A program made the translations under genes and the position numbers. A stretch of DNA of 64,000 bases from an uncultured Bacillales bacterium (GTDB lineage Bacteria; Bacillota_I; Bacilli_A; RF39; UBA660): contig CANOYR010000003.1 in NCBI GenBank assembly GCA_947571655.1, forward strand, positions 3,408-67,407. Direction: 5' to 3'. Below are positions 1 through 64,000 of this stretch, one piece after another. The notes under the pieces are model-generated. The model made no database searches. It was not told the DNA's origin and saw only the letters and a program-made list of their open reading frames with translations. Positions within the stretch are counted from its first letter, which is position 1. Each line of letters opens with the position of its first letter.

Positions 1-162
1 AATACTTCGATTGAAGCTTTAACTGATTTGGTAACAACCAAAGAGAATCATTTGGCAAAAATTGCCAAAGATACAGTGTCTGGAGCAGTTTTTCTATTTA
101 TTATTATGTTTATTGCGGTGATTGGAATTATTTTTGTTCCCAAAATATTAGAATTATTTTAG
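1..162 (+). CDS. dgkA: Diacylglycerol/undecaprenol kinase family protein, C-terminal fragment (gene starts upstream of window)
   Basis: Frame 1 reads a hydrophobic C-terminus (...GAVFLFIIMFIAVIGIIFVPKILELF*) ending at TAG 160-162. The position directly upstream of cdd-era matches the conserved Firmicutes ybeY-dgkA-cdd-era order. Confidence 0.45.
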   Translation, partial: NTSIEALTDLVTTKENHLAKIAKDTVSGAVFLFIIMFIAVIGIIFVPKILELF

Positions 163-558
163 GTGATGGTTATGTTAGAAGAATTAAAAAAATTGGCGAA
201 TTATTCAAAGAGTAGATATTATTCTTTTCCAGTGAGCACTATTTTAGAATGTCAGGATGGAAAACTTTTTCGAGGGGTAAATGTGGAAACATCTTCTCCA
301 GCTGCGGGAATATGTGCAGAAAGAAATGCTTTGTTTCAAGCACTTGCTATGGGATATACTAAGAAAGATTTTCAAAGAATTTATATTTACAATGAAAGTG
401 AAAATTTGATTTCTCCTTGTTTTATTTGTAGACAAGCTCTAAATGATTACTGTAATCCAGAGTTAGAAATTATCAGTTATAATTGTTCTGGAGAGAAAAA
501 AACATGGATATTGAAAGATTTATGTCAGGATGCTTTTGGAGAGGATCATTTAAAATGA
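163..558 (+). CDS. cdd: Cytidine deaminase
   Basis: CAERNA and PCxxCRQ zinc-ligand motifs are present. The true start is probably ATG 172, with RBS aggtgatgg at 161-169. The stop overlaps the era start (ATGA). Confidence 0.8.
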   Translation: MMVMLEELKKLANYSKSRYYSFPVSTILECQDGKLFRGVNVETSSPAAGICAERNALFQALAMGYTKKDFQRIYIYNESENLISPCFICRQALNDYCNPELEIISYNCSGEKKTWILKDLCQDAFGEDHLK

Positions 559-1445
559 GAAGTGGATTTATTAGTATTGTAGGGCGTCCAAATGTTGGGA
601 AAAGTACCTTACTAAATAGTTTATTGGAAACGAAATTAGCGATTACCTCAGATAAGATGGGAACAACTAGAAATATTATTGAGGGAGTTTATGAAGATGA
701 GGATAGTCAAATTATTTTTGTCGATACTCCAGGAATTCATAAGCCACTTCATAAATTAGGAAATATTTTAAATAAAAAGGCTTATGCAAGTACAGAAAAT
801 GTGGATTTGATTTTATTTTTAATCGATGTAAGTACTGGATTTGGAAAAGGAGATCAATTTATTTTAAATCGAATTAAAGAGGAAGGAATTCCAATTATTT
901 TAGTGATGAATAAAGTAGATGCTATTAAAAAGGACTTACTACTAAAAAGAATTGATGAATATAAAGATTTCTATTCTTTTGAAGAGATATTTCCTATTTC
1001 TGCATTAAAAAACGATAATGTAGAAAAGTTATTAAAAGCAGTAAAAAAGTATCTTCCAAACGAGGGAAAAATTTTTGAAGATGATACTTTCACAAATATT
1101 TCTACTAATTTTTATGTAAGTGAAATTATTCGAGAAAAAGTACTTCAACTTACCAAAGAAGAAGTTCCGCATGCAGTCACTTGTTACGTAGAAAAAATAG
1201 AATATGCCAAACGAAAAGTAATTATTAACGCTGTACTTGTTGTTGATAGGGATCATTTAAAAAAGATAATTATTGGAAATCATGGGAGCATGTTAAAACG
1301 AATTGGAACAGAAGCCCGAAGGGAATTAGAAGAGTATTTTGGGAAAACTGTTTACTTAGAGAATTTTGTAAAAACAATTGATAATTGGCGTGATCGGGAG
1401 AGGTATTTAAAAGAATTAGGAATTGATGATTTGAAAAAAAATTAA
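555..1445 (+). CDS. era: GTPase Era
   Basis: G1 motif GRPNVGKST, DTPG, NKVD and a C-terminal KH domain. The ATG at 555 overlaps the cdd stop. The ORF-track start at 483 is an upstream in-frame extension. Confidence 0.9.
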   Translation: MRSGFISIVGRPNVGKSTLLNSLLETKLAITSDKMGTTRNIIEGVYEDEDSQIIFVDTPGIHKPLHKLGNILNKKAYASTENVDLILFLIDVSTGFGKGDQFILNRIKEEGIPIILVMNKVDAIKKDLLLKRIDEYKDFYSFEEIFPISALKNDNVEKLLKAVKKYLPNEGKIFEDDTFTNISTNFYVSEIIREKVLQLTKEEVPHAVTCYVEKIEYAKRKVIINAVLVVDRDHLKKIIIGNHGSMLKRIGTEARRELEEYFGKTVYLENFVKTIDNWRDRERYLKELGIDDLKKN

Positions 1446-1508
1446 AAAAATGGAATTTGGTGTATAAATTTTAAAAAAAAGCTTCACTATGGTAATGGGT
1501 GAAGAAAA

Positions 1509-1595
1509 ATGAAAAATATTTTATGGAATTTATTTAAAGAAACAGGAAAAATCAATTATTATAATTTATCAAAGCACATCAGAGAGAAGAAGTGA
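1509..1595 (+). CDS. YqzL-family small protein (28 aa), absent from the ORF track
   Basis: ATG 1509 through TGA 1593-1595 reads MKNILWNLFKETGKINYYNLSKHIREKK. The W..F..TG.I..Y.L.K pattern and the era-yqzL-recO position match Bacillus. Confidence 0.45.
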   Translation: MKNILWNLFKETGKINYYNLSKHIREKK

Positions 1596-1600
1596 AGTCA

Positions 1601-2338
1601 ATGAATTTAGTAAAAACGGAGGGAATTGTTCTAGGGGAAACGAATTATAGTGAATCTAGTAAAATTCTAAAAGTGTTGACAAAAGAGTATGGAATGATTA
1701 GTATAATGTCCAAGGGATGCAGAAATCTCAAAAGTAAGCTTCGAGGTGTTAGTAGTTTGTTTGTTTATGGAGATTTTCACTTTTCTTATAGGGAAAGTGG
1801 GATTTCTACGTTAATAAGTGTTGATATTAAAAATAGTTTTTTAAAATTACAAAGTGATATTGAGAAGATTACGTATGCTAGTTATCTTTTGGATTTAACG
1901 GAACAAGTATTAAAACATAATGCACAAGAAGATATCTATTTCCTTTTGACGGCAACTTTAGAGAAAATGAATGATGGTTATAATCTACAAGCTTTAACAA
2001 ATATTTTAGAATTAAAGTATTTAGATTTCTTAGGAATTCGTCCTGTTTTAGATTGTTGTAGTGTCTGTGGAAACAAAACAGAGATTGTAACTATTAATGC
2101 TTCAGCTGGTGGTTATCTTTGTAGAAATTGTTATCATAATGAAAAAATGTATAGTGAAAAGACGATTAAGTTAATTAGGATGTTTTACTATGTAGATATT
2201 TCTAAAATTTCAAAGTTAGAAATTAAAGAAGATTCTTTAAAAGAATTGGAGGAGTTTATTGGAGATTATTATGATCGGTACTCTGGATTATATTTAAAAA
2301 GTAGAAATTTCTTAGAAAATGTTTGTAAAATAGGATAG
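1601..2338 (+). CDS. recO: DNA repair protein RecO
   Basis: N-terminal OB-fold region and a C-terminal C4 zinc finger (CCSVCGN...CRNC). The likely ATG is at 1601 after the RBS agagagaagaag. The ORF-track start at 1592 is GTG. Confidence 0.8.
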   Translation: MNLVKTEGIVLGETNYSESSKILKVLTKEYGMISIMSKGCRNLKSKLRGVSSLFVYGDFHFSYRESGISTLISVDIKNSFLKLQSDIEKITYASYLLDLTEQVLKHNAQEDIYFLLTATLEKMNDGYNLQALTNILELKYLDFLGIRPVLDCCSVCGNKTEIVTINASAGGYLCRNCYHNEKMYSEKTIKLIRMFYYVDISKISKLEIKEDSLKELEEFIGDYYDRYSGLYLKSRNFLENVCKIG

Positions 2339-2348
2339 AGGTACAAAA

Positions 2349-5036
2349 ATGAAAAAGCAATTGTATGATAAAAGAGCATATATTGTAACTATATTATTAG
2401 TATTTGTAATCTTTCTCTTTCTTTTTATAGGTAAAGGGATTTTTCCATTTGGAAAAAATTCTTTGATTTGGGGAGATATGCACGATCAAATTACAGCTTT
2501 TTACTATCATTTTTATGATAGTTTTTATGGGAATAGTTCTTTATTGATTGATTTTACTACCAGTGGTGGAGTGAATTTTTTTGGAGTTCTTTGTTATTAT
2601 ATTTTAAGTCCTCTTAGCTTTCTTTTATTGCTTTTTCCAAGAGAAGATATTTATTTAGCGGTATCGATTATTGTCGCATTAAAAGTTTTAATTTCTAGTC
2701 TTACGTGCCTTTATTTTATTCGTTTTTATTTTAAAAAATTGCCAAGTTTTTTAAGTATTTTTTTAGCGATTTGTTATGCTTTTTCGGGATATAGTTTATC
2801 TATGTATCAAATTACTCCATGGATTGATATTGTGTATTTATTTCCACTATTAATGATAGGGTTTAAGAAGGTATTGGATTTACAAAAACCGACTTGGTAT
2901 ATTCTTATATTAACGTTATCCTTTATTTGTTGTTTTTATATTTCTGTGATGCTTATTTTCTTTCTTCTTTTATCAGCTTCTTTTTATCTTTTTATATATA
3001 AAGAAAAAGAAGAAAGGAAAAAGGGAATTTTGGCACTTGGAATTTCTACTATTTTGAGTTTACTTCTTTCTTTATTTGTTTTAGTTCCTTCTTATATGCA
3101 GATATCTATTTCTTCTAGACTTGGATTTCGTTTGGGTGAGCTTTTAAATTCTAGGGCAGGACCTTTAACAGATAAAATATCTTTCTTTATGTTTGGTGGA
3201 ATTGTTTATTTAGGAATTTTATTTTTATTAAAACATTTAAAAAAAGACTCTAAATTTTTTCTTTGGTATTTTTCTACTTGTCTAATTGTTGGAATTCCTG
3301 TTATTATTGAACCAATTAATAAACTTTGGCATTTTGGTTCTTATGCTTTTTTTCCTTATCGATTTGGTTTTATTATGATTTTTTTACTAATTATAGGGTC
3401 GTGTCAAGGTTATACATTAGAATTAGAGGTTAAGGATAAGAAAAAAAAGAAAAGGGAACATCCTTTTTTGATAATTTTCGTTACGTTAATTTCTAGTATT
3501 GTAATTTCTTTTTGTACTTATAATAACTATTATGATTTTCAAAGTGCACTTTCTAAATTAACGATTTCTACGGATCATTCTTTGTTGTGGTTTTTACTCA
3601 CTACAACACTTTTGGTATTTTTAACGTGTTATTTTATTTATCGATATACAAAATCTAATCGAACACTTTGTACTTGTTGTGTTGCAGTTATTACTTTGGT
3701 TCATATTTTAAATAATAGTTTTTTATATTTTGGTGTTGATTTTAATCAGGAAAAATTAATGAGTCAATATGAAAGTTTAACGGAATTATCGAAAACTTAT
3801 GAAGAAGGAAATTATTATCGTGTAAAAAATTTAAGTTCTAATTTTATGATGAATAGTGGGATGGTAATGAAATATCATACGTTAGATCATTTTACATCTT
3901 TAACAGACCGTAATAATTTACAAAGCTTAAAAAAGCTTGGATATTCTTCTATGTGGGTTAAGACTTTTTCAAAAGGAGGAACCTTGTTTAGTGATGCTAT
4001 TTTAGCTAATCGCTATATTTTAAGTAGATCTCCGATAGAAAGTCCTTATTACCAATTTGTTCAAAGTTATGGAAATTTAAAATTTTATGAGCATTTAAAA
4101 ACGCCTTCTTATGGTTATTTAATTGATAAAAATATCGATATTTTAGATGAAGAGAATTCTTTTACGATTCAAAATCAAATGTATCAGGCAATTAGAAAGA
4201 GTAAGGAAGATATTTTTAAAATTTATGATGATTGGCAATTAGATAATATTAAAAAAACAGAAAAAGATGAGAAAATTTCTTATCAAATTATCGATGAAGA
4301 TGCTTATAACTTTATAGAGCAAACAATTCCTATTCATCAAAAACAAGTTTTATATTTAGAAATATTAAAAGATTTAGATAATACTATTAATTCTGAAATT
4401 TATCAAAAATTTAATATTTATGTAAATGATCAATTATGGCAAAAAAATGCACTTACTGCTAATAATAATGGTGTCATTGATTTAGGAACTTTTGAACATG
4501 AGGATGTCGATATTAAAATTGAGCTATTAGGTGATATTGAAATTTCTAATTTGACCCTTGCTACGATGGATGTTTTGAAGTATGAAAGTTTTATTGAGGA
4601 AAATTATGTACCATTAAAAATTAAATATAATAAGAATAAAATTCAAATTGAAGTAACTTCAGAAAAAAACCAAATTTTATTTTTACCTATTTCTTATAAT
4701 GATGGGTATGAGAGTGTTGTAAATCAACAAAAGGTGTCAGTAGAAAAGGTATTTGGAAATTTTGTTGGAATTCCTTTAGAAAAGGGAGATAATAAGATTG
4801 AAATATCTTTTCTACCTCCAGGATTTAAAATATCGACTGCAATTAGTGTTTTTGCATTACTTGTTACAGTTCTTTTTCTTCATAAAAAGTGGTATTTTAA
4901 ATTGCTTGAGTCTTCAACTTTTCAAAAAGTTGCGAGTGTTTGTTATTACAGTATTTATTCACTCTTTATACTTTTTGCTTATGTTGGTTTGACGATTGTC
5001 TTTATTTTGTCACATTTTATCTATTTTCAAGTTTAA
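2349..5036 (+). CDS. YfhO-family polytopic membrane protein (putative glycosyltransferase of cell-envelope polymers)
   Basis: 895 aa with many TM helices at the N-terminus and a large C-terminal extracytoplasmic domain. The size and topology are typical of YfhO. Confidence 0.6.
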   Translation: MKKQLYDKRAYIVTILLVFVIFLFLFIGKGIFPFGKNSLIWGDMHDQITAFYYHFYDSFYGNSSLLIDFTTSGGVNFFGVLCYYILSPLSFLLLLFPREDIYLAVSIIVALKVLISSLTCLYFIRFYFKKLPSFLSIFLAICYAFSGYSLSMYQITPWIDIVYLFPLLMIGFKKVLDLQKPTWYILILTLSFICCFYISVMLIFFLLLSASFYLFIYKEKEERKKGILALGISTILSLLLSLFVLVPSYMQISISSRLGFRLGELLNSRAGPLTDKISFFMFGGIVYLGILFLLKHLKKDSKFFLWYFSTCLIVGIPVIIEPINKLWHFGSYAFFPYRFGFIMIFLLIIGSCQGYTLELEVKDKKKKKREHPFLIIFVTLISSIVISFCTYNNYYDFQSALSKLTISTDHSLLWFLLTTTLLVFLTCYFIYRYTKSNRTLCTCCVAVITLVHILNNSFLYFGVDFNQEKLMSQYESLTELSKTYEEGNYYRVKNLSSNFMMNSGMVMKYHTLDHFTSLTDRNNLQSLKKLGYSSMWVKTFSKGGTLFSDAILANRYILSRSPIESPYYQFVQSYGNLKFYEHLKTPSYGYLIDKNIDILDEENSFTIQNQMYQAIRKSKEDIFKIYDDWQLDNIKKTEKDEKISYQIIDEDAYNFIEQTIPIHQKQVLYLEILKDLDNTINSEIYQKFNIYVNDQLWQKNALTANNNGVIDLGTFEHEDVDIKIELLGDIEISNLTLATMDVLKYESFIEENYVPLKIKYNKNKIQIEVTSEKNQILFLPISYNDGYESVVNQQKVSVEKVFGNFVGIPLEKGDNKIEISFLPPGFKISTAISVFALLVTVLFLHKKWYFKLLESSTFQKVASVCYYSIYSLFILFAYVGLTIVFILSHFIYFQV

Positions 5037-5039
5037 TAT

Positions 5040-5231
5040 TGACAGATAAAAAAAGTATCTGTAAAATAAGTATTGTTAATGTGAAGATGGCCTTGGAAAA
5101 GTCGGAGCAATACAAAAAGAGAGATTCTTCTAGAATAAGTAGAGTGGAACCGCGGAATTGATTTTCGTCTCTACAGTTCTAGGAGTTTTTTTGTTTTTTG
5201 AGGAAGAAAATGTTTAAAAAAGGAGAAAAAG
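5040..5231 (+). promoter_or_regulatory. Promoter plus compact T-box leader (glycine) of glyQS
   Basis: The promoter is TTGACA (5040-5045), a 17-nt spacer, then TAAAAT. The T-box core is AGAGTGGAACCGCGG at 5141-5155, whose UGGA would pair with a U73 discriminator as in tRNA-Gly. A GGC is at 5088-5090 and a hairpin with U-run lies at 5165-5195. Confidence 0.5.
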
Positions 5232-6611
5232 ATGATGGAAAATAAAAAATTGACAATGGAAAAATTGGTGAATGTCTGTAAACAGTATGGATTTATTTTT
5301 CAGGGAAGTGAAATTTATGGAGGATTAGCAAATACTTGGGATTATGGTCCTTTGGGTGCAAGACTTAAAAATAATGTAAAAGATACATGGCGCAAACGAT
5401 TTATTCAAGAAAGACCAAATGCTTATGAAGTGGATGCTGCAATTTTAATGCATCCTAGGGTTTGGGAAGCCAGTGGTCATGTTGCTAGTTTTTCTGATCC
5501 ATTGATTGATTGTAAATCATGTAAGATGCGTCATCGAGCAGATAATTTGATTGATGATTTTGATAAGAATGCCCATGCAGATGGAATGACACAGGAAGAG
5601 ATGGTTTCCTATATTAAGGAACATCAAGTACCTTGTCCAGGATGTGGAAGTAGTGATTATACAGAAATTCGTCAGTTTAATTTGATGTTTGAAACTTATC
5701 GTGGAGTTACTGAGAGTAATAAGAATAAAATTTATTTACGACCAGAAAATGCACAAGGTGAGTATGTTAATTTTTTAAATGTACAGCGTTCTATGAGGTG
5801 TAAATTACCTTTTAGTATTGGTCAAATTGGAAAAGCTTTTAGAAATGAGATTACTCCAGGAAATTTTACTTTTCGCACTATTGAATTTGAACAAATGGAG
5901 TATCAAACTTTTTGTAAAGAGGGGACAGATAGTGAATTATACCGTTATTTTAAAGAGTATGCCAAAAAGTATTTTATGGATTTAGGTCTTCCAGAAGAGA
6001 AGTTGAGATTTCATGATCATGAAAAATTAGCACATTATGCAAAAGAGGCTTGTGATATTGAATATCAATTTAATTTTGGATGGGGAGAAATTAATGGAAC
6101 ACATAATCGTACAGATTATGATTTGGGACGTCATCAGGAGTATTCGAAGACTTCTCAGGAATATCTAGATTCTGAAACGAATGAAAAATATATTCCTTAT
6201 ATTATTGAATCTACAGTTGGATGTGATCGTGCTGTTTTAGCACTTTTGGATCATGCTTATGAAGAAGAGCAACTAGAAGATGGAACCACTCGTGAAGTTA
6301 TGCATTTTCATCCATTTTTAGCACCATATAAAGTAGCAGTACTTCCATTATTAAAAAGATATCATGCAGAAGGGGCAAGTAAGATATATACGCAATTTTC
6401 AAAAGAAATGATGGCAACTTATGATGAGAGTGGAAATATTGGAAAACGATATCGTAGACAAGATGTGATTGGAACTCCTTATTGTGTAACAATCGATGAC
6501 AATACGATTCATGATGGGACAGTTACAATTCGTGATAGAGATAGTATGGAACAAATTACTTTATCTGTGGAGGATGCAATTGTTTATATTAAGGATAAGA
6601 TAAAATTTTAA
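5232..6611 (+). CDS. glyQS: Glycine--tRNA ligase (single-chain, class II)
   Basis: The N-terminus YGFIFQGSEIYGGLANTWDYGPLG and the C-terminal anticodon-binding domain are present. Confidence 0.9.
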   Translation: MMENKKLTMEKLVNVCKQYGFIFQGSEIYGGLANTWDYGPLGARLKNNVKDTWRKRFIQERPNAYEVDAAILMHPRVWEASGHVASFSDPLIDCKSCKMRHRADNLIDDFDKNAHADGMTQEEMVSYIKEHQVPCPGCGSSDYTEIRQFNLMFETYRGVTESNKNKIYLRPENAQGEYVNFLNVQRSMRCKLPFSIGQIGKAFRNEITPGNFTFRTIEFEQMEYQTFCKEGTDSELYRYFKEYAKKYFMDLGLPEEKLRFHDHEKLAHYAKEACDIEYQFNFGWGEINGTHNRTDYDLGRHQEYSKTSQEYLDSETNEKYIPYIIESTVGCDRAVLALLDHAYEEEQLEDGTTREVMHFHPFLAPYKVAVLPLLKRYHAEGASKIYTQFSKEMMATYDESGNIGKRYRRQDVIGTPYCVTIDDNTIHDGTVTIRDRDSMEQITLSVEDAIVYIKDKIKF

Positions 6612-6666
6612 AGGAAAAAGTTCTATGAGTTATAGAACTTTTTTTGTAAAAAAATAATTTTTGTGA

Positions 6667-7446
6667 TTAAAAGTTAATTTCTTCAAGATGTGCAATTATA
6701 ATTTGGTAAATCCAATCTGGTCGTTCTAGGTAGGGAAAATGTTCTAATCCTTTTAAAACGATAAGTTCGGAGTTTGGTATTTCTTTTTCCATTTTTTTTG
6801 CATCTTTAAGAGGAGTAGAAGAATCCCTTTCTCCCCAAATTAGTAGTACACGTGCTTTTATTTTTTTTAAATAATAAGAAAGGTCCTCGTTTACGACATT
6901 TTGAAAGGTCATTCTCATATTTTCTGGAAGCGCCTGATAGTCAGGGGATGCAAATTTTTGGAATAACCATTCTTGATAAATTTTTCTTTTCTTTTTTGGA
7001 AGGAGTTTTCCAATTTTTTTGAGAAATTGATACCATCTTTTTCGAAAAAAACTTCGGAATGTCTTTTTTGGTCTGATTCCTGCACTATCCATAAAAATAA
7101 AATTAGAATAGTCATAATGATAGTATCCGCTTAGAAGAATTAAAAGACGACCACCAAAAGAGTGTCCAATAAAAATAGAGTCCTTAAGACCTAGATCAGT
7201 AATCCAAGAATGAATCATGTTGGCATAATCAAAAATGGTCATTGAGTGACGAGGAAATTTTGTTTTTCCAAATCCAGGATAATCTAAGATATAGACTGTA
7301 TAGTTTAAAGATAGGGCAGAAATTAAAGAATCAAAAGTCGCTCTGGTATCTCCCCAGCCAGGAAGAATTACGATACTTTTTTTATGTTCTCCATATTTTT
7401 TATAATATAATGAGATATCATTGTAAGTATAAAACATGATAATCAC
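6667..7446 (-). CDS. Alpha/beta-hydrolase fold protein
   Basis: Nucleophile elbow GHSFGG and an HGW/PGWG N-terminal motif in a 259-aa protein. Confidence 0.7.
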   Translation of the reverse strand: MIIMFYTYNDISLYYKKYGEHKKSIVILPGWGDTRATFDSLISALSLNYTVYILDYPGFGKTKFPRHSMTIFDYANMIHSWITDLGLKDSIFIGHSFGGRLLILLSGYYHYDYSNFIFMDSAGIRPKKTFRSFFRKRWYQFLKKIGKLLPKKKRKIYQEWLFQKFASPDYQALPENMRMTFQNVVNEDLSYYLKKIKARVLLIWGERDSSTPLKDAKKMEKEIPNSELIVLKGLEHFPYLERPDWIYQIIIAHLEEINF

Positions 7447-7552
7447 CTAATATAGTGTATGAAAATGGGAAATGATTGTTTCCAAAAAGGACAAGTTAAA
7501 AAAATTTTTAAAAATAGTATGAAAATTGCAAAAGTGTGATATACTAAAAGTG

Positions 7553-7733
7553 TCTAAGAAATGCGAAACAGTCACATATAAAACCGACTAATATGACGAT
7601 ACGGGAGTCTTGATCAGTAATCTGTGTTGAATGCCTTTCCTTTTGGTAAAGGAATCCTAAGGGTTACGTATGGACACCCACCTGTAAAAATGCAGGTTTT
7701 ATCGCCGACTGAACCGCTTTCTTGGACTTTTTA
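7553..7733 (+). ncRNA. ssrS: Candidate 6S RNA (SsrS-like)
   Basis: An extended -10 (TGATATACT, 7537-7545) is followed by a ~180-nt noncoding segment. Its 5-prime end (AAGAAAGCG..CAGTC, 7557-7575) pairs with its 3-prime end (GACTG..CGCTTTCTT, 7706-7722) around a bulge, and a U-run follows. It lies directly upstream of a tcdA/yrvM-like gene, as B. subtilis 6S-1 does. Confidence 0.4.
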
Positions 7734-7735
7734 TT

Positions 7736-8443
7736 TTGAAAAATAGAAATGGAGTGATCTGGATGCTTGATCGTTTAGAATTATTAATAAGTCCAGAAAA
7801 TCTAGAAAAGATAAAAAAGCTTCGTGTACTGGTCGTTGGACTTGGTGGAGTTGGGGGATATACAGTAGAATCTTTAGTTCGTTCAGGAGTTGAAGAAATA
7901 ATTTTAGTAGATTATGATACTGTAAGTATTAGTAATAAAAATCGACAAATTATCGCAACTGATGAGGTCATAGGAATGAAAAAAGTAGAGGCTTTTAAAA
8001 GACGAATTGAATTGATTTCAAGTACTTGTCATGTGATACCAGTGGATTTGTTTTTAAGTAGGGAAAATATTTCTTTTTTAGATTCTTATTCTATTGATTA
8101 TATCGTAGATGCTTGTGATAGTGTATTTACTAAGCAATCATTAATTACTTACAGTTTGGAACGTAAAATTCCGTTGATTTCTTGTATGGGAACAGGAAAT
8201 CGCCTAGATCCTAGTCAATTAGAAATTACGGATTTAAGGAGTACCTGTTATGATCCTTTGGCTAGAAAAATGAGAAGTTTTATCACTAAGAATAAAATTA
8301 AAGAAAAAGTAACAGTTGTTTGTAGTAGGGAACACCCAATAAAAACAGGGAGTAAAACAATTGGATCTTGTAGTTTTGTTCCAAGTGTGGCAGGGCTATT
8401 AATTACTAGCTACATTATTCGACAAATAATCAAAGAAAATTAG
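7736..8443 (+). CDS. tcdA: tRNA threonylcarbamoyladenosine dehydratase / ThiF-MoeB family E1-like protein
   Basis: Rossmann motif VVGLGGVGG. An alternative start at ATG 7763 follows the RBS aaatggagtg. Confidence 0.7.
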   Translation: MKNRNGVIWMLDRLELLISPENLEKIKKLRVLVVGLGGVGGYTVESLVRSGVEEIILVDYDTVSISNKNRQIIATDEVIGMKKVEAFKRRIELISSTCHVIPVDLFLSRENISFLDSYSIDYIVDACDSVFTKQSLITYSLERKIPLISCMGTGNRLDPSQLEITDLRSTCYDPLARKMRSFITKNKIKEKVTVVCSREHPIKTGSKTIGSCSFVPSVAGLLITSYIIRQIIKEN

Positions 8444-8503
8444 GATATTCTGATAATAGAAGATTCTAATTTTTATATGAGAAATAATGAGGAGGGCTTA
8501 TTT

Positions 8504-9550
8504 ATGAAAAAGGGAATTCTTTTATTCGCTTTTTTTATTTTTTTTCAAAGTATGAATGTAATGGCTTTAGAAAGCAATTCTAAATGGAGAACATTGCAGC
8601 CAGAAGTGAACAAGAGTAGTAATCATATTCTAGAAAAGGAAATGGAAGTAAAGAAAAAGACAACGAAGGATGGTCTCCAATATAAAGAGTATACTATTAC
8701 TTATATCATTCCTGAAGATTATCAGGAAAATGAAATTCTTTTTGTTCCTATTCAGTATATGCAACAGGTTGTTTCTAGCGATGAGAAAGATCAATTTCAA
8801 ATTATTATTAAAAATCATACAGATAAGATTTTTCAATACAAAAATCAATCTTTAGTAATTGCAACAGAAAATTTGGATATGTATAGTGATGATGAATTAG
8901 GTCCATGGGTAGGAGAAGCGATTGGTTTTAATCAGGTAAAAATTAGAGAGGGTTTAGGATTTTATCGGACAATAAATAGTGCAATTTTGGACCTTTATCA
9001 AGAGATAAATCAAATTACAATCACAGAGTCTAGTTTGGAGGAGAAATTACAAGAAAAAGGCTATCATGGAATCTCAGAATTAAATCGTTATTATTTAGAC
9101 TTTTTTAATACAAAATATCATTTGACTGCTACTCAATTGGAAGATTTATCAGATTCTGCAATTTTGGATTTATTAAGTGGGAAATTAATTGAGGGAATGA
9201 AAGAGGAAAATAAGGAAATCTTAGAACTTGCTTATAATTATTATTATAATCAATTGTTTTTTATAGGATTTGATTTAAGTCAGAACCTTCATGATTTTAG
9301 TGTTGGTTCTTATATGAGAAAGGAAGCATCTTATGAATTTTTGAATGATTTATTTCAAGAACAGTTTACTACTATTTTTCCTAATCAGGAGGTTTCTATT
9401 GAAATGCCAAGTTTTTCTGTTAAGAAGATACCTAAAGAATCTATTTATGAAAATTATTATAGTGGAATTTATGTAGAGTTTACTCTTGAAGCAAATAATG
9501 AACAAGAGGGTATGATATATTCTATTCAAGATTCTCATTGGTACTGCTAA
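8504..9550 (+). CDS. Secreted hypothetical protein (signal peptide)
   Basis: The MKKGILLFAFFIFFQSMNVMALE signal peptide is followed by a D/E-rich extracytoplasmic domain with no recognised motif. The start is taken at the internal ATG after the RBS gaggagggc. Confidence 0.5.
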   Translation: MKKGILLFAFFIFFQSMNVMALESNSKWRTLQPEVNKSSNHILEKEMEVKKKTTKDGLQYKEYTITYIIPEDYQENEILFVPIQYMQQVVSSDEKDQFQIIIKNHTDKIFQYKNQSLVIATENLDMYSDDELGPWVGEAIGFNQVKIREGLGFYRTINSAILDLYQEINQITITESSLEEKLQEKGYHGISELNRYYLDFFNTKYHLTATQLEDLSDSAILDLLSGKLIEGMKEENKEILELAYNYYYNQLFFIGFDLSQNLHDFSVGSYMRKEASYEFLNDLFQEQFTTIFPNQEVSIEMPSFSVKKIPKESIYENYYSGIYVEFTLEANNEQEGMIYSIQDSHWYC

Positions 9551-9730
9551 AAATTGGAAAAGGCAGTTTCATGTTTTGTATAAAAAAGTAAAATAAGTTG
9601 TAATCGCTTTATTACATATTTTAAAAAGCAAGAAAAACATAAAGTTATATTTCAATATCGAAAGATATTTTGAGTTCTAATAGGAAATAAAAAAGTATAA
9701 ATTTTTTTTAGAAATTCAACATTATAATAA

Positions 9731-9752
9731 AAGAGAGCAAAGGCTCTCTTTA
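9731..9752. terminator. Bidirectional intrinsic terminator between convergent genes
   Basis: Hairpin AGAGAGC-aaag-GCTCTCT flanked by A-runs and T-runs. Confidence 0.5.
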
Positions 9753-9762
9753 TACATTCATA

Positions 9763-10380
9763 TTATAGTTTTCGATAAAGTCCGATTACTTTTCCTAGAA
9801 TAGTTACATTTGGTAGAATAATTGGTAGCATAAAGTCATTTTCAGGTTGTAAGCGAATATAGTCGTTTTCTTTATAAAAAGTTTTTACTGTTACTTCGAA
9901 TTCATCTGTCATCGCAACGACTGTGTCTCCATTATTTGCTGAGTTTTTTCGTTCTACTATAATGATATCTTTATCATAAATTCCAACATTAATCATTGAT
10001 TCTCCACTGACACGAAGGGCAAATACTTCTTTTTTTTGGGGAATTAAGTCAATGGGTACTGAAAAAAATTCATCTGGCATTTCGATTGCCTCGATTGGAT
10101 TTCCAGCTGTAACTTTTCCAAGTAGGGGAACTTCTATTGTTTTTTCATTTTCTGTTACATATTCATTGGGAACTAATAATTCAATCGTTCTGTTTTTAGA
10201 ATTATCCTTTTTAATATATCCTTTTTCTGCCAGTTTATTTAAATGAAATTGAGTGGTTGCAGGAGAAGATAATCCTACCATTTCTCCAAGTTCACGAACA
10301 GTAGGTGGGTATCCTTTTTTTGCTAAAATTTGTTTGAGTGCTTTTAAAATTTCTTCTTGACGTGTAGTTAATTTTTCCAT
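9763..10380 (-). CDS. lexA: LexA repressor
   Basis: N-terminal winged-helix region (PTVRELGEMVGLSSPATTQFHL). The C-terminal S24 peptidase domain carries the Ala-Gly cleavage site, the Ser nucleophile (VSGESM) and a Lys. Confidence 0.9.
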   Translation of the reverse strand: MEKLTTRQEEILKALKQILAKKGYPPTVRELGEMVGLSSPATTQFHLNKLAEKGYIKKDNSKNRTIELLVPNEYVTENEKTIEVPLLGKVTAGNPIEAIEMPDEFFSVPIDLIPQKKEVFALRVSGESMINVGIYDKDIIIVERKNSANNGDTVVAMTDEFEVTVKTFYKENDYIRLQPENDFMLPIILPNVTILGKVIGLYRKL

Positions 10381-10424
10381 TTATATCCTCCTTTTAAGTT
10401 CATAATATCATGGTCATTTCCTTT

Positions 10425-10457
10425 TGTCAAACAAATGTTTAAGAGAACTTTTGTTCT
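10425..10457 (-). promoter_or_regulatory. lexA promoter with two LexA (Cheo/SOS) boxes
   Basis: On the minus strand the promoter reads TTGACA, 17 nt, TATTAT, then RBS AAGGAGG. Box AGAACTTTTGTTCT (10444-10457) is a perfect GAAC-N4-GTTC. Box AAACAAATGTTT (10429-10440) overlaps the -35. Confidence 0.6.
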
Positions 10458-10572
10458 TATTTCAAAGATTTTAATTATTTTTTAAATTAATTGTTGATTT
10501 AGGAAAGAAAGTGAGAAAAGGTTTTTGCTAGTTGTTCATACATGTTATAATAAATATGGATAGGTGAAAAGA

Positions 10573-13185
10573 ATGAAAAAAGTAATTTTGGTCGACGGAA
10601 ATAATTTATTATTTCGAAGTTATTTTGCTACAAGTTATAGTGGAAATATTATGAGGAATTCAAAAGGTTTTCCAACAAATGCAGTCTATGGGTTTATTAA
10701 TATGATTAATAAGATTATTAATGAAGAAAAACCAGAATATATGATGATTGCCTTTGATAAGGGTAAAACTTTTCGGCATGAGAAGTTTCAAGAATATAAG
10801 GGTGGGAGAAATGAAACACCAGATGATTTAAAACAACAATTTCCAGTTGCCAAACAAATTTGTGAAGCTATGGGAATTCATTATTTTGAAATTGACAATT
10901 ATGAAGCAGATGATATTATTGGAACTTTTGCGAAAAAGATAGAAGAAAATCCTGAATTTAATGCTACGATTATTAGTAGTGATAAGGATTTATTGCAGTT
11001 AATTAGTGATGAAATTGATGTGAAGTTATTAAAACAAACTGGTTTTATTCGAATGGATCGAAAGTTATTTCAGGAAACATATGGAGTAGAGCCGATTGGG
11101 ATGATTGATTTAAAGGCCTTAATGGGAGATTCTAGTGATAATATTCCTGGAGTTAAGGGAATTGGTGAAAAGACAGCAATTCAATTGCTTAGTCAGTATC
11201 AAACATTAGATAATTTATATGATCATATTGATGAGATTAAGGGGAAAACAAAAGAAAAGTTGTTGATTGATAAAGAAAATGCATATATGAGTAAAGAAAT
11301 TGCGACGATTTATCGAGAGGTTCCCATTGATACAGAGTTAGAACATATTCGTTATATTGGAATTGATGCTTTAGAATATGTGAAGTTATTAGAAGAGTTA
11401 GAATTTTTCTCGTTAATTAAAAAATTGGATATTCAAGAGGAAGTTCTTCGACAAAACCAAAAAGAAGAAGTGGAGGTTTCTATTGCTACTACTTTGGATG
11501 GATTGAAACTTCCAGAAAAATATGCGCTTTATTTGGAGGTTTTGGGAGAGAATTATCATAAGGCTTTAGCAATTGGTGTTGGAATTTATGGAGAAGGGGT
11601 TAGTCTTTATATACCATTTGAACTTTTAAAAGAAAAACCCGATATTTTTTTAGGAAGCGAAGAGAAATATACCTATGATTTAAAGAAACTCTGGTATGTA
11701 TTTAAGCGTGAGGGATTTCATCTTTGTCATTGTAATTTTGATACCATGATTGCAGGCTACCTTTTAAATTATCCAATTAAAGATGATATTGCCCATTTGG
11801 CTAGAGTCCATGATTATCGTATTCCTTTTTATGAAGAAATTTATGGAAAGAGAGAAAAGGAAAAATTGCCAGAATTAGAAGTTGTTGCGAGGCATACGAT
11901 TGAGAAGGCACGTTATATTTATGAGACCAAAGATCGCTTACTTCAAGAATTAGATCAGGAGGGGGCATTATTATTATTTCAGAATATTGAAATGCCTCTT
12001 GTAGAAGTATTATGTGATATGGAACAAACGGGGGTTCGTGTAGATTGCGAATATCTAAATCAGATGGGTGTAGATCTTGATCAAAGAATTCATATCTTAG
12101 AAAAGGAAATTTATGATATTTCAGGAGAGACATTTAATATTTCTTCTCCTAAGCAATTAGGAATTGTTCTTTTTGAGAAGTTAGGAATTCCTTATCCTAA
12201 AAAGATAAAGGGTGGTAGTTATTCTACAAGTAAAGATATTTTAGATAAGCTTAGTCCTAATTATCCAATTATTCAAAAAATTTTGGACTATCGGATGCTT
12301 ACGAAATTAAAAGCTACTTATATTACAGGATTACTGGCAGAAGTATTAGAAGATGGGAAAATTCATACAATATTTAATCAGACGTTAACTAGAACAGGAA
12401 GACTTTCTAGTATTTCTCCTAATCTACAGAATATTCCGATTCGGACTGAAGAAGGAAGGCTCATTCGAAAGGCTTTTATTCCAGAAGAAAATAGTATAAT
12501 ATTATCTAGTGATTATTCGCAAATTGAGCTTCGAATTTTTGCATCTTTAGCGAATGTTGATAATTTAATAAAGGCTTTTAGAGAAAATAAAGATATTCAT
12601 GCGAAAACGGCTTCTGATATTTTTCATGTTCCATTAGAGGAAGTTACAAAGGATATGAGAAGAACAGCAAAAGCGGTAAATTTTGGGATTCTTTATGGAA
12701 TTAGTAGTTTCGGTCTTTCTGAAGACTTAGGAATTGATATTATTAGTGCGAAAGAGTTTATTGATGGATATTTGGATACTTATCCAGAAATCAAAAAGTA
12801 TATGGATGAAGTAGTAAGAATAGCCTATGATAAGGGCTATGTGAAAACGATTATGAATCGAAAACGAACGATTGATGAGTTGAAAAGTAAAGTATATTTG
12901 GTTCGTACGCAAGGGGAAAGAATGGCTTTAAATACGCCAATTCAGGGAAGTAGTGCCGATATTTTGAAGAAGGCTATGATTGAGATATATCAAGAGTTTC
13001 ATGAAAAGCAACTAAAGAGTAAAATGTTAGTTCAAGTACACGATGAATTGGTATTTAATGTTGTATTAGAAGAACAAGAGGTCGTTACTGAAATTGTAAA
13101 AAGAGTAATGGAGAATACTTATCAATTAAATGTTCCACTAGTAGTAGATATTGAAACTGGAAAGAATTGGTACGAAGCAAAATAA
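10573..13185 (+). CDS. polA: DNA polymerase I
   Basis: 5-prime nuclease domain (DGNNLLFRSYFA), then a 3-prime-5-prime exo-like domain. The polymerase motifs are motif A DYSQIELR, motif B RRTAKAVNFGILYG and motif C VHDE. Its own extended -10 is TGTTATAAT at 10536-10544. Confidence 0.9.
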   Translation: MKKVILVDGNNLLFRSYFATSYSGNIMRNSKGFPTNAVYGFINMINKIINEEKPEYMMIAFDKGKTFRHEKFQEYKGGRNETPDDLKQQFPVAKQICEAMGIHYFEIDNYEADDIIGTFAKKIEENPEFNATIISSDKDLLQLISDEIDVKLLKQTGFIRMDRKLFQETYGVEPIGMIDLKALMGDSSDNIPGVKGIGEKTAIQLLSQYQTLDNLYDHIDEIKGKTKEKLLIDKENAYMSKEIATIYREVPIDTELEHIRYIGIDALEYVKLLEELEFFSLIKKLDIQEEVLRQNQKEEVEVSIATTLDGLKLPEKYALYLEVLGENYHKALAIGVGIYGEGVSLYIPFELLKEKPDIFLGSEEKYTYDLKKLWYVFKREGFHLCHCNFDTMIAGYLLNYPIKDDIAHLARVHDYRIPFYEEIYGKREKEKLPELEVVARHTIEKARYIYETKDRLLQELDQEGALLLFQNIEMPLVEVLCDMEQTGVRVDCEYLNQMGVDLDQRIHILEKEIYDISGETFNISSPKQLGIVLFEKLGIPYPKKIKGGSYSTSKDILDKLSPNYPIIQKILDYRMLTKLKATYITGLLAEVLEDGKIHTIFNQTLTRTGRLSSISPNLQNIPIRTEEGRLIRKAFIPEENSIILSSDYSQIELRIFASLANVDNLIKAFRENKDIHAKTASDIFHVPLEEVTKDMRRTAKAVNFGILYGISSFGLSEDLGIDIISAKEFIDGYLDTYPEIKKYMDEVVRIAYDKGYVKTIMNRKRTIDELKSKVYLVRTQGERMALNTPIQGSSADILKKAMIEIYQEFHEKQLKSKMLVQVHDELVFNVVLEEQEVVTEIVKRVMENTYQLNVPLVVDIETGKNWYEAK

Positions 13186-13462
13186 TTTTTTTGTAAAAAG
13201 TGAGATCTTTTGATATAATAAGTCAGAAAGAAAAGAGCCATATTATATGGAAGTTACTTATGAAATTTATAAAATGTATCAAGAGTTTTAAGAGGTAAAA
13301 GTAAGAAAAAGTAAGAGAATTTTTGGAATAGGTTGCAGCACAAGAAAAATATCAAGATGTTGGGGAAGATACAATGGATTAAATAATAATTGGTCAAGTA
13401 AATGTTTCTGTAGAAAATAAAGAAAAAGTCTATCATATTTAAGAATAAGGAGTGTTAGTGAT

Positions 13463-14299
13463 ATGCCAGAAAAGCCAGAAGTAATAACAGTTGCTCGAAA
13501 ACTGAAGAATCATTTAGTCGGAAGAGAATTTAAAAATGTTGAGATTTTTCATAACAACATTATTGCATATCCTACAGTAAAAGAATTTAAAGAAAAGATA
13601 AAAAATAAGAAAGTAGTTGACATAACAACTAGAGGAAAGTGGATTGTATTTGACTTAGGAGAGGATTATTTATTAGTGCATCTTAGAATGGAAGGAAAAT
13701 TCTTTTATCGTAGTCCTAAGGATGTCCGTGAAAAGCATGAACATGTCATTTTCACTTTAGATAATGGAGAACAGCTTCGATATCATGATGTTCGTAAATT
13801 TGGAAAAATGGTTTTCATTTCTAAAGAAGAGGCTCCTAGTCATAAGCCATTTTCAGAACTTGGATTAGAGTTCTGGGATTCTAACCTTACAGATTCTTAT
13901 TTAAAAGATCATTTTCAAAAAAAATCACTTCCAATTAAGAGTGCTTTACTTGATCAATCCATTATTACAGGAATTGGCAACATCTATGCAGATGAAATTT
14001 TATATTTATCACATATTTCTCCCTTATGTTCTGCGAACCAGCTAACTAAAAAGAACCGTAGTGATATTATTCTTTATACAAGAGAAGTATTAAATGAAGC
14101 GATCGAAGCAGGTGGAACTACGATTCGAAGTTATACTTCAGAAGAGGGAATTCATGGACTTTTCCAACAACAATTAAAAGTTCATGGAAAAAAGGGAGAA
14201 CCTTGTCCTACCTGTGGAGAAAATATTTTAAAAATTCAAATTGGGGGAAGAGGAACTTATTATTGTTCAAACTGTCAAAAGAAAAAAATGGATAAATGA
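13463..14299 (+). CDS. mutM: Formamidopyrimidine-DNA glycosylase
   Basis: N-terminal MPEKPEV carries the catalytic Pro2/Glu3. The C-terminal zinc finger is CPTCG...CSNC. The polA-mutM synteny is conserved. Confidence 0.85.
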   Translation: MPEKPEVITVARKLKNHLVGREFKNVEIFHNNIIAYPTVKEFKEKIKNKKVVDITTRGKWIVFDLGEDYLLVHLRMEGKFFYRSPKDVREKHEHVIFTLDNGEQLRYHDVRKFGKMVFISKEEAPSHKPFSELGLEFWDSNLTDSYLKDHFQKKSLPIKSALLDQSIITGIGNIYADEILYLSHISPLCSANQLTKKNRSDIILYTREVLNEAIEAGGTTIRSYTSEEGIHGLFQQQLKVHGKKGEPCPTCGENILKIQIGGRGTYYCSNCQKKKMDK

Positions 14300-14375
14300 G
14301 TTTTTTATCTTTTTTTATTGTAAAAATTTATTTTTCATGATATTATGAGAATCGTGTTTAAAAAGGAGTGAAAAA

Positions 14376-15782
14376 ATGAAAAAGACAAAAATTATTTGTA
14401 GTATTGGACCTGCTACACAAACTTGGGAAAAATTCAAAGGATTGGTAGAAGCAGGAATGAATGTGGTTCGTATTAATTTTTCTCATGCGACGATGGAAGA
14501 GAGGAAATTAGATGAAAGTTTAGTAGAAAGGGCTAGAAAAGAGTTAGGTGCTAATCTTGCGATTCTTTATGATACTAAGGGACCAGATTTAAGAACTTGT
14601 GAGTTTGAAAATGATAAAATTGAGCTTGTTGCAGGAAAAACTATTCGAATTGTAGAGGAAGATGTGATTGGGAATAGTGAAAGAATTTCTTTAAATTATA
14701 AGGGTATTTTAAAGGATATAGAAATTGGTGGAACGATTTTAATTGATGATGGATTTTATAAATTGGTAGTGGTTTCTAAAGAAAAGGATGGATTAACTTG
14801 CGAAATTAAAAATTCAGGAATCATTAAAAGTAAACGTGGGGTTTGTATTCCAGGTATTAAATTAGATGTTCCTTATATTTCAGAAAAGGATGAAGAGGAT
14901 ATCAAATATGCTTGTGATATGGATGGAGATTATTTGGCAATTTCATTTGTTAATAGTAAAGAAGATGTAGAAGCAGTTCGAAATTTGTGTAAGAAGTTTG
15001 GTAAGCCTAATATGCCGATTGTTTCAAAAGTAGAAACTCAATATGCAATGGATAATTTGGAAGAAATTGTTGAGGCTTCTGATTATATTATGGTTGCTCG
15101 TGGAGATTTAGGAATTGAAACAGGGGTTGAGAATTTACCATTATATCAGCAGATGATGATTGATGCTTGTCATGCGAGTGGAAAAGGGGTTATTATGGCA
15201 ACTCAAATGATGTATAGCATGAAGACAAATATTCGTCCAACTAATGCAGAAGTTACAGATGTTTCTAATGCTGTTTTGGCAGGATGTGATGCGATTATGA
15301 CAAGTGATGAAACTACTATGGGAAATTATCCAGTAGAAACGATTGAAATGATGTCTTCTATTTGTAAGAATGTAGAAAAAATTACAAAATATAATTTAAG
15401 TGATTATCAGTTAAAAGGAACTGCGATTCATAATACAATTGCAAAATGTGTTGTAGAAGCTACTACAAATTTACCAATCAAAGCTGTGGTTGTATCTACC
15501 CTAACAGGAGCAACGGCATTGGATGTTTCTTCTTTAAGACCAGATTCTGTAATTGTAGCGACTGTAACAGATGAAAAGGTGGCACGAACTTTGGCACTAA
15601 AATGGGGAGTTTATACGAAAATTGTTCCTGTATATCATACGACAGATGAGATAGTGGATGCTGGAATTACTGCTGCAAAAGAGGTTCTTCATTTGGAAAA
15701 AGGAGATGTAATTGCGATTATTGGTGGTTTTCCAACCACAGCTCATACCAATTTCTTAAAAATTGAGCAAATTGAATCATAG
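14376..15782 (+). CDS. pyk: Pyruvate kinase
   Basis: MKKTKIICSIGPA...NFSHA, the MVARGDLG motif and the C-terminal regulatory domain are present. Confidence 0.9.
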   Translation: MKKTKIICSIGPATQTWEKFKGLVEAGMNVVRINFSHATMEERKLDESLVERARKELGANLAILYDTKGPDLRTCEFENDKIELVAGKTIRIVEEDVIGNSERISLNYKGILKDIEIGGTILIDDGFYKLVVVSKEKDGLTCEIKNSGIIKSKRGVCIPGIKLDVPYISEKDEEDIKYACDMDGDYLAISFVNSKEDVEAVRNLCKKFGKPNMPIVSKVETQYAMDNLEEIVEASDYIMVARGDLGIETGVENLPLYQQMMIDACHASGKGVIMATQMMYSMKTNIRPTNAEVTDVSNAVLAGCDAIMTSDETTMGNYPVETIEMMSSICKNVEKITKYNLSDYQLKGTAIHNTIAKCVVEATTNLPIKAVVVSTLTGATALDVSSLRPDSVIVATVTDEKVARTLALKWGVYTKIVPVYHTTDEIVDAGITAAKEVLHLEKGDVIAIIGGFPTTAHTNFLKIEQIES

Positions 15783-15894
15783 GAAATTTATAAATTGTAA
15801 AATGTTTTCTAGTTGGAAGACATTTTCTTTTTTTATTGTGGTTCTTTTGTCCGATTTTTTATTTGGGTGGTATAATGTAAATAGGTGATGTATC

Positions 15895-18270
15895 ATGGAT
15901 ATTTTAAATGAATTAAAAAAATCTACTCTGCTTATTACAACAAATAAAATTAAAAATCAGATATTAAAGGAAATGTCCAGTACCAAAAGAATGATTCCAG
16001 TCAAATTTATGACATTAGAAGAGTTCTTTAATCATTACTTTTTTCAAGTAAAAAAAGAAGCTTATTTTTATTTGAAAAATAAGGAACAAAAGAAGATTTC
16101 TATTTTAGAAGAAGAAATTAAGTGTCTTCCCTATTTAATAAATTCTAATTATAAAAGTGAGAAATTGAATCACTTAAAGACTATTTTAGAAGATTTAGAA
16201 AGAGAGGATTTCTTAAAAAAGAATCCTTTTTTTCCTTCTTATTTAGAAACTGTAGAGATTATAGTTTATGGCTATCATTTAGATTCTTTTTGTCAAACGT
16301 TATTTTCGAATCTTTCTGCTAGAGTCATTGAATTTTCTAAGGAATCAAAAAAACACTATGTAGTTTATAAGTTTCATGATATTGAAGAAGAGATTAGTTA
16401 TGTAGGGGGAGAAATTTTAAAAAAAATTCAGTCGGGTGTTTCTATTGATCAAATAAAAATTCTTTCTTTGCCTGATGAATATCGAAATCCTCTTCGACGT
16501 ATTTTTAAGTTACTTCATCTTCCAGTAGGAATTGAGGAGGATACTAAGCTTTATGAAACTGTTTTGGGACAGAAGACATTAAAATATCTCGAGGATTCTA
16601 AATCTTTAGAAGAGGTAATTGAAAGAGTGAGAAATGAGTTTTCTGATATTGCAGAAGTAAACATTCTTATTGATTTATTGAATGATTATACGTGGTATGT
16701 TGGTAATCCAGTGGATTTAAGAGAATTGATCGAGAATGATTTAAAAAAGAAAAGTTTATTAAAAGAATGTTGGACGAATAGAATTGAATGTGTTTCTAAG
16801 GAAGAAATTGAAATAGAAAAGGAGTATTTTCTTCTTGGTTTTAATCAAGAAAATATTCCAAAAATTTATCAGGATAATGATTTTCTTTCAGATGAAGAAA
16901 AAAGAGAGCTAGGTCTTTTTACAAGTGATGAAAAAAATAAATTAGAACGTGAAGATTGGAAAAATCTAATTTTCAAACTTCCTCGATTGACGATTACTTA
17001 TAAAGAAAAAAGTGCTTTTGGTCGTTGGAATCCATCTTTACTTATTGAAAAAATGGAGTTTGAAAAGGTAGAAATGTATTCTAGTTATCAAAATTCTAAT
17101 TTATATAATGAAGTATTACTTGCGAAATATTTGGACAAGTTAAATAAATATGGGGTGATAGAGGGAAATCTTTCTAAATTGTATTATACCTATCCAAATC
17201 ACTTATATATGACTTATAATAATCAGTTTAAAGGCCTTGAAAGAAATGCGTTTTATCATTATCTTGATCATAAGTTAGTACTTTCTTATTCTAGTATTGA
17301 TAACTTTTATAAATGTAGTTTTCGGTATTATTTATCTAATATTTTAAAAATTGATCCTTTTAAGAGTAATTTTTTTACCGTGATTGGGGATATTTTTCAT
17401 CATGTATTAGAGCATTTTCTAGATTCAGATTTTGATTTTTCAAAGTTTTTTGAGGAGGAATTGGGAAAATATTCTTTTAAGGAGAGTGAGAAAGCTTTTT
17501 TAAATCATTTAAGAGAAGAACTTATTTTTGATATTCATGTATTAAAAAGTCAAAGGGAGTATACGACCTTTCAAACGGAGTTTCATGAAGAAAAATTTTA
17601 TCTTCCTATCGCAAAGGATAATTATTTAGAAACTATTTTTATGGGAATTGTCGACAAAATTATGATTTTAGAAGGAAGTCAAGAAACTTATTTGGCAATC
17701 GTTGATTATAAAACGGGATCTCTTCCAGATAATTTAAATAATACTATTTATGGAATAGGAATGCAGTTACCAGTTTATTTGTATTTGATTAATCGAAGTA
17801 ATAGATTTCCTTCTCCTAAAGTTGTAGGAATATTTTTACAAAAGGTTATCAATAAAGAAATTAAAAGAAATACCAAGAAAGATTATCAGGAGGAAAAGAA
17901 AAATCATCTAAAATTGGTTGGTTTTTGTTTAGAGGAAGAAGAATTATTAAGAAAATTGGATATTTCTTATGAGAATAGTGTTTTGATTAAAAGTTTAAAA
18001 AAAGGTAGCAATGGATTTTATAGATATTCAAGAGTACTTAGTGAAGAGAAATTTCAAAAATTAGAACAAATTGTTCATACAAAAGTAGAGGAAGCAGATA
18101 TGAAAATTAGAAATGCTGATTTTAGAATTAATCCAAAAAGAATTGGGAAAGACTTGATAGGATGTGAATTTTGTAAATATAAAGATATTTGTTTTCGAAG
18201 GGAAGAGGATATTATTTCTCTTAAAGAATATAAAAATTTAGAATTTTTAGGGGGTGAAGATGATGCCTAG
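15895..18270 (+). CDS. addB: AddB/RexB-type helicase-nuclease subunit B (compact, no Walker A)
   Basis: C-terminal RecB-like nuclease motif (IVDYKTG) and a Cys cluster GCEFCKYKDIC (Fe-S). It lies directly upstream of and overlapping addA. At 791 aa it is short, with no N-terminal P-loop. Confidence 0.65.
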   Translation: MDILNELKKSTLLITTNKIKNQILKEMSSTKRMIPVKFMTLEEFFNHYFFQVKKEAYFYLKNKEQKKISILEEEIKCLPYLINSNYKSEKLNHLKTILEDLEREDFLKKNPFFPSYLETVEIIVYGYHLDSFCQTLFSNLSARVIEFSKESKKHYVVYKFHDIEEEISYVGGEILKKIQSGVSIDQIKILSLPDEYRNPLRRIFKLLHLPVGIEEDTKLYETVLGQKTLKYLEDSKSLEEVIERVRNEFSDIAEVNILIDLLNDYTWYVGNPVDLRELIENDLKKKSLLKECWTNRIECVSKEEIEIEKEYFLLGFNQENIPKIYQDNDFLSDEEKRELGLFTSDEKNKLEREDWKNLIFKLPRLTITYKEKSAFGRWNPSLLIEKMEFEKVEMYSSYQNSNLYNEVLLAKYLDKLNKYGVIEGNLSKLYYTYPNHLYMTYNNQFKGLERNAFYHYLDHKLVLSYSSIDNFYKCSFRYYLSNILKIDPFKSNFFTVIGDIFHHVLEHFLDSDFDFSKFFEEELGKYSFKESEKAFLNHLREELIFDIHVLKSQREYTTFQTEFHEEKFYLPIAKDNYLETIFMGIVDKIMILEGSQETYLAIVDYKTGSLPDNLNNTIYGIGMQLPVYLYLINRSNRFPSPKVVGIFLQKVINKEIKRNTKKDYQEEKKNHLKLVGFCLEEEELLRKLDISYENSVLIKSLKKGSNGFYRYSRVLSEEKFQKLEQIVHTKVEEADMKIRNADFRINPKRIGKDLIGCEFCKYKDICFRREEDIISLKEYKNLEFLGGEDDA

Positions 18271-21200
18271 TTGGACAAAGGAGCAGCAAGAAGCAATTAA
18301 TCAAGAAGGAACGAATATTATTGTTAGTGCAGGTGCTGGAAGTGGAAAAACAGCAGTACTATCAGAAAGAGTATTACGAAAAGTTAAAAATGGGGTAGAT
18401 ATTGACAAATTATTAATTTTAACTTTTACCAAAGCGGCTGCCTATGAGATGATGATTCGAATTCGTGAAAATATGAAAGATGCTGGAATGGACAGTCAAT
18501 TAGAAAAAATTGAGAAAGCCTACATTACAACTTTTGATTCTTTTGCTCTTTCAATTGTTAAAAAGTATCATTTTATTTTAAATATTTCTAAAGAGGTTCA
18601 AATTGTCGATGAAAATCTAATGCTCTTTCTCAAAAAAGAGTTTTTAGATCAGATTTTTGAAGAATTTTACAGGAAAAAAGATGAAAAATTTCATCATTTA
18701 ATTCATGACTTTTGTATTAAGGATGATCAAGAGTTAAAAGATTCGATATTAAAAATTAGTGATAAATTAGATATGAAATATGAAAAGAGTGAATATTTAC
18801 ACTCTTATTTAGAGAATTTTGAGAGGACAAAAATTGAAAAAGATATTTTAGAATATGAAGATTATTTGAAAAGAGAAAGAGAAAAGATTTTTCCAGAATT
18901 AGAAAAAATCCGAATGGAAGTGGATGGAGATTTCTATGAAAGTATATGGAAAAGTTTAAGTCCTCTGTTTGAAAGTCAGCAGTATGATTCTTTTAAGAAT
19001 TCCTTAGATTGTAAATTACCTTCTTTACCAAGAAATTCTTCAGATACTATTAAAAAAAGTAAAGAACGAATTGGAAAATTATTAGATTCTTTACGAGAAA
19101 TGTGTATTTATGAAAGTAAAGAGGAAATCATCGAAACGATTCTTTCTACTAAGGATTATGTAGAAGTCATTATCGAAATCATTTGTGCATTGGATGAAAA
19201 AATTTGTGCTTATAAACACAAAAACGATACATTTGAATTCGTGGATATTAGTAAGCTAGCGATTCAATTGGTAAAGAAACATTCTGAAATCAGGAAGGAA
19301 TTACAGAATTCTTTTGTAGAAATTATGATTGATGAATATCAAGATACTAATGATTTACAAGAAGAATTTATTCGATGGATTGAAAATGGTAATGTTTATA
19401 TGGTAGGAGATATCAAACAGTCTATTTATCGTTTTCGTAATGCTAACCCTTATATTTTTAAAAAGAAATATGATGATTATTCTTTGGGAATTGGGGGATA
19501 TAAGATTGATTTAGTAAAAAATTTTCGTAGTAGAAAAGAAGTGTTAGAAGATATTAATGGGATTTTTAATCTTATTATGGATAATCATTTTGGAGGAGCA
19601 GATTATTCCTCTAGTCATCAAATGGTTTTTGGAAATACTGCTTATCTTCATGAAGGAAAAACTGATCAAAATCAATTTTTAGAGATTTATCATTATGAAG
19701 ATTTCAAAGATTGTAGTTATACAAAAGAAGAGATAGAAGCTTTTTTAGTTGCTAATGATATTAAAGAAAAAATTAAGAATCATTATCAAGTATTTGATAA
19801 GGAAAAGAAGATATTAAGAGATGCTACTTATCAGGATTTTGTGATTTTGATGGACAAGAGTAGTAAATTTGAACTATATAAAAAAATTTTTGAATATGAA
19901 CAATTGCCACTTACAATTTTAAAAGATGAAAATATTATGAATCAGATAGAAATTTATCTCATTCATCATTTATTGGAGTTAGTTTTAGGAGCGGCAAAAA
20001 AGAAATTTGATGATACGTTTCGCTATGCCTTTTTAAGTGTTGGACGTAGTTATCTATTTGAAATGGATGATCAGGAGCTTTTTATGGTTTTGAGAGATGA
20101 ATCTTATTCAGATACACAGTTGTATCATCATTTAGAGCCTTTTTTTACCAAAATAGCAACTCTAGATATTGAAAATTTTCTAATTCAATTGATTAATGAA
20201 TTTGATTTTTATACAAAATTAATTCGAGTAGGAAATGTAGAACTTTCTACTAATAATCTAGAATATATCATAGAGACTGCTTCTAATTTAAAAAAGTTGG
20301 GATATACATTAGAGGAGTTTTCCCTATACTTAAAAAACATTATTGAAAGTGGAAAAGAAATTAAAATACCAGCAATGATGGGAAATGAAAATAGTGTTCA
20401 AATGATGACAATTCATAAATCTAAGGGATTAGAATTTCCGATTTGTTATTATACAGGTTTATTTTCTTCCTTTAATATGAGTGATTTGAAAGAAAAGGTG
20501 TTATTTGATAATACTTATGGGATTATTACTCCTTATTTTAAAGAAGGATATGGGGATACCATTTATAAAAGCTTATTAAAAAATAAGTTTTATCAAGATG
20601 AAATTAGTGAAAAAATTCGTCTTTTCTATGTAGCATTAACCAGATGTAAAGAAAAAATGATTATTGTTACTTCTTTGAAGGAAGAGGAGAGTAACTTTCA
20701 AAATGGGAAAGTAGAAGAAAATCGACGTTTTGCATATCGTTCCTTTTTAGATTTTTTAAAAAGTATTTATGAAAATCTTACGAATTATATTAAAAAAATA
20801 GATTTAGCAGAAGTTCCGATGTCTTTGGACTATAAAAAAAGAACGAGTAAAAATTTAGAGAATATGGTACCACCATCAACAGATTTTATTTCTATTTCCG
20901 AAATTAATATTGAACAAGTATTGAAAGAAAAAGAGAAACTTTCTAAAGGAATCGTGGGATTATTAGATCAGAATCAGATGAAAAATTTAGAATTTGGAAA
21001 AGAAGTTCATCAAGCATTAGAATATTTAGATTTTCTTCATCCAAATTTAGAGGGGATGAATTCTTTTCTTTCCAAAAAAATAAAGGCTTTTTTACAACTT
21101 CCAATTTTTTCTAAATGTGGGGAGGCATCTATCTATAAAGAGTATGAATTTATAGATATTATGGAGGGAAAAGAGATTCATGGAGTGATTGATTTAATGC

Positions 21201-21370
21201 TTATTTATCCAGATCATGTAGATATTATTGATTACAAGTTAAAAACGATATACGATCAAGATTATAAAAGACAATTAGAGGGATATTGTTCCTATATAAA
21301 AAATTTGACAGGTAAGAAAACAGATGGTTATCTCTATTCGATTCTAGATGAAAAGTTAGAAAAATTATGA
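18254..21370 (+). CDS. addA: AddA/RexA-type ATP-dependent helicase-nuclease subunit A (UvrD family)
   Basis: Walker A AGAGSGKT, UvrD helicase motifs (TFTKAAAYEM, DEYQDT, FRS), and a C-terminal nuclease domain (VIDLM...IIDYK). Confidence 0.8.
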   Translation: MKMMPSWTKEQQEAINQEGTNIIVSAGAGSGKTAVLSERVLRKVKNGVDIDKLLILTFTKAAAYEMMIRIRENMKDAGMDSQLEKIEKAYITTFDSFALSIVKKYHFILNISKEVQIVDENLMLFLKKEFLDQIFEEFYRKKDEKFHHLIHDFCIKDDQELKDSILKISDKLDMKYEKSEYLHSYLENFERTKIEKDILEYEDYLKREREKIFPELEKIRMEVDGDFYESIWKSLSPLFESQQYDSFKNSLDCKLPSLPRNSSDTIKKSKERIGKLLDSLREMCIYESKEEIIETILSTKDYVEVIIEIICALDEKICAYKHKNDTFEFVDISKLAIQLVKKHSEIRKELQNSFVEIMIDEYQDTNDLQEEFIRWIENGNVYMVGDIKQSIYRFRNANPYIFKKKYDDYSLGIGGYKIDLVKNFRSRKEVLEDINGIFNLIMDNHFGGADYSSSHQMVFGNTAYLHEGKTDQNQFLEIYHYEDFKDCSYTKEEIEAFLVANDIKEKIKNHYQVFDKEKKILRDATYQDFVILMDKSSKFELYKKIFEYEQLPLTILKDENIMNQIEIYLIHHLLELVLGAAKKKFDDTFRYAFLSVGRSYLFEMDDQELFMVLRDESYSDTQLYHHLEPFFTKIATLDIENFLIQLINEFDFYTKLIRVGNVELSTNNLEYIIETASNLKKLGYTLEEFSLYLKNIIESGKEIKIPAMMGNENSVQMMTIHKSKGLEFPICYYTGLFSSFNMSDLKEKVLFDNTYGIITPYFKEGYGDTIYKSLLKNKFYQDEISEKIRLFYVALTRCKEKMIIVTSLKEEESNFQNGKVEENRRFAYRSFLDFLKSIYENLTNYIKKIDLAEVPMSLDYKKRTSKNLENMVPPSTDFISISEINIEQVLKEKEKLSKGIVGLLDQNQMKNLEFGKEVHQALEYLDFLHPNLEGMNSFLSKKIKAFLQLPIFSKCGEASIYKEYEFIDIMEGKEIHGVIDLMLIYPDHVDIIDYKLKTIYDQDYKRQLEGYCSYIKNLTGKKTDGYLYSILDEKLEKL

Positions 21371-21400
21371 TATAATATAGAAAATTTTGAGGTGAGACGC

Positions 21401-22714
21401 ATGAAGGTTGGTATTTATACTCTAGGCTGCAAAGTAAATGCTTATGAAAGTGAATATGTGATGAGTTTGTTTAAAGAAAGAGGATATGAAATAGTTCCTT
21501 TTACAGAAAAATGTGATATTTATATTATTAATACTTGTTCTGTAACGAATACATCTGATGCAAAAAGTAGAAAAGTAATCCATCAAGCGATTCGAAGAAA
21601 TCCAGATGCTTGTGTGGTAGCAATGGGATGTTTTATTGAAGCGAATAAAAATATTGTAATTGATGGAGTAGATATCTTTATTGGAAATAAGGATAAAAGT
21701 CAGATTGTTTCATTGGTCGAAGAACATCAAAAGAACAAAAAGGAAATTAGAAATCTTTATGAAGATTTGGGGACAGAATTTGAGGATATGGAAATTTCTT
21801 CTTTTGAGGGAAGGACAAGGGCATTTGTGAAGATTCAAGACGGTTGTGAGAATTTTTGTACTTATTGTATTATTCCGTTTGTTCGAGGAAAATGTAGAAG
21901 TAAAGATCCAGAGTTGGTGATTAAAGAAATTACAACACTTGTGAATCATGGGTATCAAGAAATCGTATTAACAGGAATTCATACAGGAAATTATGGTGTT
22001 GATTTAGAAATGGATTTTTCTTCATTACTAAAAAAGATTTTAAGAATTCCAAATCTTCATCGTCTTCGAATTTCTTCTATTGAAATTACGGAGTTAAATC
22101 AGAATGTTTTAAATTTACTAAAGAACCCTATTATTGCGAATCATTTACATATTCCACTTCAATCTGGGAGTAGTCAAATTATGAGGGCAATGAACCGAAA
22201 ATACACAAAGGAAGAATATTTAGAAAAAATTAAAGAAATTCGACGTATTCGTTCTGATATTTCTATTTCTACTGATGTAATTGTTGGATTTCCAGGGGAA
22301 GAAGAGGATTTGTTTGAAGAAAGCTATCAATTTTGTAAAGAAGTTGGATTTTCTAAAATTCATGTTTTCCCTTATTCAAAAAGAGATGGAACAGCGGCTT
22401 CTAAATTTCCGAATCAAATGGATGCTCGTGTAAAAAAAGAACGTGTGAAAAGACTTTCTGAACTATCGAATTGGTTAGAAGATGCTTATATGAGGAAATT
22501 TTTGGGAAAAGAAGTAGAAGTTTTGATTGAAAGAACTATCGATGGAAGTAGTATTGGTCATACAAGTAATTTTTTATTAGTAAAGGTTTTAGGAGAATAC
22601 CAACAAGGTCAATTACTTTCTGTTTTTATTGATAAAATTCAATATCCTTATTGTTTAGGAATCTGTTGTGATGATATTAGAAAAACAGAAAGAGAAACAG
22701 TTATGAGCCATTGA
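21401..22714 (+). CDS. mtaB: Radical-SAM methylthiotransferase, MtaB(YqeV)-like
   Basis: N-terminal MTTase domain with LGCKVN...NTCSVT cysteines, a radical-SAM core CENFCTYC, and a C-terminal TRAM domain. A -10 TATAAT is at 21370-21375. Confidence 0.7.
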   Translation: MKVGIYTLGCKVNAYESEYVMSLFKERGYEIVPFTEKCDIYIINTCSVTNTSDAKSRKVIHQAIRRNPDACVVAMGCFIEANKNIVIDGVDIFIGNKDKSQIVSLVEEHQKNKKEIRNLYEDLGTEFEDMEISSFEGRTRAFVKIQDGCENFCTYCIIPFVRGKCRSKDPELVIKEITTLVNHGYQEIVLTGIHTGNYGVDLEMDFSSLLKKILRIPNLHRLRISSIEITELNQNVLNLLKNPIIANHLHIPLQSGSSQIMRAMNRKYTKEEYLEKIKEIRRIRSDISISTDVIVGFPGEEEDLFEESYQFCKEVGFSKIHVFPYSKRDGTAASKFPNQMDARVKKERVKRLSELSNWLEDAYMRKFLGKEVEVLIERTIDGSSIGHTSNFLLVKVLGEYQQGQLLSVFIDKIQYPYCLGICCDDIRKTERETVMSH

Positions 22715-22800
22715 TTTTAAAAGGAAAATTAGGAAATTCATTTTTGATAATTTGTTGACAAATTTAAAGAGTTCTTCTATAATGATAATAAGGTGATAGT

Positions 22801-23427
22801 ATGAATAATCAAAACGAATTTAATGAAAATATGACATTGACAGAAAACCAAGCAGATTCTTTAAAATTGTCATCCTCTATGGAAACAGAATCTCCTCATG
22901 ATTTTAATAGAGTTCAAGAACTTGTCAATCAATTAGAAAGTAAAATTCAACAAATTAATAGTAATTTTTCATCGAATATAATGGAGAAAGTTTATCAAAA
23001 AAGTACTCAAGATGGGAGTATGAAGCAAGTTGTCGAGGGAGAAGTTTATGTTGGTAAAAATCCTACTCTTGCAAAATTTGTTGGAAATGCTCGTAGAGAA
23101 ATGGTAGAAACGATGAAAGATAGGTATTTTCGTTCAACTTCAGGGAATGATAAGAAGGAGGAAGAAAGTTCGAATATTAATATGGCTCCTATGAATCAGG
23201 AACAGTTAGAAGAATCAATTCCTAGTTTAGAACTTACGAGTCCTATTCCTTTAAAACAAAATGTAGTTCCTAATTCAGTTCCACTTGAAATTTCACAACC
23301 ACCACTAAAACCTGAAAATATTTTTGATGATGAAATGGAAGAGGAGCCAGTGGAAGTGTTTGGAACACAGAATAGTAATCCAGAAAATTTGAGTGAAATA
23401 TATCAGGATAGAGGTAAAGCGGTATGA
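22801..23427 (+). CDS. Hypothetical acidic, Q/N/E/S/P-rich low-complexity protein
   Basis: 208-aa ORF with no TM segment or known motif. The stop overlaps the start of the next ORF (ATGA). Confidence 0.4.
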   Translation: MNNQNEFNENMTLTENQADSLKLSSSMETESPHDFNRVQELVNQLESKIQQINSNFSSNIMEKVYQKSTQDGSMKQVVEGEVYVGKNPTLAKFVGNARREMVETMKDRYFRSTSGNDKKEEESSNINMAPMNQEQLEESIPSLELTSPIPLKQNVVPNSVPLEISQPPLKPENIFDDEMEEEPVEVFGTQNSNPENLSEIYQDRGKAV

Positions 23428-23657
23428 TAAATAATAGTATAAGAGAATTAGAAGATAATGAAACGTATGCTGTAGTGGATACGATTCCTTATGATAATGG
23501 TACTTATGTATATTTGGCAAATATCAGAGATTCAGAAGATTTTTGTGTCAGAAAGCAATTAAAGAAAGAATCAGAAACCATTTTGGTGGGGTTAGATAAT
23601 AGAGATGAAGTAGATTATGCGTTGCAGCTTTTAGTACAAAAGAATTTAGCAGCATAA
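23424..23657 (+). CDS. Small DUF1292/YrzB-like protein (77 aa)
   Basis: The pattern ...DNGTYVYLANIRDSEDF...ILVGLDNRDEVDY resembles the UPF0473 family. It is translationally coupled to the upstream ORF. Confidence 0.35.
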   Translation: MINNSIRELEDNETYAVVDTIPYDNGTYVYLANIRDSEDFCVRKQLKKESETILVGLDNRDEVDYALQLLVQKNLAA

Positions 23658-23729
23658 TTTCTAATACTGTATTTTGGACACTTTAGAAATTCTAAGGTGT
23701 CTTTCTTTCACTTCAAGAGGAGGACATAC

Positions 23730-25925
23730 ATGAATACATATATAAAGGGAAATTTAAGAAAGACAATTTATCGAACGGATAAAGGTTATGTTGTAGGACT
23801 ATTCAAAGTTAAGGAAGCAAGTTCAGAGGAATTAGACTTTTATATTCATCATACCATTCCTTTTACTGGGTATTTTCATGAATTAAATGAAGAAGATACC
23901 TATGTTTTTTATGGAAAATTAGTAGAACATGAAAAATATGGAGAGCAATTTCAGGTAGAAAGATATGAACGTGTTCTTCCTGAGGAAAAAGATTCCATTG
24001 TTGAATTTTTAAGTAGTGGTCTATTCAAAGGAATTGGAAATAAGACTGCTCAAAATATTGTCGATTGCCTTGGTAGTGATACCCTTTCTATCATTTTGGA
24101 GAATCCTAATAATCTTTTGTTAGTTCCTTCTATTACAAAAAAGCAAATTGCTACACTTCATAATACATTGATTGAATATGAAGCTAGTTACAAAATCGTA
24201 TTAGAGTTGAATGAGCTTGGATTTTCTACAAAGGATAGTCTTGTAATTTATAATAAATATAAATCTCAAACGCTTTTGGTTATCGAGGAAAATATTTATC
24301 GATTGATGGAGGAAATTGATGAAATTACTTTTAAAAAAGTGGATACTATTTATTTAAAACAAGATTCATCAAAAAGAGATCATCCAAATAGAATTATGGC
24401 TGCAATTCTTTATTCTATGGAGGAAGTTTGTGATTTATTTGGACATTGTTATTTAGAAAAGGAAGAGTTATTAATGTATAGTATTCGTGCTTTAGGAAAT
24501 TCTATTTCTCAAAGTGATTTTGTTTCTTCTTTAGAAAATCTTTTGACAGAGCTGAAAATAATAAAAAAATCAGAGAGATATTATTTAAAAAAGTTATTTG
24601 ATGCAGAATTAAATATTGCACAGCGTTGTGGTTATTTGATGAGAAAAAAAGATAATTATAATAGTAGGTTAAGAAAGCATGTAGAGGATGTCAGTAAGGT
24701 GTTTCAATGCACTTATAATCAAGAACAATTAGAAGCTATTCAAAATTCTTTTAGTAAAAACTTACTGATTGTAACAGGAGGACCAGGGACTGGAAAAACA
24801 ACAATCATTCAAGCAATTTGTGAACTTTATAAAACTATGAACCATCTATCTCATGAATCACTAGTAAAGGAAATTGCTCTTTTAGCACCTACAGGAAGAG
24901 CAAGCAAAAGAATTAGTGAATCCACTTTATTACCTGCAGTTACGATTCATCGTTTTTTAAAATGGAATAAGGAAAGTAATAAGTTTGCGATTAATGAGTT
25001 TTGTAAAAGCGAAGTAAAATTTGTAATTATTGATGAATTTAGTATGGTAGATACTCTTCTTTTTGATCATTTATTAAAAGGTCTTCGTTATGATACTCAA
25101 ATTATTTTAGTAGGAGATTATAATCAATTACCAAGTGTTGGTACTGGGCAATTACTTAAAGATATGATTGAAAGTAAAAAAATTAATGTAATTTCTCTTC
25201 ATCAACTTTATCGTCAAAAGGAAAATTCTAATATTATTACTTTGGCTTATCAAATTAATGAGAATCAATTAGATTCTAGCATTTTTAATCAACAAGAAGA
25301 TTTAACTTTCATTCCTGTTCCTAGTAGTAATTTAAAAAAAGAAGTGTTAAATGTTTCTTCCTTATATAAAGAACAACAGCAATCGTTTCAGGTTTTAGCA
25401 CCGATGTATAAGACTATCCATGGAATTGATTTGTTGAATATAGGTTTACAAGAGGTTTTTAATCCAAAGTCTAGAGAGAAAAAAGAGATGATTATCAATG
25501 GTGTTTTATTTCGGGAAAAGGATAAAGTTATTCAACTTACGAATATGCCAGAAGAGAATGTGTTTAATGGAGATATTGGTTATATTGAATCTATTGAAAA
25601 TGGAACTAAGAAAGAAATTGTTATTGATTTTGATGGGACTTTTGTTCGATATACCAGTGCAAATTTTAATAAGTTTAAGCATGCTTATGCGATTAGTATT
25701 CATAAAAGTCAGGGAAGTGAGTTTGATACTGTAATTCTTCCAATTGTAAAAGAGTATGGTAAAATGCTATATCGAAAATTAATTTATACAGCAGTTACTC
25801 GATGTAAAAAGAAATTGTATTTGATTGGTGAGATTGATTCTTTAGAATTTGCAATTCAAAATAATAATACAGATATTAGAAAAACGAGCTTAAAAGAAAT
25901 GTTAATAGAAAACATTAGTGTATAA
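23730..25925 (+). CDS. recD2: ATP-dependent RecD2-like DNA helicase
   Basis: N-terminal RecD2 OB/HhH region (LFKGIGNKTAQNIVD), Walker A TGGPGTGKTT and SF1 helicase motifs. RBS aggagga precedes ATG 23730. Confidence 0.8.
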   Translation: MNTYIKGNLRKTIYRTDKGYVVGLFKVKEASSEELDFYIHHTIPFTGYFHELNEEDTYVFYGKLVEHEKYGEQFQVERYERVLPEEKDSIVEFLSSGLFKGIGNKTAQNIVDCLGSDTLSIILENPNNLLLVPSITKKQIATLHNTLIEYEASYKIVLELNELGFSTKDSLVIYNKYKSQTLLVIEENIYRLMEEIDEITFKKVDTIYLKQDSSKRDHPNRIMAAILYSMEEVCDLFGHCYLEKEELLMYSIRALGNSISQSDFVSSLENLLTELKIIKKSERYYLKKLFDAELNIAQRCGYLMRKKDNYNSRLRKHVEDVSKVFQCTYNQEQLEAIQNSFSKNLLIVTGGPGTGKTTIIQAICELYKTMNHLSHESLVKEIALLAPTGRASKRISESTLLPAVTIHRFLKWNKESNKFAINEFCKSEVKFVIIDEFSMVDTLLFDHLLKGLRYDTQIILVGDYNQLPSVGTGQLLKDMIESKKINVISLHQLYRQKENSNIITLAYQINENQLDSSIFNQQEDLTFIPVPSSNLKKEVLNVSSLYKEQQQSFQVLAPMYKTIHGIDLLNIGLQEVFNPKSREKKEMIINGVLFREKDKVIQLTNMPEENVFNGDIGYIESIENGTKKEIVIDFDGTFVRYTSANFNKFKHAYAISIHKSQGSEFDTVILPIVKEYGKMLYRKLIYTAVTRCKKKLYLIGEIDSLEFAIQNNNTDIRKTSLKEMLIENISV

Positions 25926-26000
25926 AAATAGAAAATTGATTCCATAATAGGAATGGTATAGAAATATACTGATCATATTTTTAATAAAGAGGTGATAAGA

Positions 26001-26180
26001 TTGAAAAAAGGAAGCATCATCACAGGAGTTGCATTGGGACTTGCTTTAACTGGATATGGTGCATGGTGTATGTATAAGAAATATTGTCCTGAGTGTGCAA
26101 ATGATATGAAAAAAGACATGAAACGTAACATGAAAAGAATGACAAAAGACGTAGAAAAAAGTATTGAAAATATGATGTAG
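26001..26180 (+). CDS. Small hypothetical membrane protein with CxxC
   Basis: RBS aaagagg, then TTG 26001 or GTG 25992. One TM helix and a K/M-rich tail. A clean terminator follows. Confidence 0.3.
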   Translation: MKKGSIITGVALGLALTGYGAWCMYKKYCPECANDMKKDMKRNMKRMTKDVEKSIENMM

Positions 26181-26203
26181 AGAAGAGGAAACTCTTCTTT
26201 TTC
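26181..26203 (+). terminator. Intrinsic terminator
   Basis: Hairpin AGAAGAG-gaaa-CTCTTCT followed by TTTTT. Confidence 0.55.
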
Positions 26204-26289
26204 TATACATTCTTTTAGGTTATTGTTCAAATAAATTACTTTTAGTATAATAGCTAGGTAAATGGAAGGTCTTTAGAACAACTGCTAGA

Positions 26290-26747
26290 AATAGAAAGTA
26301 AAACTGTGATTTGATCTTATACAGATTTTATTGAAAGTTTAAAGCTAAGATTAACTACTTTTCAACTTTTGCATCTTCTGTCAGATAAGAAAAATTTGTG
26401 AAATTTTTTTGATAAATTGTATTCAGAATACAGAGTAAATGGTCTTATTTGCCAGGCTGTAGATGAACTCTACTTTTCCTTATTAAATGATTTGATTGTT
26501 GTAATTGATAGTACATCCATAGAAAAAGAACCTTTCTTTAATGAAAGGAGAAGCTGTTAATCATTTGATTTTAGGGTATTTTAAGGAAAACATTAAAGGA
26601 GATAAATTAGTTCCTGGTTACACCAAAACATACGATTTTCAGGAATTTTTCCATTGGTCTTTAGACATACCTTATGGTTCTTTTAGTAAAGAAGAAGTTA
26701 TGGAACGCAAGTTCAAAAAATCGAATGTGCCTTCTTGCTGGAGATGA
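26290..26747 (+). pseudogene. Possible decayed transposase-like gene remnant (frame-broken)
   Basis: Protein-like translations lie in two different frames separated by stops: ...LYSEYRVNGLICQAVDELYFSLLNDLIVVIDSTSIEKEPF, and the 68-aa ORF 26541-26747. The IDST-like motif recalls the first catalytic Asp region of DDE transposases. No intact ORF remains. Confidence 0.25.
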
Positions 26748-26870
26748 GCAACAAGTAAAATAGAAGGGTAAGAAAATGCTCATTTAATGAAAAATATGAT
26801 TTTCATGTCCTTTTTGATGTCAAGTAGAATAAAATATGATACAATAATAAATAACGGATAGGTGAAGAGT

Positions 26871-28016
26871 ATGTTTATGAAAAAGAAAGATGATAGTTTA
26901 GATTATAAAAAATTAAATGAGGGAATTCGGATTGGTGTAACATTATTAAAAATTACACTTTTCCTTGCAGTTGTTTTGTTAACTTATATTAGTTTAAAGC
27001 TAATAGGAGAACTTAAAATATTTCCAACGATTGGAAAGCTATTAAAAATAATTTCTCCATTTTTTATAGGAATGGTAATTGCATGGCTTTTTGATCCAGT
27101 TGTGAAATCTTTAGAAAAAAAGAAGGTGAATCGACCACTTGGTATTGTATTTGTTTATGTTGTTTTTATTGCTGTGATAGTCTTGCTTTTATATATTATG
27201 ATTCCAATGGTAGGAAATCAGCTGAACGATTTGATTGTTTCAGCACCAGCATTTTTTAACGATGTAAAGGATTGGGCAGATGGTATTTTTGTGAGCTTAA
27301 GTAAATCCACAGGAAATGATTTTGTTGATATTCAAGAAAATATTTATGATGCGATTAATAAACTTGGAGAATCTTTTACCGTTGGTCTTCCAGCACAAAT
27401 TATGAGTGTGGTTAGTAATATTTTACAGGGAGGTTTAAATTTCTTAATTGGATTATTGGTAGGATTCTATATGTTGTTTGATTTTGGAAATGTGAAAGAA
27501 CATTTATTAACCTTTATTCCTAAAAAATATAGAGAGGATACAAGGGAATTGGTAGATCAGTTAAATGGTAATTTACGTAGTTATGTTGCAGGAACTTTAA
27601 GAATTATGCTTATTCTTTTTGCTTTTCAGTCTATTGCTTTAGCAATTGCCGGACTTAAAGCTCCAATGGTATTTGGTTTATTTTGTGCAGTAACTAATAT
27701 TATTCCTTATGTTGGTCCATATATTGGAGGTATTCCCGCTGTTTTGGTTGGATTTTCTATGGATCCAATGACTGGAATTTGTTCCTTGATTGCGGTTGTC
27801 ATTGCTCAGGTACTAGAAAGTTATTTCCTTCAACCACTAGTGATGGGAAAAACGATGAAACTTCATCCAGTAACTATCATGATTGGTTTATTAGTATTTG
27901 GAAGTTTCTTTGGAATTATTGGAATGATTTTAGCGACTCCGATTATTTCCATTTTTAAAACAATTGTATTATTTTTCAATGAAAAGTTCTCATTGATGGA
28001 ACGAATGACAGGTTAA
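26871..28016 (+). CDS. AI-2E family transporter (UPF0118 permease)
   Basis: Multiple TM helices and conserved core FAFQSIALAIAGLKAPMVFGLFCAVTNIIPYVGPYIGGIP. Confidence 0.75.
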   Translation: MFMKKKDDSLDYKKLNEGIRIGVTLLKITLFLAVVLLTYISLKLIGELKIFPTIGKLLKIISPFFIGMVIAWLFDPVVKSLEKKKVNRPLGIVFVYVVFIAVIVLLLYIMIPMVGNQLNDLIVSAPAFFNDVKDWADGIFVSLSKSTGNDFVDIQENIYDAINKLGESFTVGLPAQIMSVVSNILQGGLNFLIGLLVGFYMLFDFGNVKEHLLTFIPKKYREDTRELVDQLNGNLRSYVAGTLRIMLILFAFQSIALAIAGLKAPMVFGLFCAVTNIIPYVGPYIGGIPAVLVGFSMDPMTGICSLIAVVIAQVLESYFLQPLVMGKTMKLHPVTIMIGLLVFGSFFGIIGMILATPIISIFKTIVLFFNEKFSLMERMTG

Positions 28017-28099
28017 AAAAATTAAAAATAAAAGAAAGAGGAATCGTGTATTGAAAATTTGGCCTCTTTTTGATATACTCATTATAGTTTCAAAAAATA

Positions 28100-28315
28100 G
28101 GAAAGTATATCTGAAAAGCGAAGAAAAAGAGGAGTATGATAAGAGATTCTTTTTTAGAGAACTAGGGGTAGGTGAAACCTAGTAAAGAACCTTATAGGAA
28201 GCTACTTTGGAGTGAAATAATCCGGAGAAATCCGTTATCCAAAATAAGATCTAACAAGGATGGTACCGTGATTATTCGCTCCTGTTTAGGTCTTTTAATT
28301 TATGTAAAAGGAGAA
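28100..28315 (+). promoter_or_regulatory. T-box leader (alanine specifier) preceding the dNMP-kinase-like ORF and alaS
   Basis: AGAGA box at ~28158, a stem-loop CTAGGggtaggtgaaaCCTAG, a GCU-A candidate specifier at ~28204, and an AGTGA element. The T-box core AAGGATGGTACCGTG (28258-28272) carries UGGU, which would pair with the A73 discriminator of tRNA-Ala. A stem and U-run follow. Confidence 0.45.
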
Positions 28316-28320
28316 CCTGT

Positions 28321-28872
28321 ATGAGATTATATTTAATTAGTGGTCGAGCGAGGAATGGAAAAGGTACGATGAGTCAATTAATTCAAGAAGAATATGAGAT
28401 TCGTCATAAGAGAGTATGTTTTATCCAATTAATGAGACCTTTAAAATGGTTATTGCAAGATTATTTTGGTTGGGATGGAAAAGAAGAAACGAAGCCTAGA
28501 GAAAAATTGCAAAAAATGGGGACAGAACTGATTCGTGAACAGTTAGAAATGCCATTATATTTTATCGATCGTTTAACTGAGAATATCAAAATATTGGAAT
28601 CGTTTTATGATGTTTTTTTGGTAACAGATGTTAGGTTACCATTGGAAATTGAAACTTTAAAAAGTCGTTTTCCTGGAGCAGTTAGTATTCATATAAATAG
28701 AATCAATTATAAGAGTGAATTACATGAAAAAGAACAGGTTCATTATACAGAAGTTGCACTGGATGGATATCAGGACTTTGATTATGAAGTGGTGAATGAA
28801 TCTCTTTTAGAACTAAAAAAATCTGTAAAAGAAATAGTAAGTGAGGTAGAGAAGAATGAAAAAGATGAGTAG
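28321..28872 (+). CDS. P-loop deoxynucleoside monophosphate kinase-like protein (T4 gp1-like family)
   Basis: P-loop LISGRARNGKGT. The segments REKLQKMGTELI, LVTDVRLP...AVSIHINR and HYTEV follow the layout of T4 dNMP kinase. The stop overlaps the alaS start. Confidence 0.5.
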   Translation: MRLYLISGRARNGKGTMSQLIQEEYEIRHKRVCFIQLMRPLKWLLQDYFGWDGKEETKPREKLQKMGTELIREQLEMPLYFIDRLTENIKILESFYDVFLVTDVRLPLEIETLKSRFPGAVSIHINRINYKSELHEKEQVHYTEVALDGYQDFDYEVVNESLLELKKSVKEIVSEVEKNEKDE

Positions 28873-31537
28873 TACAGAAATTAGGAATATGTGGTATCGC
28901 TTCTTTGAGAAAAAGGGACATGCCAAAATGCCTAGTGCTTCTTTAATTCCACAAGATGATAAAAGTTTATTATGGATTAATGCAGGAGTTGCGCCATTAA
29001 AAAAATATTTTGATGGTAGCGAAGTTCCAGAAAATAGAAGAATTGTAAATATTCAAAAGTGTATACGAACGAATGATATTGAAAATGTTGGACTTACAGC
29101 AAGACATCAAACATTCTTTGAAATGATGGGGAATTTTTCGATTGGAGATTACTTTAAAGAAGAAGCGATTGAATTTGCTTTTGAGCTTTTGACAGGGAAA
29201 GAATGGTTTGCAATTCCAAAGGAAAAACTTTATTTTACGGTTTATACGGAGGATCAAACAGCCTACGAAAAGTGGTTGAGTTTGGGGGTTTCTCCAGATC
29301 ATGTTATAAAATTAGATGGGAATTTTTGGGAAATTGGAGAGGGTCCTTGTGGACCAGATTCTGAAATTTTCTTTGATCGTGGTGAAAAGTATGATCCAAA
29401 AAAAGATGCGCTTCAAAAATTTAAAAAAGATGAGGATCAGGAGCGATATGTAGAAATTTGGAATAATGTATTTAGTCAGTTTAATTCTAAAGAAAATGTT
29501 CCTCGTGAAAAGTATCAGGAACTTCCTAGCAAAAATATTGATACTGGTGCAGGACTGGAACGTTGGGCATGTATTTTTCAGGGAGTAGATTCTAACTTTG
29601 ATACAGATTTGTTTGTTCCTATTATTAAAAAAATTGAGGAATTAAGTGGTGTTTTATATAATGGGGAATCTTCCTTTAAAATCATTGCGGATCATATTCG
29701 TACGATTACAGTTGCTTTGTCTGATGGAGCTATTTTTGAAAATGTAGGACGTGGATATGTTCTTAGAAGATTACTGAGAAGAAGTGTACGAATGGGAAAG
29801 AAATTAGGGTTAAATGAACCATTTCTTTATAAGCTTGTTCATACAGTTATTCAAATTATGGAAGAATCTTATCCTACATTAAGAGAAACTCAAGGAGATG
29901 TTGAAACTCTTGTTTATGAAGAGGAACAATTGTTTCATAAAACGCTTGCTTCTGGAGAACGTAGGCTTTTAGAATTGATGAAAAAAGCAGGGAAAAAAGT
30001 AATTTCTGGAAGTGAGGTTTTCAAGCTGTATGATACTTATGGATTTCCTTATGAGCTTACTTTAGAATATCTAGAAGAAAAGGGATTTACAACCTCACGT
30101 GAAGAATTTGATCGATGTATGGAGGAACAGAAATTTCTTGCGAAGTCTTCAAGAAAGCAAGAAGCAAATATGAATATTCAAAATGAGGCACTTTTGTCTT
30201 TTCAAGAAGCAAGTGAATTTCAATATCATACTTATACATTGAAGGGAAAAGTAATTGGGTTATTTCATAAAGAAAAACAAGTGGAGACTTTAGAAAAAGA
30301 GGGGTTTGTAATTTTAGATAAAACTTGTTTTTATGCAGAAAGTGGAGGACAGGTTAGTGATACTGGGATGTTGATTAGTAATACTGTGAAGGCAAGAGTA
30401 CTTAGTGTGATGAAGGCTCCAAATGGCCAAAATCTTCATAAGATTAAGATTTTGGATGGAAAAATGAAACTGGGAGACACTTTAAAGGCAACTATTGATG
30501 AAGTACGACGTCATGAAATTGAAGTTAATCATTCTTCTGTTCATCTTCTTCAATATGCCCTTCAGAATATAATTAGTGATACCATTCATCAGGCGGGAAG
30601 TAAGGTAGATGAAGATTCTCTTCGTTTTGATTTTACTTATACTGGAAAATTATTAGATGAAAAAATCATAGAAGTAGAAAAATTTTTAAATCAATACATT
30701 GAAAGAAATATAGAATCTGAAACAGAGATTATGACTTTGGAAGATGCTAAAAAAACAAAAGCTATGGCGTTATTTAGTGAAAAATATAAAAACCAAGTAC
30801 GTGTGGTAACGATTGGAGATTCTAAAGAATTATGTGGAGGAACACATATTAAGAATACTTCAGAAATTAAAAAAATTGCTATTTTTAATGTAGAGTCTAA
30901 AGGAAGTAATATCTATCGAATTGAGGCAGTAACGAATGACAAAATTGAAGATAAATTAATGGAAGTTATTAAGCCATATAATGATGAAAAAATTAAGTTA
31001 TTAATGAAGGCAAGAAACATCATTAGTAAGGCGAAGGCAGAGGGGATTTTTCTAGACTTTGATATTCAAATTGATAATAAAGAACCAGAGAGCTATTGTG
31101 ATCTTGTTTCTGAGAGAAATGAATTAGAATATACTCAAGTAGAAGTAAAAGAGTTAGAAAAGAAGTATCAACAAGAAAAGCAAAAACAGGCTTTAAAAAA
31201 TACAGCTATTTATGAGGATAGAATTGAAGAAATTCATGGGGTAAAAGTGCTTTTAATGCAGTTAGAGGATCAAGATAATACAGTATTGAAAAATATTATT
31301 GATGATCTTTTAAATAATATGGGAAAAGGATTAATTTTGTTTGCTAATTGTAAGGGGGAAAATGTTAATTTTATTGCACGAAGTAACATTGATTGTAGTG
31401 CAGGAGATATTGTAAAAATGGCAAGTCAACTTTCTTCTGGAAATGGTGGTGGTAGTCAGACATTTGCACAAGGTGGCGGCAAAACTACGAAACATATTTC
31501 GGAAATCTTTGATAAAATTAGGGAACAATTTTCATGA
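28856..31537 (+). CDS. alaS: Alanine--tRNA ligase
   Basis: Class II catalytic core (FFEKKGH...LIP...WINAGV), an editing domain with HxxxH...CGGTH, and a C-terminal DHHA1-like domain. Confidence 0.9.
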   Translation: MKKMSSTEIRNMWYRFFEKKGHAKMPSASLIPQDDKSLLWINAGVAPLKKYFDGSEVPENRRIVNIQKCIRTNDIENVGLTARHQTFFEMMGNFSIGDYFKEEAIEFAFELLTGKEWFAIPKEKLYFTVYTEDQTAYEKWLSLGVSPDHVIKLDGNFWEIGEGPCGPDSEIFFDRGEKYDPKKDALQKFKKDEDQERYVEIWNNVFSQFNSKENVPREKYQELPSKNIDTGAGLERWACIFQGVDSNFDTDLFVPIIKKIEELSGVLYNGESSFKIIADHIRTITVALSDGAIFENVGRGYVLRRLLRRSVRMGKKLGLNEPFLYKLVHTVIQIMEESYPTLRETQGDVETLVYEEEQLFHKTLASGERRLLELMKKAGKKVISGSEVFKLYDTYGFPYELTLEYLEEKGFTTSREEFDRCMEEQKFLAKSSRKQEANMNIQNEALLSFQEASEFQYHTYTLKGKVIGLFHKEKQVETLEKEGFVILDKTCFYAESGGQVSDTGMLISNTVKARVLSVMKAPNGQNLHKIKILDGKMKLGDTLKATIDEVRRHEIEVNHSSVHLLQYALQNIISDTIHQAGSKVDEDSLRFDFTYTGKLLDEKIIEVEKFLNQYIERNIESETEIMTLEDAKKTKAMALFSEKYKNQVRVVTIGDSKELCGGTHIKNTSEIKKIAIFNVESKGSNIYRIEAVTNDKIEDKLMEVIKPYNDEKIKLLMKARNIISKAKAEGIFLDFDIQIDNKEPESYCDLVSERNELEYTQVEVKELEKKYQQEKQKQALKNTAIYEDRIEEIHGVKVLLMQLEDQDNTVLKNIIDDLLNNMGKGLILFANCKGENVNFIARSNIDCSAGDIVKMASQLSSGNGGGSQTFAQGGGKTTKHISEIFDKIREQFS

Positions 31538-32466
31538 ATTGTTTATATGTAATTGTATCTAATGATCAAGTTACGATTGATGCTCAAATAAAAAAACTTT
31601 GTCCTAATTCTAATGGTTTAGAACGTATTTTTTATGATTTGTTAGAAACTCCGATTGAAAGAGTTATTGAAGACTTGGATACTTATAATTTTTTTACGAA
31701 GAAAAAGGTAGTGATAGCAACGAATGCTACTTTTTTATCGAATGAAAAGAAAAAAGGAGAAATTGAGCATCAATTAAATTCATTTGAAAAGTATCTTAAA
31801 AATCCAAACCCAGAAAATATTTTAGTATTGATTACTGATAGTTTAGATAAACGAAAAAAAATTGTTACAGCCCTTTTAGAAAAAGCAACTGTTTTAGATA
31901 AAGAGCTTTCTTTAAATGTTGTTTTAAAAGATCAATTATTAGATTTTAAAATGGAACAACAAACTTTAGATTATTTGATTACTTATTGTGGAAATCAAAA
32001 GGAGAGAGTTTTAAAAGAAATTGAGAAATTAAAGATATATAAATGGGAAGAAAAAGAAATTACTATTTTTGATGTTCAAGAAATTGTCTTTAAAAATCTG
32101 GAAAATAATATTTATTCATTAGTAGATTCTATTTTGAATGCTAATAAGAGGGATTCATTTTCTAAGTATCAAGATTTACTATTACAAGGGGAACAAGCTA
32201 GTAGTATTTTGAGTAAACTCGCAAATAAAATTCGTTTAATTTATCAGGTAAAAATTTTATTAAATGAAGGATTTCGGGATTTGGAAATAGCGAAGCAATT
32301 AAATATGCATCCCTATCCTATAAAACTTGCTAGAGAAGCTTCTTATCAATATAGTGAAAAGTTGTTAATGGAATATCTTTTAAAGTTAGCTCAAGTAGAT
32401 TTAGAAATGAAAAGTGGAAATCCTGTAGCTAATCTCTCTTTAGAAGTTTTTATTGCAAGTATTTAA
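31534..32466 (+). CDS. holA: DNA polymerase III delta subunit-like
   Basis: N-terminal delta-fold pattern (IYVIV..., LETPIE..., FFTKKKVVIATNATF, LEKYLKNPNPENILVLI) and about 310 aa in length. It overlaps the alaS stop. Confidence 0.5.
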   Translation: MNCLYVIVSNDQVTIDAQIKKLCPNSNGLERIFYDLLETPIERVIEDLDTYNFFTKKKVVIATNATFLSNEKKKGEIEHQLNSFEKYLKNPNPENILVLITDSLDKRKKIVTALLEKATVLDKELSLNVVLKDQLLDFKMEQQTLDYLITYCGNQKERVLKEIEKLKIYKWEEKEITIFDVQEIVFKNLENNIYSLVDSILNANKRDSFSKYQDLLLQGEQASSILSKLANKIRLIYQVKILLNEGFRDLEIAKQLNMHPYPIKLAREASYQYSEKLLMEYLLKLAQVDLEMKSGNPVANLSLEVFIASI

Positions 32467-32886
32467 GTATTTTTAATGATTAAGAAGTGTATGATGAATA
32501 TTGTTTTGAAAATGAAAAAGAATGAAGGAATCGCATAAAACAAAACTGTCCTGAAGTAGTATTTAGTGAAATGGAAAACGAAGTATGATTTTGCTAATCA
32601 TTCTTTGTTTTTATATACAAAAAATTTTTAATTATTTGGAAAATCTTGATAAAACTTAAAAAAATAACTAAATAGTAAGAAAATTTTGAAGGTATTTCAA
32701 TTTTTTTAAGAAGCATTGATTTCGTATATTAATTTATGATATCTTAGGAATATTAGGAGAATATTTTTTATTTTAATTTAGTGAGTTTAACAAAAAGTTA
32801 ACAATTTTTATTTTTTTATGGAACAATAAAAAAAAATCGAGTATAATAAAATCAAGGAAAATGGATTATAGGAAAGGGATGCTTAT

Positions 32887-33603
32887 ATGTTAGATGTGAA
32901 TTTGATTCCAACACCACATATTGAGAGTGAGTTATCACAAATTGCTAAAAATGTAATTATGCCAGGAGATCCTTTGCGTGCCAAGTATATTGCCGAAAAT
33001 TTTTTAGAGAATGTTATTTGTGTGAATACAGTACGCAACTGTCTTGGGTATACAGGAATTTATAAAGGAGAAAAGGTTACTGTTTTTGCTTCTGGAATGG
33101 GAATGCCTAGTATTGGGATTTATTCTTATGAACTATTTAAGTACTATGGAGTTGAGAATATTATTCGAATTGGGACTGCTGGTAGCTATAGTAAAGATAT
33201 TCAAATCTTAGATATCATTTTATCTAAAAAATCGTATTCAGATAGTAGTTATGCAAAAGTTCAGAATGGATATGAAAAAAATTTTATTGAATCATCTGAT
33301 ATTTTAAATGAAAAAATTATAAAAACAGCAGAGAAGCAAAAAATAAATGTTAAGCAATTAGATATTTATTCTAGTGATGTTTTTTATAATGATATAGAAA
33401 GCAGTCTTCTTAAAAAATATCAATTAGAAATCGTTGAAATGGAATCTTTTGCTTTATTTCATAATGCTAAAGTTTTAGGAAAAAATGCGACTTGTCTTTT
33501 GACAATTTCAAATAATTTTAAAACGGGAGAAGAAACAACATCGAAGATGCGAGAACAGGGACTAAAAGAGATGATACAACTTGCGTTAGAATCTTGTTTA
33601 TAA
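32887..33603 (+). CDS. deoD: Purine nucleoside phosphorylase DeoD-type
   Basis: PNP/UDP-1 family motifs (IMPGDPLRAKYIAE, GTAGS, EMES). Confidence 0.8.
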   Translation: MLDVNLIPTPHIESELSQIAKNVIMPGDPLRAKYIAENFLENVICVNTVRNCLGYTGIYKGEKVTVFASGMGMPSIGIYSYELFKYYGVENIIRIGTAGSYSKDIQILDIILSKKSYSDSSYAKVQNGYEKNFIESSDILNEKIIKTAEKQKINVKQLDIYSSDVFYNDIESSLLKKYQLEIVEMESFALFHNAKVLGKNATCLLTISNNFKTGEETTSKMREQGLKEMIQLALESCL

Positions 33604-33642
33604 AATAAAAATAAGGACATACTATAGAAGAGGTGAAATATT

Positions 33643-34917
33643 TTGAATTATAAAAAATTAGATATGGGTTCTTTTCAACTCCATTTAATTTCTACAAATC
33701 GCTTTAAGACAATTTTAACAAGGGTTTGTCTTAGAGATAAGATTGTCAAAGAAGAAATTACATTACGGAATTTTTTAACTAACTTTTTAACATATTCTAC
33801 TGCCACCTATAAGACGAAAAGAGACCTTGTTTTAAAATCCCAAGACTTATATGCTGCGAATATTTATACTAAGGTTTATCGTGCTGGAAACTATAATATG
33901 ATGAGTTTTTATTTATCCACATTAGAGGAGAAATATACAGAAGAGGGAATGCTTGCAGAGTCGATTGCTCTTTTATCAGATATCATTTTTCATCCAAATT
34001 TTGAAGAGGAAGAATATTTTCAAGAAGCATTTCATTTTTTATATAACTCTATGGAAAATGCAATTCAAGGATTAAAAGAAGATCCAACGCTTTATTCGAC
34101 GGTTCGAATGTTAGAACATTTGGGAGATGGAGCTCCTTATTCTTTTTATGAGCATGGGTATATTGAGGATTTAGAAAAGATTAACCGTGATCTTTTAAAA
34201 GAATACTATCAAAAGGTGATGAATCATAGTCTTGTTGATATTTATGTAATTGGAAACTTTGATGATACAAAGATTGTAGAAATTATGAAGCAGCAAATGC
34301 AATTTGAAACATTTAAAAGACCTAAAGAATCTCAAATTTTGTATCATGAAAAAATGCCAAAGAAGATTAAAACAATCAAGGAAAGTACTGAGGGATCTCA
34401 GTCGAAATTATCGATTGGATGTAAGATTGATCGTTTAGATGAATTTGAAAGAAACTATGTTTTGACAATTTATAATTTCTTATTAGGAAGTGGAAGTGAA
34501 TCTAAGTTTTTTAGAATTATTCGAGAACAAAATTCTTTGGCTTATTATATTTATTCTTCTTTAAATAAATTGGATCATTTAATGATTATCCGTGCAGGAA
34601 TTTCGAAGGATAGTTTTAACCAGACCGTAAAACTTGTAAAAAAATTGATGAAAGAGATGGAAGATGGAAAGTTTGATGAAGAGAGTATAGAAGTTGCGAA
34701 GAGTAATTACATCACTTTCTTAAAAGAAATCGAAGATAATGAAAGTGCGATTATTGAAACCTATTTGGCAAAAGATTTATTAAATTTAGGAAATATTGAG
34801 GAAAGAAAAAAAGAAATTCAGAAAGTAACAAAAGAAGATATTATGAGAGTTGCTAAGAAAGTTAAAATAGATACCGTCTTTCTTTTGGAAGGAGATGTGG
34901 AAAATGAAGGAGATTAA
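33643..34917 (+). CDS. M16-family peptidase-like protein (non-catalytic partner, lacks HxxEH)
   Basis: Insulinase-like fold length and layout with no intact zinc motif. It pairs with the downstream catalytic M16 gene, as ymfF/ymfH do. Confidence 0.6.
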   Translation: MNYKKLDMGSFQLHLISTNRFKTILTRVCLRDKIVKEEITLRNFLTNFLTYSTATYKTKRDLVLKSQDLYAANIYTKVYRAGNYNMMSFYLSTLEEKYTEEGMLAESIALLSDIIFHPNFEEEEYFQEAFHFLYNSMENAIQGLKEDPTLYSTVRMLEHLGDGAPYSFYEHGYIEDLEKINRDLLKEYYQKVMNHSLVDIYVIGNFDDTKIVEIMKQQMQFETFKRPKESQILYHEKMPKKIKTIKESTEGSQSKLSIGCKIDRLDEFERNYVLTIYNFLLGSGSESKFFRIIREQNSLAYYIYSSLNKLDHLMIIRAGISKDSFNQTVKLVKKLMKEMEDGKFDEESIEVAKSNYITFLKEIEDNESAIIETYLAKDLLNLGNIEERKKEIQKVTKEDIMRVAKKVKIDTVFLLEGDVENEGD

Positions 34918-36178
34918 ATTAGTTGGATTGGATCAAAGTGTTTTTTATGAAAAATTAGAAAATGGATTACAAGTTTACTTAATACCATATCAAAATAAAA
35001 CCAATTATACTATGCATTATGTAACTAAATTTGGTTCTATTAATACCAATTTTTGTCCAATTGGAGAAAAAAAGTGTATTCAAGTGCCAGATGGGATTGC
35101 TCATTTTTTAGAGCATAAAATGTTTGAACAGGAAGACGGGATTGATCCATTTACTTTTGCATCAAAATCGGGAACAACCTCGAATGCTTCTACGAGTTAT
35201 AAGATTACTCGGTATTATTTTGAGGGAAGTAATAATTTTAAAGAAAATTTAGATTATTTATTAACTTATATTCATAGTCCTTATTTTACTGAAGAAAATG
35301 TCGAGAAAGAGAAAGGAATTATTGGGGAGGAGATTAAACAATATGATGATGAAATCGATTGGATATTAGATGAGGAGTTAAGAAAATCTATCTTTCAAAA
35401 AGATCCAACTAGGCTTGATATTGCAGGTACTATTGAGTCGATTGATAAAATTACTAAGGATCTTTTATATCAGACCTATGAAACTTATTATCAGCCTAGT
35501 AATATGATATTATTAATCAGTGGTGCATTCGATCAAGAAGAGGCATTAGAAGTTATTAAGAATAATCAAGCTTTGAATAATGCAAAAACCAATCATTCTA
35601 TTAAAGAAAAGAGTGAAAAGGAACCCTTAGAAGTTGCCAGAAGCGAATATAGTTTTACATTTCCTATTGTTAATCCAAAGGTTGCCTATGGGATTAAAAT
35701 TCCAGTAAAGGAAATTAAGGATAAATATAGATTTAATTTATATGTTGGGATGATTTTAAATGTCTTATTTGGGTTATCTTCTCGGTTTAGAGAGCGAATG
35801 AAGAAAGAAAAGTTGATGACTTCTTTTTATAACGAACGTAATTTTGTAGGGGATTATTTAGTGATTAGTTTTTATGCAGATAGTAAAGATGCAAAAAAAT
35901 TAGTGAATGAAATTAAGAAGGAATTGAAATCTGGAAAAATTGAAGAAGAAGAGATTGAAAGGCTAAAAAAAGTATGGATTTCATCAGAAGTAGTGATGAT
36001 AGATAATATTGCTTTAACTTTAGATAATCTTTTAGATGATATTATTAATTATGGAAAAGTTATTGAGGATAAAATTAGTTTATATAAATCCTTAAATAAA
36101 AAGGAATTAGATGAGATTATGAAAAAGATAGATTTTGAAAATGATAGTGTTGTTTATGTAACACCAAAAGAATCATAA
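34895..36178 (+). CDS. M16-family zinc peptidase (insulinase-like)
   Basis: Inverted zinc motif HFLEHKMFE with a downstream Glu. RBS ggaaggag sits upstream and the start overlaps the previous gene. Confidence 0.7.
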   Translation: MWKMKEIKLVGLDQSVFYEKLENGLQVYLIPYQNKTNYTMHYVTKFGSINTNFCPIGEKKCIQVPDGIAHFLEHKMFEQEDGIDPFTFASKSGTTSNASTSYKITRYYFEGSNNFKENLDYLLTYIHSPYFTEENVEKEKGIIGEEIKQYDDEIDWILDEELRKSIFQKDPTRLDIAGTIESIDKITKDLLYQTYETYYQPSNMILLISGAFDQEEALEVIKNNQALNNAKTNHSIKEKSEKEPLEVARSEYSFTFPIVNPKVAYGIKIPVKEIKDKYRFNLYVGMILNVLFGLSSRFRERMKKEKLMTSFYNERNFVGDYLVISFYADSKDAKKLVNEIKKELKSGKIEEEEIERLKKVWISSEVVMIDNIALTLDNLLDDIINYGKVIEDKISLYKSLNKKELDEIMKKIDFENDSVVYVTPKES

Positions 36179-36215
36179 ATGTAAAAGCTTGTACATACAA
36201 ATAGAATAGGTGAGG

Positions 36216-37403
36216 ATGATGAAAAATAAAAAAATCCTAGTTACAAGTTTTGTGGTAGTAGTCCTTGGATTTACTACCTTTTTTAGTGGTTTTGGGAAAG
36301 TGGAATTACCAAAAAATGAAAAAAAACAAGTAGAAGAAAAGAGAGGGGTCTTTTTTTCCTATTTAGAAATTGAAGAATATTTTCAAAAGAAAGAAGAAAT
36401 AGAAGCGAAAAAAAAGATTCAGGAAATTCTTGATTTTTTAAAAGAAAAGAATTTTAATATGATTTTATTGCAAGTTCGTTCTTTTTCTGATGCGATTTAT
36501 CCATCCAAAATTTTTCCTCTTTCTAAATCTTTAACAGGAAACGAAAATGAAAGTTATCCATTTGATTTTCTAAAATATTTTATTGATGAGGCACATCAAA
36601 GAGGGATTGAAGTTCATGCTTGGATTAATCCTTATCGGATTAGAAATAATACAGATGTTAGCTCGATTAGTATCAAAAATCCAGCCTATGGATGGTTAGG
36701 AACAAATAAAGTGAAGGTAATTGAGAATCAAGGAATTTACTATAATCCAGCTTCTTTGGAAGTGCAGGATTTAATTGTCGAAGGGATTGTTGAATTGATT
36801 GAGAATTATGAAATTGATGGAATCCATTTTGATGATTATTTTTATCCAGATGATACAATCGATGAAGAGGAATATCAAGAGTATCAATTTACGATGTCTA
36901 GACAAGATTTTCATTTAGCACAAGTAAATCAATTAATTCGACGTGTTTATGAAATCGTAAAAAAGAAGAGTCTTATATTTGGAATTAGTCCAGAAGGAAA
37001 TATTGATAATAATTATCAAAGAAATTATGCAGATGTAAAAACATGGTTATCAGAAGAGGGATATATTGATTATATTATGCCTCAAATTTATTACGGATTT
37101 GAAAATGAAGTAAAGCCTTTTCAAAAGACATTGGAAGAATGGCAGACTTTGATTAAAAATGACGTAGATCTTATTCCTGCTTTAGCAATTTATAAATCGG
37201 GACTTTTGGATTCTTATGCTAAAAATGGTGAAAAAGAGTGGCAACAGCATTCAGATATTATTCAAAGAGAAATAGAATTTAGTAGAAAGATGCCAAACTA
37301 TAGAGGATTTTCTTTGTTTCGTTATGATTTTTTAACAGGAGATACTGAGAATCAAAACTTAAAAGAGGAAAGGGAACAAATTTTTGAGTTATTAAAAAAG
37401 TAG
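36216..37403 (+). CDS. Glycoside-hydrolase-like family 10 (GHL10/DUF187, YngK/YddW-like) exported protein
   Basis: N-terminal signal/TM (ILVTSFVVVVLGFTTFFSG) and a TIM-barrel-like core with EVHAWINPYR. Confidence 0.5.
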   Translation: MMKNKKILVTSFVVVVLGFTTFFSGFGKVELPKNEKKQVEEKRGVFFSYLEIEEYFQKKEEIEAKKKIQEILDFLKEKNFNMILLQVRSFSDAIYPSKIFPLSKSLTGNENESYPFDFLKYFIDEAHQRGIEVHAWINPYRIRNNTDVSSISIKNPAYGWLGTNKVKVIENQGIYYNPASLEVQDLIVEGIVELIENYEIDGIHFDDYFYPDDTIDEEEYQEYQFTMSRQDFHLAQVNQLIRRVYEIVKKKSLIFGISPEGNIDNNYQRNYADVKTWLSEEGYIDYIMPQIYYGFENEVKPFQKTLEEWQTLIKNDVDLIPALAIYKSGLLDSYAKNGEKEWQQHSDIIQREIEFSRKMPNYRGFSLFRYDFLTGDTENQNLKEEREQIFELLKK

Positions 37404-37420
37404 AGTTACTTTTAAAGACT

Positions 37421-38569
37421 TTACTTTTTCTTATAGATGGGAAATGCTTGATATTCTAAAGTTTTTAATTTTTGCTGTTCTTGAGCTTGAAAAACTGATA
37501 AATAGATTAGAAAGATTTGCTTTTCATATTCTAACATATCAGATGTACCTTTTGATAAAGTGCTAATCAAAGGAACGGGAATTTCTTTTTTGATATGATT
37601 TAAGTATTTTCTTCCTTTTTGGTTAAATCCTAGAATACGAATATATTGAATGCTTGAAAATTGTTTTGCTTTTTCTTTCGTGAAATTACATAAGATATGA
37701 CAACACATTCTCTGAATTCGGTTATAGGGGTATCGCTTGGTTTTTACTTTTTGAAGGAATTCATCCCAACTATTAACAGAAGAAATTATTTTTTTTATAC
37801 GATTTTCAATTCCCTCATCTACAGTTTGATAAATGGAAAGATCTTCTGAAGAGATTATCTTATATTTTAGAAAAGGAAAGTAAGCTTCTTCTAAATTTCC
37901 ATTTTCTTTTAGATATTCATAGATACTATCAGGAACAGTACCTTTAAATTCTTGTTTTTGTGCGATTGCTTTTCGAATGCTAGTAGCACTAGTGATTGTA
38001 GAAAAAATATGATGTTCATGAAAATTATTTGTTCTTTGAATCGTTTTAGGGATAATTTTACTTTTTTGTTTTATAATTTCTCTAATATAGGAAAAACCTA
38101 GTAAGTCGTTTGGTGTATTGACCATTTCTTGATTTGAAAAGGCTTTTGCAAAGGAAGCTGGATAACTTTCTCCTTTGGATAGGTAGAGCAAAACTTGTTT
38201 TTCAAAGTTCTTTTCTAAGGATTTTTTAGCGAGTGATATCAGTTTTTCGACATTATTACATTCACTTCCAAAGTAGATTTTTTGAACTTTTAAAAATTCT
38301 AAGATTTGTATTGCCCCTTTCGCAAAAATATCGGCACTTTGTGTGGCAAATGGGAAGGGGAGTTCTATCACTAAATCAATTTCATAATCAAGACATAATT
38401 TTGTTTTGGTATATTTGTCTAAATAGCAAGGAGTTCCTCGTTGTGTAAAGGTTGTTGTAATTACGGCGATAATTAAGGAATCTGGTTCGATGGTACGAAT
38501 TTGTTCTAAATGATAGAGATGTCCATTATGAAATGGATTGTATTCAGCAATTACTCCAATAATATTCAT
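37421..38569 (-). CDS. tmcAL: tRNA(Met) cytidine acetate ligase TmcAL (YlbM/UPF0348 nucleotidyltransferase)
   Basis: N-terminal HxGH motif (EYNPFHNGHLYH). It lies beside ylbN-rpmF as in Bacillus. Confidence 0.7.
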   Translation of the reverse strand: MNIIGVIAEYNPFHNGHLYHLEQIRTIEPDSLIIAVITTTFTQRGTPCYLDKYTKTKLCLDYEIDLVIELPFPFATQSADIFAKGAIQILEFLKVQKIYFGSECNNVEKLISLAKKSLEKNFEKQVLLYLSKGESYPASFAKAFSNQEMVNTPNDLLGFSYIREIIKQKSKIIPKTIQRTNNFHEHHIFSTITSATSIRKAIAQKQEFKGTVPDSIYEYLKENGNLEEAYFPFLKYKIISSEDLSIYQTVDEGIENRIKKIISSVNSWDEFLQKVKTKRYPYNRIQRMCCHILCNFTKEKAKQFSSIQYIRILGFNQKGRKYLNHIKKEIPVPLISTLSKGTSDMLEYEKQIFLIYLSVFQAQEQQKLKTLEYQAFPIYKKK

Positions 38570-38668
38570 AAACTTCCTCCCTTTACAATGAACCTATTAT
38601 ATCAAAAATTAAAAAAGAAAAGAAGAGTACTTGAAAAAAATAGAGATGTACTGTATAATGAATAAGCG

Positions 38669-39145
38669 GTGGTGGTCCTATTGCTTATTGATTTGACAGA
38701 ATTATTGCATTTTAAAAGAAAAGAAATTTTAATTGATGAGGTTTTTTCTTTTCCAGATTCTTATTTAATTGATTCTGAAATTAAAGGAATTGGACCAGTA
38801 ACAATCAAAGGAAAATGTCAGTTTGAGGATTCTAATATTATCATTTCTGGAAGTCTTAGTGGAGAGTTTGAATTATTAGATTCGATTAGTTTGGAGAAAA
38901 TTTCTTCTTCGTTTTCCTTTGAATTTGAAGAAATCTTATCAGAAAATATGAGAAATGATGAGAAATTTCTTGATATTACAGATATTTTATGGCAAAATAT
39001 TGTATTAGAAGTTCCTTTGAAACAAACAGAAGTCTCTGATTTTGGCAAATATCAAGGGGATGGTTGGAAATTAATATCCGAAGAGGAAGCCAAGGTTGGT
39101 AATCATCCTTTCGGTGAATTAGCGAATATGTGGGGAGAGGAGTGA
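38669..39145 (+). CDS. ylbN: YceD/DUF177 (YlbN-like) protein
   Basis: About 155-aa acidic protein directly upstream of rpmF. This is conserved synteny, but the start codon is uncertain (GTG/TTG). Confidence 0.6.
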
Positions 39146-39149
39146 TAAT

Positions 39150-39335
39150 ATGGCAGTACCATTCAGAAAAGTATCTAAAACAAGAAAGAGAATGAGAAGA
39201 AGTCATAATGCTTTAACAGCTGTCGGAACAACAAAATGTACAAATTGTGGAGAGATGATTCGTCCACATAGAGTTTGTCCAGCATGTGGTTTCTATAAAG
39301 GAAAAGAAGAAGTTAGTAAAGAAGACGCTGAATAA
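39150..39335 (+). CDS. rpmF: 50S ribosomal protein L32
   Basis: [22 protein letters not shown] plus a CxxC...CxxC zinc ribbon. Confidence 0.9.
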
Positions 39336-39401
39336 GCGTTTTTTTTATTCGACAAAATAGACGTTATAAAAAATTTAAAATGGAACTAGGGTGAAGATAA
39401 A

Positions 39402-40184
39402 ATGAAGATTTACTTAGACCTAGTTTTTTTTATTAATTTTTTCTTTGACTATCTTCTTTTAATTACTGTAAATAAAATATTAAAAAGAAATGCAAAAAAG
39501 AAAAGAATCTTTTTAGGGGCACTTATAGGTAGTCTTAGTACCTTCTTTTTATTCTTTTCTTTTGATTCTATTGAATTGTTTCTTTTTAAGGTTTTTCTTT
39601 CGGTTCTTATGATTTTAATTTCTTTTTCTCATCATTCATTCAGGGATACTGTTATCAATTTGGCTTATTTATATTTTGTTAGTATTTTGCTTGGAGGCTT
39701 TCTTTACTATTTAAATTTAGAATTTTCATATGATGTTATCCGTAGTATATTTGTGAAGAAAGGTAATTCTAGAAATTTATTATTCCTTTGTCCTACAATC
39801 TTATACATTTATGTTAAGCAGAGTGCTTATCAAAAGAGGAGAAATGCAAATCTTTATTGTATTGAATTAGTTAGTGGAAGGAGGAGATATCAGTATACAG
39901 GTTATCTTGATACAGGAAATAGACTTTATGATCCTTATACGAAGCGTCCTGTTCATTTGTTGTATGATCCTTCCTATCAACCTTCTAAAAAACAAAAAGT
40001 ATTATATGTTCCTTATCATGGGGTTGGAGGAAGTGGAATTTTACCTTGCGTTTTTTTTGATAAGATGATTATTGATCAAAAAAAAGAAGTTTCAAAAGTT
40101 TTAATTGGAATTAGTAAGGAGGCTTTTCATATCGATGGAGTTCATATGATTTTACAAAGTGATGAAATTCTTCAAGATTCCTAG
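39402..40184 (+). CDS. spoIIGA: Sporulation sigma-E factor-processing peptidase SpoIIGA
   Basis: Multi-pass membrane N-terminus and a C-terminal aspartic protease motif GYLDTGNRLYDPYTKRPV, which matches SpoIIGA LIDSGNQLYDP. Confidence 0.8.
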   Translation: MKIYLDLVFFINFFFDYLLLITVNKILKRNAKKKRIFLGALIGSLSTFFLFFSFDSIELFLFKVFLSVLMILISFSHHSFRDTVINLAYLYFVSILLGGFLYYLNLEFSYDVIRSIFVKKGNSRNLLFLCPTILYIYVKQSAYQKRRNANLYCIELVSGRRRYQYTGYLDTGNRLYDPYTKRPVHLLYDPSYQPSKKQKVLYVPYHGVGGSGILPCVFFDKMIIDQKKEVSKVLIGISKEAFHIDGVHMILQSDEILQDS

Positions 40185-40259
40185 TCTTCGACATATTTCT
40201 AGAAAATGAATTTCTATAATAAAATTATCTATCATATATTAAAGAAAGGGAGGATAATC

Positions 40260-40949
40260 ATGATAGGAATATTTTTACTGATTATTTTATTTACACAAAA
40301 ACAGGATGCGTTATTTTATGTTGGAGCAGTTGATCGTTTGCCAGAACCATTAAAAAAAGAGGAAGAGGAATTTTATATTGAACTTTCTTGTGATGGTGAT
40401 GCTTTTGCTAGAGATAAATTAATTGAACATAATTTAAGGTTAGTTGTTTTTCTTGCTAAAAAATATGAAAATACGAGGGTAGATTTAGAAGATTTAGTGA
40501 GTATTGGAACGATTGGTTTAATTAAAGGAATTAAAACATTTAGTAAAGATAAAAATATAAAGTTAGCGACTTATGCTTCTAGATGTATCGATAATGAAAT
40601 CTTAATGTATCTAAGGAAAAATAAAAGAACAAGGACAGAAGTTAGTTTTGATGAATCTTTAAGTTTTGATGCAGATGGAAATGAGCTTCACTTAGAAGAT
40701 ATTTTAGGAACAGAACCAGATATTGTTACTAAGGGAATTGAAAAAGAAACAGAAAGAGATTTAGTAATGCAAGAGATTAATAAATTAGAAGACCGAGATA
40801 AAGAAATTATTATGCTTCGGTATGGATTGATGGGAAAGAAGGAAATGACACAAAAGGATGTTGCTGATCTTTTAGGAATTAGTCAGTCATATATTTCAAG
40901 GATTGAGAAAAAGGTAATTCGAAGACTTCAAAATTTAGTAAAATGTTAA
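40260..40949 (+). CDS. sigE: Pro-sigma-E (RNA polymerase sporulation sigma factor)
   Basis: Hydrophobic pro-sequence, then region 2 (NLRLVVFLAKKYENTRVDLEDLVSIGTIGLIKGIKTF, KLATYASRCIDNEILMYLRK) and a region 4 HTH. RBS aaagggagg precedes ATG 40260. Confidence 0.85.
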   Translation: MIGIFLLIILFTQKQDALFYVGAVDRLPEPLKKEEEEFYIELSCDGDAFARDKLIEHNLRLVVFLAKKYENTRVDLEDLVSIGTIGLIKGIKTFSKDKNIKLATYASRCIDNEILMYLRKNKRTRTEVSFDESLSFDADGNELHLEDILGTEPDIVTKGIEKETERDLVMQEINKLEDRDKEIIMLRYGLMGKKEMTQKDVADLLGISQSYISRIEKKVIRRLQNLVKC

Positions 40950-41001
40950 ATTTTTATTGAGAAATTTTTTTAAATGAAAAATGATGATTTTTCATCATCA
41001 T

Positions 41002-41913
41002 TTAAAATATACAGGTTTTTAAAATTCTTTCTGTATTTTTAAAGTTGTATTTTGCAATTTCTTTTAGTTTATCTTCTCCAAATTTTTGAACGATTTCTTC
41101 TCCAATTGTATCTACATTTTTACCAGCTCCTTTTGGAAGTGGAATATGAAGAGAATCAGAAAGTTTGTCAAATTCTTTTAAGAAAAGATAGCGACTAATA
41201 ATTGAAGAACAGGCAACTGCTAAGTTTTTATCTTCTGCCTTTGTCATGAAAGTAATTCCTCTTTGAATTTGTGTAGAATCTTTGATATAGTCATAATATC
41301 TTGTTTCTTTGGCAAATTCATCAACTATAATATAGTCATATTCTTCTTTGACTTCATGTACTAGTTGATAGAGGACTTTATTATGTAGGATGGCTTTAAT
41401 TTTATTCATATTGTGATCATTCCCATGTTTTTCGTTATATTCTTTATTGTTTAAAATGATACTTTTATATTGAATTTTTTTGGCAATCTCAGGAGCAATT
41501 TTTAAAATTGTTTCATCACTAATTTTTTTTGAATCACGGATTCCTAGCTTTTCTAAAAAAGAGATATCTTCTTTTTTTACGAAACTGGCAGTTACAACAA
41601 TAGGACCAAAATAATCTCCTGTTCCTACTTCATCAGATCCAATTGAGGAACAATGATGGTATTTTTGAAGATGTTCTTTTTTCTGCTCTTGTGGTTCCTT
41701 TGTTTGTCCATCAATTTCTCTCCACATATTACTATCTATATCTGCACTAACTCCTTGAAACATGATTTTTCCACTTTCGTACATTGTAATTACAGTGTCT
41801 TCATCTTGTGCTTGAAATACAACATAAGGAATGACTTTTTCTCGTTTTTTTCCTTCATAATATTGAATCATTTTTTTTCTTGTTTCTTCATTTACTCGAA
41901 TGACTACATTCAT
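41002..41913 (-). CDS. rnhC: Ribonuclease HIII
   Basis: N-terminal TBP-like domain plus an RNase HII/HIII catalytic core (GSDEVGTGDYFGP). The likely start is MNVV, after the minus-strand RBS gaggga. Confidence 0.75.
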   Translation of the reverse strand: MNVVIRVNEETRKKMIQYYEGKKREKVIPYVVFQAQDEDTVITMYESGKIMFQGVSADIDSNMWREIDGQTKEPQEQKKEHLQKYHHCSSIGSDEVGTGDYFGPIVVTASFVKKEDISFLEKLGIRDSKKISDETILKIAPEIAKKIQYKSIILNNKEYNEKHGNDHNMNKIKAILHNKVLYQLVHEVKEEYDYIIVDEFAKETRYYDYIKDSTQIQRGITFMTKAEDKNLAVACSSIISRYLFLKEFDKLSDSLHIPLPKGAGKNVDTIGEEIVQKFGEDKLKEIAKYNFKNTERILKTCIF

Positions 41914-42154
41914 AAAATCCCTCATTTCTGTCTTTATTTTATTATACCGTAAAATTTTCGACTTTACCAAAAAAATAATCGATTGACTTGGAATTATTTA
42001 ATTTTACTAAATTGGTATTGTATGATTCAGAAAAATTTATCCAATAATAGTTGTTACTATCAAAAAAAAGGAAAAGAAGATTAATTTATTTTTGTCTGTT
42101 GTAAAATCAAAAAAATATCGCTATAATAAATAATAGAAAGAGAGTGTGAAGGAA

Positions 42155-42874
42155 ATGAACGTTACCAATATTGTAGATGTATTGATTGTATTGGGTATTT
42201 TATTATGTGGAATTACAGGAATGAAGCGAGGTGGGATCAAACAGCTTGTAGGCACGATTGGATTTATTTTTGTGTTAATTTTAGCATTTCAACTAAAAAA
42301 TCCGTTGGCAGAATTTTTAAGTCTTCATCTTCCTTTTTTTAAATTTAGTGGTGCTTATCAAGGTGTTACGGCTTTAAATATTTTAATTTATCAACTGATT
42401 GCTTTTTTAGTTGTATTAGCCATATTAGAGGGAATTTTAAAACTTGTTCTTGCAGTTACTGGAATTTTAGAGAAACTTTTAAAGATGACAATTATTTTAG
42501 CACTTCCATCTAAGATTTTAGGATTTATTGTTGGTTTAGTAGAAGGATTTCTTATTGTTTTCATTATCTTATTGGTGTTACATCAACCAATGTTTCATAT
42601 TCAATCGTTTGAAGGTAGTAAGTTGACTGATAAAATTTTAAAATCAACTCCACTTATGTCTAATTTTGCGAATGGAATTGTAACTACAGTGAATGATATT
42701 TATGAGGTAGGAAAAGGTTATACAGAACAGAGTGATTCTAATGAGTTGAATAAACAAACAATTGAGATTATGTTAAAACATAAGGTTATTACAGTAGATT
42801 ATGTGGAGAAATTAGTAGAGCGTGGAAAGATTGATGTTTTAGGAATTGATAATATTATGAATCAGTATCGATAA
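42155..42874 (+). CDS. CvpA-family membrane protein
   Basis: Four TM helices typical of CvpA. It is divergent from rnhC, as Bacillus rnhC is divergent from the zapA-yshB cluster. Confidence 0.65.
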   Translation: MNVTNIVDVLIVLGILLCGITGMKRGGIKQLVGTIGFIFVLILAFQLKNPLAEFLSLHLPFFKFSGAYQGVTALNILIYQLIAFLVVLAILEGILKLVLAVTGILEKLLKMTIILALPSKILGFIVGLVEGFLIVFIILLVLHQPMFHIQSFEGSKLTDKILKSTPLMSNFANGIVTTVNDIYEVGKGYTEQSDSNELNKQTIEIMLKHKVITVDYVEKLVERGKIDVLGIDNIMNQYR

Positions 42875-42886
42875 GGAGGATATGAT

Positions 42887-43201
42887 ATGGAATTAAAAAA
42901 TGAAAATTTTCACGAAGAAATTAAAAATGGAGTTACGTTGGTAGATTTTTATGCAACTTGGTGTGGTCCATGTAAAATGATGCATCCCATCATTGAAAAG
43001 ATAGAAAAGAAGTATCCAAAAGTCAAAGTAATTAAAGTAGATGTTGATTTACATGAAGAGTTATCTAGAGAATATGGAATTATGTCAATTCCTACGTTAT
43101 GTTTCATAAAGAATGGTGAGATTGTAGAAAAAAATATTGGGTTTACTTCAGAGAATCAATTAGAAAAATGGATAGAGAATTATCAATCAGAGGAATTATA
43201 A
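42887..43201 (+). CDS. trxA: Thioredoxin
   Basis: WCGPC active site in a 104-aa protein. Confidence 0.85.
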   Translation: MELKNENFHEEIKNGVTLVDFYATWCGPCKMMHPIIEKIEKKYPKVKVIKVDVDLHEELSREYGIMSIPTLCFIKNGEIVEKNIGFTSENQLEKWIENYQSEEL

Positions 43202-43316
43202 TTCTCTTTTTTTTATATTGAGTTCATTTCTTAAGGATTGACGGAATCTAAAAAATAGGATACAATCTGAATAAATTTTTAAAATCTAAAAATTGTAAAT
43301 GATAGAGGAGAAAGTT

Positions 43317-44000
43317 ATGGAAAATATGCTGAAATCACAAGTAAGAGGAAATTTAGTAGTTATTAGTGGTCCTTCAGGTGCTGGGAAGGGAAGTATTATT
43401 CAAGAAATTTTGAAGGATAATTTAAATGTTTGGTTATCAATTTCTATGACGTCTAGAAAAAGTCGTGATGGGGAAGTCAATGGAAGAGAGTACTATTTTG
43501 TAACAAGAGAGGAATTTGAGGAGGGAATAAAGAATCAAGAACTTTTAGAGTATACAGAATATAGTGGAAATTATTATGGAACTCCTCGTGGGAAAATTAA
43601 TGAGCATCTTCAATCTGGGCAAGATGTTATTTTAGAAATTGAAATCGAAGGTGCCTTAAAAATAAAGGAATTGGTAAAAGGGGCTTTATTTATATTTATT
43701 ATGCCTCCTAATATGAAGGAGCTAAAAAGAAGATTAGAAAATAGAAAGACAGAGACACAAGATAAGGTAATGATGAGATTTAAGCGTGCCTATCAAGAGA
43801 TAAATGAAGTAACAAAGTATAATTATGTTGTTGTAAATGATGAACTTAAAAATGCTGTAAATAAAGTAAAGTCTATTTTGCTTGCTGAGCGTTGTCGAGT
43901 AGATCGAATCGAAGAAATTTACATTGGAAATCAGGAAGAGCTTCTTCATGAAAGTCTTGTGGATAATAAGAATATTGTCAATTTAGAGAATAAAATATAA
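43317..44000 (+). CDS. gmk: Guanylate kinase
   Basis: P-loop ISGPSGAGKGS, then SMTSR...REGEVNGREYYFV and YGTP motifs. RBS agaggag precedes ATG 43317. Confidence 0.75.
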   Translation: MENMLKSQVRGNLVVISGPSGAGKGSIIQEILKDNLNVWLSISMTSRKSRDGEVNGREYYFVTREEFEEGIKNQELLEYTEYSGNYYGTPRGKINEHLQSGQDVILEIEIEGALKIKELVKGALFIFIMPPNMKELKRRLENRKTETQDKVMMRFKRAYQEINEVTKYNYVVVNDELKNAVNKVKSILLAERCRVDRIEEIYIGNQEELLHESLVDNKNIVNLENKI

Positions 44001-44080
44001 AAAAATTAGACATTTTTTTCTTTTTTCTTGTTGTTTTTATAAAAAGGAATTATACTTAAATAGAAAAGGAGTGAAGTAAG

Positions 44081-45325
44081 ATGTATTGTGGTGAGTGTGG
44101 AACTAAGCTAAAGAAAAACGACATTTTTTGTGGAAATTGTGGTACTAAAGTCGAGCAGACAACAGAGGCCAAAGAATCTTCTTCTAATTCCTCGTCTAAG
44201 CAAGTAGTACCAAAAAAGCCAATGTCAAAGTCTAAAAAAATACTATTTGCGATATGTGCAGTTGTAGTGGTTGTATTAGTTTTAGGATATCAGTTTCTTG
44301 ATAAAAAATATGGTCCTAAGGGAGTTGCCGCTGAATATATAGAGGCTCTTATTCATCAAGACGCAAATGCTTTATATGATTATTTACATTTGGAAGGAGA
44401 TACTACTTTTACCAGTAGAGAGCAATTTGAAGAAATTGTTCGAGATTCAGAATCTAATTCATCTATTCAAAATTATAAAATTGGAGAAGTAGTGTATGGA
44501 GATGGGAAACTTAGTGCACGAGTAAAGATTCATTTCACTTTTAAGGATACACAAATGGAAACGACAGAAACAATTGATTTAATTAAGACAAAAAAGAAAA
44601 AATATTTGTTTTTTGACGTTTGGGAATTGAATCAAAATTTTGATTCTGTTTTAGTAAAAGATTATCAGGTAAAAGTTCCAAAAAATTCAGAAGTATCCAT
44701 TAACAAAATTTTGTTAGATAAGAAATATTTTGATAAAAAGGATTCAACTACAGAGTGGGATGTTTATAAAATTCCTCAGATTTTTAAATCAGAAGTAGAC
44801 ATAATATCAACAATCGCTGGTTTTGAGGTAGAGGAAAAAGTGGTGCCATCTAGTTTTGGATATACAGCATCCTTAGAACTTGATTCTTTATCAAAAGAGG
44901 ATAAGGAAAAACTAGAGAAGCAATTAATGACAGATATGACAACCATTTATCAAAATCTAATCGAAGGTAAGACTTGGGATAGTATTTCAGATTCTTATAA
45001 TTTTGAAGGGGCAGATTTAGAGGAATTGGAGGAAACATATCAATCCTTATATGAAGATGTTGTAAATGATGAGTATAGAAAATTGAAAAAATTTGAAATT
45101 ACTTCTATGAAAGTTAATTCTTTAACATCAGATGATGATGGAGAGATTCGAATTGGAGTAAAATTGAGTTACAACTATACAATTGACTATAAAAAATATG
45201 ATGATTCCATTGAGGAGAGAACAGGAAAGAATAGTTCAAATTCAATATTGATTTACCAATTTTCAGGTAATAAGCTTAGATTAATTGATGCGTCTTATCT
45301 AGTATCATATTTCTCAGCCTATTAA
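44081..45325 (+). CDS. Zinc-ribbon membrane protein with large extracytoplasmic domain
   Basis: N-terminal MYCGECGTKLKKNDIFCGNCG zinc ribbon, one TM helix (ILFAICAVVVVVLVLGY), then about 340 aa of extracellular domain. Confidence 0.5.
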   Translation: MYCGECGTKLKKNDIFCGNCGTKVEQTTEAKESSSNSSSKQVVPKKPMSKSKKILFAICAVVVVVLVLGYQFLDKKYGPKGVAAEYIEALIHQDANALYDYLHLEGDTTFTSREQFEEIVRDSESNSSIQNYKIGEVVYGDGKLSARVKIHFTFKDTQMETTETIDLIKTKKKKYLFFDVWELNQNFDSVLVKDYQVKVPKNSEVSINKILLDKKYFDKKDSTTEWDVYKIPQIFKSEVDIISTIAGFEVEEKVVPSSFGYTASLELDSLSKEDKEKLEKQLMTDMTTIYQNLIEGKTWDSISDSYNFEGADLEELEETYQSLYEDVVNDEYRKLKKFEITSMKVNSLTSDDDGEIRIGVKLSYNYTIDYKKYDDSIEERTGKNSSNSILIYQFSGNKLRLIDASYLVSYFSAY

Positions 45326-45351
45326 AATAAAATAAAAAAGGAGTGAAAAAA

Positions 45352-46125
45352 ATGGCAAAATTTTGCACAAAGTGTGGAAAAAAGTTAGAAGAAGGAGAAG
45401 TATGTAATTGTACAAAAAAAACTTCTAAAAAAACGGTAGAAAAAGAGGAGAAAGCAGTTAAGGAGGAAGTAAAAGCAGTAGAATCTTTACCAACTAGTTC
45501 TGCGAATGACTATATCAATAAATATATTGAAGTTGTGAAAGGAATTTTTACACATCCAATAGATACAATGAAAAAGTATGGAACGAGTGAGCATTTTAAT
45601 TTGGGATTAATTATGATTGCTGTGAATTGTTTCATTACAGTATTATTTGTTTATTTAGGATTTAAGGAATTAATTTCAGTAATGACAGAATCTCGTGAAT
45701 TAAGTTCTGTTTTTGGACTTGGATATGGTTTTGGTTATGGAGATATATCTCTTCCAATAGAAGTTTTAATTAAAATCTTTATAATGATGGCTGGAGGATT
45801 TGCTACCACTGCAGCAATGCTTTATGTAATTGCAGGACCTGTACTTAAAACAAAGGCAGATATTAAGCAATTATTCTCATTGGTTGGTGTTTGTTCTGTA
45901 CTTACTACTGTTACAACGATTGTGGCTACTTTATGTATGTATATTTCAGAAAAAATAATGTTCATTGTATTATTGGTATCTGGTGTATTGTATTTGACAC
46001 ACTTATATCATGGATTTCAAAAATCAACAGAAGTGGAAGAAAACAAGATGGGGTATACCTATGTTGTGGCAATTTCAGTTGCAACATTTGTAGTAGTATA
46101 TTTATTACCAAAAATTTTATTCTAA
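45352..46125 (+). CDS. Zinc-ribbon membrane protein (paralogous architecture to upstream gene)
   Basis: N-terminal FCTKCGKKLEEGEVCNC, a K/E-rich linker, then about 5 TM helices. Confidence 0.5.
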   Translation: MAKFCTKCGKKLEEGEVCNCTKKTSKKTVEKEEKAVKEEVKAVESLPTSSANDYINKYIEVVKGIFTHPIDTMKKYGTSEHFNLGLIMIAVNCFITVLFVYLGFKELISVMTESRELSSVFGLGYGFGYGDISLPIEVLIKIFIMMAGGFATTAAMLYVIAGPVLKTKADIKQLFSLVGVCSVLTTVTTIVATLCMYISEKIMFIVLLVSGVLYLTHLYHGFQKSTEVEENKMGYTYVVAISVATFVVVYLLPKILF

Positions 46126-46269
46126 AAGGTGAATAGGAAGCTATGGATGATAGTTTCCTTTTTAATTTAGAGAATAGGTTTTGTTAAAACTTATGAAATA
46201 AAAAAGTTTTCTTGAATTTTTGTTAAAAGTGTTGTAAACTAATCATAGATTCTTAGAAAGAAGAGTAAC

Positions 46270-46460
46270 GAAATTTCTTTTTTTAGAGAGGATATGGTTG
46301 GTGAAAATATCTATTAGAAATGAGTGAAGACACTTTCTATTAAAAGAAACGTAATTCTGCGTTAAAGAAGATAAGCATAAGTAATTATGGAAATAAGGTG
46401 GCACCACGAATTGATATTCGTCCTTTGTAGTGTTACCTTTTTCTTTTTAATCAAGAAAGG
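46270..46460 (+). promoter_or_regulatory. T-box leader of the hisS-aspS operon
   Basis: AGAGA at 46286, GGTGAAA and AGTGAAGACAC elements, and a GACAC specifier region at ~46329-46333. The T-box core AATAAGGTGGCACCACG is at 46391-46407. A terminator stem AAGGTGGCAC/GTGTTACCTT is followed by a U-run. Confidence 0.6.
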
Positions 46461-46469
46461 AAGAAGAAT

Positions 46470-47831
46470 ATGATAATAAAACAAAAAGGATGTCATGATA
46501 TTTATGGATTAGAAGCAAAAAAATGGAATTATGTATCTCAAGTAATTGATGCTGTTTGTGAAAGATATCATTATGATTTTATTCGTACTCCAATTTTTGA
46601 AGCAAGTGAACTATTTCATCGTAGTATTGGGGAAGAAACAGATGTCGTTCGTAAAGAGATGTATGATTTTAAGGATAAGGGAAATCGTGACATTACTCTA
46701 AGACCAGAGGGAACAGCAGGAGTAATCCGAAGCTATATTGAAAATAAAATGTATGGTGATTCTGTACAACCTGTGAAGCTATATTATAATGGAACGATGT
46801 ATCGATATGAGCGTCCACAATCTGGAAGAGATCGGGAACTTACTCAATTTGGAGTTGAAGTTTTAGGAAGTGATGATCCAATGATTGATGCGGAGGTTAT
46901 TTCTCTTGCTGTTAATATTTATAAAATTTTGGGGTTAAAAGGAATTAAAGTAAATATTAATTCTTTGGGAGATCAAGAGTCGAGAGATAATTATCGAAAG
47001 GTCTTGATTGATTACTTTACTCCATATGTGAATGAATTGTGTGAAGATTGTAAGATCCGCTTAGAAAAAAATCCACTTCGTATCTTAGATTGTAAGATAG
47101 ATTGTCAATTAGAAATTATGAAGAATGCTCCTATTATAGTAGATTATTTAAATGAAGAGAGTAAGAAGCGATTTTTGGCTGTTCAAAAGTATTTAGATTT
47201 ATTAGATATTGAATATGAAGTTAATCCATCGATTGTCCGAGGATTAGATTATTATAATCATACGGTATTTGAAATTGAGGCAGATATTGAAGATTTTGGT
47301 AGTCAAAATGTGTTAGGTGGTGGTGGAAGGTATAATCATTTGGTATCGCAACTTGGAGGTCCAGAAACTCCTGGAATTGGGTTTGCGATGGGAATTGGAC
47401 GCCTTATTCTTGCTTTAGAAAAAGAAGAAATTCAATTGCCAATAGAGGAAGGAATTGATGTATTCGTAATGTATGTATCTGATACAGAGAAAGAATATGC
47501 GGTTACTCTAGTTCAAGAACTTCGTATGAATGGATTTAAAGCAGAAACAGAATATATGAATCGAGGTTTAAAAGGACAGTTTAAGCAAGCAGACCGTTTG
47601 AAAAGTAAATTTTTAATTTTGTTAAATGATGAAGAATTAAAGGAAAATCAAATAAAAATAAAAAATAATCAGACTAAGGAAGAGAATTTTATAGAGCTTG
47701 ATTATATTCTATATTACTTAGATGAGCAACTTTCCTCTTTTGAAGAGAGTGATTGTAATTGTGGACATCATCATGAAGAGGGACATCATTGTCATTGCCA
47801 ACATAAAGATGATGGAGAAATTAATTTTTAA
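46470..47831 (+). CDS. hisS: Histidine--tRNA ligase with His/Cys-rich C-terminal tail
   Basis: Class II aaRS motifs and anticodon-binding domain. The additional C-terminal tail reads ...ESDCNCGHHHEEGHHCHCQHKDDGEINF. Confidence 0.9.
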   Translation: MIIKQKGCHDIYGLEAKKWNYVSQVIDAVCERYHYDFIRTPIFEASELFHRSIGEETDVVRKEMYDFKDKGNRDITLRPEGTAGVIRSYIENKMYGDSVQPVKLYYNGTMYRYERPQSGRDRELTQFGVEVLGSDDPMIDAEVISLAVNIYKILGLKGIKVNINSLGDQESRDNYRKVLIDYFTPYVNELCEDCKIRLEKNPLRILDCKIDCQLEIMKNAPIIVDYLNEESKKRFLAVQKYLDLLDIEYEVNPSIVRGLDYYNHTVFEIEADIEDFGSQNVLGGGGRYNHLVSQLGGPETPGIGFAMGIGRLILALEKEEIQLPIEEGIDVFVMYVSDTEKEYAVTLVQELRMNGFKAETEYMNRGLKGQFKQADRLKSKFLILLNDEELKENQIKIKNNQTKEENFIELDYILYYLDEQLSSFEESDCNCGHHHEEGHHCHCQHKDDGEINF

Positions 47832-47848
47832 AGAAGAGAGGAGAAGTC

Positions 47849-49600
47849 ATGAAGAAATATAACAATGTACAGTTTAATATAAAAAATGTAGGAGAATCTG
47901 TAGTTTTAGAAGGTTGGGTAGCGAAAAAAAGAAATCTTGGGGGATTAATCTTTTTGGATTTAAGGGATCGTTCAGGGATTATACAGTTGGTGGTACGACC
48001 AGGGCAAAAAGATTATGAATTAGCAAGTGGTTTGAAAACGGAATCAGTAATTAGAGCGAAGGGAAAAATTCTAGAAAGAGAAAGTAAAAATTTAAAAATT
48101 CCAACAGGAGAGATTGAGGTAATTGTCGATGAATTAGAAATTTTTAGTATCGCACATGATCTTCCTTTTGAAATTAGTGATGATACAACGGCATTAGAAG
48201 ATACTAGGCTTAAATATCGTTATTTGGATTTACGAAGAACAAACTTAAAAAAGAATTTAATTGCACGAAGTCAATTAATGCATATTATTCGGAATTTCTT
48301 TTATGAAGAGGGCTTTATAGAAGTAGAAACTCCTATTCTTTGTAAATCTACACCAGAAGGAGCTAGGGATTATCTGGTTCCATCGCGAATAAATCATGGT
48401 AGTTTTTATGCACTTCCTCAGTCTCCTCAAATTTTTAAACAATTATTAATGATTGGTGGAATGGAAAAATACTTTCAAATTGCAAAGTGTTTTCGTGATG
48501 AAGATTTAAGATCAGATCGTCAACCAGAGTTTACACAAGTTGATTTGGAAATGAGTTTTGTAGAGGAGGAAGATGTAATTTCTACAACAGAAAGATTGCT
48601 TGCTAAAGTGTTTAAAGAAATGAAGGGAATTCAATTAACTCTTCCACTTTCTAGAATGAAATATGATGATGCAATTAGAGATTATGGTACTGATCAACCA
48701 GATTTACGTTATGATATGAAAATTCAAAGCTTAAATGAATTATTTAAGAAAACAGAATTTTTAGTTTTCCAAAATATTTTAAAATCTGGAGGAGAAATTG
48801 GATGTATTCTTGTAAAGAATAGTGCAGATAAGTATTCTAGAAAAGAAATTGACAAGTTAGCAGATTTTATGAAGACATATCAGGTAAGTGGAATTTCTTG
48901 GTTAAAGTATATTGATTCTGATTTTTCTGGAAGTATTCGCAAGGTGTTATCGGATGAAGAGTTGAGTGGATTAAAGAATCAATTAAATATTGAAGAAAAT
49001 GATATGCTTTTTATTGTTGCTGATAAGTATGGAATAACAAAAACTTCTCTCGGTGCTTTACGAATTCGATTGGCTCATGAATTGGGTCTTGTGAAAAGAG
49101 GAGATTATCAATTTACGTGGATTGTTGATTTTCCATCTTTTGAGTATAGTGAAGAAGAAAGTCGGTATGTTGCTTGTCATCATCCATTTACAGCACCAAA
49201 AGATACCGATATTGATAAATTGTTAAATGATAAATCAAATTGTTATTCTAAGGCTTATGATATTGTCATTAATGGTTATGAAGCTGGAGGAGGAAGTATC
49301 CGTATTCATCAGGCAGAGGTTCAAAAAAAGATGTTTGAGGCTTTGGGTTTTACTTTAGAGCAAGCAAAGGAAAAATTTGGCTTTTTTCTAGAAGCATTTG
49401 ATTATGGTACTCCTCCCCATGGTGGTCTTGCTTTAGGATTGGATCGATTAACAATGCTTTTAGTAGAAACAGAAAATATTCGAGATGTAATTGCTTTTCC
49501 AAAGACTACTAGTGCTTCTTGCTTGATGAGTGAGTGCCCAAATAGGGTGGATCAAAAGCAATTAGATGAGTTGGAAATATCAGTAGTAGAAAAAGACTAA
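47849..49600 (+). CDS. aspS: Aspartate--tRNA ligase
   Basis: N-terminal OB anticodon-binding domain, class II motifs (FRDEDLR, GGGSIRIH, GLDRL) and a GAD insertion. Confidence 0.9.
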   Translation: MKKYNNVQFNIKNVGESVVLEGWVAKKRNLGGLIFLDLRDRSGIIQLVVRPGQKDYELASGLKTESVIRAKGKILERESKNLKIPTGEIEVIVDELEIFSIAHDLPFEISDDTTALEDTRLKYRYLDLRRTNLKKNLIARSQLMHIIRNFFYEEGFIEVETPILCKSTPEGARDYLVPSRINHGSFYALPQSPQIFKQLLMIGGMEKYFQIAKCFRDEDLRSDRQPEFTQVDLEMSFVEEEDVISTTERLLAKVFKEMKGIQLTLPLSRMKYDDAIRDYGTDQPDLRYDMKIQSLNELFKKTEFLVFQNILKSGGEIGCILVKNSADKYSRKEIDKLADFMKTYQVSGISWLKYIDSDFSGSIRKVLSDEELSGLKNQLNIEENDMLFIVADKYGITKTSLGALRIRLAHELGLVKRGDYQFTWIVDFPSFEYSEEESRYVACHHPFTAPKDTDIDKLLNDKSNCYSKAYDIVINGYEAGGGSIRIHQAEVQKKMFEALGFTLEQAKEKFGFFLEAFDYGTPPHGGLALGLDRLTMLLVETENIRDVIAFPKTTSASCLMSECPNRVDQKQLDELEISVVEKD

Positions 49601-49632
49601 AGAAAGACTAAAGGTCTTTTTTTTTATTAATG

Positions 49633-49650
49633 TATTATTTAAAGTTTTTC
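49633..49650. repeat. Left copy of 18-bp direct repeat ATTATTTAAAGTTTTTCT flanking the IS (putative target-site duplication)
   Basis: Identical 18-mer at 51229-51246. Divergence begins immediately beyond the repeat on the inner side. Confidence 0.55.
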
Positions 49651-51228
49651 TGTCAATTTTTTTTAAAAATGTCAGTAAAATCGTTTTGAGAAAATGTCAG
49701 TTTGAAGTATAGTCATAGTAAGATCAAAAGATCAATTTTTGATGTGAGAAGATTATACTTCTTTTCTTTGTTAGTCAAGAATCAAGATAAACGACTGAAG
49801 TCGTCCTTGACTAACAACCATGATTTAGACAATAGTACATATTACTGTGAGAAGTAATAGGAGGTAACCCTTTTCTCCAAGGGGGATTTATAGATTTATG
49901 AGTTTTAGAAGAGTTAATATTGGAACTAGATTTCGTTATTTTGATATTTCTTTTTAACGAGGTATTAAAGTCTTTAACGGTATGTAAGTCATACCAAGTA
50001 TCATTAAATAAAATATGTTCAGTACCATCAAGAAATGTATATACTCTAACAGATTTGCTAGTTGGGAGATATACTTTCTCATTATTTTTTAATATTACAT
50101 GATAGACTTTATTGTATTTTAAGTAGGAATTATGAAATACCTTATGCTCACTCCAAACAGCTAATTGTTTGTTATAATCAAAATCATTGTCTAGACATAT
50201 GAAATGATTTTTGGTATTATCAATAGGAAGAGCGAATCTAGCGTTGTATTTGGGGATAAAGACATCGTTTAAGTATTGATTTGCCTCTTCAATTGTATGT
50301 ATGTGTTTCTTTTTGAGCTCTTTATATAAACGATCTTGAAAAGTTCTCCATAGTCTTTCAATCCTGCCTTTAGCACGTGGATTGATAGAAATAATATCTG
50401 TTCCAATATGTTCTAACATATTAGCGAAACGGGTATTTTTTATTTGTTTACCTTGAAGTTCGTCTTCTAAGGTTAACTCCTTTTTAGGAGATTTAAAAAC
50501 GGTTCTATAATCGGTATATAGATATTCAGGAATGCCATAGTTTTGAATTGTTTGTTTCATAATCATTTGATATCCGAAAATAGTTTCTTCTTTATCAAAG
50601 AAACAAGAGGTTACAGTACCAGTGGAATCATCGATTCCACCATGAAGATAGTAATATTTATCATCACCATAGAACCATTGGTGTTTCGATGCATCAACTT
50701 GAATTAATTCTCCAGCATATTCTTTTCTTTCTCTAGGAGGATAAGATTTTTTATGTTTTTTATATTTATGAGGAGATTCAATACCATTAGAAGTAAGAAG
50801 GTTATAAATAAAAGAATCAGAAACTATAATTTTGTGATAATCTTCTAAAATGTCATTAAAATGGTAGAAATTCCAACCTTCATATTCTTTATGATACAGA
50901 TCTATAATTTTATTTTTTAGTTCTTCTGAATATCCACGATGAGTGGATCTATTTCTATTTTTATGAGAAATACTTTTAATGCCATCTTTTAAGTAAGCCT
51001 TTTTCTTTCTATATATTTGTCTTTTAGATAGACCAGTTAATCTTGATACATCTGATATATTAATTTCGTTGGCAAGTAATTTTATTAAAATATTATTAAT
51101 TCTTTCTTCTTTCATATTTAATGTAATCCTTTCATTCATTTTGATTGCTCCCTTCCTAAGGAGCATATTATACCACTTACTGCCATTTTTAAAAAATGAT
51201 ATATACTGACATTATCACAAAATGATTA
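49651..51228 (-). mobile_element. Insertion sequence (~1.58 kb), DDE transposase, ISNCY/IS1202-like
   Basis: A single transposase ORF. The imperfect terminal inverted repeats start TGTCAATTTTTTTTAAAAATGTCAGTA (left) and TGTAATCATTTTGTGATAATGTCAGTA (reverse complement of the right end). An 18-bp direct repeat flanks it. It sits between the aspS terminator and the tRNA promoter. Confidence 0.5.
49811..51139 (-). CDS. DDE (rve integrase-core) transposase
   Basis: N-terminal HTH (ISDVSRLTGLSKRQIYR). DDE core: IQVDASKH...HGGIDDSTG...LYTDYRTVF...E. The start is MNERITL, after the RBS ggaagggag. Confidence 0.7.
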   Translation of the reverse strand: MNERITLNMKEERINNILIKLLANEINISDVSRLTGLSKRQIYRKKKAYLKDGIKSISHKNRNRSTHRGYSEELKNKIIDLYHKEYEGWNFYHFNDILEDYHKIIVSDSFIYNLLTSNGIESPHKYKKHKKSYPPRERKEYAGELIQVDASKHQWFYGDDKYYYLHGGIDDSTGTVTSCFFDKEETIFGYQMIMKQTIQNYGIPEYLYTDYRTVFKSPKKELTLEDELQGKQIKNTRFANMLEHIGTDIISINPRAKGRIERLWRTFQDRLYKELKKKHIHTIEEANQYLNDVFIPKYNARFALPIDNTKNHFICLDNDFDYNKQLAVWSEHKVFHNSYLKYNKVYHVILKNNEKVYLPTSKSVRVYTFLDGTEHILFNDTWYDLHTVKDFNTSLKRNIKITKSSSNINSSKTHKSINPPWRKGLPPITSHSNMYYCLNHGC

Positions 51229-51246
51229 CAATTATTTAAAGTTTTT
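51229..51246. repeat. Right copy of the 18-bp direct repeat flanking the IS
   Basis: ATTATTTAAAGTTTTTCT is identical to 49633-49650. Confidence 0.55.
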
Positions 51247-51325
51247 CTTGCATTTTTATTCATTTTGTAGTAGAATAATGCATACCTTGTATAAGAATCG
51301 GAAAGTAGCAAAGGGGGTTACATCA

Positions 51326-51745
51326 ATGAATTCTTCTTATATATTTGAATACCAAAATGAAAACGAGTTTAAGGTAAAGGAGAGAACTTTACGAAAGTAT
51401 AATATGATTGCATATAAGGAACTTGTCTTTAAAGATTATCCTGCACTAAGAAATGGGAAATTTTTAGGTAATTTAGTCTCTGAAAATAAAGAGGAAAAGA
51501 TTAAAAGTTATGAATTAGAATTGCCAAGTGATGATTCGTTTAAAAAAGTTCATGGAAATGTATATTTGCATTATACAGTTTATGAAATTGGCAAAGTAGT
51601 ATTATTAACAAATATTAGTCCAGATGAAATCTTGGAAGAAGCTCATCGTACTGAGCTTCCTACTTATAAGGGAGTATTGATTTCTAAAAGCAATCCTCAA
51701 AAAGATATTTTTAAGGTGAATTTGTTAAATATGTTGAATAAATAA
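51326..51745 (+). CDS. Hypothetical protein (orphan ORF between IS and tRNA promoter)
   Basis: RBS aaagggggt precedes ATG 51326. The 139-aa product has no recognised motif. Confidence 0.3.
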   Translation: MNSSYIFEYQNENEFKVKERTLRKYNMIAYKELVFKDYPALRNGKFLGNLVSENKEEKIKSYELELPSDDSFKKVHGNVYLHYTVYEIGKVVLLTNISPDEILEEAHRTELPTYKGVLISKSNPQKDIFKVNLLNMLNK

Positions 51746-51765
51746 AAGTAAAATCAAAAAAAATA

Positions 51766-51794
51766 TTGCAACAATTGTAAAAATATGTTACTAT
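51766..51794 (+). promoter_or_regulatory. Sigma-A-type promoter for the tRNA pair
   Basis: TTGCAA, a 17-nt spacer, then TACTAT, about 12 nt before the tRNA 5-prime end. Confidence 0.45.
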
Positions 51795-51806
51795 TAAAAA
51801 GTCGAT

Positions 51807-51883
51807 GGACCCTTAGCTCAGTTGGTTAGAGCATTCGGCTCATAACCGAACGGTCGATGGTTCGAGTCCATCAGGGTCCACCA
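51807..51883 (+). tRNA. tRNA-Met (anticodon CAT; could alternatively be tRNA-Ile2/k2C)
   Basis: 77-nt cloverleaf with 7-bp acceptor GGACCCT/AGGGTCC, D-arm GCTC-AGTTGGTTA-GAGC, anticodon loop CTCATAA, T-arm GGTTCGAGTCC, and encoded CCA. Confidence 0.85.
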
Positions 51884-51891
51884 CAAAATAT

Positions 51892-51976
51892 GCGGGTATG
51901 GCGGAATTGGCAGACGCACTAGACTTAGGATCTAGCGCCGCAAGGCTTGCAGGTTCAACTCCTGTTACCCGCACCA
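51892..51976 (+). tRNA. tRNA-Leu (anticodon TAG), class II with long variable arm
   Basis: GCGGGTATGGCGGAATTGGCAGACGC...anticodon loop CTTAGGA...variable arm...GGTTCAACTCCTGTTACCCGCACCA. Confidence 0.85.
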
Positions 51977-51988
51977 ATCGACATATAG

Positions 51989-52010
51989 CCCTTGATTTTC
52001 AAGGGTTTTT
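51989..52010 (+). terminator. Intrinsic terminator after the tRNA pair
   Basis: CCCTTG-atttt-CAAGGG followed by TTTTT. It overlaps the integrase stop codon. Confidence 0.5.
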
Positions 52011-53238
52011 ATATGCCCAAAATTATCTCTGGTCTTGTTTTGGTCTTGTTACTATTCTTTATTTCATCAATATAACTAATACTATCGAAATAATCTTTAG
52101 GAATCAAATGAATATATGTTTTCATTGTTTCATCAACGCTGGAGTGACGTAATCGCTTTGAAACTACCGTAATTGGCAGTTTTAATGATATTAACCAAGA
52201 GGCAAAAGAATGGCGAAAATCGTGTAATCTAAAGTTTCCTTGAGTAATATTTGTTTTCTTCAAATATTTATTTACAGCATTACAGAGTGAATTCTCAGAT
52301 ATTGGTTCATCTTTACCAAATATAAACCATGTTTCTTTAAAGTTAGGATCTTTCATACAAATTAACTTCCATTGGTGTATTTTCTCATTTAATTGTTTAT
52401 CTAGAGGCATTACATCTTTAGAAGATGGTGTTTTTGGATCTTTTAAATATCTTTTTTGTCCTTTCTTTTTTTTACTCATTGTATGATTTACAGTTAGAGT
52501 AGAATTTTCATAAGAATAATCTATCCATCTAAAGGCCATTAATTCTCCCGGTCTAGGCCCATTTGAGTAAAACAAATCAAAGATAGTATGATATTTATCA
52601 TCTTTTTTCGTTACTTCTAATAGTTTTAAATACTGTTCATAGGAAATTATATTGTATTTTTTTTCTTTTCTTTGATTAGCAATCATCTTTTTAGTGCCAA
52701 ACTTTCCGACTTTTCTAATTGGATTAGTCACAATTAACTCATTACTAACCGCAAATTCATACATCGCATTTACATAAGAATGTATTGCGTTTAAAAAAGA
52801 AAGTGAGTATTTTTTTTCTTTTTTTCCTCGAATGTATGTGGAATCTATTTTTTTGTCTTGCCATTGCTTATATTTGTCGCTAGTGTATGATATTATTTTT
52901 TTTACTCCTTCAGTTGGTAAAAAATGTTGTTCTAATCTGTTTTCAATAATCATTAAGCTATCATCATCTATTTTATGTTTTTTTGATTCTATGTACATCT
53001 TGAAAAGTTCATTATTGTTTATTTTTCTTACACCATTTGTAGATAATTGATTTTTATTATTGCTTAGTTCTTTAATAGCGTTTTCATATCCTTCTTTACC
53101 TAACCACATATTTCCATGATTGTCTAATCTTTTTGTAATCTGTTTTCCATTTACATAGGGTCTAATATAATATCTCGTTTGTCCATTTACTTTTTCTGGA
53201 TATTCATAAATAGGTATTGTTTTCTTTGATTTTGGCAT
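52009..53238 (-). CDS. int: Tyrosine site-specific integrase
   Basis: C-terminal catalytic domain with R...HDFRHSFAS...RLRHSSVDETMKTYIHL (R-H-R-Y). Confidence 0.85.
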   Translation of the reverse strand: MPKSKKTIPIYEYPEKVNGQTRYYIRPYVNGKQITKRLDNHGNMWLGKEGYENAIKELSNNKNQLSTNGVRKINNNELFKMYIESKKHKIDDDSLMIIENRLEQHFLPTEGVKKIISYTSDKYKQWQDKKIDSTYIRGKKEKKYSLSFLNAIHSYVNAMYEFAVSNELIVTNPIRKVGKFGTKKMIANQRKEKKYNIISYEQYLKLLEVTKKDDKYHTIFDLFYSNGPRPGELMAFRWIDYSYENSTLTVNHTMSKKKKGQKRYLKDPKTPSSKDVMPLDKQLNEKIHQWKLICMKDPNFKETWFIFGKDEPISENSLCNAVNKYLKKTNITQGNFRLHDFRHSFASWLISLKLPITVVSKRLRHSSVDETMKTYIHLIPKDYFDSISYIDEIKNSNKTKTRPEIILGI

Positions 53239-53614
53239 ACTTTACATATTCTCCTTTCCGTATGCCCTCCTTTCAAGCACTATATTATAATACTTTTTGT
53301 GTACTTTTCAATGACATTTTGTAAATTAATTAAAAAAATCGAAAAAATGTTCGTGTTTGGTTTTTTTCTAAAACGAATTATATTATAATAAAAAAGTAAG
53401 ATATCTTATGGCACAGGTTATCAATAAATTTTCATGAAAATATATGATAATATTGGATAAACATAGTATGTCGCAGTATTTGTACTAATGTTTATTAATT
53501 TTAATTATGGATTAAAAAGGGTAGAGGAGAGCGATGTAGTATGTATATTAAGTATTTGTATTTTATTTTAAAAGATTATAGATTGTATGATCGGTTTATA
53601 GAATATTTAGAAAA

Positions 53615-53642
53615 TAAAAAAGACACTAATTAATGGTGTCTT
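53615..53642 (-). terminator. Intrinsic terminator of the minus-strand lipoprotein gene
   Basis: AGACACTA-atta-ATGGTGTCT with a U-run on the minus strand. Confidence 0.45.
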
Positions 53643-53969
53643 TTAATCTACGCATTCAATACTTTTTAAATCTATAGAATAATTTTCAATATTTGTAATA
53701 TTGCCTGAATACAAGCATTCAAAATTTTTTGTTTCTTTAGCTTCTAAGTTGTTTACTATACACAAATCCTCTTCTTTTAATGAACCACTTTTATATTCTA
53801 AATTAATCCATAAGGTATTACAACTCTTTGAACTATTATTTTTGATTGTTCCTGTGACCCAATTCAAATTTATTTTCTCAGACCAATTCATTTGAGATAT
53901 TTCATATTTTGTATTCCTACATCCACACAAACACAGACAGCATAGTCCGATTAATAATATTTTTTTCAT
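53643..53969 (-). CDS. Small lipoprotein (hypothetical)
   Basis: RBS gaaaggagt, then MKKILLIGLCCLCLCGC (signal peptide plus lipobox). The product is 108 aa. Confidence 0.4.
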   Translation of the reverse strand: MKKILLIGLCCLCLCGCRNTKYEISQMNWSEKINLNWVTGTIKNNSSKSCNTLWINLEYKSGSLKEEDLCIVNNLEAKETKNFECLYSGNITNIENYSIDLKSIECVD

Positions 53970-54059
53970 ATTACTCCTTTCTGTCTCTATACTAGCAGAC
54001 TTGTTTGATTTCATACTATCATATTTAAAGCAAAAAGAAAAGATACTATTTTTCAGTAT

Positions 54060-54485
54060 CTACTTTCTTTCTATGCAATTAAATTTTAATACTTCATCTT
54101 CTTCAAGTTTCTTCATTTTTTCAATATACGAAATTTTATCATTAGAATTGTATATAGAAGTAAAACTTGAATGAACAATTTTACCATTTCGGCTGGCTTT
54201 GCAATCTTGCACTTTTTCATCTGTCTCTTTACACCATTCTTTATGAGATTGTTCATTTTCAATTGCTTCCGAGAGTGTTTCATAACCAAAAAATGCAACT
54301 ATTTTTTCTTTTAAAATATATTTTCGACTTCTATCTAAATAATAGGTGTATTCAAGATAATTTTCGTCTTCCTTACTACCACTTGAGCAAATTGTATAGG
54401 GGTGAGGTTCGTTAGTGGTAAACGCAATGGTTCCAATTAGTAAAATACTAACAATGGTGATAATAATCAAAACTTTCTTTTTCAT
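54060..54485 (-). CDS. Membrane-anchored hypothetical protein (co-transcribed with repressor)
   Basis: MKKKVLIIITIVSILLIGTIAF N-terminal TM anchor. The start overlaps the repressor stop (ATGA). Confidence 0.35.
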   Translation of the reverse strand: MKKKVLIIITIVSILLIGTIAFTTNEPHPYTICSSGSKEDENYLEYTYYLDRSRKYILKEKIVAFFGYETLSEAIENEQSHKEWCKETDEKVQDCKASRNGKIVHSSFTSIYNSNDKISYIEKMKKLEEDEVLKFNCIERK

Positions 54486-54814
54486 TTTATTTTTTTCTCC
54501 TTTAACACATCGACAATCTGTAGGGCTTTATGTAATTCATCAATTGTTAAGTCATCACCAACCATTAATCCAGATTGTTTTAATAATCGTTTTATTTGCT
54601 CAATTTCTTCTAAACCATCAATTTCATTCCCCAATAAATAATCAATTGTTACTTGAAATTGATTTGCTATTTCTTTAATTATTTCTAATGATGGTTGACT
54701 AATACCAGATTCCCAATAGGAAACTGTATTTTTTGCAACACCCAATTTTTCTCCTAGTTCTTGTTGAGTTAAATTTGCTTGTTTTCTTAGCTCTTTTAAT
54801 TTGTTTCCAAACAA
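54482..54814 (-). CDS. XRE-family HTH repressor (cI-like)
   Basis: HTH KLKELRKQANLTQQELGEKLGVAKNTVSYWESG. The likely start is TTG after the RBS aaaggtggag. The ORF-track start, GTG at 54826, is also possible. Confidence 0.7.
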   Translation of the reverse strand: MFGNKLKELRKQANLTQQELGEKLGVAKNTVSYWESGISQPSLEIIKEIANQFQVTIDYLLGNEIDGLEEIEQIKRLLKQSGLMVGDDLTIDELHKALQIVDVLKEKKIK

Positions 54815-54831
54815 GTGAATCTCCACCTTTT

Positions 54832-54853
54832 CATATATACTAAAGTATATATG
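54832..54853. promoter_or_regulatory. Perfect 10/10 palindromic operator candidate at the repressor start
   Basis: CATATATACT-aa-AGTATATATG lies immediately upstream of the repressor RBS. Confidence 0.4.
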
Positions 54854-54943
54854 AATTATACCATATAAGTTGATAGATTAGTATGAAAAAGTCAATAAAT
54901 ATGAATAATTATCGTAAAATAATTAAAAAATTGATTTTATATA

Positions 54944-54972
54944 TTGACTTTGTTCAACAATATTGATATATT
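54944..54972 (+). promoter_or_regulatory. Rightward early promoter (P_R-like)
   Basis: TTGACT, a 17-nt spacer, then TATATT, oriented towards the cro-like and replication genes. Confidence 0.45.
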
Positions 54973-55333
54973 TGTATTGTAGCAAGGATAAGTTACTTGT
55001 GAAGAATAAAAAAAGAAGTTAAGTTCTGTCGTCGAAAAATAGAAACTTAACTCCTAGGCAATTACTTTTTAACTACAACTTTAATTAATGAAATATCACT
55101 AATTTTAATTGTAATATCGTTATTAAGTAATCGTTTTAATAGAGTGATCATTAATTAAGACCTTTCTTTTTGTGCGTGAGCACCTAACTGTATTGGCCTC
55201 CTTCCAATGACACACCTCCTGCTACAAAAGACATTTAATGGCATTTGTAACACTTATAAAATAACACAAACGTCCATTATTGTCAATCAATGTATGGACT
55301 TTTTCTATACAAAAAAATATTGAAGCGAAGGGA

Positions 55334-55585
55334 GTGAAGACGATCGAATTAAAATCGCTAGATAGATTGTTTTATAAGGCTCTAGGAAGAGAATTATCTC
55401 TTATTAGACATCGTAAAGGAATCAATCTAAAAGAAATTGGAGAAGAACTGTCTTGTAGTGCACAAATGGTCGATAATTTTGAGCTTGGAAAGTGTAGAGT
55501 GTCCGAGGAAAAATTCGCCAGATATTGCAACTATTTAGGTATCGAACCAATTTTAGAAATTACAGTAAAATTTAAGAAAGAGTAG
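55334..55585 (+). CDS. Cro/XRE-like HTH protein
   Basis: HTH LSLIRHRKGINLKEIGEELSCSAQMVDNFELGK. The start is uncertain: TTG 55280 or GTG 55334. Confidence 0.45.
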   Translation: MKTIELKSLDRLFYKALGRELSLIRHRKGINLKEIGEELSCSAQMVDNFELGKCRVSEEKFARYCNYLGIEPILEITVKFKKE

Positions 55586-55593
55586 GGTTAATT

Positions 55594-56322
55594 ATGCAAC
55601 ATAGTTTTGATGTAGAAATAGCACAAAAGTATGGGATTTTGGAAGCAATTTTATTGGAAAATATTTATTATTGGATTAAAAAAAATGAAGCCAATAACAA
55701 GCATTTTTATGATGGAAAATATTGGACCTATAATTCAAGAAAAGCATTCGCCGAAATATTCCCATATGCTAGTGAAAAACAAATACGAACAGCCTTAGAA
55801 AAACTGATTAAAAATGGTTTAATTATCACGGGAAATTATAACCAAGATGGCAGAGATAGAACATTGTGGTATTCACTTACAGATGGGGGAATTTCACTGT
55901 TTCTAAAAAGGCAAATGCAACAGACTAACAAGTCAGACACACTTGCCCAAGAGGGCGAACCATTACCAGATAATAAACCAGATATATTACCCCCTTATAT
56001 TCCCCCTAAGGGAGAAACCAAGGAAAACAACAAAGAATTAATCGAGCAAATAATTGATTATCTTAACAGCAAAGGTGGTACATCATTCAAATCCACGAAT
56101 AAGCAAACAGTACAATTGATTAATGCTAGAATCAGACAAGGATACAACCTAGAAGATTTTAAAGACGTAATTTGGTATTGCTATTGTGAGTGGGTTCAAG
56201 AACCGTTTAAATTCAAAAACGGAAAAATGAGTGACACATATTTTAGACCATCAACACTGTTTAGAGAAACAAATTTTGAAAATTATTTACAAGAATATCG
56301 TAAAAGTATAAGTGGAACGTAA
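55594..56322 (+). CDS. Phage replisome organizer / DnaD-like replication protein with conserved phage C-terminal domain
   Basis: N-terminal winged-helix-like region (YGILEAILLENIYYWIKKNE...YWTYNSRKAFAEIFPYASEKQIRTALEKLIKNGLI). It lies immediately upstream of the DnaB helicase, and the ORFs overlap. Confidence 0.5.
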   Translation: MQHSFDVEIAQKYGILEAILLENIYYWIKKNEANNKHFYDGKYWTYNSRKAFAEIFPYASEKQIRTALEKLIKNGLIITGNYNQDGRDRTLWYSLTDGGISLFLKRQMQQTNKSDTLAQEGEPLPDNKPDILPPYIPPKGETKENNKELIEQIIDYLNSKGGTSFKSTNKQTVQLINARIRQGYNLEDFKDVIWYCYCEWVQEPFKFKNGKMSDTYFRPSTLFRETNFENYLQEYRKSISGT

Positions 56323-57652
56323 GAGTTTTGTTACAGATGAAAACGAAATAGAAGAATTCTTACTTGCTTGTATATTCCTTTACCCAGAAGTTACCAAAGA
56401 AATTAACTTTGAAGATAAATTTTTCGTTAATAAAAAGTTATTGAACATGTTTAAAAAAGTCTATCAAGAATATGGCTATTTGGATATTCCATTAATTGTT
56501 CAACTTGCGAAAGATAAACAAAAAGCATTAGATAGAATAATGGCATTAATGGAATATGTTGTAATAAAAGACAGCACAAGTTCCTATTACCAAAGATTAA
56601 AAGAAAAATATATCAAAGATGAAACTAACAAATTGGTTGCAAAACTTAATACGTTAGAAATCGATTATCAAGAATTTACTGATTGTGTTAAAGAACTGAA
56701 TGAAATTGAAATTTCTAACAACAATGGTTTATTAACAACCAAGGATATAGTTATAGATGAAAAAATCGAAAGAGAATATACAAACATAAGTGAGTTAGAT
56801 TATTTATTGAAAGGTATAGAGTATGGAAAATTATCGTTATGGAGTGGTATTACTAATCATGGAAAAACAACATTAATGATTCAATTTGCTAAAGAATGTT
56901 TGAAACAACATAAAAAGATATTCTACTTTAGTGGAGAACAATCAGCTAGTGAATTTAAAAATTATTTATATGTTGGTATGTGTAGGAAAGAGCAATTGGA
57001 TTTTATAAAAGATTCACATAATGACAAGATTTATGATACAAAACCCAAACAAGAAGTAATTGACTATTTCGATGATATATATTCAAGCGATTTATATATC
57101 TATGACAATAATATGTTAGATAATACAGTGACAAATATGCTTAAAACAATGAAAAATGCACTTCATAAAGGAGTACGAATATTCTTTATAGATAATTTTA
57201 TGCAACTTGATAATAGCGAAAGATTAGAGGAACAAACAAGGATAGTAGAGTTGTTCAAAAGATTTGCAAGAGATAATAATGTGATTGTTAATCTTGTAGC
57301 ACACCCTAGAAAGACTCAATTTATGAAATCACGATTAACTATTTTCGATATAGCAGGAACACAAAATATAGCTAATAAAAGTTCTAATATATGTACAATC
57401 ATGAGAACGGACATTTTGTCTGATACGGAAAAAAGCGAAATTGGATATATGCTGTTTAAAAGTGGTTTTAATATAGAACGATGTGATGGAATAGTTGAAG
57501 TTATAAAAACAAAAGGAAACAATTGCAAGATGGTTGGTTTAATTTATGATCAAGAATTTAAAACATATAAGCAATCTCCTAAATTATCTCAAGACGAATT
57601 AAAAAGTTTGGAAATAAAGTATTCAAAAAAAGGTGGAAGAAGGCTTGACTGA
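56312..57652 (+). CDS. dnaB: Replicative DNA helicase (DnaB family)
   Basis: DnaB N-terminal domain plus a RecA-like core: Walker A SGITNHGKTT, Walker B IFFIDNF, and H4 motifs. Confidence 0.75.
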   Translation: MERKSFVTDENEIEEFLLACIFLYPEVTKEINFEDKFFVNKKLLNMFKKVYQEYGYLDIPLIVQLAKDKQKALDRIMALMEYVVIKDSTSSYYQRLKEKYIKDETNKLVAKLNTLEIDYQEFTDCVKELNEIEISNNNGLLTTKDIVIDEKIEREYTNISELDYLLKGIEYGKLSLWSGITNHGKTTLMIQFAKECLKQHKKIFYFSGEQSASEFKNYLYVGMCRKEQLDFIKDSHNDKIYDTKPKQEVIDYFDDIYSSDLYIYDNNMLDNTVTNMLKTMKNALHKGVRIFFIDNFMQLDNSERLEEQTRIVELFKRFARDNNVIVNLVAHPRKTQFMKSRLTIFDIAGTQNIANKSSNICTIMRTDILSDTEKSEIGYMLFKSGFNIERCDGIVEVIKTKGNNCKMVGLIYDQEFKTYKQSPKLSQDELKSLEIKYSKKGGRRLD

Positions 57653-57824
57653 TTATTCAGAAACAAAAGATCTGCCAAGTTATATCTCAGGTTATGAGCA
57701 ATATTGTGATGAGATAGAACGGAGTAATAAACGCAATCATAGTAATGAATTTACTGAATATGATGACGAAAGATATGAAGAATATCGCATACAGGAGGAG
57801 TTGAATGGAAAACGAAATTTATAA
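57633..57824 (+). CDS. Hypothetical small acidic protein
   Basis: ORF only; it overlaps the dnaB stop. Confidence 0.25.
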   Translation: MEEGLTDYSETKDLPSYISGYEQYCDEIERSNKRNHSNEFTEYDDERYEEYRIQEELNGKRNL

Positions 57825-58125
57825 ATATTTATTGGAAAATGCACTTGGTTTTGAAAATCGAATCAAAGGTCAAGAATTAATGAAAATATTTAATATTTCA
57901 GACCACAAAACATTACGTTCTTATATAGAAGAAGCACGGAATAATGCTAAATATGAATATTTGATAGGAAGTGAAGCTGGAAAAGACGGTGGGTATTATA
58001 TTCCAATCAGTTTAGAAGAAAAAGATGTATCAACAAGTCATATTAGATTACGTGCAGAAAGTCAATTAAGAACATACGAAAATATGGAAGGAAAAAGATT
58101 TTATGAAATTAAAGAATCTATTTAG
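57805..58125 (+). CDS. Hypothetical phage protein
   Basis: ORF in the operon context with no confident motif. Confidence 0.3.
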   Translation: MENEIYKYLLENALGFENRIKGQELMKIFNISDHKTLRSYIEEARNNAKYEYLIGSEAGKDGGYYIPISLEEKDVSTSHIRLRAESQLRTYENMEGKRFYEIKESI

Positions 58126-58327
58126 TAATCTCTATTGGAAAAAGAAATATAACACTTTAGAAAATAAATATGAAACTGAAATTCAAGCCAAATTGAAAGC
58201 TAAAGAAAAAACAATAGAATTACAAGAAAAATATATCACATTGCTTGAAAAAGTAGAGGATATAGATAAATTATTTAAAAAAATGAATTTAAAATTTAAT
58301 GAGTTAGAGATGAAAGGAACAAAGTAA
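58103..58327 (+). CDS. Hypothetical coiled-coil protein
   Basis: K/E-rich heptad-like sequence with overlapping starts and stops. Confidence 0.3.
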   Translation: MKLKNLFSNLYWKKKYNTLENKYETEIQAKLKAKEKTIELQEKYITLLEKVEDIDKLFKKMNLKFNELEMKGTK

Positions 58328-58328
58328 A

Positions 58329-58643
58329 ATGGAAAATAAATTTAAAGTTGGAGATACAGTTAAAATTAACAAACAAGCAACTATAGAAGATTTTACAAAA
58401 AATCATTGGAATGGTTGTCAGAATGATACACTTGAATTTATTAAAGAATATGGGAATACAGATCGAACTTTTATAGTAAATAAAATTACTCCTATGAATA
58501 ATTTATCGGTAGTGGAATTTGAATGTGTAAATCATAATATTTTTGAATTGATTAAAAAGAAAGAAAATGTCAAAGAGATGACAGTGTCAGAAATTGAAAA
58601 AGAGTTAGGAATTACTGGTTTAAGGATTAAGAAAGAGGATTAA
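58329..58643 (+). CDS. Hypothetical phage protein
   Basis: ORF in the operon context. Confidence 0.3.
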   Translation: MENKFKVGDTVKINKQATIEDFTKNHWNGCQNDTLEFIKEYGNTDRTFIVNKITPMNNLSVVEFECVNHNIFELIKKKENVKEMTVSEIEKELGITGLRIKKED

Positions 58644-59344
58644 TGGAAAAGAAAATTAGAACATTAAAACCAGAAGAAATAGAAGTTAGAGTAAATCAAG
58701 TAACTTCTAAAGGTTGTCAATTATTGCTTTATAAAGACAGTCGTTGTGATAAAAGAATCCTTGATGAAACATTTGGAATCAACGGTTGGAAAAATAGATA
58801 TGAAGAAATCAAAGGAAATTTATTCTGTATTATATCTGTTTGGGATGATGAAAAAAAACAATGGATTGATAAAGAAGATTGTGGAGTCGAAAGTTTCTCA
58901 GAAAAACAAAAAGGGGAAGCAAGTGACGCTTTTAAAAGAGCATGTTTCAATATTGGAATTGGAAGAGAGCTATATACAAGACTTCATTATTTCGCAACAG
59001 TTCCAACACAAAATGTTAGTACAGATCCTAAGAAACCAAAGTATGAACTTATCAACAAGTATGAGAAATTTTCTGTATCAGAAATTTTTGTAAATGAAGA
59101 AACAGAAAAAATTGAAAAAATAAAAATTGTTGATAGTAAGAAAAAAGTAGTATTTAATTATGGCTACTCTGGACTAACGGAAATGATTACTCCAGAACAA
59201 ATAAAACAACTTCATACAATCCTTAGTAAAAAAGAAGGATTAAAAGAAAATGTTTATAAGCAATTGGGAATTACATCTTCTAAGGAGTTAACTTATGAAA
59301 AAGCAAAAGCAGTTATTGAAGACTTAAAAAAGAAGGTTAAGTAA
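58643..59344 (+). CDS. Rad52/Sak-like single-strand annealing protein
   Basis: The segments ...IEVRVNQ...ILDETFGINGWKNRYEE... and EASDAFKRACFNIGIGRELY align with lactococcal phage Sak. Confidence 0.55.
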   Translation: MEKKIRTLKPEEIEVRVNQVTSKGCQLLLYKDSRCDKRILDETFGINGWKNRYEEIKGNLFCIISVWDDEKKQWIDKEDCGVESFSEKQKGEASDAFKRACFNIGIGRELYTRLHYFATVPTQNVSTDPKKPKYELINKYEKFSVSEIFVNEETEKIEKIKIVDSKKKVVFNYGYSGLTEMITPEQIKQLHTILSKKEGLKENVYKQLGITSSKELTYEKAKAVIEDLKKKVK

Positions 59345-59345
59345 T

Positions 59346-60053
59346 ATGTTACCACAAATTAAAACATATGAGATTGATTATCAATTCATTATTGATAATT
59401 ATACAGACCCTAAGTTATGGGATAAAGTATGGAATTTATTTATATTTAGAAATTACGTTTATACATTGACTTTAAGTAGCATTGATGTTAAAAAATATGA
59501 GATTAGTTTTGAAATAAGGTTAGAAAGTGACTTAGATATATACAATCATAATAAATCAACAATTATTAAACATAATCTAAAAAATTCAACTATTGAAATA
59601 CTAAAAAAACAAATAAATGGAACAATGTTTACATTGTCTGAATGGCTAGAAAAAGAAGTTATTCAAAAAAGCTCAGAATACCAGGAAATAGAAAATTCTA
59701 AGTATAATGAAAGACAATACTTAGAAGATATCGCAAACGATTTTTTAGATGATAATGGTGTAACAAATGGTGATATTAGAGAGGTATATGTTGACTATTA
59801 TGTAGATAATAATGAGACCGTATATGAAAGATTAAGTGATTTAGAAGACAAAATGCGTTATAACTATTTAACAAACCTATTTTTAATATTAGTTGAATGT
59901 TCAAATGATGAGTTAAGAAAAGAACTTGTTATTAAAAATCAAAAAAATGAAGAAAAAATTCAGCAGATTATAAATGAAGTAGATGAATATATGCAATATG
60001 TTGAAACGGAAGAATGGTCCGATGAAATGAGAAATAAATTAGAGGCTATTTAA
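59346..60053 (+). CDS. Hypothetical protein
   Basis: 235-aa acidic protein with no motif, lying between the SSAP and the exonuclease. Confidence 0.3.
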   Translation: MLPQIKTYEIDYQFIIDNYTDPKLWDKVWNLFIFRNYVYTLTLSSIDVKKYEISFEIRLESDLDIYNHNKSTIIKHNLKNSTIEILKKQINGTMFTLSEWLEKEVIQKSSEYQEIENSKYNERQYLEDIANDFLDDNGVTNGDIREVYVDYYVDNNETVYERLSDLEDKMRYNYLTNLFLILVECSNDELRKELVIKNQKNEEKIQQIINEVDEYMQYVETEEWSDEMRNKLEAI

Positions 60054-60958
60054 TGTTAACTAACAAATGTAATTTACCAGAACCGATATATAACTTTTTA
60101 AAAAGTGATTATCAACCAAAAGAAAAACAATATAGTGTGACTACTATATTGAATCCAACAAGACAAATAATTTTAAAAAGAAGATATAACAATGCGATAG
60201 ACCAAGATTGCTCAGATTTGATCTGGACAATGCTTGGAACAGCATTTCATCTTGTTTTAGAAAATTCAAAAGCAGGAGATAATCAATTACAAGAAGAATA
60301 TTTAAAACAAGAGTTAAGCTGCTTAGATGATAGATTAAAAGGTTATTATTTAAGTGGAAAAGCTGACTTATTAGATATCAAGCAAAAAAAGATTATTGAT
60401 TATAAAACAACGAGTTCATTCAAATTTATAAAAAAAGACTTTGAAGACTATCGTTTACAATTATTAATTTATGCTTGGTTATTTAAAAAGATTGGTTATG
60501 AAGTAAATAAGGGAGAAATAGTTGCAATACTTCGTGATTGGCAAAGAAGTAAGGCAAAATTTGATAAATCATATCCACAATTACAAGTGCAAACTATTAC
60601 TTTTGAATTTACTGACAAAGATTTTGAAGATATAGAAATATATATCAAGAATCGATTTTTAGAAATAAAGGCATACGAGGACAAGCCGGATAATGAACTT
60701 CCAGAATGTACTATGGAAGAACGTTGGGCAAGTCCAACAATATATGCAATAAAGAAAATAGGAAATAAAAAAGCAATGAAATTACATGAGAATGAAAAAG
60801 AAGCTATAGATCATCTTAAAAATCTAAATTCAAAATTTGGAGACATATACGAAATAGAAGTTAGAGAGTCTTGTGATGGAAGATGTGAAAACTACTGTTC
60901 ATGTAATAAATATTGCAAATATTATCAAGAAAAATATTTAGATAAAGGAGAAAAATAA
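60053..60958 (+). CDS. PD-(D/E)XK nuclease with C-terminal Fe-S cysteine cluster (Cas4/AddB-nuclease-like phage exonuclease)
   Basis: Motifs D...DLLD...IIDYKT and QLLIYAWL. C-terminal cysteines CDGRCENYCSCNKYC. Confidence 0.55.
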   Translation: MLTNKCNLPEPIYNFLKSDYQPKEKQYSVTTILNPTRQIILKRRYNNAIDQDCSDLIWTMLGTAFHLVLENSKAGDNQLQEEYLKQELSCLDDRLKGYYLSGKADLLDIKQKKIIDYKTTSSFKFIKKDFEDYRLQLLIYAWLFKKIGYEVNKGEIVAILRDWQRSKAKFDKSYPQLQVQTITFEFTDKDFEDIEIYIKNRFLEIKAYEDKPDNELPECTMEERWASPTIYAIKKIGNKKAMKLHENEKEAIDHLKNLNSKFGDIYEIEVRESCDGRCENYCSCNKYCKYYQEKYLDKGEK

Positions 60959-60959
60959 A

Positions 60960-61382
60960 ATGGGAATTGATTTTAGTGAAAATATATTTAGTATTGATAC
61001 AAATGGACTTTTTCGTCGATTAGGAGTAGCTAGAAATTTATCAGAAAAAAAAGTAAATGGAAGATTAGATGAAATTGAATCCTATATTATAAATGATAAA
61101 GCAGTCATTATCTTTTGGAAAAATGGTAAAAAAACAGTAGCAACTGTAGATAAAAGAGATACATTTGACAAAGAATTCGGATTCTGTCTAGCAGTATTCA
61201 AATATATAATTTATGACATTTCAAGAAATAGTTATAAAAGAAAACTTGATTGTATTAAAGAAGATAAAATGAAAGATTATCTATTAGAATATTTTGATGA
61301 AGTAACTTTTAAAGATATAGAAAAGTCTAGGAAATTTCTTAGAAGTTTGAAAACAACAGGAAAGAGGGAAAAAATATGTTAG
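60960..61382 (+). CDS. Hypothetical protein
   Basis: ORF only. Confidence 0.3.
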   Translation: MGIDFSENIFSIDTNGLFRRLGVARNLSEKKVNGRLDEIESYIINDKAVIIFWKNGKKTVATVDKRDTFDKEFGFCLAVFKYIIYDISRNSYKRKLDCIKEDKMKDYLLEYFDEVTFKDIEKSRKFLRSLKTTGKREKIC

Positions 61383-61801
61383 AAGATATTGATAGAACAG
61401 ATTGGATTGAAGAAAGTAAAAATGCTTTCAATATTATTGGAAAAAATATTGGATTAAAAGATTTGATTAGAAAAGATAATTCCGAAGAAGAATATAAAAC
61501 TAACAAATTATTTATTAATTCTAAAGAAGATGAAACAATTGAACATCTTACTTGCAAGATCTATATATTAATTGAAAAATGGTTTTTATCAAGAGGAATA
61601 TTACCAGAATATATAGTTTTATCTAAGGAAGATTATAAGAAATTGTTAGATAGAACAATCGTTGTTGATGACAATTGTATTTTAGGAATAAAGATTGATT
61701 TATTAAGGGAGAAAAGAAATTATGAATCAAACAGAAATTCAAATTTTAGTTTTAGGAATCGTAAATATTCTACTGGCAATAGACATTCTTTTGCTAGATA
61801 G
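61376..61801 (+). CDS. Hypothetical protein (3-prime end uncertain; tail is low-complexity and overlaps an alternative small ORF)
   Basis: ORF in the track. The final ~30 codons read RNYESNRNSNFSFRNRKYSTGNRHSFAR, which is not protein-like. Confidence 0.25.
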   Translation: MLEDIDRTDWIEESKNAFNIIGKNIGLKDLIRKDNSEEEYKTNKLFINSKEDETIEHLTCKIYILIEKWFLSRGILPEYIVLSKEDYKKLLDRTIVVDDNCILGIKIDLLREKRNYESNRNSNFSFRNRKYSTGNRHSFAR

Positions 61802-61823
61802 AAAAGTTAGGAAAGGAAAATAG
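61722..61823 (+). CDS. Candidate 33-aa single-TM peptide (not in ORF track)
   Basis: RBS agggag at 61707-61712. ATG 61722 to TAG 61821-61823 reads MNQTEIQILVLGIVNILLAIDILLLDRKVRKGK. It ends 2 nt before the lipoprotein gene start. Confidence 0.3.
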   Translation: MNQTEIQILVLGIVNILLAIDILLLDRKVRKGK

Positions 61824-61825
61824 AT

Positions 61826-62419
61826 ATGAAGAAAGGTTTAAAATTATTAAGCATTATGGTATTAGTTTTATTTATTACTACAGGTTGTAGTTTAGAAGAA
61901 TCAGAAACTAATTCTAAGTTAAATAAAAATATAAAAAACTCAACTAGCGCCTCTTCTAATATTATTGAACATCAACCAGCACCTACTGATTTAGATTACT
62001 CATTAGAAAGATATAACTTAATTAAAAGAGCTTATTGGGTTAATGGAATGAGAGATAAAGCAAGAACACTTCCAAGCCCTATAGCTGATATGCCACTTGG
62101 ATATATTGTATTAATGAGTGATAGTGGTGCAATTGTAGGAAAATTTGTAGTAGATGGGAAAGTTAGTAGTTTAGGAAGTTATTTATTTCCGTCATATATA
62201 GATCAAGATAGTGATGGAGATACACCGGGTAGTGGTGCAGGTTATAGTAGTGGTGTTTACTCTGTAGAAATACCTGGTATTGATGGTGCTTATGGTAGCA
62301 ATGTAGAAGGTATATTCTTTTTTACAACGGATGGGAAATATATTGAATGGACTGGAGATTATTTATATAGTGATATCCCATTTGAAGTCAATAATCCAAT
62401 TGTTAAGATAGGAGAATAA
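61826..62419 (+). CDS. Lipoprotein (hypothetical) with Gly/Ser/Asp-rich region
   Basis: MKKGLKLLSIMVLVLFITTGCS (lipobox LFITTGC) in a 197-aa protein. Confidence 0.45.
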   Translation: MKKGLKLLSIMVLVLFITTGCSLEESETNSKLNKNIKNSTSASSNIIEHQPAPTDLDYSLERYNLIKRAYWVNGMRDKARTLPSPIADMPLGYIVLMSDSGAIVGKFVVDGKVSSLGSYLFPSYIDQDSDGDTPGSGAGYSSGVYSVEIPGIDGAYGSNVEGIFFFTTDGKYIEWTGDYLYSDIPFEVNNPIVKIGE

Positions 62420-62512
62420 AATGAGAAATAATTTTACTAATAAAACATTTATAGTAGCATTTTTTACAATACTTTGTATTGCTGTAATAATGCTTAGTAG
62501 GGGGCTTAGGTA

Positions 62513-62902
62513 ATGGGATATGTATTAGGTTGTTTTGGCGGATTAATAGTAGCACTATTATTGATATTTGGAGTTTATACAACCTTCTTCCCTAATGGAA
62601 GAGCAATGATTAATTCTTATGATAATATGATGAAAAAAGTTGACGACAGAACACAATATGAAACAAGAAAAAAAGTAGAAGATACAGCTCGAGCAAGTAT
62701 TAGTTCCTACAAGACTGATAAAGAAACTTATGAGATGTATAAAGACAGTGATAACTTAGAAAAACAATCATGGGCAGAACAAGCTAAAATGAGAGCTAAC
62801 AAAACAGCAAATATTTATAATGAGTATATGCTTAAAAATAGTTATGTCTTTGATGGAAATATTCCATCAGATATAGATTATCAATTAGAAATTTTAAAAT
62901 AG
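62513..62902 (+). CDS. N-terminally membrane-anchored hypothetical protein
   Basis: Hydrophobic N-terminus GYVLGCFGGLIVALLLIFGVY, then a charged soluble domain. Confidence 0.35.
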   Translation: MGYVLGCFGGLIVALLLIFGVYTTFFPNGRAMINSYDNMMKKVDDRTQYETRKKVEDTARASISSYKTDKETYEMYKDSDNLEKQSWAEQAKMRANKTANIYNEYMLKNSYVFDGNIPSDIDYQLEILK

Positions 62903-62911
62903 GAGGAATAC

Positions 62912-63169
62912 ATGGAATTAGAATTAAAAGTATTAGAAGAAATCGATACATACGAAGATGAAGTTAGATATCAAGAAATAAATGATAAAGAAAACAATAT
63001 TGCTTTCAGTGTTAGCAATATGGACTTTTGCCCAGAAGACGCAATTATCGGCAGAAGTTTATTTACGGCTATTGATTATATTAATACATTAAATAAAGGT
63101 ATCGAATTAGCAAAAAAAGGATATGAAAAAGTAATATTTAAAAAGGAGAAAATAAATGATGAAAATTAA
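62912..63169 (+). CDS. Hypothetical acidic protein
   Basis: ORF only. Confidence 0.3.
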   Translation: MELELKVLEEIDTYEDEVRYQEINDKENNIAFSVSNMDFCPEDAIIGRSLFTAIDYINTLNKGIELAKKGYEKVIFKKEKINDEN

Positions 63170-63491
63170 TATAAGAAAAGGTGAATATGGTTATTATACC
63201 AAAGTAAAAAACATACAAAATGATGAAGAAATTATTGCTTATATGAATGTTCAATTTCCTAAAGATAAAGAACCAGCAGAAACGGCATTACAAATTAATA
63301 TAAAAGATATGTTTCTTAGTTGTTATAACAGTCAAGAGGGAACAAAAGTAAAATTAGTTGTTACAGATTATGAAGTATTAAGAATATATGATGATTCTCA
63401 AAATACACAAGAAAGTGAAGTGTCTCAAACTAACGAACATGAAAACTTTCAAATAGATTTAGATTTAAGTGATGAATTACCGTTTGAATAG
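63156..63491 (+). CDS. Hypothetical acidic protein
   Basis: ORF only. Confidence 0.3.
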   Translation: MMKINIRKGEYGYYTKVKNIQNDEEIIAYMNVQFPKDKEPAETALQINIKDMFLSCYNSQEGTKVKLVVTDYEVLRIYDDSQNTQESEVSQTNEHENFQIDLDLSDELPFE

Positions 63492-63502
63492 GTAGTGATA
63501 AC

Positions 63503-63847
63503 TTGATAATTGTAAAATGTATAAAGAATGTAGAAAAAGAATTAGAAGTTATCAATAGTGAGTTAAATAGAGAATCAAAAAAGGAAGAAGTCAATCAACA
63601 GTACATTTGTGAATTATCTAAAACCAAAGATGAATTAGAAAAATATTTAGAACAATATAAAAAGAATTTATCGGAATTGGATGATATAGAAGCAAGAATA
63701 TATTACAAAATAGTATATCAAGGGTTAAATCCAATGAAGGCAATTGATAAAGTAGCAGAGGAAAATTATTTAAGAGATATTAGCCCATGTAATCCTGATT
63801 ATATAAGAAAAAGTATATATGCAAAGAAAATAAGAAATTTGATTTAG
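63503..63847 (+). CDS. Hypothetical protein, possible ArpU/sigma-region-4-like late regulator
   Basis: The C-terminal LDDIEARIYYKIVYQGLNPMKAIDKVAEENYL resembles a region-4 HTH. This is a weak call. Confidence 0.25.
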   Translation: MIIVKCIKNVEKELEVINSELNRESKKEEVNQQYICELSKTKDELEKYLEQYKKNLSELDDIEARIYYKIVYQGLNPMKAIDKVAEENYLRDISPCNPDYIRKSIYAKKIRNLI

Positions 63848-63967
63848 TATCCTTAAAATGTCCACTTTTTTCTTGATATAACATAATTGCAAGGAAGTAA
63901 GGAAACTTATTTTCTTGTCATAAAATCACCTCCTTTCTTTGGAGAGAGTAATCTCTCCTATATTGCG

Positions 63968-64000
63968 GGGTAGAGCAGTCTGGTAGCTCAGTGGACTCAT
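63968..64000 (+). tRNA. 5-prime part of a tRNA (truncated by window end); anticodon region reads CTCAT, possibly Met/Ile2-type
   Basis: GCGGGGTA-GAGC-AGTCTGGTA-GCTC-A-GTGGACTCAT has the acceptor and D-arm geometry of a tRNA. Confidence 0.5.

What the first reader, a model, noticed from the sequence alone, without database searches (positions are those of the whole stretch)
7537..7735. Unannotated ~180-nt structured RNA with long terminal closing stem upstream of tcdA/yrvM homologue: candidate 6S RNA
The 290-bp divergent intergenic region has no ORF. An extended -10 (TGATATACT) precedes a segment whose 5-prime end (AAGAAA-GCG-aaa-CAGTC) pairs with its 3-prime end (GACTG-aac-CGC-TTTCTT) around a small internal loop, followed by a U-run. 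A long closing stem from the termini is the hallmark of 6S RNA. In B. subtilis, 6S-1 (bsrA) sits immediately upstream of yrvM, which encodes the same ThiF-like TcdA family found at 7736 here. The internal sequence shows no match to SRP, tmRNA, RNase P, T-box or common riboswitch cores.
Basis: partly seen in the sequence, partly recalled or inferred. Interest (0 to 1): 0.6.

Follow-up and report, generated by a model that had tools for sequence, protein, structure and literature searches.

The report
Ordinary 6S RNA gene upstream of tcdA

Summary
Confirmed, and ordinary. Rfam's 6S model (RF00013) matches window 7548-7732 (+) over its full length at 62.7 bits (gathering score 46.4, E 5e-10 for the 64-kb window). 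The RNA folds far better than shuffles (z -4.1). A conserved extended -10 promoter (TGaTATACT, 7537-7545) sits at a fixed distance upstream, and a T-run follows the closing stem.

Relatives carry the same RNA upstream of tcdA on the same strand: 15 of 15 close metagenome loci, and 21 of 80 reference-genome tcdA loci, including a Bacillus locus with the order aspS-6S-yrvM. On 52 distinct sequences the 6S structure is 85.7% paired (36-52% when partners are slid), and 37 of 47 pairs show compensatory changes.

The 6S-1 working parts are recognisable:
- helix P2;
- an open 17-nt 5' bubble strand holding a conserved pRNA template (AAAACCGACUAA);
- a 3' bubble hairpin;
- a bubble-collapse helix.

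No ORF is conserved inside it. Only 30 nt separate its end from the tcdA start codon (7763, not 7736), so tcdA is probably read through from the 6S promoter. This is a new member of a well-known family. Expression, polymerase binding and pRNA synthesis remain untested.

The parts
7537..7545 (+). Extended -10 promoter element, TG-a-TATACT. The -35 is poor. The predicted transcription start is about G7550-G7552.
   Evidence: Read from the sequence. TGnTATA(A/C)T sits at the same distance from the RNA start in all 16 distinct relatives outside Bacillus that were compared. The start site is inferred from the usual spacing after the -10, not measured.
7548..7732 (+). 6S RNA gene, with bounds as matched by the Rfam model. 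The likely transcript runs from about 7550/7552 to 7732-7737, roughly 181-188 nt.
   Evidence: RF00013 at 62.7 bits against a gathering score of 46.4, E 5.1e-10, model 1-187 of 187. Clade model R1 scores 187.5 bits and finds only this one hit in the window.
7549..7566 (+). Closing stem, 5' strand. It pairs with 7714-7730.
   Evidence: Pairs from the covariance-model alignment. 16 of 17 pairs show changes on both sides across 52 sequences (helix 1).
7714..7730 (+). Closing stem, 3' strand.
7569..7573 (+). Inner extension of the closing stem: CAGUC pairs with GACUG at 7707-7711. This helix is not part of the Rfam consensus.
   Evidence: Present in the minimum-free-energy fold. An equivalent helix appears in most of the 17 independently folded homologues. 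All 5 pairs show changes on both sides, but the alignment is gappy here and only 63.6% of cells pair (helix 2).
7580..7585 (+). Helix P2 (the downstream duplex), 5' strand AAAACC. It pairs with GGUUUU at 7695-7700 and can extend to 8 bp (7578-7585 with 7695-7702).
   Evidence: 92.9% of cells pair, but the sequence is nearly invariant, so covariation is scarce (helix 2).
7586..7602 (+). 5' strand of the central bubble, 17 nt. The predicted pRNA start is U7589, the position homologous to B. subtilis C40, or alternatively C7588.
   Evidence: Unpaired in the covariance-model structure. ATATAAAACCGACTAA is almost invariant in 16 of 17 sequences. The start site is inferred by homology to the 6S-1 pRNA GUUCGGUCAAAACU with start at C40 (PMC10578484, PMC8876501).
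7603..7679 (+). Apical (internal) stem with its terminal hairpin: stem 7634-7638 with 7648-7652, terminal loop 7639-7647. It includes the conserved GGGAG (7603-7607) and the CCC of ACACCCACCUG (ACACCC = 7674-7679); the rest of that motif, ACCUG, lies in the 3' bubble strand.
   Evidence: In helices 3-6, 19 of 24 pairs show changes on both sides.
7680..7697 (+). 3' strand of the central bubble (7680-7694, 15 nt). It can form a hairpin, ACCUGUA (7680-7686) with UGCAGGU (7691-7697). The full 7-bp form takes over three bases of the P2 3' strand.
   Evidence: 92.9% of cells pair, with little covariation (helix 7).
7597..7601 (+). Helix resembling the central bubble collapse helix: CGAUA pairs with UAUCG at 7700-7704. 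It competes with P2.
   Evidence: 83.5% of cells pair and 3 of 5 pairs show changes on both sides (helix 3). The analogy to the 6S-1 collapse helix comes from PMC8876501.
7728..7737 (+). T-run (TTTTT-A-TTTT) immediately after the closing stem. It is the likely 3' end and a leaky termination point.
   Evidence: Read from the sequence. A T-run follows the closing stem in most relatives. The function is inferred.
7763..8443 (+). Downstream tcdA/yrvM-like gene of the ThiF family (226 aa, GGAG at 7751-7754). It is probably co-transcribed with the RNA.
   Evidence: Pfam ThiF at 125 bits. The best NCBIfam match is TcdA at 145 bits, below the equivalog cut-off of 304. A homologue with 71% identity is named tRNA threonylcarbamoyladenosine dehydratase by its source. 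The 226-aa gene call comes from identical contigs.

Best explanation
This is the 6S RNA gene (ssrS/bsrA type, closest to Bacillus 6S-1) of an uncultured low-GC gut Bacilli bacterium.

Proposed mechanism:
1. Transcription starts from its own extended -10 sigma-A promoter at about G7550-G7552. The RNA ends at the U-run after the closing stem (7728-7737), giving roughly 185 nt.
2. The RNA folds into a rod: closing stem, helix P2, a large central bubble (17 nt on the 5' side, 15 nt on the 3' side) and an apical stem. This shape mimics an open promoter.
3. By family mechanism, it occupies the active-site cleft of the housekeeping sigma-A RNA polymerase holoenzyme and holds it inactive when nutrients are scarce.
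4. When NTPs return, the polymerase uses the 5' bubble strand as a template. It starts at U7589 (or C7588) and reads into AAAACC of P2, making a short product RNA, predicted as 5'-(A)GUCGGUUUUAUAU.
5. The product RNA displaces the P2 3' strand. That strand re-pairs into the extended 3' bubble hairpin (7680-7686 with 7691-7697) and a collapse helix (7597-7601 with 7700-7704). The bubble closes and the polymerase is released.
6. Because only 30 nt separate the U-run from the tcdA start codon, read-through from the 6S promoter probably supplies the tcdA mRNA.

Shown here: family membership, the structure and its covariation, conservation of the promoter and the template, and synteny. Inferred by homology: polymerase binding, pRNA synthesis, the refolding pathway, the transcript ends and co-transcription.
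For: - Family match: RF00013 matches full length above its gathering score (62.7 against 46.4 bits).
- Stability: z -4.13 against shuffles.
- Orthologues: the same RNA lies upstream of tcdA on the same strand in 15 of 15 close metagenome loci. It does so in 17 of 80 genome tcdA loci by Rfam and 21 of 80 by the clade model.
- Search anchored on the RNA rather than tcdA: of 29 metagenome loci that match the clade profile, 26 have tcdA downstream on the same strand. 18 of these are within 46 nt. Two of the remaining three are cut by a contig end.
- Covariation, 17 sequences aligned with MAFFT: the Rfam structure is 84.1% paired against 38-54% when slid, with 29 of 47 pairs changed on both sides and 0 of 500 shuffles as high.
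- Covariation, 52 distinct sequences: 85.7% paired against 36-52% when slid, with 37 of 47 pairs and 453 cells changed on both sides (shuffles 146 +/- 10), and 0 of 500 shuffles as high.
- Strand: many G-U pairs (for example UG in 26 sequences at columns 8/244) fit only the + strand.
- Promoter: the extended -10 is conserved at a fixed distance in all 16 distinct non-Bacillus relatives compared.
- Template: the 5' bubble sequence AUAUAAAACCGACUAA is nearly invariant. It carries two pRNA hallmarks described for Firmicutes, GG at pRNA positions 5/6 and an A just 3' of the start in the template (PMC8414754).
- Two states: the canonical conformer with an open 5' bubble strand (-53.1 kcal/mol) and the collapsed minimum-free-energy conformer (-55.3 kcal/mol) are nearly equal in energy. 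This matches the two-state 6S-1 model (PMC8876501).
- Precedent for read-through: B. subtilis bsrA is flanked by aspS and yrvM, and 6S-1 extended by flanking mRNA is found on sigma-A polymerase (PMC11077062).
- Bacillus locus fetched here: L075 shows aspS, 6S, then a TcdA-like gene, and contains the exact 6S-1 pRNA template AGUUUUGACCGAAC.
Against: - There are no expression data. Transcript ends, abundance, polymerase binding and pRNAs are all untested.
- The minimum-free-energy fold of the free RNA shows a collapsed bubble, not an open one. The open form is 2.2 kcal/mol higher.
- P2 and the bubble strands are almost invariant, so covariation neither supports nor contradicts them (helix 2).
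- The predicted pRNA lacks the AA at positions 9/10 seen in lactic acid bacteria and B. subtilis. Its 14-mer duplex is weaker (-17 to -18 against -20.3 kcal/mol).
- The initiating nucleotide (A or G) cannot be decided from sequence.
- The simple scans report no terminator and no + strand promoter here.
- The covariance-model alignment A3 was fitted to the model structure, which biases its pair counts upward. The MAFFT alignment A2 gives the same picture.
Confidence: 0.93

Rival explanations
1. A cis-acting structured 5' leader of tcdA, such as an attenuator or riboswitch, rather than a free-standing trans-acting RNA.
For: The RNA ends only 30 nt before the tcdA start codon, with no room for a separate promoter. 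Spacers of 14-36 nt are common in relatives. A helix followed by a U-run upstream of a gene looks like an attenuator.
Against: It matches the 6S covariance model end to end and no cis-regulatory family. In at least 13 loci another gene of 0.5-3 kb lies between the RNA and tcdA. In L091/L093 a canonical terminator and a promoter-like site separate the two. The most conserved part is the bubble and template region, not a ligand-pocket-like core. Co-transcription is compatible with 6S function: E. coli ssrS-ygfA and B. subtilis bsrA-yrvM read-through.
Confidence: 0.03
2. A decayed or non-functional relic related to 6S, or a 6S-2-type paralogue with different behaviour while the canonical 6S lies elsewhere in the genome.
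For: Only 64 kb of the genome is visible, so a second copy elsewhere cannot be excluded. If pRNA synthesis starts at U7589 it begins with A, as for B. subtilis 6S-2 (PMC3753640 abstract).
Against: Strong purifying and compensatory evolution across 52 distinct sequences argues against a relic. The position next to the yrvM homologue is that of 6S-1. There is no second hit in the window, either with the permissive Rfam scan or with the clade model.
Confidence: 0.03
3. A small protein gene, using the 40-aa ORF at 7624-7746 (+) or the 42-aa ORF at 7447-7575 (-).
For: Both ORFs exist mechanically.
Against: The longest open stretch changes strand and frame from one relative to the next. Substitutions preserve base pairs rather than codons.
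Confidence: 0.005

Closest known systems
Bacillus subtilis 6S-1 RNA (bsrA)
   Same: - Rfam family RF00013, and a length of roughly 185-200 nt.
- A rod made of closing stem, P2, central bubble and apical stem.
- A small hairpin in the 3' bubble strand, and a competing collapse helix between the distal 5' bubble strand and the region of the P2 3' strand.
- A pRNA template containing ...ACCGA..., which gives GG at pRNA positions 5/6 and has an A just 3' of the start.
- A position immediately upstream of the yrvM/tcdA homologue on the same strand.
   Different: - The upstream neighbour is a divergent alpha/beta hydrolase with glyQS beyond it, not aspS.
- The promoter's -10 ends about 6 nt before the closing stem, so no counterpart of the 11-nt 5' leader of pre-6S-1 is expected.
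- The P2 5' strand is AAAACC, not UUUUGACC, so the predicted pRNA is (A)GUCGGUUUUAUAU rather than GUUCGGUCAAAACU.
- The homologous start position is a U, which would mean initiation with A, instead of C40.
- The full 3' bubble hairpin overlaps the P2 3' strand, as in E. coli.
- The spacer to tcdA is only 30 nt.
Escherichia coli 6S RNA (ssrS), co-transcribed with ygfA
   Same: Open-promoter mimic of the same Rfam family. It is co-transcribed with a downstream protein gene. After pRNA synthesis, an extended hairpin forms from the 3' bubble strand and the released P2 3' strand.
   Different: - Different phylum and a different downstream gene (ygfA/fau rather than tcdA).
- The pRNA starts at U44, with GG at positions 4/5.
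- No collapse helix is described for E. coli.
- Sequence similarity is confined to the family consensus.
6S RNAs of Lactobacillales (PMC8414754)
   Same: Firmicute 6S RNAs of the 6S-1 type, with a conserved pRNA motif and strong local synteny.
   Different: In lactic acid bacteria the conserved neighbours are rarA upstream and uspA downstream. Here, and in Bacillus, the conserved neighbour is tcdA/yrvM downstream. The AA at pRNA positions 9/10 is absent here.

Membership tests
6S / SsrS RNA (Rfam RF00013) | Covariance-model score at or above the curated gathering score, over the full model | tested here: met
   62.7 bits against 46.4, model positions 1-187 of 187, E 5.1e-10 in the 64-kb window.
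6S / SsrS RNA (Rfam RF00013) | A rod-like RNA of about 180-200 nt with a long closing stem formed by its two ends | tested here: met
   185 nt. The closing stem pairs 7549-7566 with 7714-7730. 16 of 17 of its pairs show compensatory changes. All 17 homologues folded independently form a terminal closing stem, and most fold as a rod.
6S / SsrS RNA (Rfam RF00013) | A large central bubble flanked by helices, mimicking an open promoter | tested here: met
   The covariance-model structure has bubble strands of 17 nt (7586-7602) and 15 nt (7680-7694) between P2 and the apical stem. A conformer with P2 formed and the 5' bubble strand open lies 2.2 kcal/mol above the minimum-free-energy fold. Whether the bubble is open in the cell cannot be told from sequence.
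6S / SsrS RNA (Rfam RF00013) | Conserved sequence flanking the bubble (GGGAG... and ...CACCCACCUG) | tested here: met
   Both blocks match the Rfam consensus letters. CCCACCT is invariant across the 17 aligned sequences.
6S / SsrS RNA (Rfam RF00013) | Secondary structure maintained by compensatory substitutions among homologues | tested here: met
   84.1% and 85.7% of cells paired against 36-54% in slid controls. 29 of 47 and 37 of 47 pairs changed on both sides. 0 of 500 shuffles reach the observed values.
6S / SsrS RNA (Rfam RF00013) | Binds the housekeeping sigma (sigma-70 / sigma-A) RNA polymerase holoenzyme and accumulates to high levels | not testable with these tools
   Needs RNA-seq or a northern blot, plus polymerase co-immunoprecipitation.
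6S / SsrS RNA (Rfam RF00013) | Serves as the template for short product RNAs that trigger release | not testable with these tools
   Only the template can be examined. AAAACCGACUAA is conserved. GG at positions 5/6 and the adjacent A are present, but AA at positions 9/10 is absent.
Bacillus-type 6S-1 (bsrA) subgroup | Lies immediately upstream of the yrvM/tcdA homologue on the same strand | tested here: met
   In the window the RNA ends at 7732 and tcdA starts at ATG 7763. The same arrangement is seen in L075 (Bacillus rubiinfantis: aspS, 6S, TcdA-like gene). The literature agrees.
Bacillus-type 6S-1 (bsrA) subgroup | aspS upstream, and a 5' leader removed by processing | tested here: not met
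   The upstream gene is a divergent alpha/beta hydrolase (6667-7446, minus strand) with glyQS before it. The -10 ends 2 nt before the model start, leaving no room for an 11-nt leader.
Bacillus-type 6S-1 (bsrA) subgroup | A hairpin in the 3' bubble strand, and a collapse helix that competes with P2 | tested here: met
   The hairpin pairs 7680-7686 with 7691-7697, and the collapse-like helix pairs 7597-7601 with 7700-7704. They are 92.9% and 83.5% paired among homologues, and 3 of 5 collapse-helix pairs show changes on both sides. The feature definitions come from PMC8876501.
Bacillus-type 6S-1 (bsrA) subgroup | pRNA initiates with G, at C40 | tested here: inconclusive
   The homologous template position is U7589, which would give an A start. 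C7588, one nucleotide 5', would give a G start. Sequence alone cannot decide between them.

The most novel reading that the evidence does not exclude
In this clade of gut Bacilli, 6S RNA and tcdA may form an obligatory two-gene operon. Spacers of 14-36 nt leave no room for a separate tcdA promoter. On this reading the 6S closing stem plus U-run acts as a leaky terminator or processing site. Synthesis of the ct6A tRNA-modification enzyme would then be set by the same promoter, and by the same RNA fold, that make the polymerase-sequestering RNA. The linkage is conserved from Bacillus to these uncultured lineages. That could reflect a functional coupling between growth-phase control of transcription and tRNA modification, rather than inherited gene order alone.
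Probability: 0.2. Interest if true: 0.35.

Novelty: new member of a known kind. Interest (0 to 1): 0.12.

Why it matters
It matters little beyond correct annotation. The window carries a canonical 6S RNA gene that any Rfam-based pipeline would call.

Three modest points are useful:
1. The 6S-tcdA/yrvM linkage known from B. subtilis extends to uncultured low-GC gut Bacilli and is very tight there, which points to co-transcription.
2. The Rfam model misses some members of this clade that a clade-specific model finds easily, so 6S is probably under-annotated in such MAGs.
3. The clade has its own nearly invariant pRNA template. This gives a concrete sequence, (A)GUCGGUUUUAUAU, to look for in small-RNA data.

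Tried and rejected
- The promoter and terminator consensus scan found nothing on the + strand. I set this aside because the tool needs a good -35 and a short hairpin. The alignment of relatives shows a conserved extended -10 and a T-run instead.
- The hairpin inside the 5' bubble strand in the minimum-free-energy fold (7575-7579 with 7591-7595) was considered as a conserved element. I rejected it because relatives that form a similar hairpin use a different register (L087 against the window), and the inner bases never vary.
- Small-protein reading: rejected.
- Organism name: the exact-protein cluster look-up returned no names. The closest named reference locus is Candidatus Scybalousia intestinigallinarum, at 58% TcdA identity. 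The source is therefore described only as an uncultured gut Bacilli MAG.
- The 16-mer metagenome scan returned mostly chance matches. 91 of 120 loci had no full-length match to the 6S profile and were discarded.
- A constrained fold with both bubble strands forced open gave an odd apical fold at -46.3 kcal/mol. A probable cause, from my knowledge of ViennaRNA rather than any test here, is its 30-nt limit on interior loops. I did not use that result.
- Second 6S copy in the window: none with the permissive Rfam scan or with the clade model.
- My first two calls used wrong tcdA coordinates (7764 instead of 7763) and failed.

Full report
**Observation.**
- TG-a-TATACT lies at 7537-7545.
- Two complementary end segments follow: GUCUAAGAAA / UUUCUUGGAC, GCG / CGC and CAGUC / GACUG, pairing across small internal loops.
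- A T-run lies at 7728-7737.

The minimum-free-energy fold of 7548-7732 forms exactly these helices. Its energy is -55.3 kcal/mol, against -38.1 +/- 4.2 for 200 dinucleotide-preserving shuffles (z -4.13, none as good). The opposite strand folds less well (-50.1 kcal/mol).

**Identity.** Rfam's 6S model RF00013 matches 7548-7732 on the + strand over the whole model (positions 1-187). The score is 62.7 bits against a gathering score of 46.4, with E 5.1e-10 for the 64-kb window and 3.6e-12 locally. A permissive scan of the region gives no other credible family. Neither a permissive Rfam scan nor my clade model finds a second 6S copy in the window.

Projecting the model's consensus structure onto the sequence gives these parts:
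- closing stem, 7549-7566 with 7714-7730;
- helix P2, AAAACC 7580-7585 with GGUUUU 7695-7700;
- 5' bubble strand of 17 nt, 7586-7602;
- apical stem, 7603-7679;
- 3' bubble strand of 15 nt, 7680-7694.

The conserved family blocks GGGAG and ACACCCACCUG are present.

**Surroundings.**
- Upstream, on the opposite strand, lies an alpha/beta hydrolase (6667-7446), with a glyQS-type glycyl-tRNA synthetase before it.
- Downstream lies a ThiF-family gene whose best NCBIfam match is TcdA (145 bits, below the equivalog cut-off). One source names a homologue with 71% identity tRNA threonylcarbamoyladenosine dehydratase.
- The start of this gene is most likely ATG 7763, with GGAG at 7751-7754. Gene calls on identical contigs give 226 aa.
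- The closest named reference locus is Candidatus Scybalousia intestinigallinarum, at 58% TcdA identity. The organism is an uncultured low-GC gut Bacilli lineage.

**Relatives.** All 15 close metagenome loci that encode TcdA at 57-100% identity carry an Rfam 6S hit directly upstream on the same strand (50.8-65.8 bits).

Of 80 reference-genome tcdA loci, 17 have such a hit by Rfam and 21 by the clade-specific model R1. Every hit is upstream of tcdA and on the same strand. One of them, Bacillus rubiinfantis L075, has aspS, then 6S (84.9 bits), then a TcdA-like gene. It also contains the exact template of the B. subtilis 6S-1 pRNA.

All of these loci were selected through tcdA. To remove that selection, I scanned metagenomes for the conserved 16-mer ATATAAAACCGACTAA.
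- 29 of 120 matching loci are full-length matches to a 6S profile.
- 26 of the 29 have tcdA downstream on the same strand: 18 within 46 nt and 8 at 0.86-3.1 kb.
- 2 are cut by a contig end, and 1 has no tcdA within the 790 nt available.

**Structure evidence.** RNAalifold on 17 sequences aligned with MAFFT finds compensatory changes in 19 of 27 predicted pairs.

| Alignment | Cells paired | Paired when partners slid | Pairs changed on both sides | Shuffles reaching observed |
|---|---|---|---|---|
| A2, 17 sequences, MAFFT, Rfam structure | 84.1% | 38-54% | 29 of 47 | 0 of 500 |
| A3, 52 distinct sequences, fitted to the model | 85.7% | 36-52% | 37 of 47 | 0 of 500 |

In the larger alignment, 453 cells carry changes on both sides, against 146 +/- 10 in shuffles. 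That alignment is fitted to the model structure and so leans towards it, but the unfitted MAFFT alignment gives the same result. Frequent G-U pairs fit only the + strand.

Each of the 17 homologues, folded on its own, forms a terminal closing stem, and most fold as a rod. It recurs in most of these folds and shows changes on both sides in all 5 pairs, although the alignment is gappy there.

**Promoter and ends.** TGnTATA(A/C)T is conserved at the same distance from the RNA start in all 16 distinct non-Bacillus relatives compared. The -35 is weak. Standard spacing puts the start at about G7550-G7552, which leaves no 5' leader, unlike the 11-nt leader of B. subtilis pre-6S-1. A T-run follows the closing stem in most relatives.

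The gap to the tcdA start codon is 30 nt here and 14-36 nt in many relatives. This leaves no room for a separate promoter, so I infer that tcdA is expressed by read-through. There is precedent in B. subtilis, where 6S-1 extended by aspS and yrvM mRNA is found on sigma-A polymerase (PMC11077062), and in E. coli ssrS-ygfA (PMC1874619). In L091/L093 a canonical terminator and a promoter-like site separate the two genes, so the coupling is not universal.

**Mechanism, by homology.** In B. subtilis 6S-1, pRNA synthesis starts at C40 in the 5' bubble strand and gives GUUCGGUCAAAACU. It unwinds P2, and a collapse helix forms between the distal 5' bubble strand and the region of the P2 3' strand. A small hairpin in the 3' bubble strand already exists in the free RNA (PMC8876501; PMC10578484).

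Here, anchoring on the shared ACCGA places the homologous start at U7589. The predicted pRNA is AGUCGGUUUUAUAU, with GG at positions 5/6 and A7590 just 3' of the start in the template. These are two of the three hallmarks described for Firmicutes in PMC8414754. The third, AA at positions 9/10, is absent. A start at C7588 would give GUCGGUUUUAUAUG.

The window RNA can form two structures that compete with P2:
- a 7-bp hairpin in the 3' bubble strand (7680-7686 with 7691-7697), which takes three bases from the P2 3' strand;
- a 5-bp helix, CGAUA 7597-7601 with UAUCG 7700-7704. It is 83.5% paired among homologues, and 3 of 5 pairs show changes on both sides.

The canonical conformer, with the 5' bubble strand open and P2 extended to 8 bp, is -53.1 kcal/mol. 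The collapsed minimum-free-energy conformer is -55.3 kcal/mol. With the pRNA-covered strand blocked, the fold adopts the extended 7-bp hairpin at -52.8 kcal/mol. This is the two-state behaviour expected of a 6S RNA, but it rests on prediction only.

**Rivals.**
- A cis-acting leader of tcdA is unlikely. The RNA matches 6S and no cis-regulatory family. In at least 13 loci it is separated from tcdA by another gene.
- A small protein is excluded, because open frames are not conserved.
- A decayed relic is excluded by the compensatory evolution.
- A second, 6S-2-like copy elsewhere in the genome cannot be excluded from a 64-kb window.

**Verdict.** This is a new member of a well-known family, in the position known for B. 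subtilis 6S-1. Interest is low. The only mildly new points are:
- the tight and probably co-transcribed 6S-tcdA pair across uncultured gut Bacilli;
- the clade-specific pRNA template;
- the fact that Rfam's model falls below threshold for some clade members that a clade model detects at 69-146 bits.

Noticed in passing
window 5033-5175 (+): A weak T-box-like match (36.5 bits, gathering score 93, E 1.7e-4) lies just upstream of the glyQS-type glycyl-tRNA synthetase gene at 5232-6611. It may be a short glyQS-type T-box leader that the full model scores poorly.
   Followed up: no
window 28112-28286 and 46249-46428 (+); 51807-51880 and 51892-51973 (+): Two T-box leaders above the gathering score (96.6 and 93.1 bits) and two adjacent tRNA genes.
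   Followed up: no
window 8477-9550 (+): A 357-aa ORF with no Pfam match and a hydrophobic N-terminus lies between tcdA and lexA. This slot varies among close relatives: 348 aa in L001/L002, 238 aa in L095, and absent in L085, L087 and L089.
   Followed up: partly
L031 1445-1629; L024 1885-2057; L068 2316-2480; L023 1838-2000: The clade-specific covariance model finds full-length 6S RNAs upstream of tcdA (69-146 bits) where Rfam RF00013 stayed below its gathering score. 6S is therefore probably under-annotated in these low-GC gut Bacilli MAGs.
   Followed up: partly
L091 and L093, 1914-2000: In this lineage a canonical hairpin plus T-run terminator follows the 6S gene, and a TTGACA ... TATAAA-like site precedes tcdA (87-nt gap). 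The two genes look transcriptionally uncoupled here, unlike in the window.
   Followed up: no
L010 1594-2499; L007 1371-2423: In some relatives a different gene sits between 6S and tcdA: a protein of about 270-300 aa in L010, L029 and L014, and a 350-aa membrane protein in L007 that starts only about 14 nt after the 6S T-run. This suggests that read-through from 6S into whatever gene lies downstream is tolerated.
   Followed up: partly
L006, L008, L023 (record titles): Several reference MAGs titled 'uncultured Muribaculaceae' carry a TcdA 45-52% identical to the window's, and two of them (L006, L023) also carry this clade's 6S RNA upstream of it. The taxonomic labels of these bins look doubtful.
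   Followed up: no

What the first reader, a model, noticed from the sequence alone, without database searches (positions are those of the whole stretch)
28100..28872. T-box (Ala) leader appears to control a T4-gp1-like dNMP kinase ORF translationally coupled to alaS
alaS T-boxes normally sit directly before alaS. Here the leader is followed first by a 183-aa P-loop protein, and the stop of that ORF overlaps the alaS start. The leader has an AGAGA box, a GCU-A candidate specifier and the core GGATGGTACCGTG, whose UGGU bulge matches the tRNA-Ala A73 discriminator. The P-loop protein reads LISGRARNGKGT...REKLQKMGTELI...VSIHINR, which resembles phage T4 deoxynucleotide monophosphate kinase. Coupling a nucleotide kinase to tRNA-Ala charging status is not a described arrangement.
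Basis: partly seen in the sequence, partly recalled or inferred. Interest (0 to 1): 0.65.

Follow-up and report, generated by a model that had tools for sequence, protein, structure and literature searches.

The report
Alanine T-box operon led by nucleotide kinase
An RNA switch that senses uncharged alanine tRNA is followed first by a small nucleotide-kinase-like gene whose end overlaps the start of the alanyl-tRNA synthetase gene; this layout is conserved across many uncultured Bacilli and I found no paper describing it, but it looks like an operon-level arrangement rather than new biochemistry.

Summary
Rfam finds a T-box at 28112-28286 (96.6 bits, cut-off 93), with specifier GCU (Ala) and a UGGU bulge. 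The 183-aa ORF (28321-28872) is a selected gene of the T4-gp1 dNMP-kinase family (Pfam DNMK 45.7 bits against a 27.1 cut-off; PHROG_139 1e-24; dN/dS 0.05-0.14). Its stop overlaps the alaS start by 17 nt, and the alaS ribosome-binding site lies inside the kinase's last codons. holA follows alaS with a 4-nt overlap.

In 79 of 80 species-level genomes that carry the kinase, alaS starts between 29 nt before and 3 nt after the kinase stop. 59 of the 80 have the Ala T-box upstream. In 28 of 29 readable metagenome loci, the position between the Ala T-box and alaS holds one or two NMP-kinase-fold genes. These come from three families: DNMK, a UPF0200/AAA_18 type, and Cmk; in some loci DNMK and Cmk are fused.

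The leader is atypical. It has no Stem III. A covarying helix (28246-54 with 28286-94), followed by a U tract, encloses the antiterminator instead of competing with its 3' strand.

The likeliest reading is a tRNA-Ala-controlled kinase-alaS-holA operon with translational coupling. The kinase's substrate, the reason for the link to alanine, and the switching mechanism all remain inferred. I rate it a new variant of a known kind, of moderate interest.

The parts
28051..28079 (+). Promoter-like site (-35 TTGAAA, 17-nt spacer, extended -10 TG-n-TATACT) for the leader
   Evidence: Consensus scan, 10 of 12 matches with TG before the -10. It lies after the stop of the AI-2E transporter gene at 28016. 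It is a consensus match only.
28112..28286 (+). Ala-specific T-box leader: Stem I with AGAGA 28156-60, specifier GCU 28201-03, F-box 28232-37, antiterminator A1/A2 with bulge UGGUACC 28261-67. Stem III is absent.
   Evidence: Rfam RF00230, 96.6 bits against cut-off 93; the Stem III columns are gaps in the alignment. Homologous leaders with a GCU specifier (GCA in L069) occur in 59 of 80 related loci.
28246..28254 (+). [quoted passage not shown]
   Evidence: It pairs with 28286-28294. On 59 leaders, 94% of cells are paired, with compensatory changes at three pairs and 0 of 500 shuffles reaching the observed score. Columns AAGA.C..AA are nearly invariant.
28286..28303 (+). 3' arm (UUAGGUCUU, 28286-94) of the outer helix, then a U tract (UUUUAAUUUAU, from 28293): a terminator-like end of the leader that encloses the antiterminator
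   Evidence: The MFE fold is -15.1 kcal/mol, z -2.6. UUUU is invariant, and 6-8 of the 9 nt after the closing C are U in 59 of 59 leaders.
28321..28872 (+). 183-aa P-loop kinase of the T4-gp1 / DNMK family (Shine-Dalgarno AAGGAG at 28308-13)
   Evidence: Pfam PF21448, 45.7 bits against 27.1; PHROG_139 1.2e-24; 1DEK 2.2e-4; dN/dS 0.05-0.14; AF2 pLDDT 89.4. Invariant residues include G8, G13, K14, R60, Q64, R72, D103, R105, E109, H141, E144.
28843..28858 (+). alaS ribosome-binding site (GAGG 28843-46) and start codon (ATG 28856-58), both inside the last codons of the kinase ORF
   Evidence: Read. The same geometry is seen in the window plus 75 loci: overlaps of 17 nt (33 cases), 4 nt (20 cases), others from -29 to +3; GAGG or GGAGG is always upstream.
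28856..31537 (+). alaS (alanyl-tRNA synthetase, 893 aa)
   Evidence: Pfam tRNA-synt_2c 616 bits, tRNA_SAD, DHHA1.
31534..32466 (+). holA (DNA polymerase III delta subunit, 310 aa); its start overlaps the alaS stop by 4 nt. Probable last gene of the operon.
   Evidence: Pfam DNA_pol3_delta and DNA_pol3_delta_C. holA follows alaS in 50 of 80 loci. No terminator-like site was found between 28300 and 33000.

Best explanation
Window 28051-32466 is one operon of an uncultured, spore-forming member of the Bacilli. Its order is: promoter, Ala-specific T-box leader, a 183-aa DNMK-family P-loop kinase, alaS, holA.

Shown by sequence and comparison: the leader is a T-box that reads tRNA-Ala (specifier GCU, bulge UGGU). 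The kinase is a real gene under purifying selection. alaS begins inside the kinase's last codons, with its own Shine-Dalgarno there. This junction and the gene pair are conserved across AlaRS identities from 90% down to 36%.

Inferred:
1. Uncharged tRNA-Ala lets RNA polymerase read through a U-tract terminator at 28286-28303, so kinase, AlaRS and the delta subunit rise and fall together.
2. Ribosomes finishing the kinase ORF help initiate alaS translation (translational coupling).
3. The kinase phosphorylates (deoxy)nucleoside monophosphates.
4. The link to alanine is co-expression, not shared chemistry. In this clade the position in front of alaS is a slot for NMP-kinase genes, filled in different lineages by DNMK, a UPF0200/AAA_18-type kinase, Cmk, or a DNMK-Cmk fusion.

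The terminator is unusual. Its 5' arm is the purine-rich segment that replaces Stem III, and the helix encloses the antiterminator. My inference is that tRNA binding prevents termination by engaging that segment, as the Stem III purine string does in canonical T-boxes, and not by competing for the 3' strand of the antiterminator.
For: - T-box identity: Rfam 96.6 bits; specifier and bulge read from the alignment.
- Kinase family and selection.
- No + strand promoter-like site inside the kinase ORF, and no terminator-like site from 28300 to 33000.
- alaS directly follows the kinase in 79 of 80 species loci. Junctions range from -29 to +3 nt, always with an SD inside the kinase ORF.
- Kinase and AlaRS identities correlate (Spearman 0.75, n=79).
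- The Ala T-box lies upstream in 59 of 80 loci, with a GCU specifier throughout the 35 aligned leaders apart from GCA in L069.
- Synteny recD2 / AI-2E transporter / kinase / alaS / holA.
- Kinase slot: 28 of 29 readable metagenome loci carry DNMK and/or AAA_18-type kinase and/or Cmk between the Ala T-box and alaS. A DNMK-Cmk fusion sits directly before alaS.
- Other fusions point to nucleotide metabolism: DNMK with the 5'-deoxynucleotidase domain NT5C, and RNase H with DNMK.
- Outer helix: 94% paired, compensatory changes, 0 of 500 shuffles; U tract with 6-8 U of 9 in 59 of 59 leaders.
- Canonical rules for comparison come from the review PMC7583486.
Against: - There are no expression data. 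Attenuation, co-transcription and coupling are all inferred.
- 21 of 80 loci keep the kinase-alaS pair with no detectable T-box, so T-box control is dispensable for the pair.
- The terminator helix is nested around the antiterminator, so secondary structure alone gives no mutually exclusive switch. The proposed tertiary competition is untested.
- The substrate is unknown. The model's best fold matches include animal phosphomevalonate kinase (TM 0.68-0.76) as well as T4 gp1. The protein also lacks about 100 residues that T4 gp1 has between the P-loop and the C-terminal half.
- Other T-boxes of the same type also have small, unrelated ORFs between leader and synthetase gene: an unknown ORF before thrS and an HD-domain ORF before serS. 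Passenger genes may therefore be a general habit of these genomes rather than something specific to alanine and kinases.
- A weak internal promoter inside the kinase ORF cannot be excluded by a consensus scan.
Confidence: 0.62

Rival explanations
1. The leader works at the level of translation, not transcription. The outer helix plus antiterminator, stabilised by uncharged tRNA-Ala, ties up the U-rich 3' arm (GGUCUUUU). Without tRNA that arm pairs with the purine-rich Shine-Dalgarno of the kinase and blocks initiation. This resembles the sequestrator / anti-sequestrator logic of actinobacterial ileS T-boxes.
For: - The nested architecture fits this logic naturally: more tRNA gives a more stable helix and a freer SD.
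- In 51 leaders, the predicted unpaired probability of the SD rises from 0.30 to 0.69 when the 3' arm is blocked.
- The 3' arm pairs slightly better with its own initiation region than with other initiation regions from the same loci (-5.3 against -4.6 kcal/mol, p = 0.006).
- Some cases are striking. L007 pairs GAUCU with AGAUC across a 55-nt spacer; the window pairs AGGU/ACCU plus CUUUUA/UAAAAG.
Against: - The effect is small and mostly compositional: shuffling the U-rich end still leaves the SD only 0.39 unpaired.
- The distance from the 3' arm to the start codon varies from 29 to 96 nt.
- U richness continues for 9 nt beyond the closing G-C pair, including unpaired positions that are invariant. 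That is the signature of an intrinsic terminator, not of an anti-SD.
- The same leader precedes different first genes with different SD contexts.
Confidence: 0.25
2. The kinase is a neutral passenger. A phage-type kinase gene landed once between the alaS leader and alaS in an ancestor. It then became locked in because the alaS SD and start came to lie inside it. There is no selective link between nucleotide phosphorylation and alaS or tRNA-Ala.
For: - Kinase and AlaRS divergence track each other (rho 0.75), as expected from a single ancient event and vertical descent.
- The overlap makes separation costly.
- The pair survives loss of the T-box.
- Other synthetase leaders in the clade also carry unrelated first ORFs.
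- GNAT or Fic genes have been inserted at the same place in some loci.
Against: The position is occupied by three different NMP-kinase-fold families, alone or in combination, in 28 of 29 readable loci, and includes a DNMK-Cmk fusion. Repeated recruitment of the same kind of enzyme to the same place is hard to explain by a single frozen accident.
Confidence: 0.3
3. The protein is not a nucleotide kinase. It would act on another phospho-acceptor, for example a phosphomevalonate-like small molecule, or a substrate tied to AlaRS or tRNA-Ala, and would be a functional partner of AlaRS.
For: - The top Foldseek hits include insect and human phosphomevalonate kinase (7xnd, 3ch4; TM up to 0.76).
- Pfam P-mevalo_kinase gives 22.9 bits.
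- O-phosphoseryl-tRNA kinase appears among the weaker fold matches.
- The tight, ancient linkage to alaS.
- A subfamily-specific invariant motif, DYFGWDG.EETKPR, lies in the region that differs from T4 gp1.
Against: - The P-mevalo_kinase score is below the family cut-off (33.8), while DNMK is above its own.
- PHROG_139 covers the whole protein at 1e-24.
- Fusion partners and slot-mates are all nucleotide enzymes: Cmk, NT5C, RNase H, an AMP-binding AdkA-like kinase.
- Distant family members sit in phage-like contexts.
- Nothing points to tRNA binding.
Confidence: 0.12
4. alaS is transcribed mainly from its own promoter inside the kinase ORF, so the T-box effectively governs only the kinase.
For: AT-rich coding sequence can hide weak promoters. 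In 21 loci the pair has no T-box, so other promoters clearly can drive it.
Against: There is no intergenic space. No + strand sigma-70-like site at 9 of 12 matches or better lies within 28321-28872. An Ala-specific T-box makes regulatory sense only if it reaches alaS. One locus (L202) has the same leader directly before alaS.
Confidence: 0.08

Closest known systems
alaS T-box leaders of Bacillus subtilis and Clostridium acetobutylicum (Liu, Grundy and Henkin 2015, PMC4695836)
   Same: GCU specifier, UGGU in the antiterminator bulge, and regulation of alaS by tRNA-Ala. As in B. subtilis, a IIA/B element with the F-box is present.
   Different: In those species the leader directly precedes alaS, has Stem III, and has a terminator whose 5' side is the 3' side of the antiterminator. 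Here a kinase gene comes first, Stem III is missing, and the terminator-like helix encloses the antiterminator.
Phage T4 gp1 deoxynucleoside monophosphate kinase (PDB 1DEK; Pfam DNMK PF21448; PHROG_139)
   Same: The P-loop GRARNGKGT aligns with T4 GVKRSGKDT. C-terminal motifs also align (R..LQ..GT, D.R...E, H.TE). Pfam is above its cut-off, and the fold match has TMq 0.69.
   Different: 183 aa against 241 aa: about 100 residues of gp1 between the P-loop and the C-terminal half are replaced by about 30. Identity to any phage protein in the collection is 30% or less. The gene is chromosomal, vertically inherited and tied to alaS. Its activity is untested.
Animal-type phosphomevalonate kinase (PDB 3CH4, 7XND; Pfam PF04275)
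   Same: Best overall fold superposition (TM 0.68-0.76, rmsd about 3 Å).
   Different: The Pfam score of 22.9 is below the 33.8 cut-off. Neither the operon context nor the fusion partners include an isoprenoid-pathway gene.
T-box operons that carry genes unrelated to amino acids, for example valS-folC and cysE-cysS-mrnC in B. subtilis (from my own knowledge, not checked here)
   Same: A housekeeping gene shares the tRNA-controlled transcript of an aminoacyl-tRNA synthetase.
   Different: In those operons the passenger lies downstream of the synthetase gene. Here it is the first gene and overlaps the synthetase start, and the same position is filled by different kinase families in related genomes.
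Translational (class II) ileS T-boxes of Actinobacteria (reviewed in PMC7583486)
   Same: A possible anti-SD / SD alternative, and a discriminator fold that persists when switched on.
   Different: Those leaders have Stem III and no U tract. Here a 9-nt U-rich tract follows a G-C-closed stem in every leader.

Membership tests
T-box leader (Rfam RF00230) | Covariance-model score at or above the curated cut-off | tested here: met
   96.6 bits against 93, E 5.8e-20, model positions 1-219. Related leaders score 95.8-110.6 bits or fall below the cut-off, but match an nhmmer profile at 1e-29 to 1e-49.
T-box leader (Rfam RF00230) | Specifier loop presenting a codon followed by a purine, matching the regulated synthetase | tested here: met
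   GAA-GCU-A at 28198-28204. GCU is conserved across the 35 aligned leaders, with GCA in L069.
T-box leader (Rfam RF00230) | T-box sequence forming an antiterminator (helices A1 and A2) with a 7-nt bulge UGGN-ACC complementary to the tRNA NCCA end | tested here: met
   AGGA / UGGUACC / GUGA-UUAU-UCGC / UCCU at 28257-28283. A1 is 100% paired and A2 98% paired, with compensatory changes.
T-box leader (Rfam RF00230) | Stem III hairpin flanked by conserved purines (5'-RRRNG-Stem III-AA-3'), part of the discriminator | tested here: not met
   The Stem III columns are gaps in the Rfam alignment. Only about 22 nt separate the F-box from A1 in the 59 leaders. The sequence AAG-AUCU-AA is conserved, which may be the purine string without the hairpin (the motif is taken from PMC7583486).
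T-box leader (Rfam RF00230) | Terminator whose 5' strand is the 3' strand of the antiterminator (mutually exclusive folds) | tested here: not met
   No such hairpin was found. Instead, 28246-54 pairs with 28286-94 around the antiterminator and is followed by a U tract.
T-box leader (Rfam RF00230) | Read-through or translation depends on uncharged cognate tRNA | not testable with these tools
   This needs in vitro antitermination assays or reporter assays.
Deoxynucleotide monophosphate kinase family (Pfam DNMK PF21448, T4 gp1) | Profile score above the curated cut-off | tested here: met
   45.7 bits against 27.1; PHROG_139 at 1.2e-24 over residues 1-178.
Deoxynucleotide monophosphate kinase family (Pfam DNMK PF21448, T4 gp1) | P-loop G-x4-G-K, and conserved basic and acidic residues of the C-terminal half aligned with gp1 | tested here: met
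   G8, G13 and K14 are invariant. R60, Q64, G67, D103, R105, E109, H141 and E144 are invariant in 30 homologues and align with gp1 residues in the phmmer alignment.
Deoxynucleotide monophosphate kinase family (Pfam DNMK PF21448, T4 gp1) | ATP-dependent phosphorylation of dNMPs | not testable with these tools
   Only indirect support: fusions with Cmk and NT5C, and slot-mates that are NMP kinases.
Animal-type phosphomevalonate kinase (Pfam PF04275) | Profile score above the curated cut-off | tested here: not met
   22.9 bits against 33.8. There is fold similarity only.
Translationally coupled gene pair | The downstream start codon overlaps or abuts the upstream stop, with the SD inside the upstream ORF, conserved among relatives | tested here: met
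   17-nt overlap, with GAGG at 28843-46. 76 of 76 junctions lie between -29 and +3 nt.
Translationally coupled gene pair | Downstream translation depends on upstream translation | not testable with these tools
   This needs a premature-stop or ribosome-profiling experiment.

The most novel reading that the evidence does not exclude
This reading has two parts.

1. In a large clade of uncultured Bacilli, tRNA-Ala charging would be used as a growth signal that sets the level not only of AlaRS but also of nucleotide-monophosphate kinases (DNMK, UPF0200-like, Cmk) and of the replisome subunit HolA. That would be a selected regulatory link between translation capacity and the supply of DNA and RNA precursors.

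2. The T-boxes of this clade (before alaS, and also thrS, serS and asnS) would represent a distinct expression platform. It has no Stem III, and its terminator captures the purine string 5' of the antiterminator instead of the antiterminator's 3' strand. The switch would then rest on tertiary competition rather than on alternative secondary structures.
Probability: 0.2. Interest if true: 0.7.

Novelty: new variant of a known kind. Interest (0 to 1): 0.5.

Why it matters
T-box regulons are usually taken to contain synthetases, amino-acid biosynthesis genes and transporters. Here a nucleotide-kinase-type gene is the first cistron of the alaS operon in many uncultured species, and related genomes fill the same position with other NMP kinases. 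If this is selected, it links the sensing of tRNA charging to nucleotide phosphorylation and replication in organisms with few other recognisable regulators. It also gives a concrete handle on an unannotated protein family that databases now call 'hypothetical'.

Separately, these leaders lack Stem III, which current structural work treats as indispensable for sensing the tRNA 3' end. Their terminator encloses the antiterminator. They therefore offer a natural test of how much of the canonical discriminator is really required.

If the arrangement is not selected, the case is still a clean example of a passenger gene locked into an essential operon by overlapping translation signals.

Tried and rejected
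- **Rfam at its gathering cut-off on 20 related loci** found only 3 T-boxes. The cut-off is too strict for leaders without Stem III, so I used a strict motif search and then an nhmmer profile of the leaders.
- **NCBIfam** gave no family for the kinase; only sub-threshold guanylate-kinase tails.
- **A canonical terminator** was sought with the consensus scan: none found.
- **A cryptic Stem III** (GUUAUC ... GAU-CU-AAC in the window) was considered and rejected by eye, because the pairing is lost in L008, L038 and L053 (alignment).
- **Folding leaders truncated before the 3' arm** gave no consistent alternative partner for the 5' arm.
- **SD sequestration by the antiterminator 3' strand** (CUCCU with AGGAG) cannot be told from chance, since both motifs are constrained for other reasons. 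Sequestration by the U-rich arm was tested and found weak.
- **Recent phage origin** is rejected: the best phage proteins are 30% identical or less.
- **Replacement of guanylate kinase** is rejected: a canonical gmk lies at 43299-44000.
- **DNA for the DNMK-Cmk locus** could not be fetched; only the gene table was returned.
- **Taxonomy lookup** of 'Candidatus Scybalousia' returned a Bacteroidales homonym and was not used.
- **Four literature searches** found no description of the arrangement. A fifth found nothing on T-boxes that lack Stem III.
Full report
**Observation.**
- Rfam's T-box model matches 28112-28286 on the + strand at 96.6 bits (cut-off 93, E 5.8e-20), over the whole model.
- From the sequence and that alignment: AGAGA at 28156-60; specifier GAA-GCU-A (GCU 28201-03); F-box CCGUUA at 28232-37; antiterminator AGGA / UGGUACC / GUGA-UUAU-UCGC / UCCU at 28257-83. 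The UGGU in the bulge fits the ACCA end of tRNA-Ala.
- A promoter-like site (TTGAAA, 17 nt, TG-n-TATACT) lies at 28051-79.
- The ORF 28321-28872 is preceded by AAGGAG. It overlaps alaS (ATG 28856) by 17 nt. The alaS GAGG (28843-46) lies in the kinase's last codons.
- alaS is confirmed by Pfam (616 bits).

**The ORF is a real gene.**
- It passes Pfam DNMK (45.7 against 27.1 bits), matches PHROG_139 'deoxynucleoside monophosphate kinase' over residues 1-178 (1.2e-24), and matches T4 gp1 (1DEK, 2.2e-4).
- 138 clusters at 90% identity match it in the large protein collection. All sources that name it call it 'hypothetical'.
- A profile of 30 members finds 7841 representative clusters at E<=1e-3 and 148 at E<=1e-30.
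- Thirty homologues share the invariant residues G8, G13, K14, R60, Q64, R72, D103, R105, E109, H141 and E144.
- dN/dS against six close loci is 0.05-0.14.
- The AlphaFold model is confident (pLDDT 89.4). Its nearest solved folds are animal phosphomevalonate kinase and T4 gp1 (TM 0.68-0.76). Fold alone therefore does not fix the substrate.
- Phage proteins are at most 30% identical, so this is not a recent phage gene.

**Operon.**
- No + strand sigma-70-like site lies inside the kinase ORF, and no terminator-like site lies between 28300 and 33000.
- holA (Pfam DNA_pol3_delta) starts 4 nt before the alaS stop.
- Upstream are an AI-2E transporter and RecD2/YrrC. From my own knowledge, this is the B. 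subtilis yrrC-yrrI-alaS neighbourhood.

**Comparative genomics.**
- One scan of 185,579 species genomes found 350 stretches encoding a relative. The best 80 loci are MAGs labelled Bacilli, Bacillales, 'Tenericutes', CAG:710 or CAG:302.
- In 79 of the 80, alaS follows the kinase directly. The exception, L079, has pgk-tpiA instead.
- In the window plus 75 loci, the alaS start lies between 29 nt before and 3 nt after the kinase stop (17-nt overlap in 33 cases, 4-nt in 20), always with GAGG or GGAGG inside the kinase ORF.
- The conserved C-terminal tail of the kinase (SEVEKNE..) is therefore largely the imprint of the alaS initiation signals.
- Kinase and AlaRS identities to the window correlate (Spearman 0.75; AlaRS 90% down to 36%), which fits long co-inheritance.
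- An nhmmer profile of the leaders finds the Ala T-box directly upstream of the kinase in 50 loci. In 9 more it lies 457-689 nt upstream, with one extra ORF in between (GNAT in L014, Fic in L029). In 21 loci it is not found, three of which have less than 230 nt of upstream sequence.
- T-box control is thus common but not obligatory for the pair.

**A kinase slot.**
- I scanned metagenome contigs with a pattern from the leader's 3' domain. This gave 120 stretches, of which 63 are true T-boxes.
- In 29 of these, both the Ala leader and the alaS start are readable. What lies between them:
  - DNMK then an AAA_18-type kinase: 11
  - DNMK alone: 7
  - the AAA_18-type kinase alone: 5
  - Cmk alone: 3
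  - DNMK followed by a Cmk match: 2 (a single 397-aa fused ORF in L178, the one of the two I read)
  - nothing: 1 (L202)
- The AAA_18 protein is a homologue of Sulfolobus SSO1041 (UPF0200, AdkA-like, solved with AMP; 5e-17). Cmk is unambiguous (249 bits).
- An independent look-up shows a 397-aa DNMK-Cmk fusion directly before alaS in an NCBI genome.
- Other fusions join DNMK to a 5'-deoxynucleotidase domain or to RNase H.
- More distant family members are not linked to alaS. One sits in a phage-like context.
- These data support a nucleotide-kinase function. They also suggest that the position before alaS repeatedly attracts or retains NMP kinases.
- The window's genome also has a canonical gmk (43299-44000), so the protein is not a simple substitute for Gmk.

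**The leader is atypical.**
- Stem III is absent.
- The segment AAGAUCUAA (28246-54), just 5' of the T-box sequence, pairs with UUAGGUCUU (28286-94), just 3' of the antiterminator.
- On 59 distinct leaders, 94% of cells of this helix are paired. Compensatory changes occur at three pairs (A-U/G-C; U-G/C-G/U-A; U-A/A-U). The whole structure beats 500 of 500 shuffles and all slid controls.
- The closing G-C pair is followed by an invariant UUUU, and 6-8 of the next 9 nt are U in all 59.
- The minimum-free-energy folds are this nested hairpin (-15 to -21 kcal/mol, z -2.1 to -3.4).
- In canonical T-boxes the terminator's 5' strand is the 3' strand of helices A1 and A2, and Stem III with its flanking purines (5'-RRRNG-Stem III-AA-3') is needed to hold the tRNA 3' end (PMC7583486; PMC4695836; PMC7778990).
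- Here the conserved AAG-AUCU-AA looks like that purine string with the hairpin reduced to four bases, and it is exactly what the terminator arm pairs with.
- My inference is that docking of this segment on the tRNA-bulge duplex (on state) and its capture by the 3' arm (off state) are the competing events. This is not shown.
- A translational alternative, with the U-rich arm acting as an anti-SD, receives only weak support.

**The same leader type occurs before other synthetase genes.** In the metagenome loci it also precedes thrS, serS and an asnS-like gene. There is often a small unrelated ORF between leader and synthetase gene. That tempers any claim that passenger genes are special to alanine.

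**Comparison and novelty.** Each component is a known kind: a T-box, a DNMK-family kinase, overlapping cistrons. Three things were not found in the searchable literature:
- a nucleotide-kinase-type gene as the first cistron of the alaS T-box operon;
- the clade-wide kinase slot;
- the T-box platform that lacks Stem III and has a nested terminator.

I class this as a new variant of a known kind.

**Limits.** There are no expression or biochemical data. I had one genome scan and one metagenome scan, both capped at their best or first rows. The metagenome sample was selected by a leader motif and the genome sample by the kinase, so neither measures how often alaS lacks a kinase in this clade.

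Noticed in passing
window 46249-46448: A second T-box (Rfam 93.1 bits, specifier GAC for Asp) lies before hisS (46470) and aspS (47849). It has a Stem III. Its predicted terminator pairs GUGUUACCUU (followed by UUUCUUUUU) with the T-box sequence itself (AAGGUGGCAC), that is, with the 5' half of the antiterminator rather than the 3' half.
   Followed up: partly
L089, L095, L105, L116, L136 (metagenome loci), about +70 to +500 from the T-box core: T-boxes of the same nested, Stem III-less type, with an apparent Thr specifier (ACU), are followed by an 81-141 aa ORF with a basic C-terminus and no Pfam match. In L089 and L116, the two loci read further, thrS comes next. L091 has a thrS leader with a canonical terminator instead.
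   Followed up: partly
L150, L180, L185 (metagenome loci): Ser-specific (UCU) T-boxes of the same type are followed by a 163-183 aa protein. In L150, the locus read further, it has a weak HD_4 match (21.6 bits, below the cut-off; the family includes (p)ppGpp hydrolase domains) and serS comes next. L176 and L199 have serS directly after the leader. A tRNA-controlled HD hydrolase would be worth a separate look.
   Followed up: partly
L014 2800-3294; L029 1976-2689: In nine genome loci one extra gene sits between the Ala T-box and the kinase. It is a GNAT acetyltransferase in L014 and a Fic/DOC-family protein in L029.
   Followed up: partly
L100, L106, L123, L154, L201, L204 (metagenome loci): A 183-187 aa kinase (AAA_18 / UPF0200-like, a homologue of Sulfolobus SSO1041, PDB 3LW7) sits between the Ala T-box (or the DNMK gene) and alaS. 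No source or family library gives it a function.
   Followed up: partly
L014-L019 region just after the U tract (for example L014 about 2790-2815): In one subclade the U tract is also the 5' arm of a second small hairpin (UCUUUUUC-UAUG-AAAAAG). This hairpin is present whether the next Shine-Dalgarno is adjacent or 60 nt away. Its role is unexplained.
   Followed up: no
L079 3968-5683: The only kinase homologue of the 80 not followed by alaS. It is followed by pgk and tpiA and preceded by a large secreted-looking protein.
   Followed up: partly
L030, L035, L039, L059: In these 'Mycoplasma sp.'-labelled MAG loci no in-frame alaS start could be found under genetic code 11, and AlaRS is only 36-40% identical. 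They may use code 4 (TGA read as Trp), which would also affect the ORF calls there.
   Followed up: no
L085 / L086 4044-5789: A 581-aa AlaRS lacking the C-terminal part follows the kinase, with IreB (YrzL) and RuvX downstream, as in the B. subtilis alaS operon.
   Followed up: no
window 7548-7732; 39402-40949; 9763-10380; 43299-44000: 6S RNA (Rfam 62.7 bits); SpoIIGA followed by a sigma-E-like sigma factor, so the organism is a spore-former and not Mollicutes-like; LexA; and a canonical guanylate kinase.
   Followed up: partly
window 28172-28324: A 50-aa GTG ORF lies wholly inside the T-box leader. Given the conserved RNA structure it is almost certainly not coding.
   Followed up: no

Follow-up and report, generated by a model that had tools for sequence, protein, structure and literature searches.

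Zinc-ribbon membrane proteins of the YvbJ/TcaA type and bacterial Yip1 proteins are both widespread and essentially orphan. YvbJ of Bacillus subtilis is listed in COG as 'uncharacterized membrane protein YvbJ, contains N-terminal Zn ribbon'. Within the YvbJ/TcaA type, phenotypes have been recorded only for TcaA of S. aureus, and these comprise glycopeptide and serum susceptibility, wall teichoic acid retention, and peptidoglycan cross-linking. As described from its AlphaFold model, TcaA starts inside the cell with a zinc ribbon, crosses the membrane with one transmembrane (TM) helix, and continues in a large extracellular portion, of which an NTF2-like domain comes first; it affects the ligation or retention of wall teichoic acid and the cross-linking of peptidoglycan (PMC10328498). 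Its gene sits in tcaRAB together with genes for a MarR regulator and an MFS pump, and no Yip1 gene is part of this locus (PMC10611510). The function of YvbJ is not known (PMC13377840). The sole bacterial Yip1 protein that has been studied, YknW, belongs to a single ABC system as an accessory subunit, where it modulates the assembly of YknWXYZ and is not a channel; its partner YknX is a bitopic protein with a large extracytoplasmic domain (PMC4887032). In another B. subtilis protein, YdjG, which is encoded in the envelope-stress operon pspA-ydjGHI, a pair of zinc ribbons is combined with a TM segment and an NTF2-like domain related to YpeB (bioRxiv 10.1101/2020.09.24.301986).

The locus described here lies in a 64-kb stretch of DNA from an uncultured gut Bacillota bacterium of a Bacilli lineage (the window) and consists of two tandem genes, whose features are listed in Table 1. 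Gene 1 resembles TcaA in its overall layout, and gene 2 resembles YknW in matching the full Yip1 profile and in having five TM helices. The relationship proposed here for the products of gene 2 and gene 1 is that of YknW and YknX. Unlike YknW, however, gene 2 has neither an ABC transporter nor a partner of the HlyD type encoded nearby. YdjG differs from gene 1 in domain order and in its partners, and none of the corresponding genes (for PspA, a TPM-domain protein, and a Band-7 protein) was found near the pair.

Table 1. Features of the two-gene locus (positions in the window; aa, residues of the respective protein)
Feature	Positions	Strand	Basis or details
Promoter-like element	44028-44056	+	-35 TTGTTG 44028-44033, 17-nt spacer, -10 TATACT 44051-44056
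Shine-Dalgarno AAAGGAG of gene 1	44065-44071	+	9 nt before ATG 44081; invariant in relatives
Gene 1, 414-aa bitopic membrane protein, putatively of the YvbJ/TcaA kind	44081-45325	+	ORF list
Gene 1 cytoplasmic zinc ribbon, aa 1-24	44081-44152	+	PF13240 match, invariant Cys
Gene 1 basic juxtamembrane motif PKKPMSKSKKI, aa 44-54	44210-44242	+	Conservation
Gene 1 TM helix, aa 50-77	44228-44311	+	Hydropathy and AF2 helix 50-77
Gene 1 first NTF2-like domain, aa 79-183	44315-44629	+	AF2 fold
Gene 1 middle all-beta domain, aa 191-254	44651-44842	+	AF2 strands, pLDDT >90
Gene 1 second NTF2-like domain, aa 272-405	44894-45295	+	AF2: three helices, long curved sheet
Gene 1 C-terminal tail YLVSYFSAY, aa 406-414	45296-45322	+	Conservation 0.65
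Shine-Dalgarno AAGGAG of gene 2	45338-45343	+	8 nt before ATG 45352
Gene 2, 257-aa polytopic membrane protein, putative zinc knuckle pair and Yip1 domain	45352-46125	+	
Gene 2 putative cytoplasmic zinc knuckle pair, aa 1-20, MAKFCTKCGKKLEEGEVCNC	45352-45411	+	Conserved Cys
Gene 2 pre-membrane helix, aa 51-76, KGIFTxPxDTxKK	45502-45579	+	AF2 helices 51-67, 69-76
Gene 2 five-helix membrane bundle, aa 79-256	45586-46119	+	AF2, hydropathy, loop charges
Intrinsic terminator-like hairpin and T tract after gene 2	46135-46169	+	10-bp stem 46135-46159, then TTTTTAATTT

Architecture, topology, and operon signals

The product of gene 1, to which an identical protein (P0001) is present in public assemblies, consists of a zinc ribbon, a TM helix, and a tandem NTF2-like ectodomain. 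A cytoplasmic ribbon at the N-terminus and one TM helix behind it correspond to the layout of YvbJ/TcaA-type envelope proteins. In the ribbon (MYCGECG...FCGNCG), Cys3, Cys6, Cys17, and Cys20 are arranged as CxxC-x10-CxxC and are invariant in 39 homologues. The Pfam model Zn_Ribbon_1 (PF13240) matches residues 2-24 with 26.0 bits, compared to a cut-off of 25, and no other part of the protein is as conserved (majority fraction 0.77). The juxtamembrane motif, in which K53 is invariant, reaches a conservation of 0.74 compared to 0.28 in the linker before it, and its basic character is consistent with the positive-inside rule. Only one hydrophobic segment exists (residues 48-76, hydropathy peak 2.74). 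The conservation of the TM helix is moderate (0.44) and thus provides no specific support for helix-helix contact. The remaining approximately 338 residues are located outside the membrane and fold in the AF2 model (mean pLDDT 85.7) into an NTF2-like domain, a beta-sandwich, and another NTF2-like domain, in this order. The middle domain harbours the invariant residues Y216, D227, and Y229. The C-terminal tail is modelled without regular secondary structure; two of its residues, Y410 and F411, hardly vary among the homologues.

No Pfam model covers the ectodomain of the gene 1 family, and sequence searches of the PDB with the profiles of both families returned generic zinc ribbons only. Foldseek, suggested in the original prediction for the C-terminal domains, was run with the gene 1 model against the PDB and was informative at the level of the fold: the matches are to NTF2 folds, and nothing was retrieved at E <=0.001. 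Tandem-NTF2 proteins (TcpC 3ub1, OrfG) were the top matches, and the N-terminal domains of PBP3 and PBP2a were also retrieved. The likeness to these proteins, to the intermembrane domains of ARC6/PARC6, and to VirB8-like conjugation proteins is one of fold only, with 8-12% identity. Gene 1 is not set in a context of type IV secretion, conjugation, or plastid division, and no transpeptidase domain is present; no VirB8/TcpC-type conjugation gene cluster surrounds the pair, which is flanked by housekeeping genes. Because conserved catalytic-type residues are missing from the ectodomain, its role is probably one of binding or scaffolding rather than catalysis.

Gene 1 is probably related, at some distance, to Gram-positive envelope proteins of the YvbJ/TcaA kind, but it is no orthologue of TcaA. 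The NCBIfam model for TcaA (NF053815), an equivalog of 463 positions with a cut-off of 550 bits, aligns its positions 4-95 with residues 3-96 of gene 1 at 24.9 bits, and the best member of the gene 1 family (P0355) reaches 38.2 bits in the N-terminal part only. The Pfam matches are below threshold, too. TcaA_2nd (PF22813, cut-off 26) was detected in 7 of 39 family members at E <=0.1 (best score 19.6 bits), with gene 1 itself unmatched. NTF2_YvbJ (PF25155, cut-off 25) was found only in the distant relative P0208, at the equivalent C-terminal position (18.6 bits, E 0.0034), where the gene 1 model shows an NTF2-like fold. It is this gap between scores and cut-offs that argues against orthology. 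The weak matches in 7 of the 39 family members also include MecA_N, and one distant relative is annotated as YvbJ by JGI. Unlike in TcaA and YvbJ, the ectodomain of gene 1 comprises three domains (NTF2-like, beta, NTF2-like) in 338 residues.

For gene 2, the ORF list had placed the start at GTG 45343. The ATG at 45352 (MAKFC...) is most likely the correct start, because the GTG falls within the Shine-Dalgarno sequence, proteins of the family begin with a conserved MAKFCTKCGK, and the gene is called with 257 residues in public assemblies; exactly this sequence was found in the protein collection searched. Residues that never vary among 41 homologues are M1, A2, K3, C5, C8, G9, and C18, and the conservation of C20 is at least 90%. 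With a conservation of 0.86 this is the best conserved region of the protein, and the motif is retained even in Clostridia homologues that are only about 23% identical overall. The spacing is CxxC-x9-CxC, with VCNC as the second knuckle. Zn_Ribbon_1 scores 16.1 bits (E 0.01), below its cut-off, and aligns with the first knuckle alone. The conservation pattern nevertheless argues for a putative zinc knuckle pair formed by the four cysteines. The module and the disordered linker behind it lie outside the match to the Pfam Yip1 profile (PF04893), which scores 36 bits (cut-off 28.6) and extends over positions 1-172 of the 173-position profile. This match was scanned on the 260-residue translation from the GTG, where it spans residues 66-254, equivalent to residues 63-251 when counted from the ATG. 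Precomputed PF04893 matches exist for nearly all of the 120 gene 2 homologues listed. P69 and T72 in the pre-membrane helix are invariant. The AF2 model (mean pLDDT 81) contains membrane helices at residues 79-113, 136-164, 171-198, 200-225, and 230-256, in agreement with hydropathy. Basic residues sit in the loops predicted to face the inside, and the predicted topology is N-in, C-out. The C-terminal tail, which ends in LPKILF, has a conservation of 0.80. No solved Yip1 structure for comparison was found in the PDB.

Much of the original prediction is borne out by these analyses. Two tandem genes were correctly recognised, as were the common layout of an N-terminal zinc module and a membrane part, the single TM helix of gene 1 with an ectodomain of about 340 residues, and the five TM helices of gene 2. 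In both proteins the zinc module is cytoplasmic, and a disordered linker connects it to the membrane part. The suggested shared CG.CG ribbon holds for gene 1 only, since the second knuckle of gene 2 has the form CxC. The statement that no known family is recognisable is accurate for inspection by eye, but the profile search assigns gene 2 to Yip1.

The two genes are separated by a spacer of 26 nt, in which no terminator-like site was found. The hairpin behind gene 2 is the sole such site found between positions 42800 and 46600, and downstream of it a separate T-box opens the hisS unit. In front of gene 1, an alignment of five relatives, whose gene 1 proteins are just 54-62% identical, revealed a (nearly) invariant block, CTTGT...TATACTTAAATAG, while the remaining spacer has diverged. 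A consensus promoter scan did not list this element, as its -35 hexamer matches 3/6 positions. Judging from the alignment, it would act as a sigma-70-like promoter.

Conserved linkage and genomic neighbourhood

The search for the tandem arrangement in other genomes, as proposed in the original prediction, gave a clear result. A gene 2 homologue is the next gene on the same strand in 67 of the 75 loci that contain a gene 1 homologue, with a median gap of 17 nt (range -74 to 57 nt). At five further loci, the partner is a split ORF (L047, L055), is cut by the end of the contig (L054), or is located two genes upstream (L077, L079). At L081, a divergent MAKFCTKCG double-ribbon membrane protein without a Yip1 match is encoded directly downstream. 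The sole locus of the 75 without a partner is L078, with L017 not classifiable as having or lacking one. The paired loci belong to Bacilli MAGs and to Clostridia (Caproiciproducens, Anaeromicropila, Lachnospiraceae), share between about 24 and 100% identity, and have varying flanking genes. Reciprocally, three gene 2 homologues (37-46% identical), found in three different contexts, each have a gene of 414-418 codons directly upstream, and the zinc ribbon Pfam model matches the products of two of these three genes. The distant gene 1 homologues of Lachnospira are solitary and located next to the S10 operon, and an adjacent Yip1 gene is also missing at L094. Together with L078, these cases indicate that the partnership is not obligatory throughout the superfamily, unless these genomes carry the partner gene at another site.

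Beyond this partner, none of the neighbouring genes is conserved: gmk, the most common one, occurs at 13 of 80 loci and every other gene at no more than 8. The sigE cluster was found at 8 of the 80 loci, which are close relatives, at a distance of about 3 kb and with four unrelated genes in between. In Lachnospiraceae, the pair is accompanied by cell-wall genes coding for YARHG and Amidase_3 proteins. TM-YARHG genes are located directly upstream of the pair at seven Clostridia loci, and Amidase_3 genes are adjacent at three. Peptidoglycan binding has been suggested for the YARHG domain (PMC3355149). Within the Bacilli lineage to which the window belongs, cell-wall genes do not consistently adjoin the pair. 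Among the ORFs of the window, only these two have a pair of Cys knuckles at the N-terminus together with a membrane segment.

A fusion of the two genes was sought among the long members of the gene 1 family, but the N-terminal extensions of these distant homologues turned out to be additional zinc ribbons (2-4 in tandem) and not Yip1 domains. An hhalign comparison of the two families (probability 78%, E 1.8e-5) aligns the zinc ribbon through the first TM helix only. It is unjustified to regard gene 1 and gene 2 as paralogs, because this profile similarity is marginal and restricted to the N-terminus. The alternative considered in the original prediction, homology that would explain both genes as ordinary paralogs without functional linkage, does not apply here: families were found for both genes and the linkage is strong. 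An origin as a defence system or mobile element was likewise rejected, since neither protein matched the PADLOC defence models (E <=0.01) or the plasmid and phage collections. The pairing of a TcaA/YvbJ-type protein with a Yip1 protein appears to be undescribed; no mention of it was found in the literature, where most references to YvbJ were not traced further.

Alternative explanations

Since the tandem pair is retained across 24-100% identity and in differing genomic contexts, a functional linkage of the two genes is supported over chance neighbourhood. That two unrelated membrane proteins merely happen to carry the same promiscuous N-terminal module might be suspected, because a great many membrane proteins of Bacillota begin with a ribbon of the PF13240 type, a third and unrelated ribbon-membrane gene adjoins the pair in some relatives (L008_10), and the N-termini of gene 1 and gene 2 show marginal homology. 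However, the frequent adjacency, with the partner close by or contig-cut in five more loci, and its persistence despite rearranged flanks and strong divergence, in two classes and in loci that are not near-clonal (24-62% identity), render a coincidence highly improbable. A different question is which process the linked proteins serve. If gene 2 was an accessory of an ABC/HlyD exporter or of peptide immunity, with gene 1 as the extracytoplasmic adaptor, the pair would resemble bacterial Yip1 proteins that occur with YknXYZ (PMC4887032) or in gene clusters for leaderless and circular bacteriocins beside ABC and HlyD genes (PMC10707071). One locus (L083) indeed has genes for an ABC ATPase and a large permease directly downstream. 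We consider this explanation fairly unlikely, however, because ABC, HlyD, and bacteriocin genes do not consistently accompany the pair and are absent from its vicinity in the window. Moreover, the setting is a housekeeping one (gmk, hisS-aspS), PADLOC gave no match, and copies on plasmids or phages were not found.

The original prediction likened the architecture to an anti-sigma or signal-transduction pair, or to a surface sensor with a channel partner. In this scenario, the ribbon of gene 1 would sequester a regulator and its ectodomain would act as sensor, with gene 2 as co-sensor, protease, or channel. A cytoplasmic zinc module, a single TM helix, and a large ectodomain are formally reminiscent of many anti-sigma factors, the degree to which both zinc modules are conserved suggests that they have a specific ligand in the cytoplasm, and spoIIGA-sigE is located 3-4 kb upstream of the pair in the window. 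Yet among the 80 loci the pair has no conserved neighbour that encodes a sigma factor, a transcription factor, a kinase, or another signalling protein. The ribbon is of the generic PF13240 type and lacks the ZAS motif HxxxCxxC, neither of the two N-termini has a His before the first Cys pair, and scans with Pfam and NCBIfam detected no anti-sigma, RsgI_N, or HTH domain (E <=1 for the anti-sigma families). The tandem ribbons of the distant homologues do not fit either, as we know of no anti-sigma factor built from 2-4 of them. Signatures of a protease or a channel are missing from gene 2, and its characterised relative YknW is an assembly modulator (PMC4887032); the idea of a channel partner is unsupported as well. 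Taken together, a signalling pair is unlikely. The vicinity of spoIIGA-sigE would also suit envelope proteins of the forespore or spore cortex with a function in sporulation or germination. NTF2-like membrane proteins (YpeB-like) and amidases are known in spore biology, the Amidase_3 neighbours resemble CwlD-type enzymes and gave a weak SpoIIP match, and at one locus the pair lies beside yabG (Peptidase_U57), veg, spoVG, and yabP. Sporulation genes are not consistently adjacent to the pair, though, the conserved upstream element resembles a vegetative sigma-70-type promoter, and several of the carrier MAGs are labelled Tenericutes/Mollicutes, which suggests reduced and perhaps non-sporulating genomes. 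A dedicated role in spores is therefore distinctly unlikely.

Proposed function and implications

As our preferred reading, which we hold to be about as probable as not, the locus is a bicistronic operon with a sigma-70-like promoter and a terminator of its own, coding for two subunits of one membrane-embedded, non-enzymatic envelope complex at the interface of membrane and cell wall. The product of gene 1 would be subunit A, with the zinc ribbon and the basic juxtamembrane motif inside the cell and one helix crossing the membrane. Its ectodomain would project toward the cell wall as a rigid series of NTF2-like, beta, and NTF2-like domains. Subunit B, the five-helix Yip1 protein, may hold or organise subunit A in the membrane, by analogy to YknW, which modulates the assembly of the bitopic YknX with YknYZ. 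This would imply physical contact between the two proteins. Conservation is concentrated in the zinc modules of the two proteins, in the juxtamembrane motif, and in the two C-terminal tails, which lie outside the cytoplasm. The zinc modules would lie side by side on the cytoplasmic face, where they might pair with each other or bind a common partner. The known effects of TcaA and the YARHG and amidase neighbours in Clostridia point to the homeostasis of the cell wall or of surface polymers as the field of action. The complex might, for example, control or position a peptidoglycan hydrolase or an activity that attaches glycopolymers.

A more specific and rather improbable extension is that the pair represents an unrecognised trans-membrane relay of Bacillota, which follows the same logic as the plastid systems ARC6-PDV2 and PARC6-PDV1. 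The NTF2-like ectodomain of gene 1 may then capture a short tail, either the LPKILF of the Yip1 partner or its own YFSxY, and both zinc modules may dock on a common cytoplasmic target. In this way, a cytoplasmic state, such as that of the division or elongation machinery, may determine where a cell-wall hydrolase is placed outside the membrane or how it is controlled. If true, the relay would provide a defined role for the orphan YvbJ/TcaA family and for bacterial Yip1 proteins.

The finding is derived from comparative genomics of an uncharacterised module and overturns no existing concept. The gene 1 family is large, with at least 663 clusters at 50% identity, and includes very abundant Lachnospiraceae proteins of the human gut. 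For such orphan proteins, the fixed partnership of gene 1 and gene 2 offers a testable handle, namely one complex with two subunits. It suggests that the cytoplasmic zinc ribbons of envelope proteins work in pairs, and it points to Anaeromicropila and Caproiciproducens as cultivable carriers for genetics. If the link to the cell wall is true, the partnership could also help to explain how TcaA acts.

Genomic setting and transcription unit

The window is low in GC (~29%) and derives from an uncultured gut bacterium of the Bacilli. Both tandem ORFs of the original prediction were found on the + strand, within the gene order spoIIGA, sigE, rnhC (reverse strand), cvpA, trxA, gmk, gene 1, gene 2, T-box leader, hisS, aspS. 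The gene 1 protein occurs as a 100% identical copy on several metagenome contigs; MAGs that bear the label Bacilli or Bacillales are closest among genomes, and relatives include members of the Candidatus genera Ventrenecus, Scybalousia, and Pelethosoma. The start of gene 2 had been listed as a GTG at 45343, which falls within the Shine-Dalgarno sequence AAGGAG, while an ATG (45352) lies 8 nt 3' of this element. Because the N-terminus MAKFCTKCGK is invariant in the gene 2 family and the gene has been called with 257 aa in public assemblies, the start is placed at this ATG.

The 80-nt spacer 5' of gene 1 contains a promoter-like block, TTGTTG-17 nt-TATACT. Together with the Shine-Dalgarno sequence it is near-invariant in five relatives whose proteins are 54-62% identical, and the remaining spacer has diverged. 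No terminator-like site was found in the 26-nt gap between gene 1 and gene 2. A hairpin with a T tract follows immediately 3' of gene 2. The T-box riboswitch located directly 5' of hisS-aspS marks the start of a separate unit. From this arrangement we infer that vegetative cells express the two genes as a bicistronic operon.

Other features of the window are listed in the table. The presence of spoIIGA (Peptidase_U4) and sigE implies that this reduced-looking gut Bacilli lineage has not lost the sporulation programme altogether. The histidyl-tRNA synthetase carries an unusual Cys/His-rich tail (SDCNCGHHHEEGHHCHCQHKDDGEINF), whose length differs between strains, as the hisS product has 447 aa instead of 453 aa on one otherwise identical public contig. 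The GC skew flattens or reverses at ~50-56 kb, coinciding with the transposase-like ORF, the tRNA genes, and the tyrosine recombinase; an integrated element probably has its border in the region 49811-53238.

Features of the window (nucleotide positions) and of the two proteins (residues)
Feature	Position	Strand	Source or score
6S RNA gene	7548-7732	+	62.7 bits
Second T-box leader	28112-28286	+	96.6 bits
spoIIGA and sigE	39402-40949	+	
Promoter-like block	44028-44056		
Gene 1	44081-45325	+	
Gene 2 Shine-Dalgarno	45338-45343		
Gene 2 (45343 or 45352 start)	45343/45352-46125	+	
Hairpin and T tract	46135-46169		
T-box riboswitch	46249-46428	+	Rfam RF00230, 93.1 bits, just at gathering score
hisS C-terminus	47750-47831	+	
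Transposase-like ORF with HTH	49811-51166	reverse	
Two tRNA genes	51807-51973		
Tyrosine recombinase, phage-integrase family	52009-53238	reverse	
Gene 1 ribbon	residues 1-24		AF2 model
Gene 1 disordered linker	residues 27-42		AF2 model
Gene 1 TM helix	residues 50-77		AF2 model
Gene 1 NTF2-like domain, first	residues 79-183		AF2 model
Gene 1 all-beta domain	residues 191-254		AF2 model
Gene 1 NTF2-like domain, second	residues 272-405		AF2 model
Gene 1 short conserved C-terminal tail (YLVSYFSAY)	after residue 405		AF2 model
Gene 2 small knuckle	N-terminal		AF2 model
Gene 2 disordered linker	residues 22-47		AF2 model
Gene 2 conserved helix with KGIFTxPxDTxKK	residues 51-76		AF2 model
Gene 2 five long helices	between residues 79 and 256		AF2 model

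Architecture and affiliation of the two proteins

The gene 1 product (414 aa) starts with MYCGECGTKLKKNDIFCGNCG, a zinc ribbon that matches Pfam Zn_Ribbon_1 with 26.0 bits (cut-off 25) and whose cysteines C3, C6, C17, and C20 are invariant among 39 homologues. As predicted, hydropathy reveals a single hydrophobic segment (residues 48-76), and the ~338 residues that follow the TM helix agree with the proposed extracytoplasmic part of 340 aa. Pfam detected no domain other than the ribbon, and the domain boundaries were taken from a confident AF2 model (mean pLDDT 85.7). The invariant residues of the ectodomain are for the most part aromatic, plus D227. Since no conserved constellation of a catalytic type was seen in the homologue alignment, the ectodomain is best read as a putative binding or scaffold module.

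An exhaustive HMM search assigned 663 clusters (50% identity) to the gene 1 family at E values up to 1e-30; of the best 150 matches, the majority span the full length of the protein. Some members possess 2-4 tandem N-terminal ribbons; such arrays replace the single ribbon in the distant homologues P0321, P0355, P0372, and P0394, and in P0321 the whole ribbon-plus-linker unit is duplicated almost exactly. The NCBIfam TcaA model matches gene 1 only at residues 3-96 with 24.9 bits, far below its cut-off of 550, and the equivalent N-terminal stretch of another family member with 38 bits; gene 1 was thus rejected as a TcaA orthologue. TcaA_2nd and MecA_N, NTF2-like Pfam domains sited directly after a TM helix, were detected below cut-off in 7 of 39 family members. 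One distant relative matches NTF2_YvbJ at its C-terminus (18.6 bits, cut-off 25) and is annotated by JGI as 'uncharacterized membrane protein YvbJ'. These weak matches and the JGI name suggest that gene 1 is a distant member of the YvbJ/TcaA kind of zinc-ribbon envelope proteins. No function is on record for YvbJ (PMC13377840), and TcaA influences wall teichoic acid ligation or retention and peptidoglycan cross-linking (PMC10328498).

The zinc ribbon proposed for gene 2 stood only in part: four cysteines are present (C5, C8, C18, C20), but their pattern is CxxC-x9-CxC instead of CG.CG, and the Pfam ribbon model scores 16.1 bits, below its cut-off. The five predicted membrane helices were recovered by hydropathy and in the AF2 model (mean pLDDT 81). 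Judged by its match to PF04893 (36 bits, cut-off 28.6; 172 of 173 profile positions), the product is a Yip1-family protein; no solved structure resembling it was found. A cytoplasmic zinc module would put the basic loops (LKTKAD and around K232) inside and both the conserved C-terminus LPKILF and the variable Gly/aromatic loop 114-135 outside. The N-termini of both proteins show marginal likeness only (hhalign probability 78%), and the combination of such a knuckle pair with a membrane segment occurs in no further ORF of the window.

Linkage of the two genes across genomes

Scanning of one genome per species yielded 80 loci, whose ORFs were all clustered. Gene 1 is present in 75 and gene 2 in 71 of these loci, whereas the third commonest cluster, gmk, occurs in 13 and every other cluster in at most 8. 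The anticipated tandem pair is indeed conserved, as gene 2 directly follows gene 1, on the same strand, in 67 loci (median gap 17 nt), which excludes chance adjacency. Of the others, L047 and L055 contain gene 2 as a split ORF, the contig end cuts it after 71 matching residues in L054, and L077 and L079 carry it two genes upstream; L017 stops 144 nt past gene 1 and counts neither way, and no gene 2 partner was found at locus L078. Identities range from 62% down to ~24%, and the loci include Clostridia (Caproiciproducens galactitolivorans, Anaeromicropila herbilytica, and Lachnospiraceae MAGs) with flanking genes wholly unlike those in the window. Conversely, three gene 2 homologues in three more contexts all have a gene for 414-418 aa directly upstream, with a Pfam zinc ribbon match in two of the three. 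Distant gene 1 relatives in Lachnospira (~24-26% identity) are solitary and adjoin the S10 operon. Unless their partner is encoded elsewhere in the genome, the partnership thus characterises a large subfamily rather than the superfamily as a whole.

In L081, a divergent MAKFCTKCG double-ribbon membrane protein is encoded directly downstream of the gene 1 homologue (7330-8367, +). Two copies of a MAKFCTKCGKPLE..CxC motif open this protein, and the membrane domain behind them is a different one, not recognised as Yip1, which suggests that what stays constant in the partner is the zinc module rather than the Yip1 bundle. In some close relatives (L008, ~8.1-9.7 kb, ORF L008_10; similar ORFs in three other loci), the Yip1 gene and hisS are set apart by an additional ~1.7 kb. 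This DNA, which the window lacks, codes for a third membrane protein with an N-terminal zinc ribbon, unrelated to the other two (156 aa, MFCEKCGAKNSKENSFCEKCG...).

Possible function of the pair

The originally suggested anti-sigma or signal-transduction pair fails on two counts, because a cognate regulator is missing among the conserved neighbours in the 80 loci and Pfam and NCBIfam scans detected neither ZAS nor RsgI features. An accessory role in transport or bacteriocin immunity lacks the corresponding neighbours, as ABC and HlyD genes were not found as conserved in the same loci, and a sporulation-specific role rests on occasional sporulation neighbours only. Origins in a defence system (no PADLOC matches) or a mobile element (no matches in plasmid and phage collections) were excluded.

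Other neighbours give hints of a cell-wall role. In seven loci of Lachnospiraceae and other Clostridia (L076, L077, L078, L079, L083, L090, L094), the gene directly upstream of the gene 1 homologue codes for a protein that spans the membrane once and has at its C-terminus a YARHG domain (PF13308, E 1e-28), for which peptidoglycan binding was proposed (PMC3355149). An Amidase_3 (N-acetylmuramoyl-L-alanine amidase) gene adjoins the module in three loci (L076, L078, L083), and SH3-domain proteins follow it in L090. By eye, a C-terminal stretch of L081_10 also resembles an SH3 domain.

Neither the fixed pairing nor any Yip1 protein with such an invariant zinc module was found described in the searchable literature; each protein is of a known, largely uncharacterised kind. 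The one studied bacterial Yip1 protein, YknW, acts as a modulator in the assembly of a complex, one component of which is bitopic and has a large domain on the outside (PMC4887032). Similarly, the gene 1 and gene 2 products may form one membrane complex, in which the Yip1 bundle would organise the bitopic YvbJ/TcaA-like subunit and the NTF2-like stalk of the latter would bind a partner or polymer at the cell wall. That the genes form an operon and are functionally linked is well supported and very probable; for physical contact between their products we lean slightly towards a positive answer, and a role at the cell wall is a reasoned but tentative guess. Conservation peaks in the zinc module of each protein (majority fraction 0.77 in gene 1 and 0.86 in gene 2). 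The basic juxtamembrane motif of gene 1 (0.74) and the C-terminal tails outside the membrane (0.65 and 0.80, respectively) come next, and the linkers are least conserved (0.25-0.28). MAKFCTKCGKxLxxGxxCxC is even kept in Clostridia proteins that are otherwise ~23% identical. This conservation points to a specific, conserved role of the predicted cytoplasmic zinc modules, which may act jointly on the inner side of the membrane.
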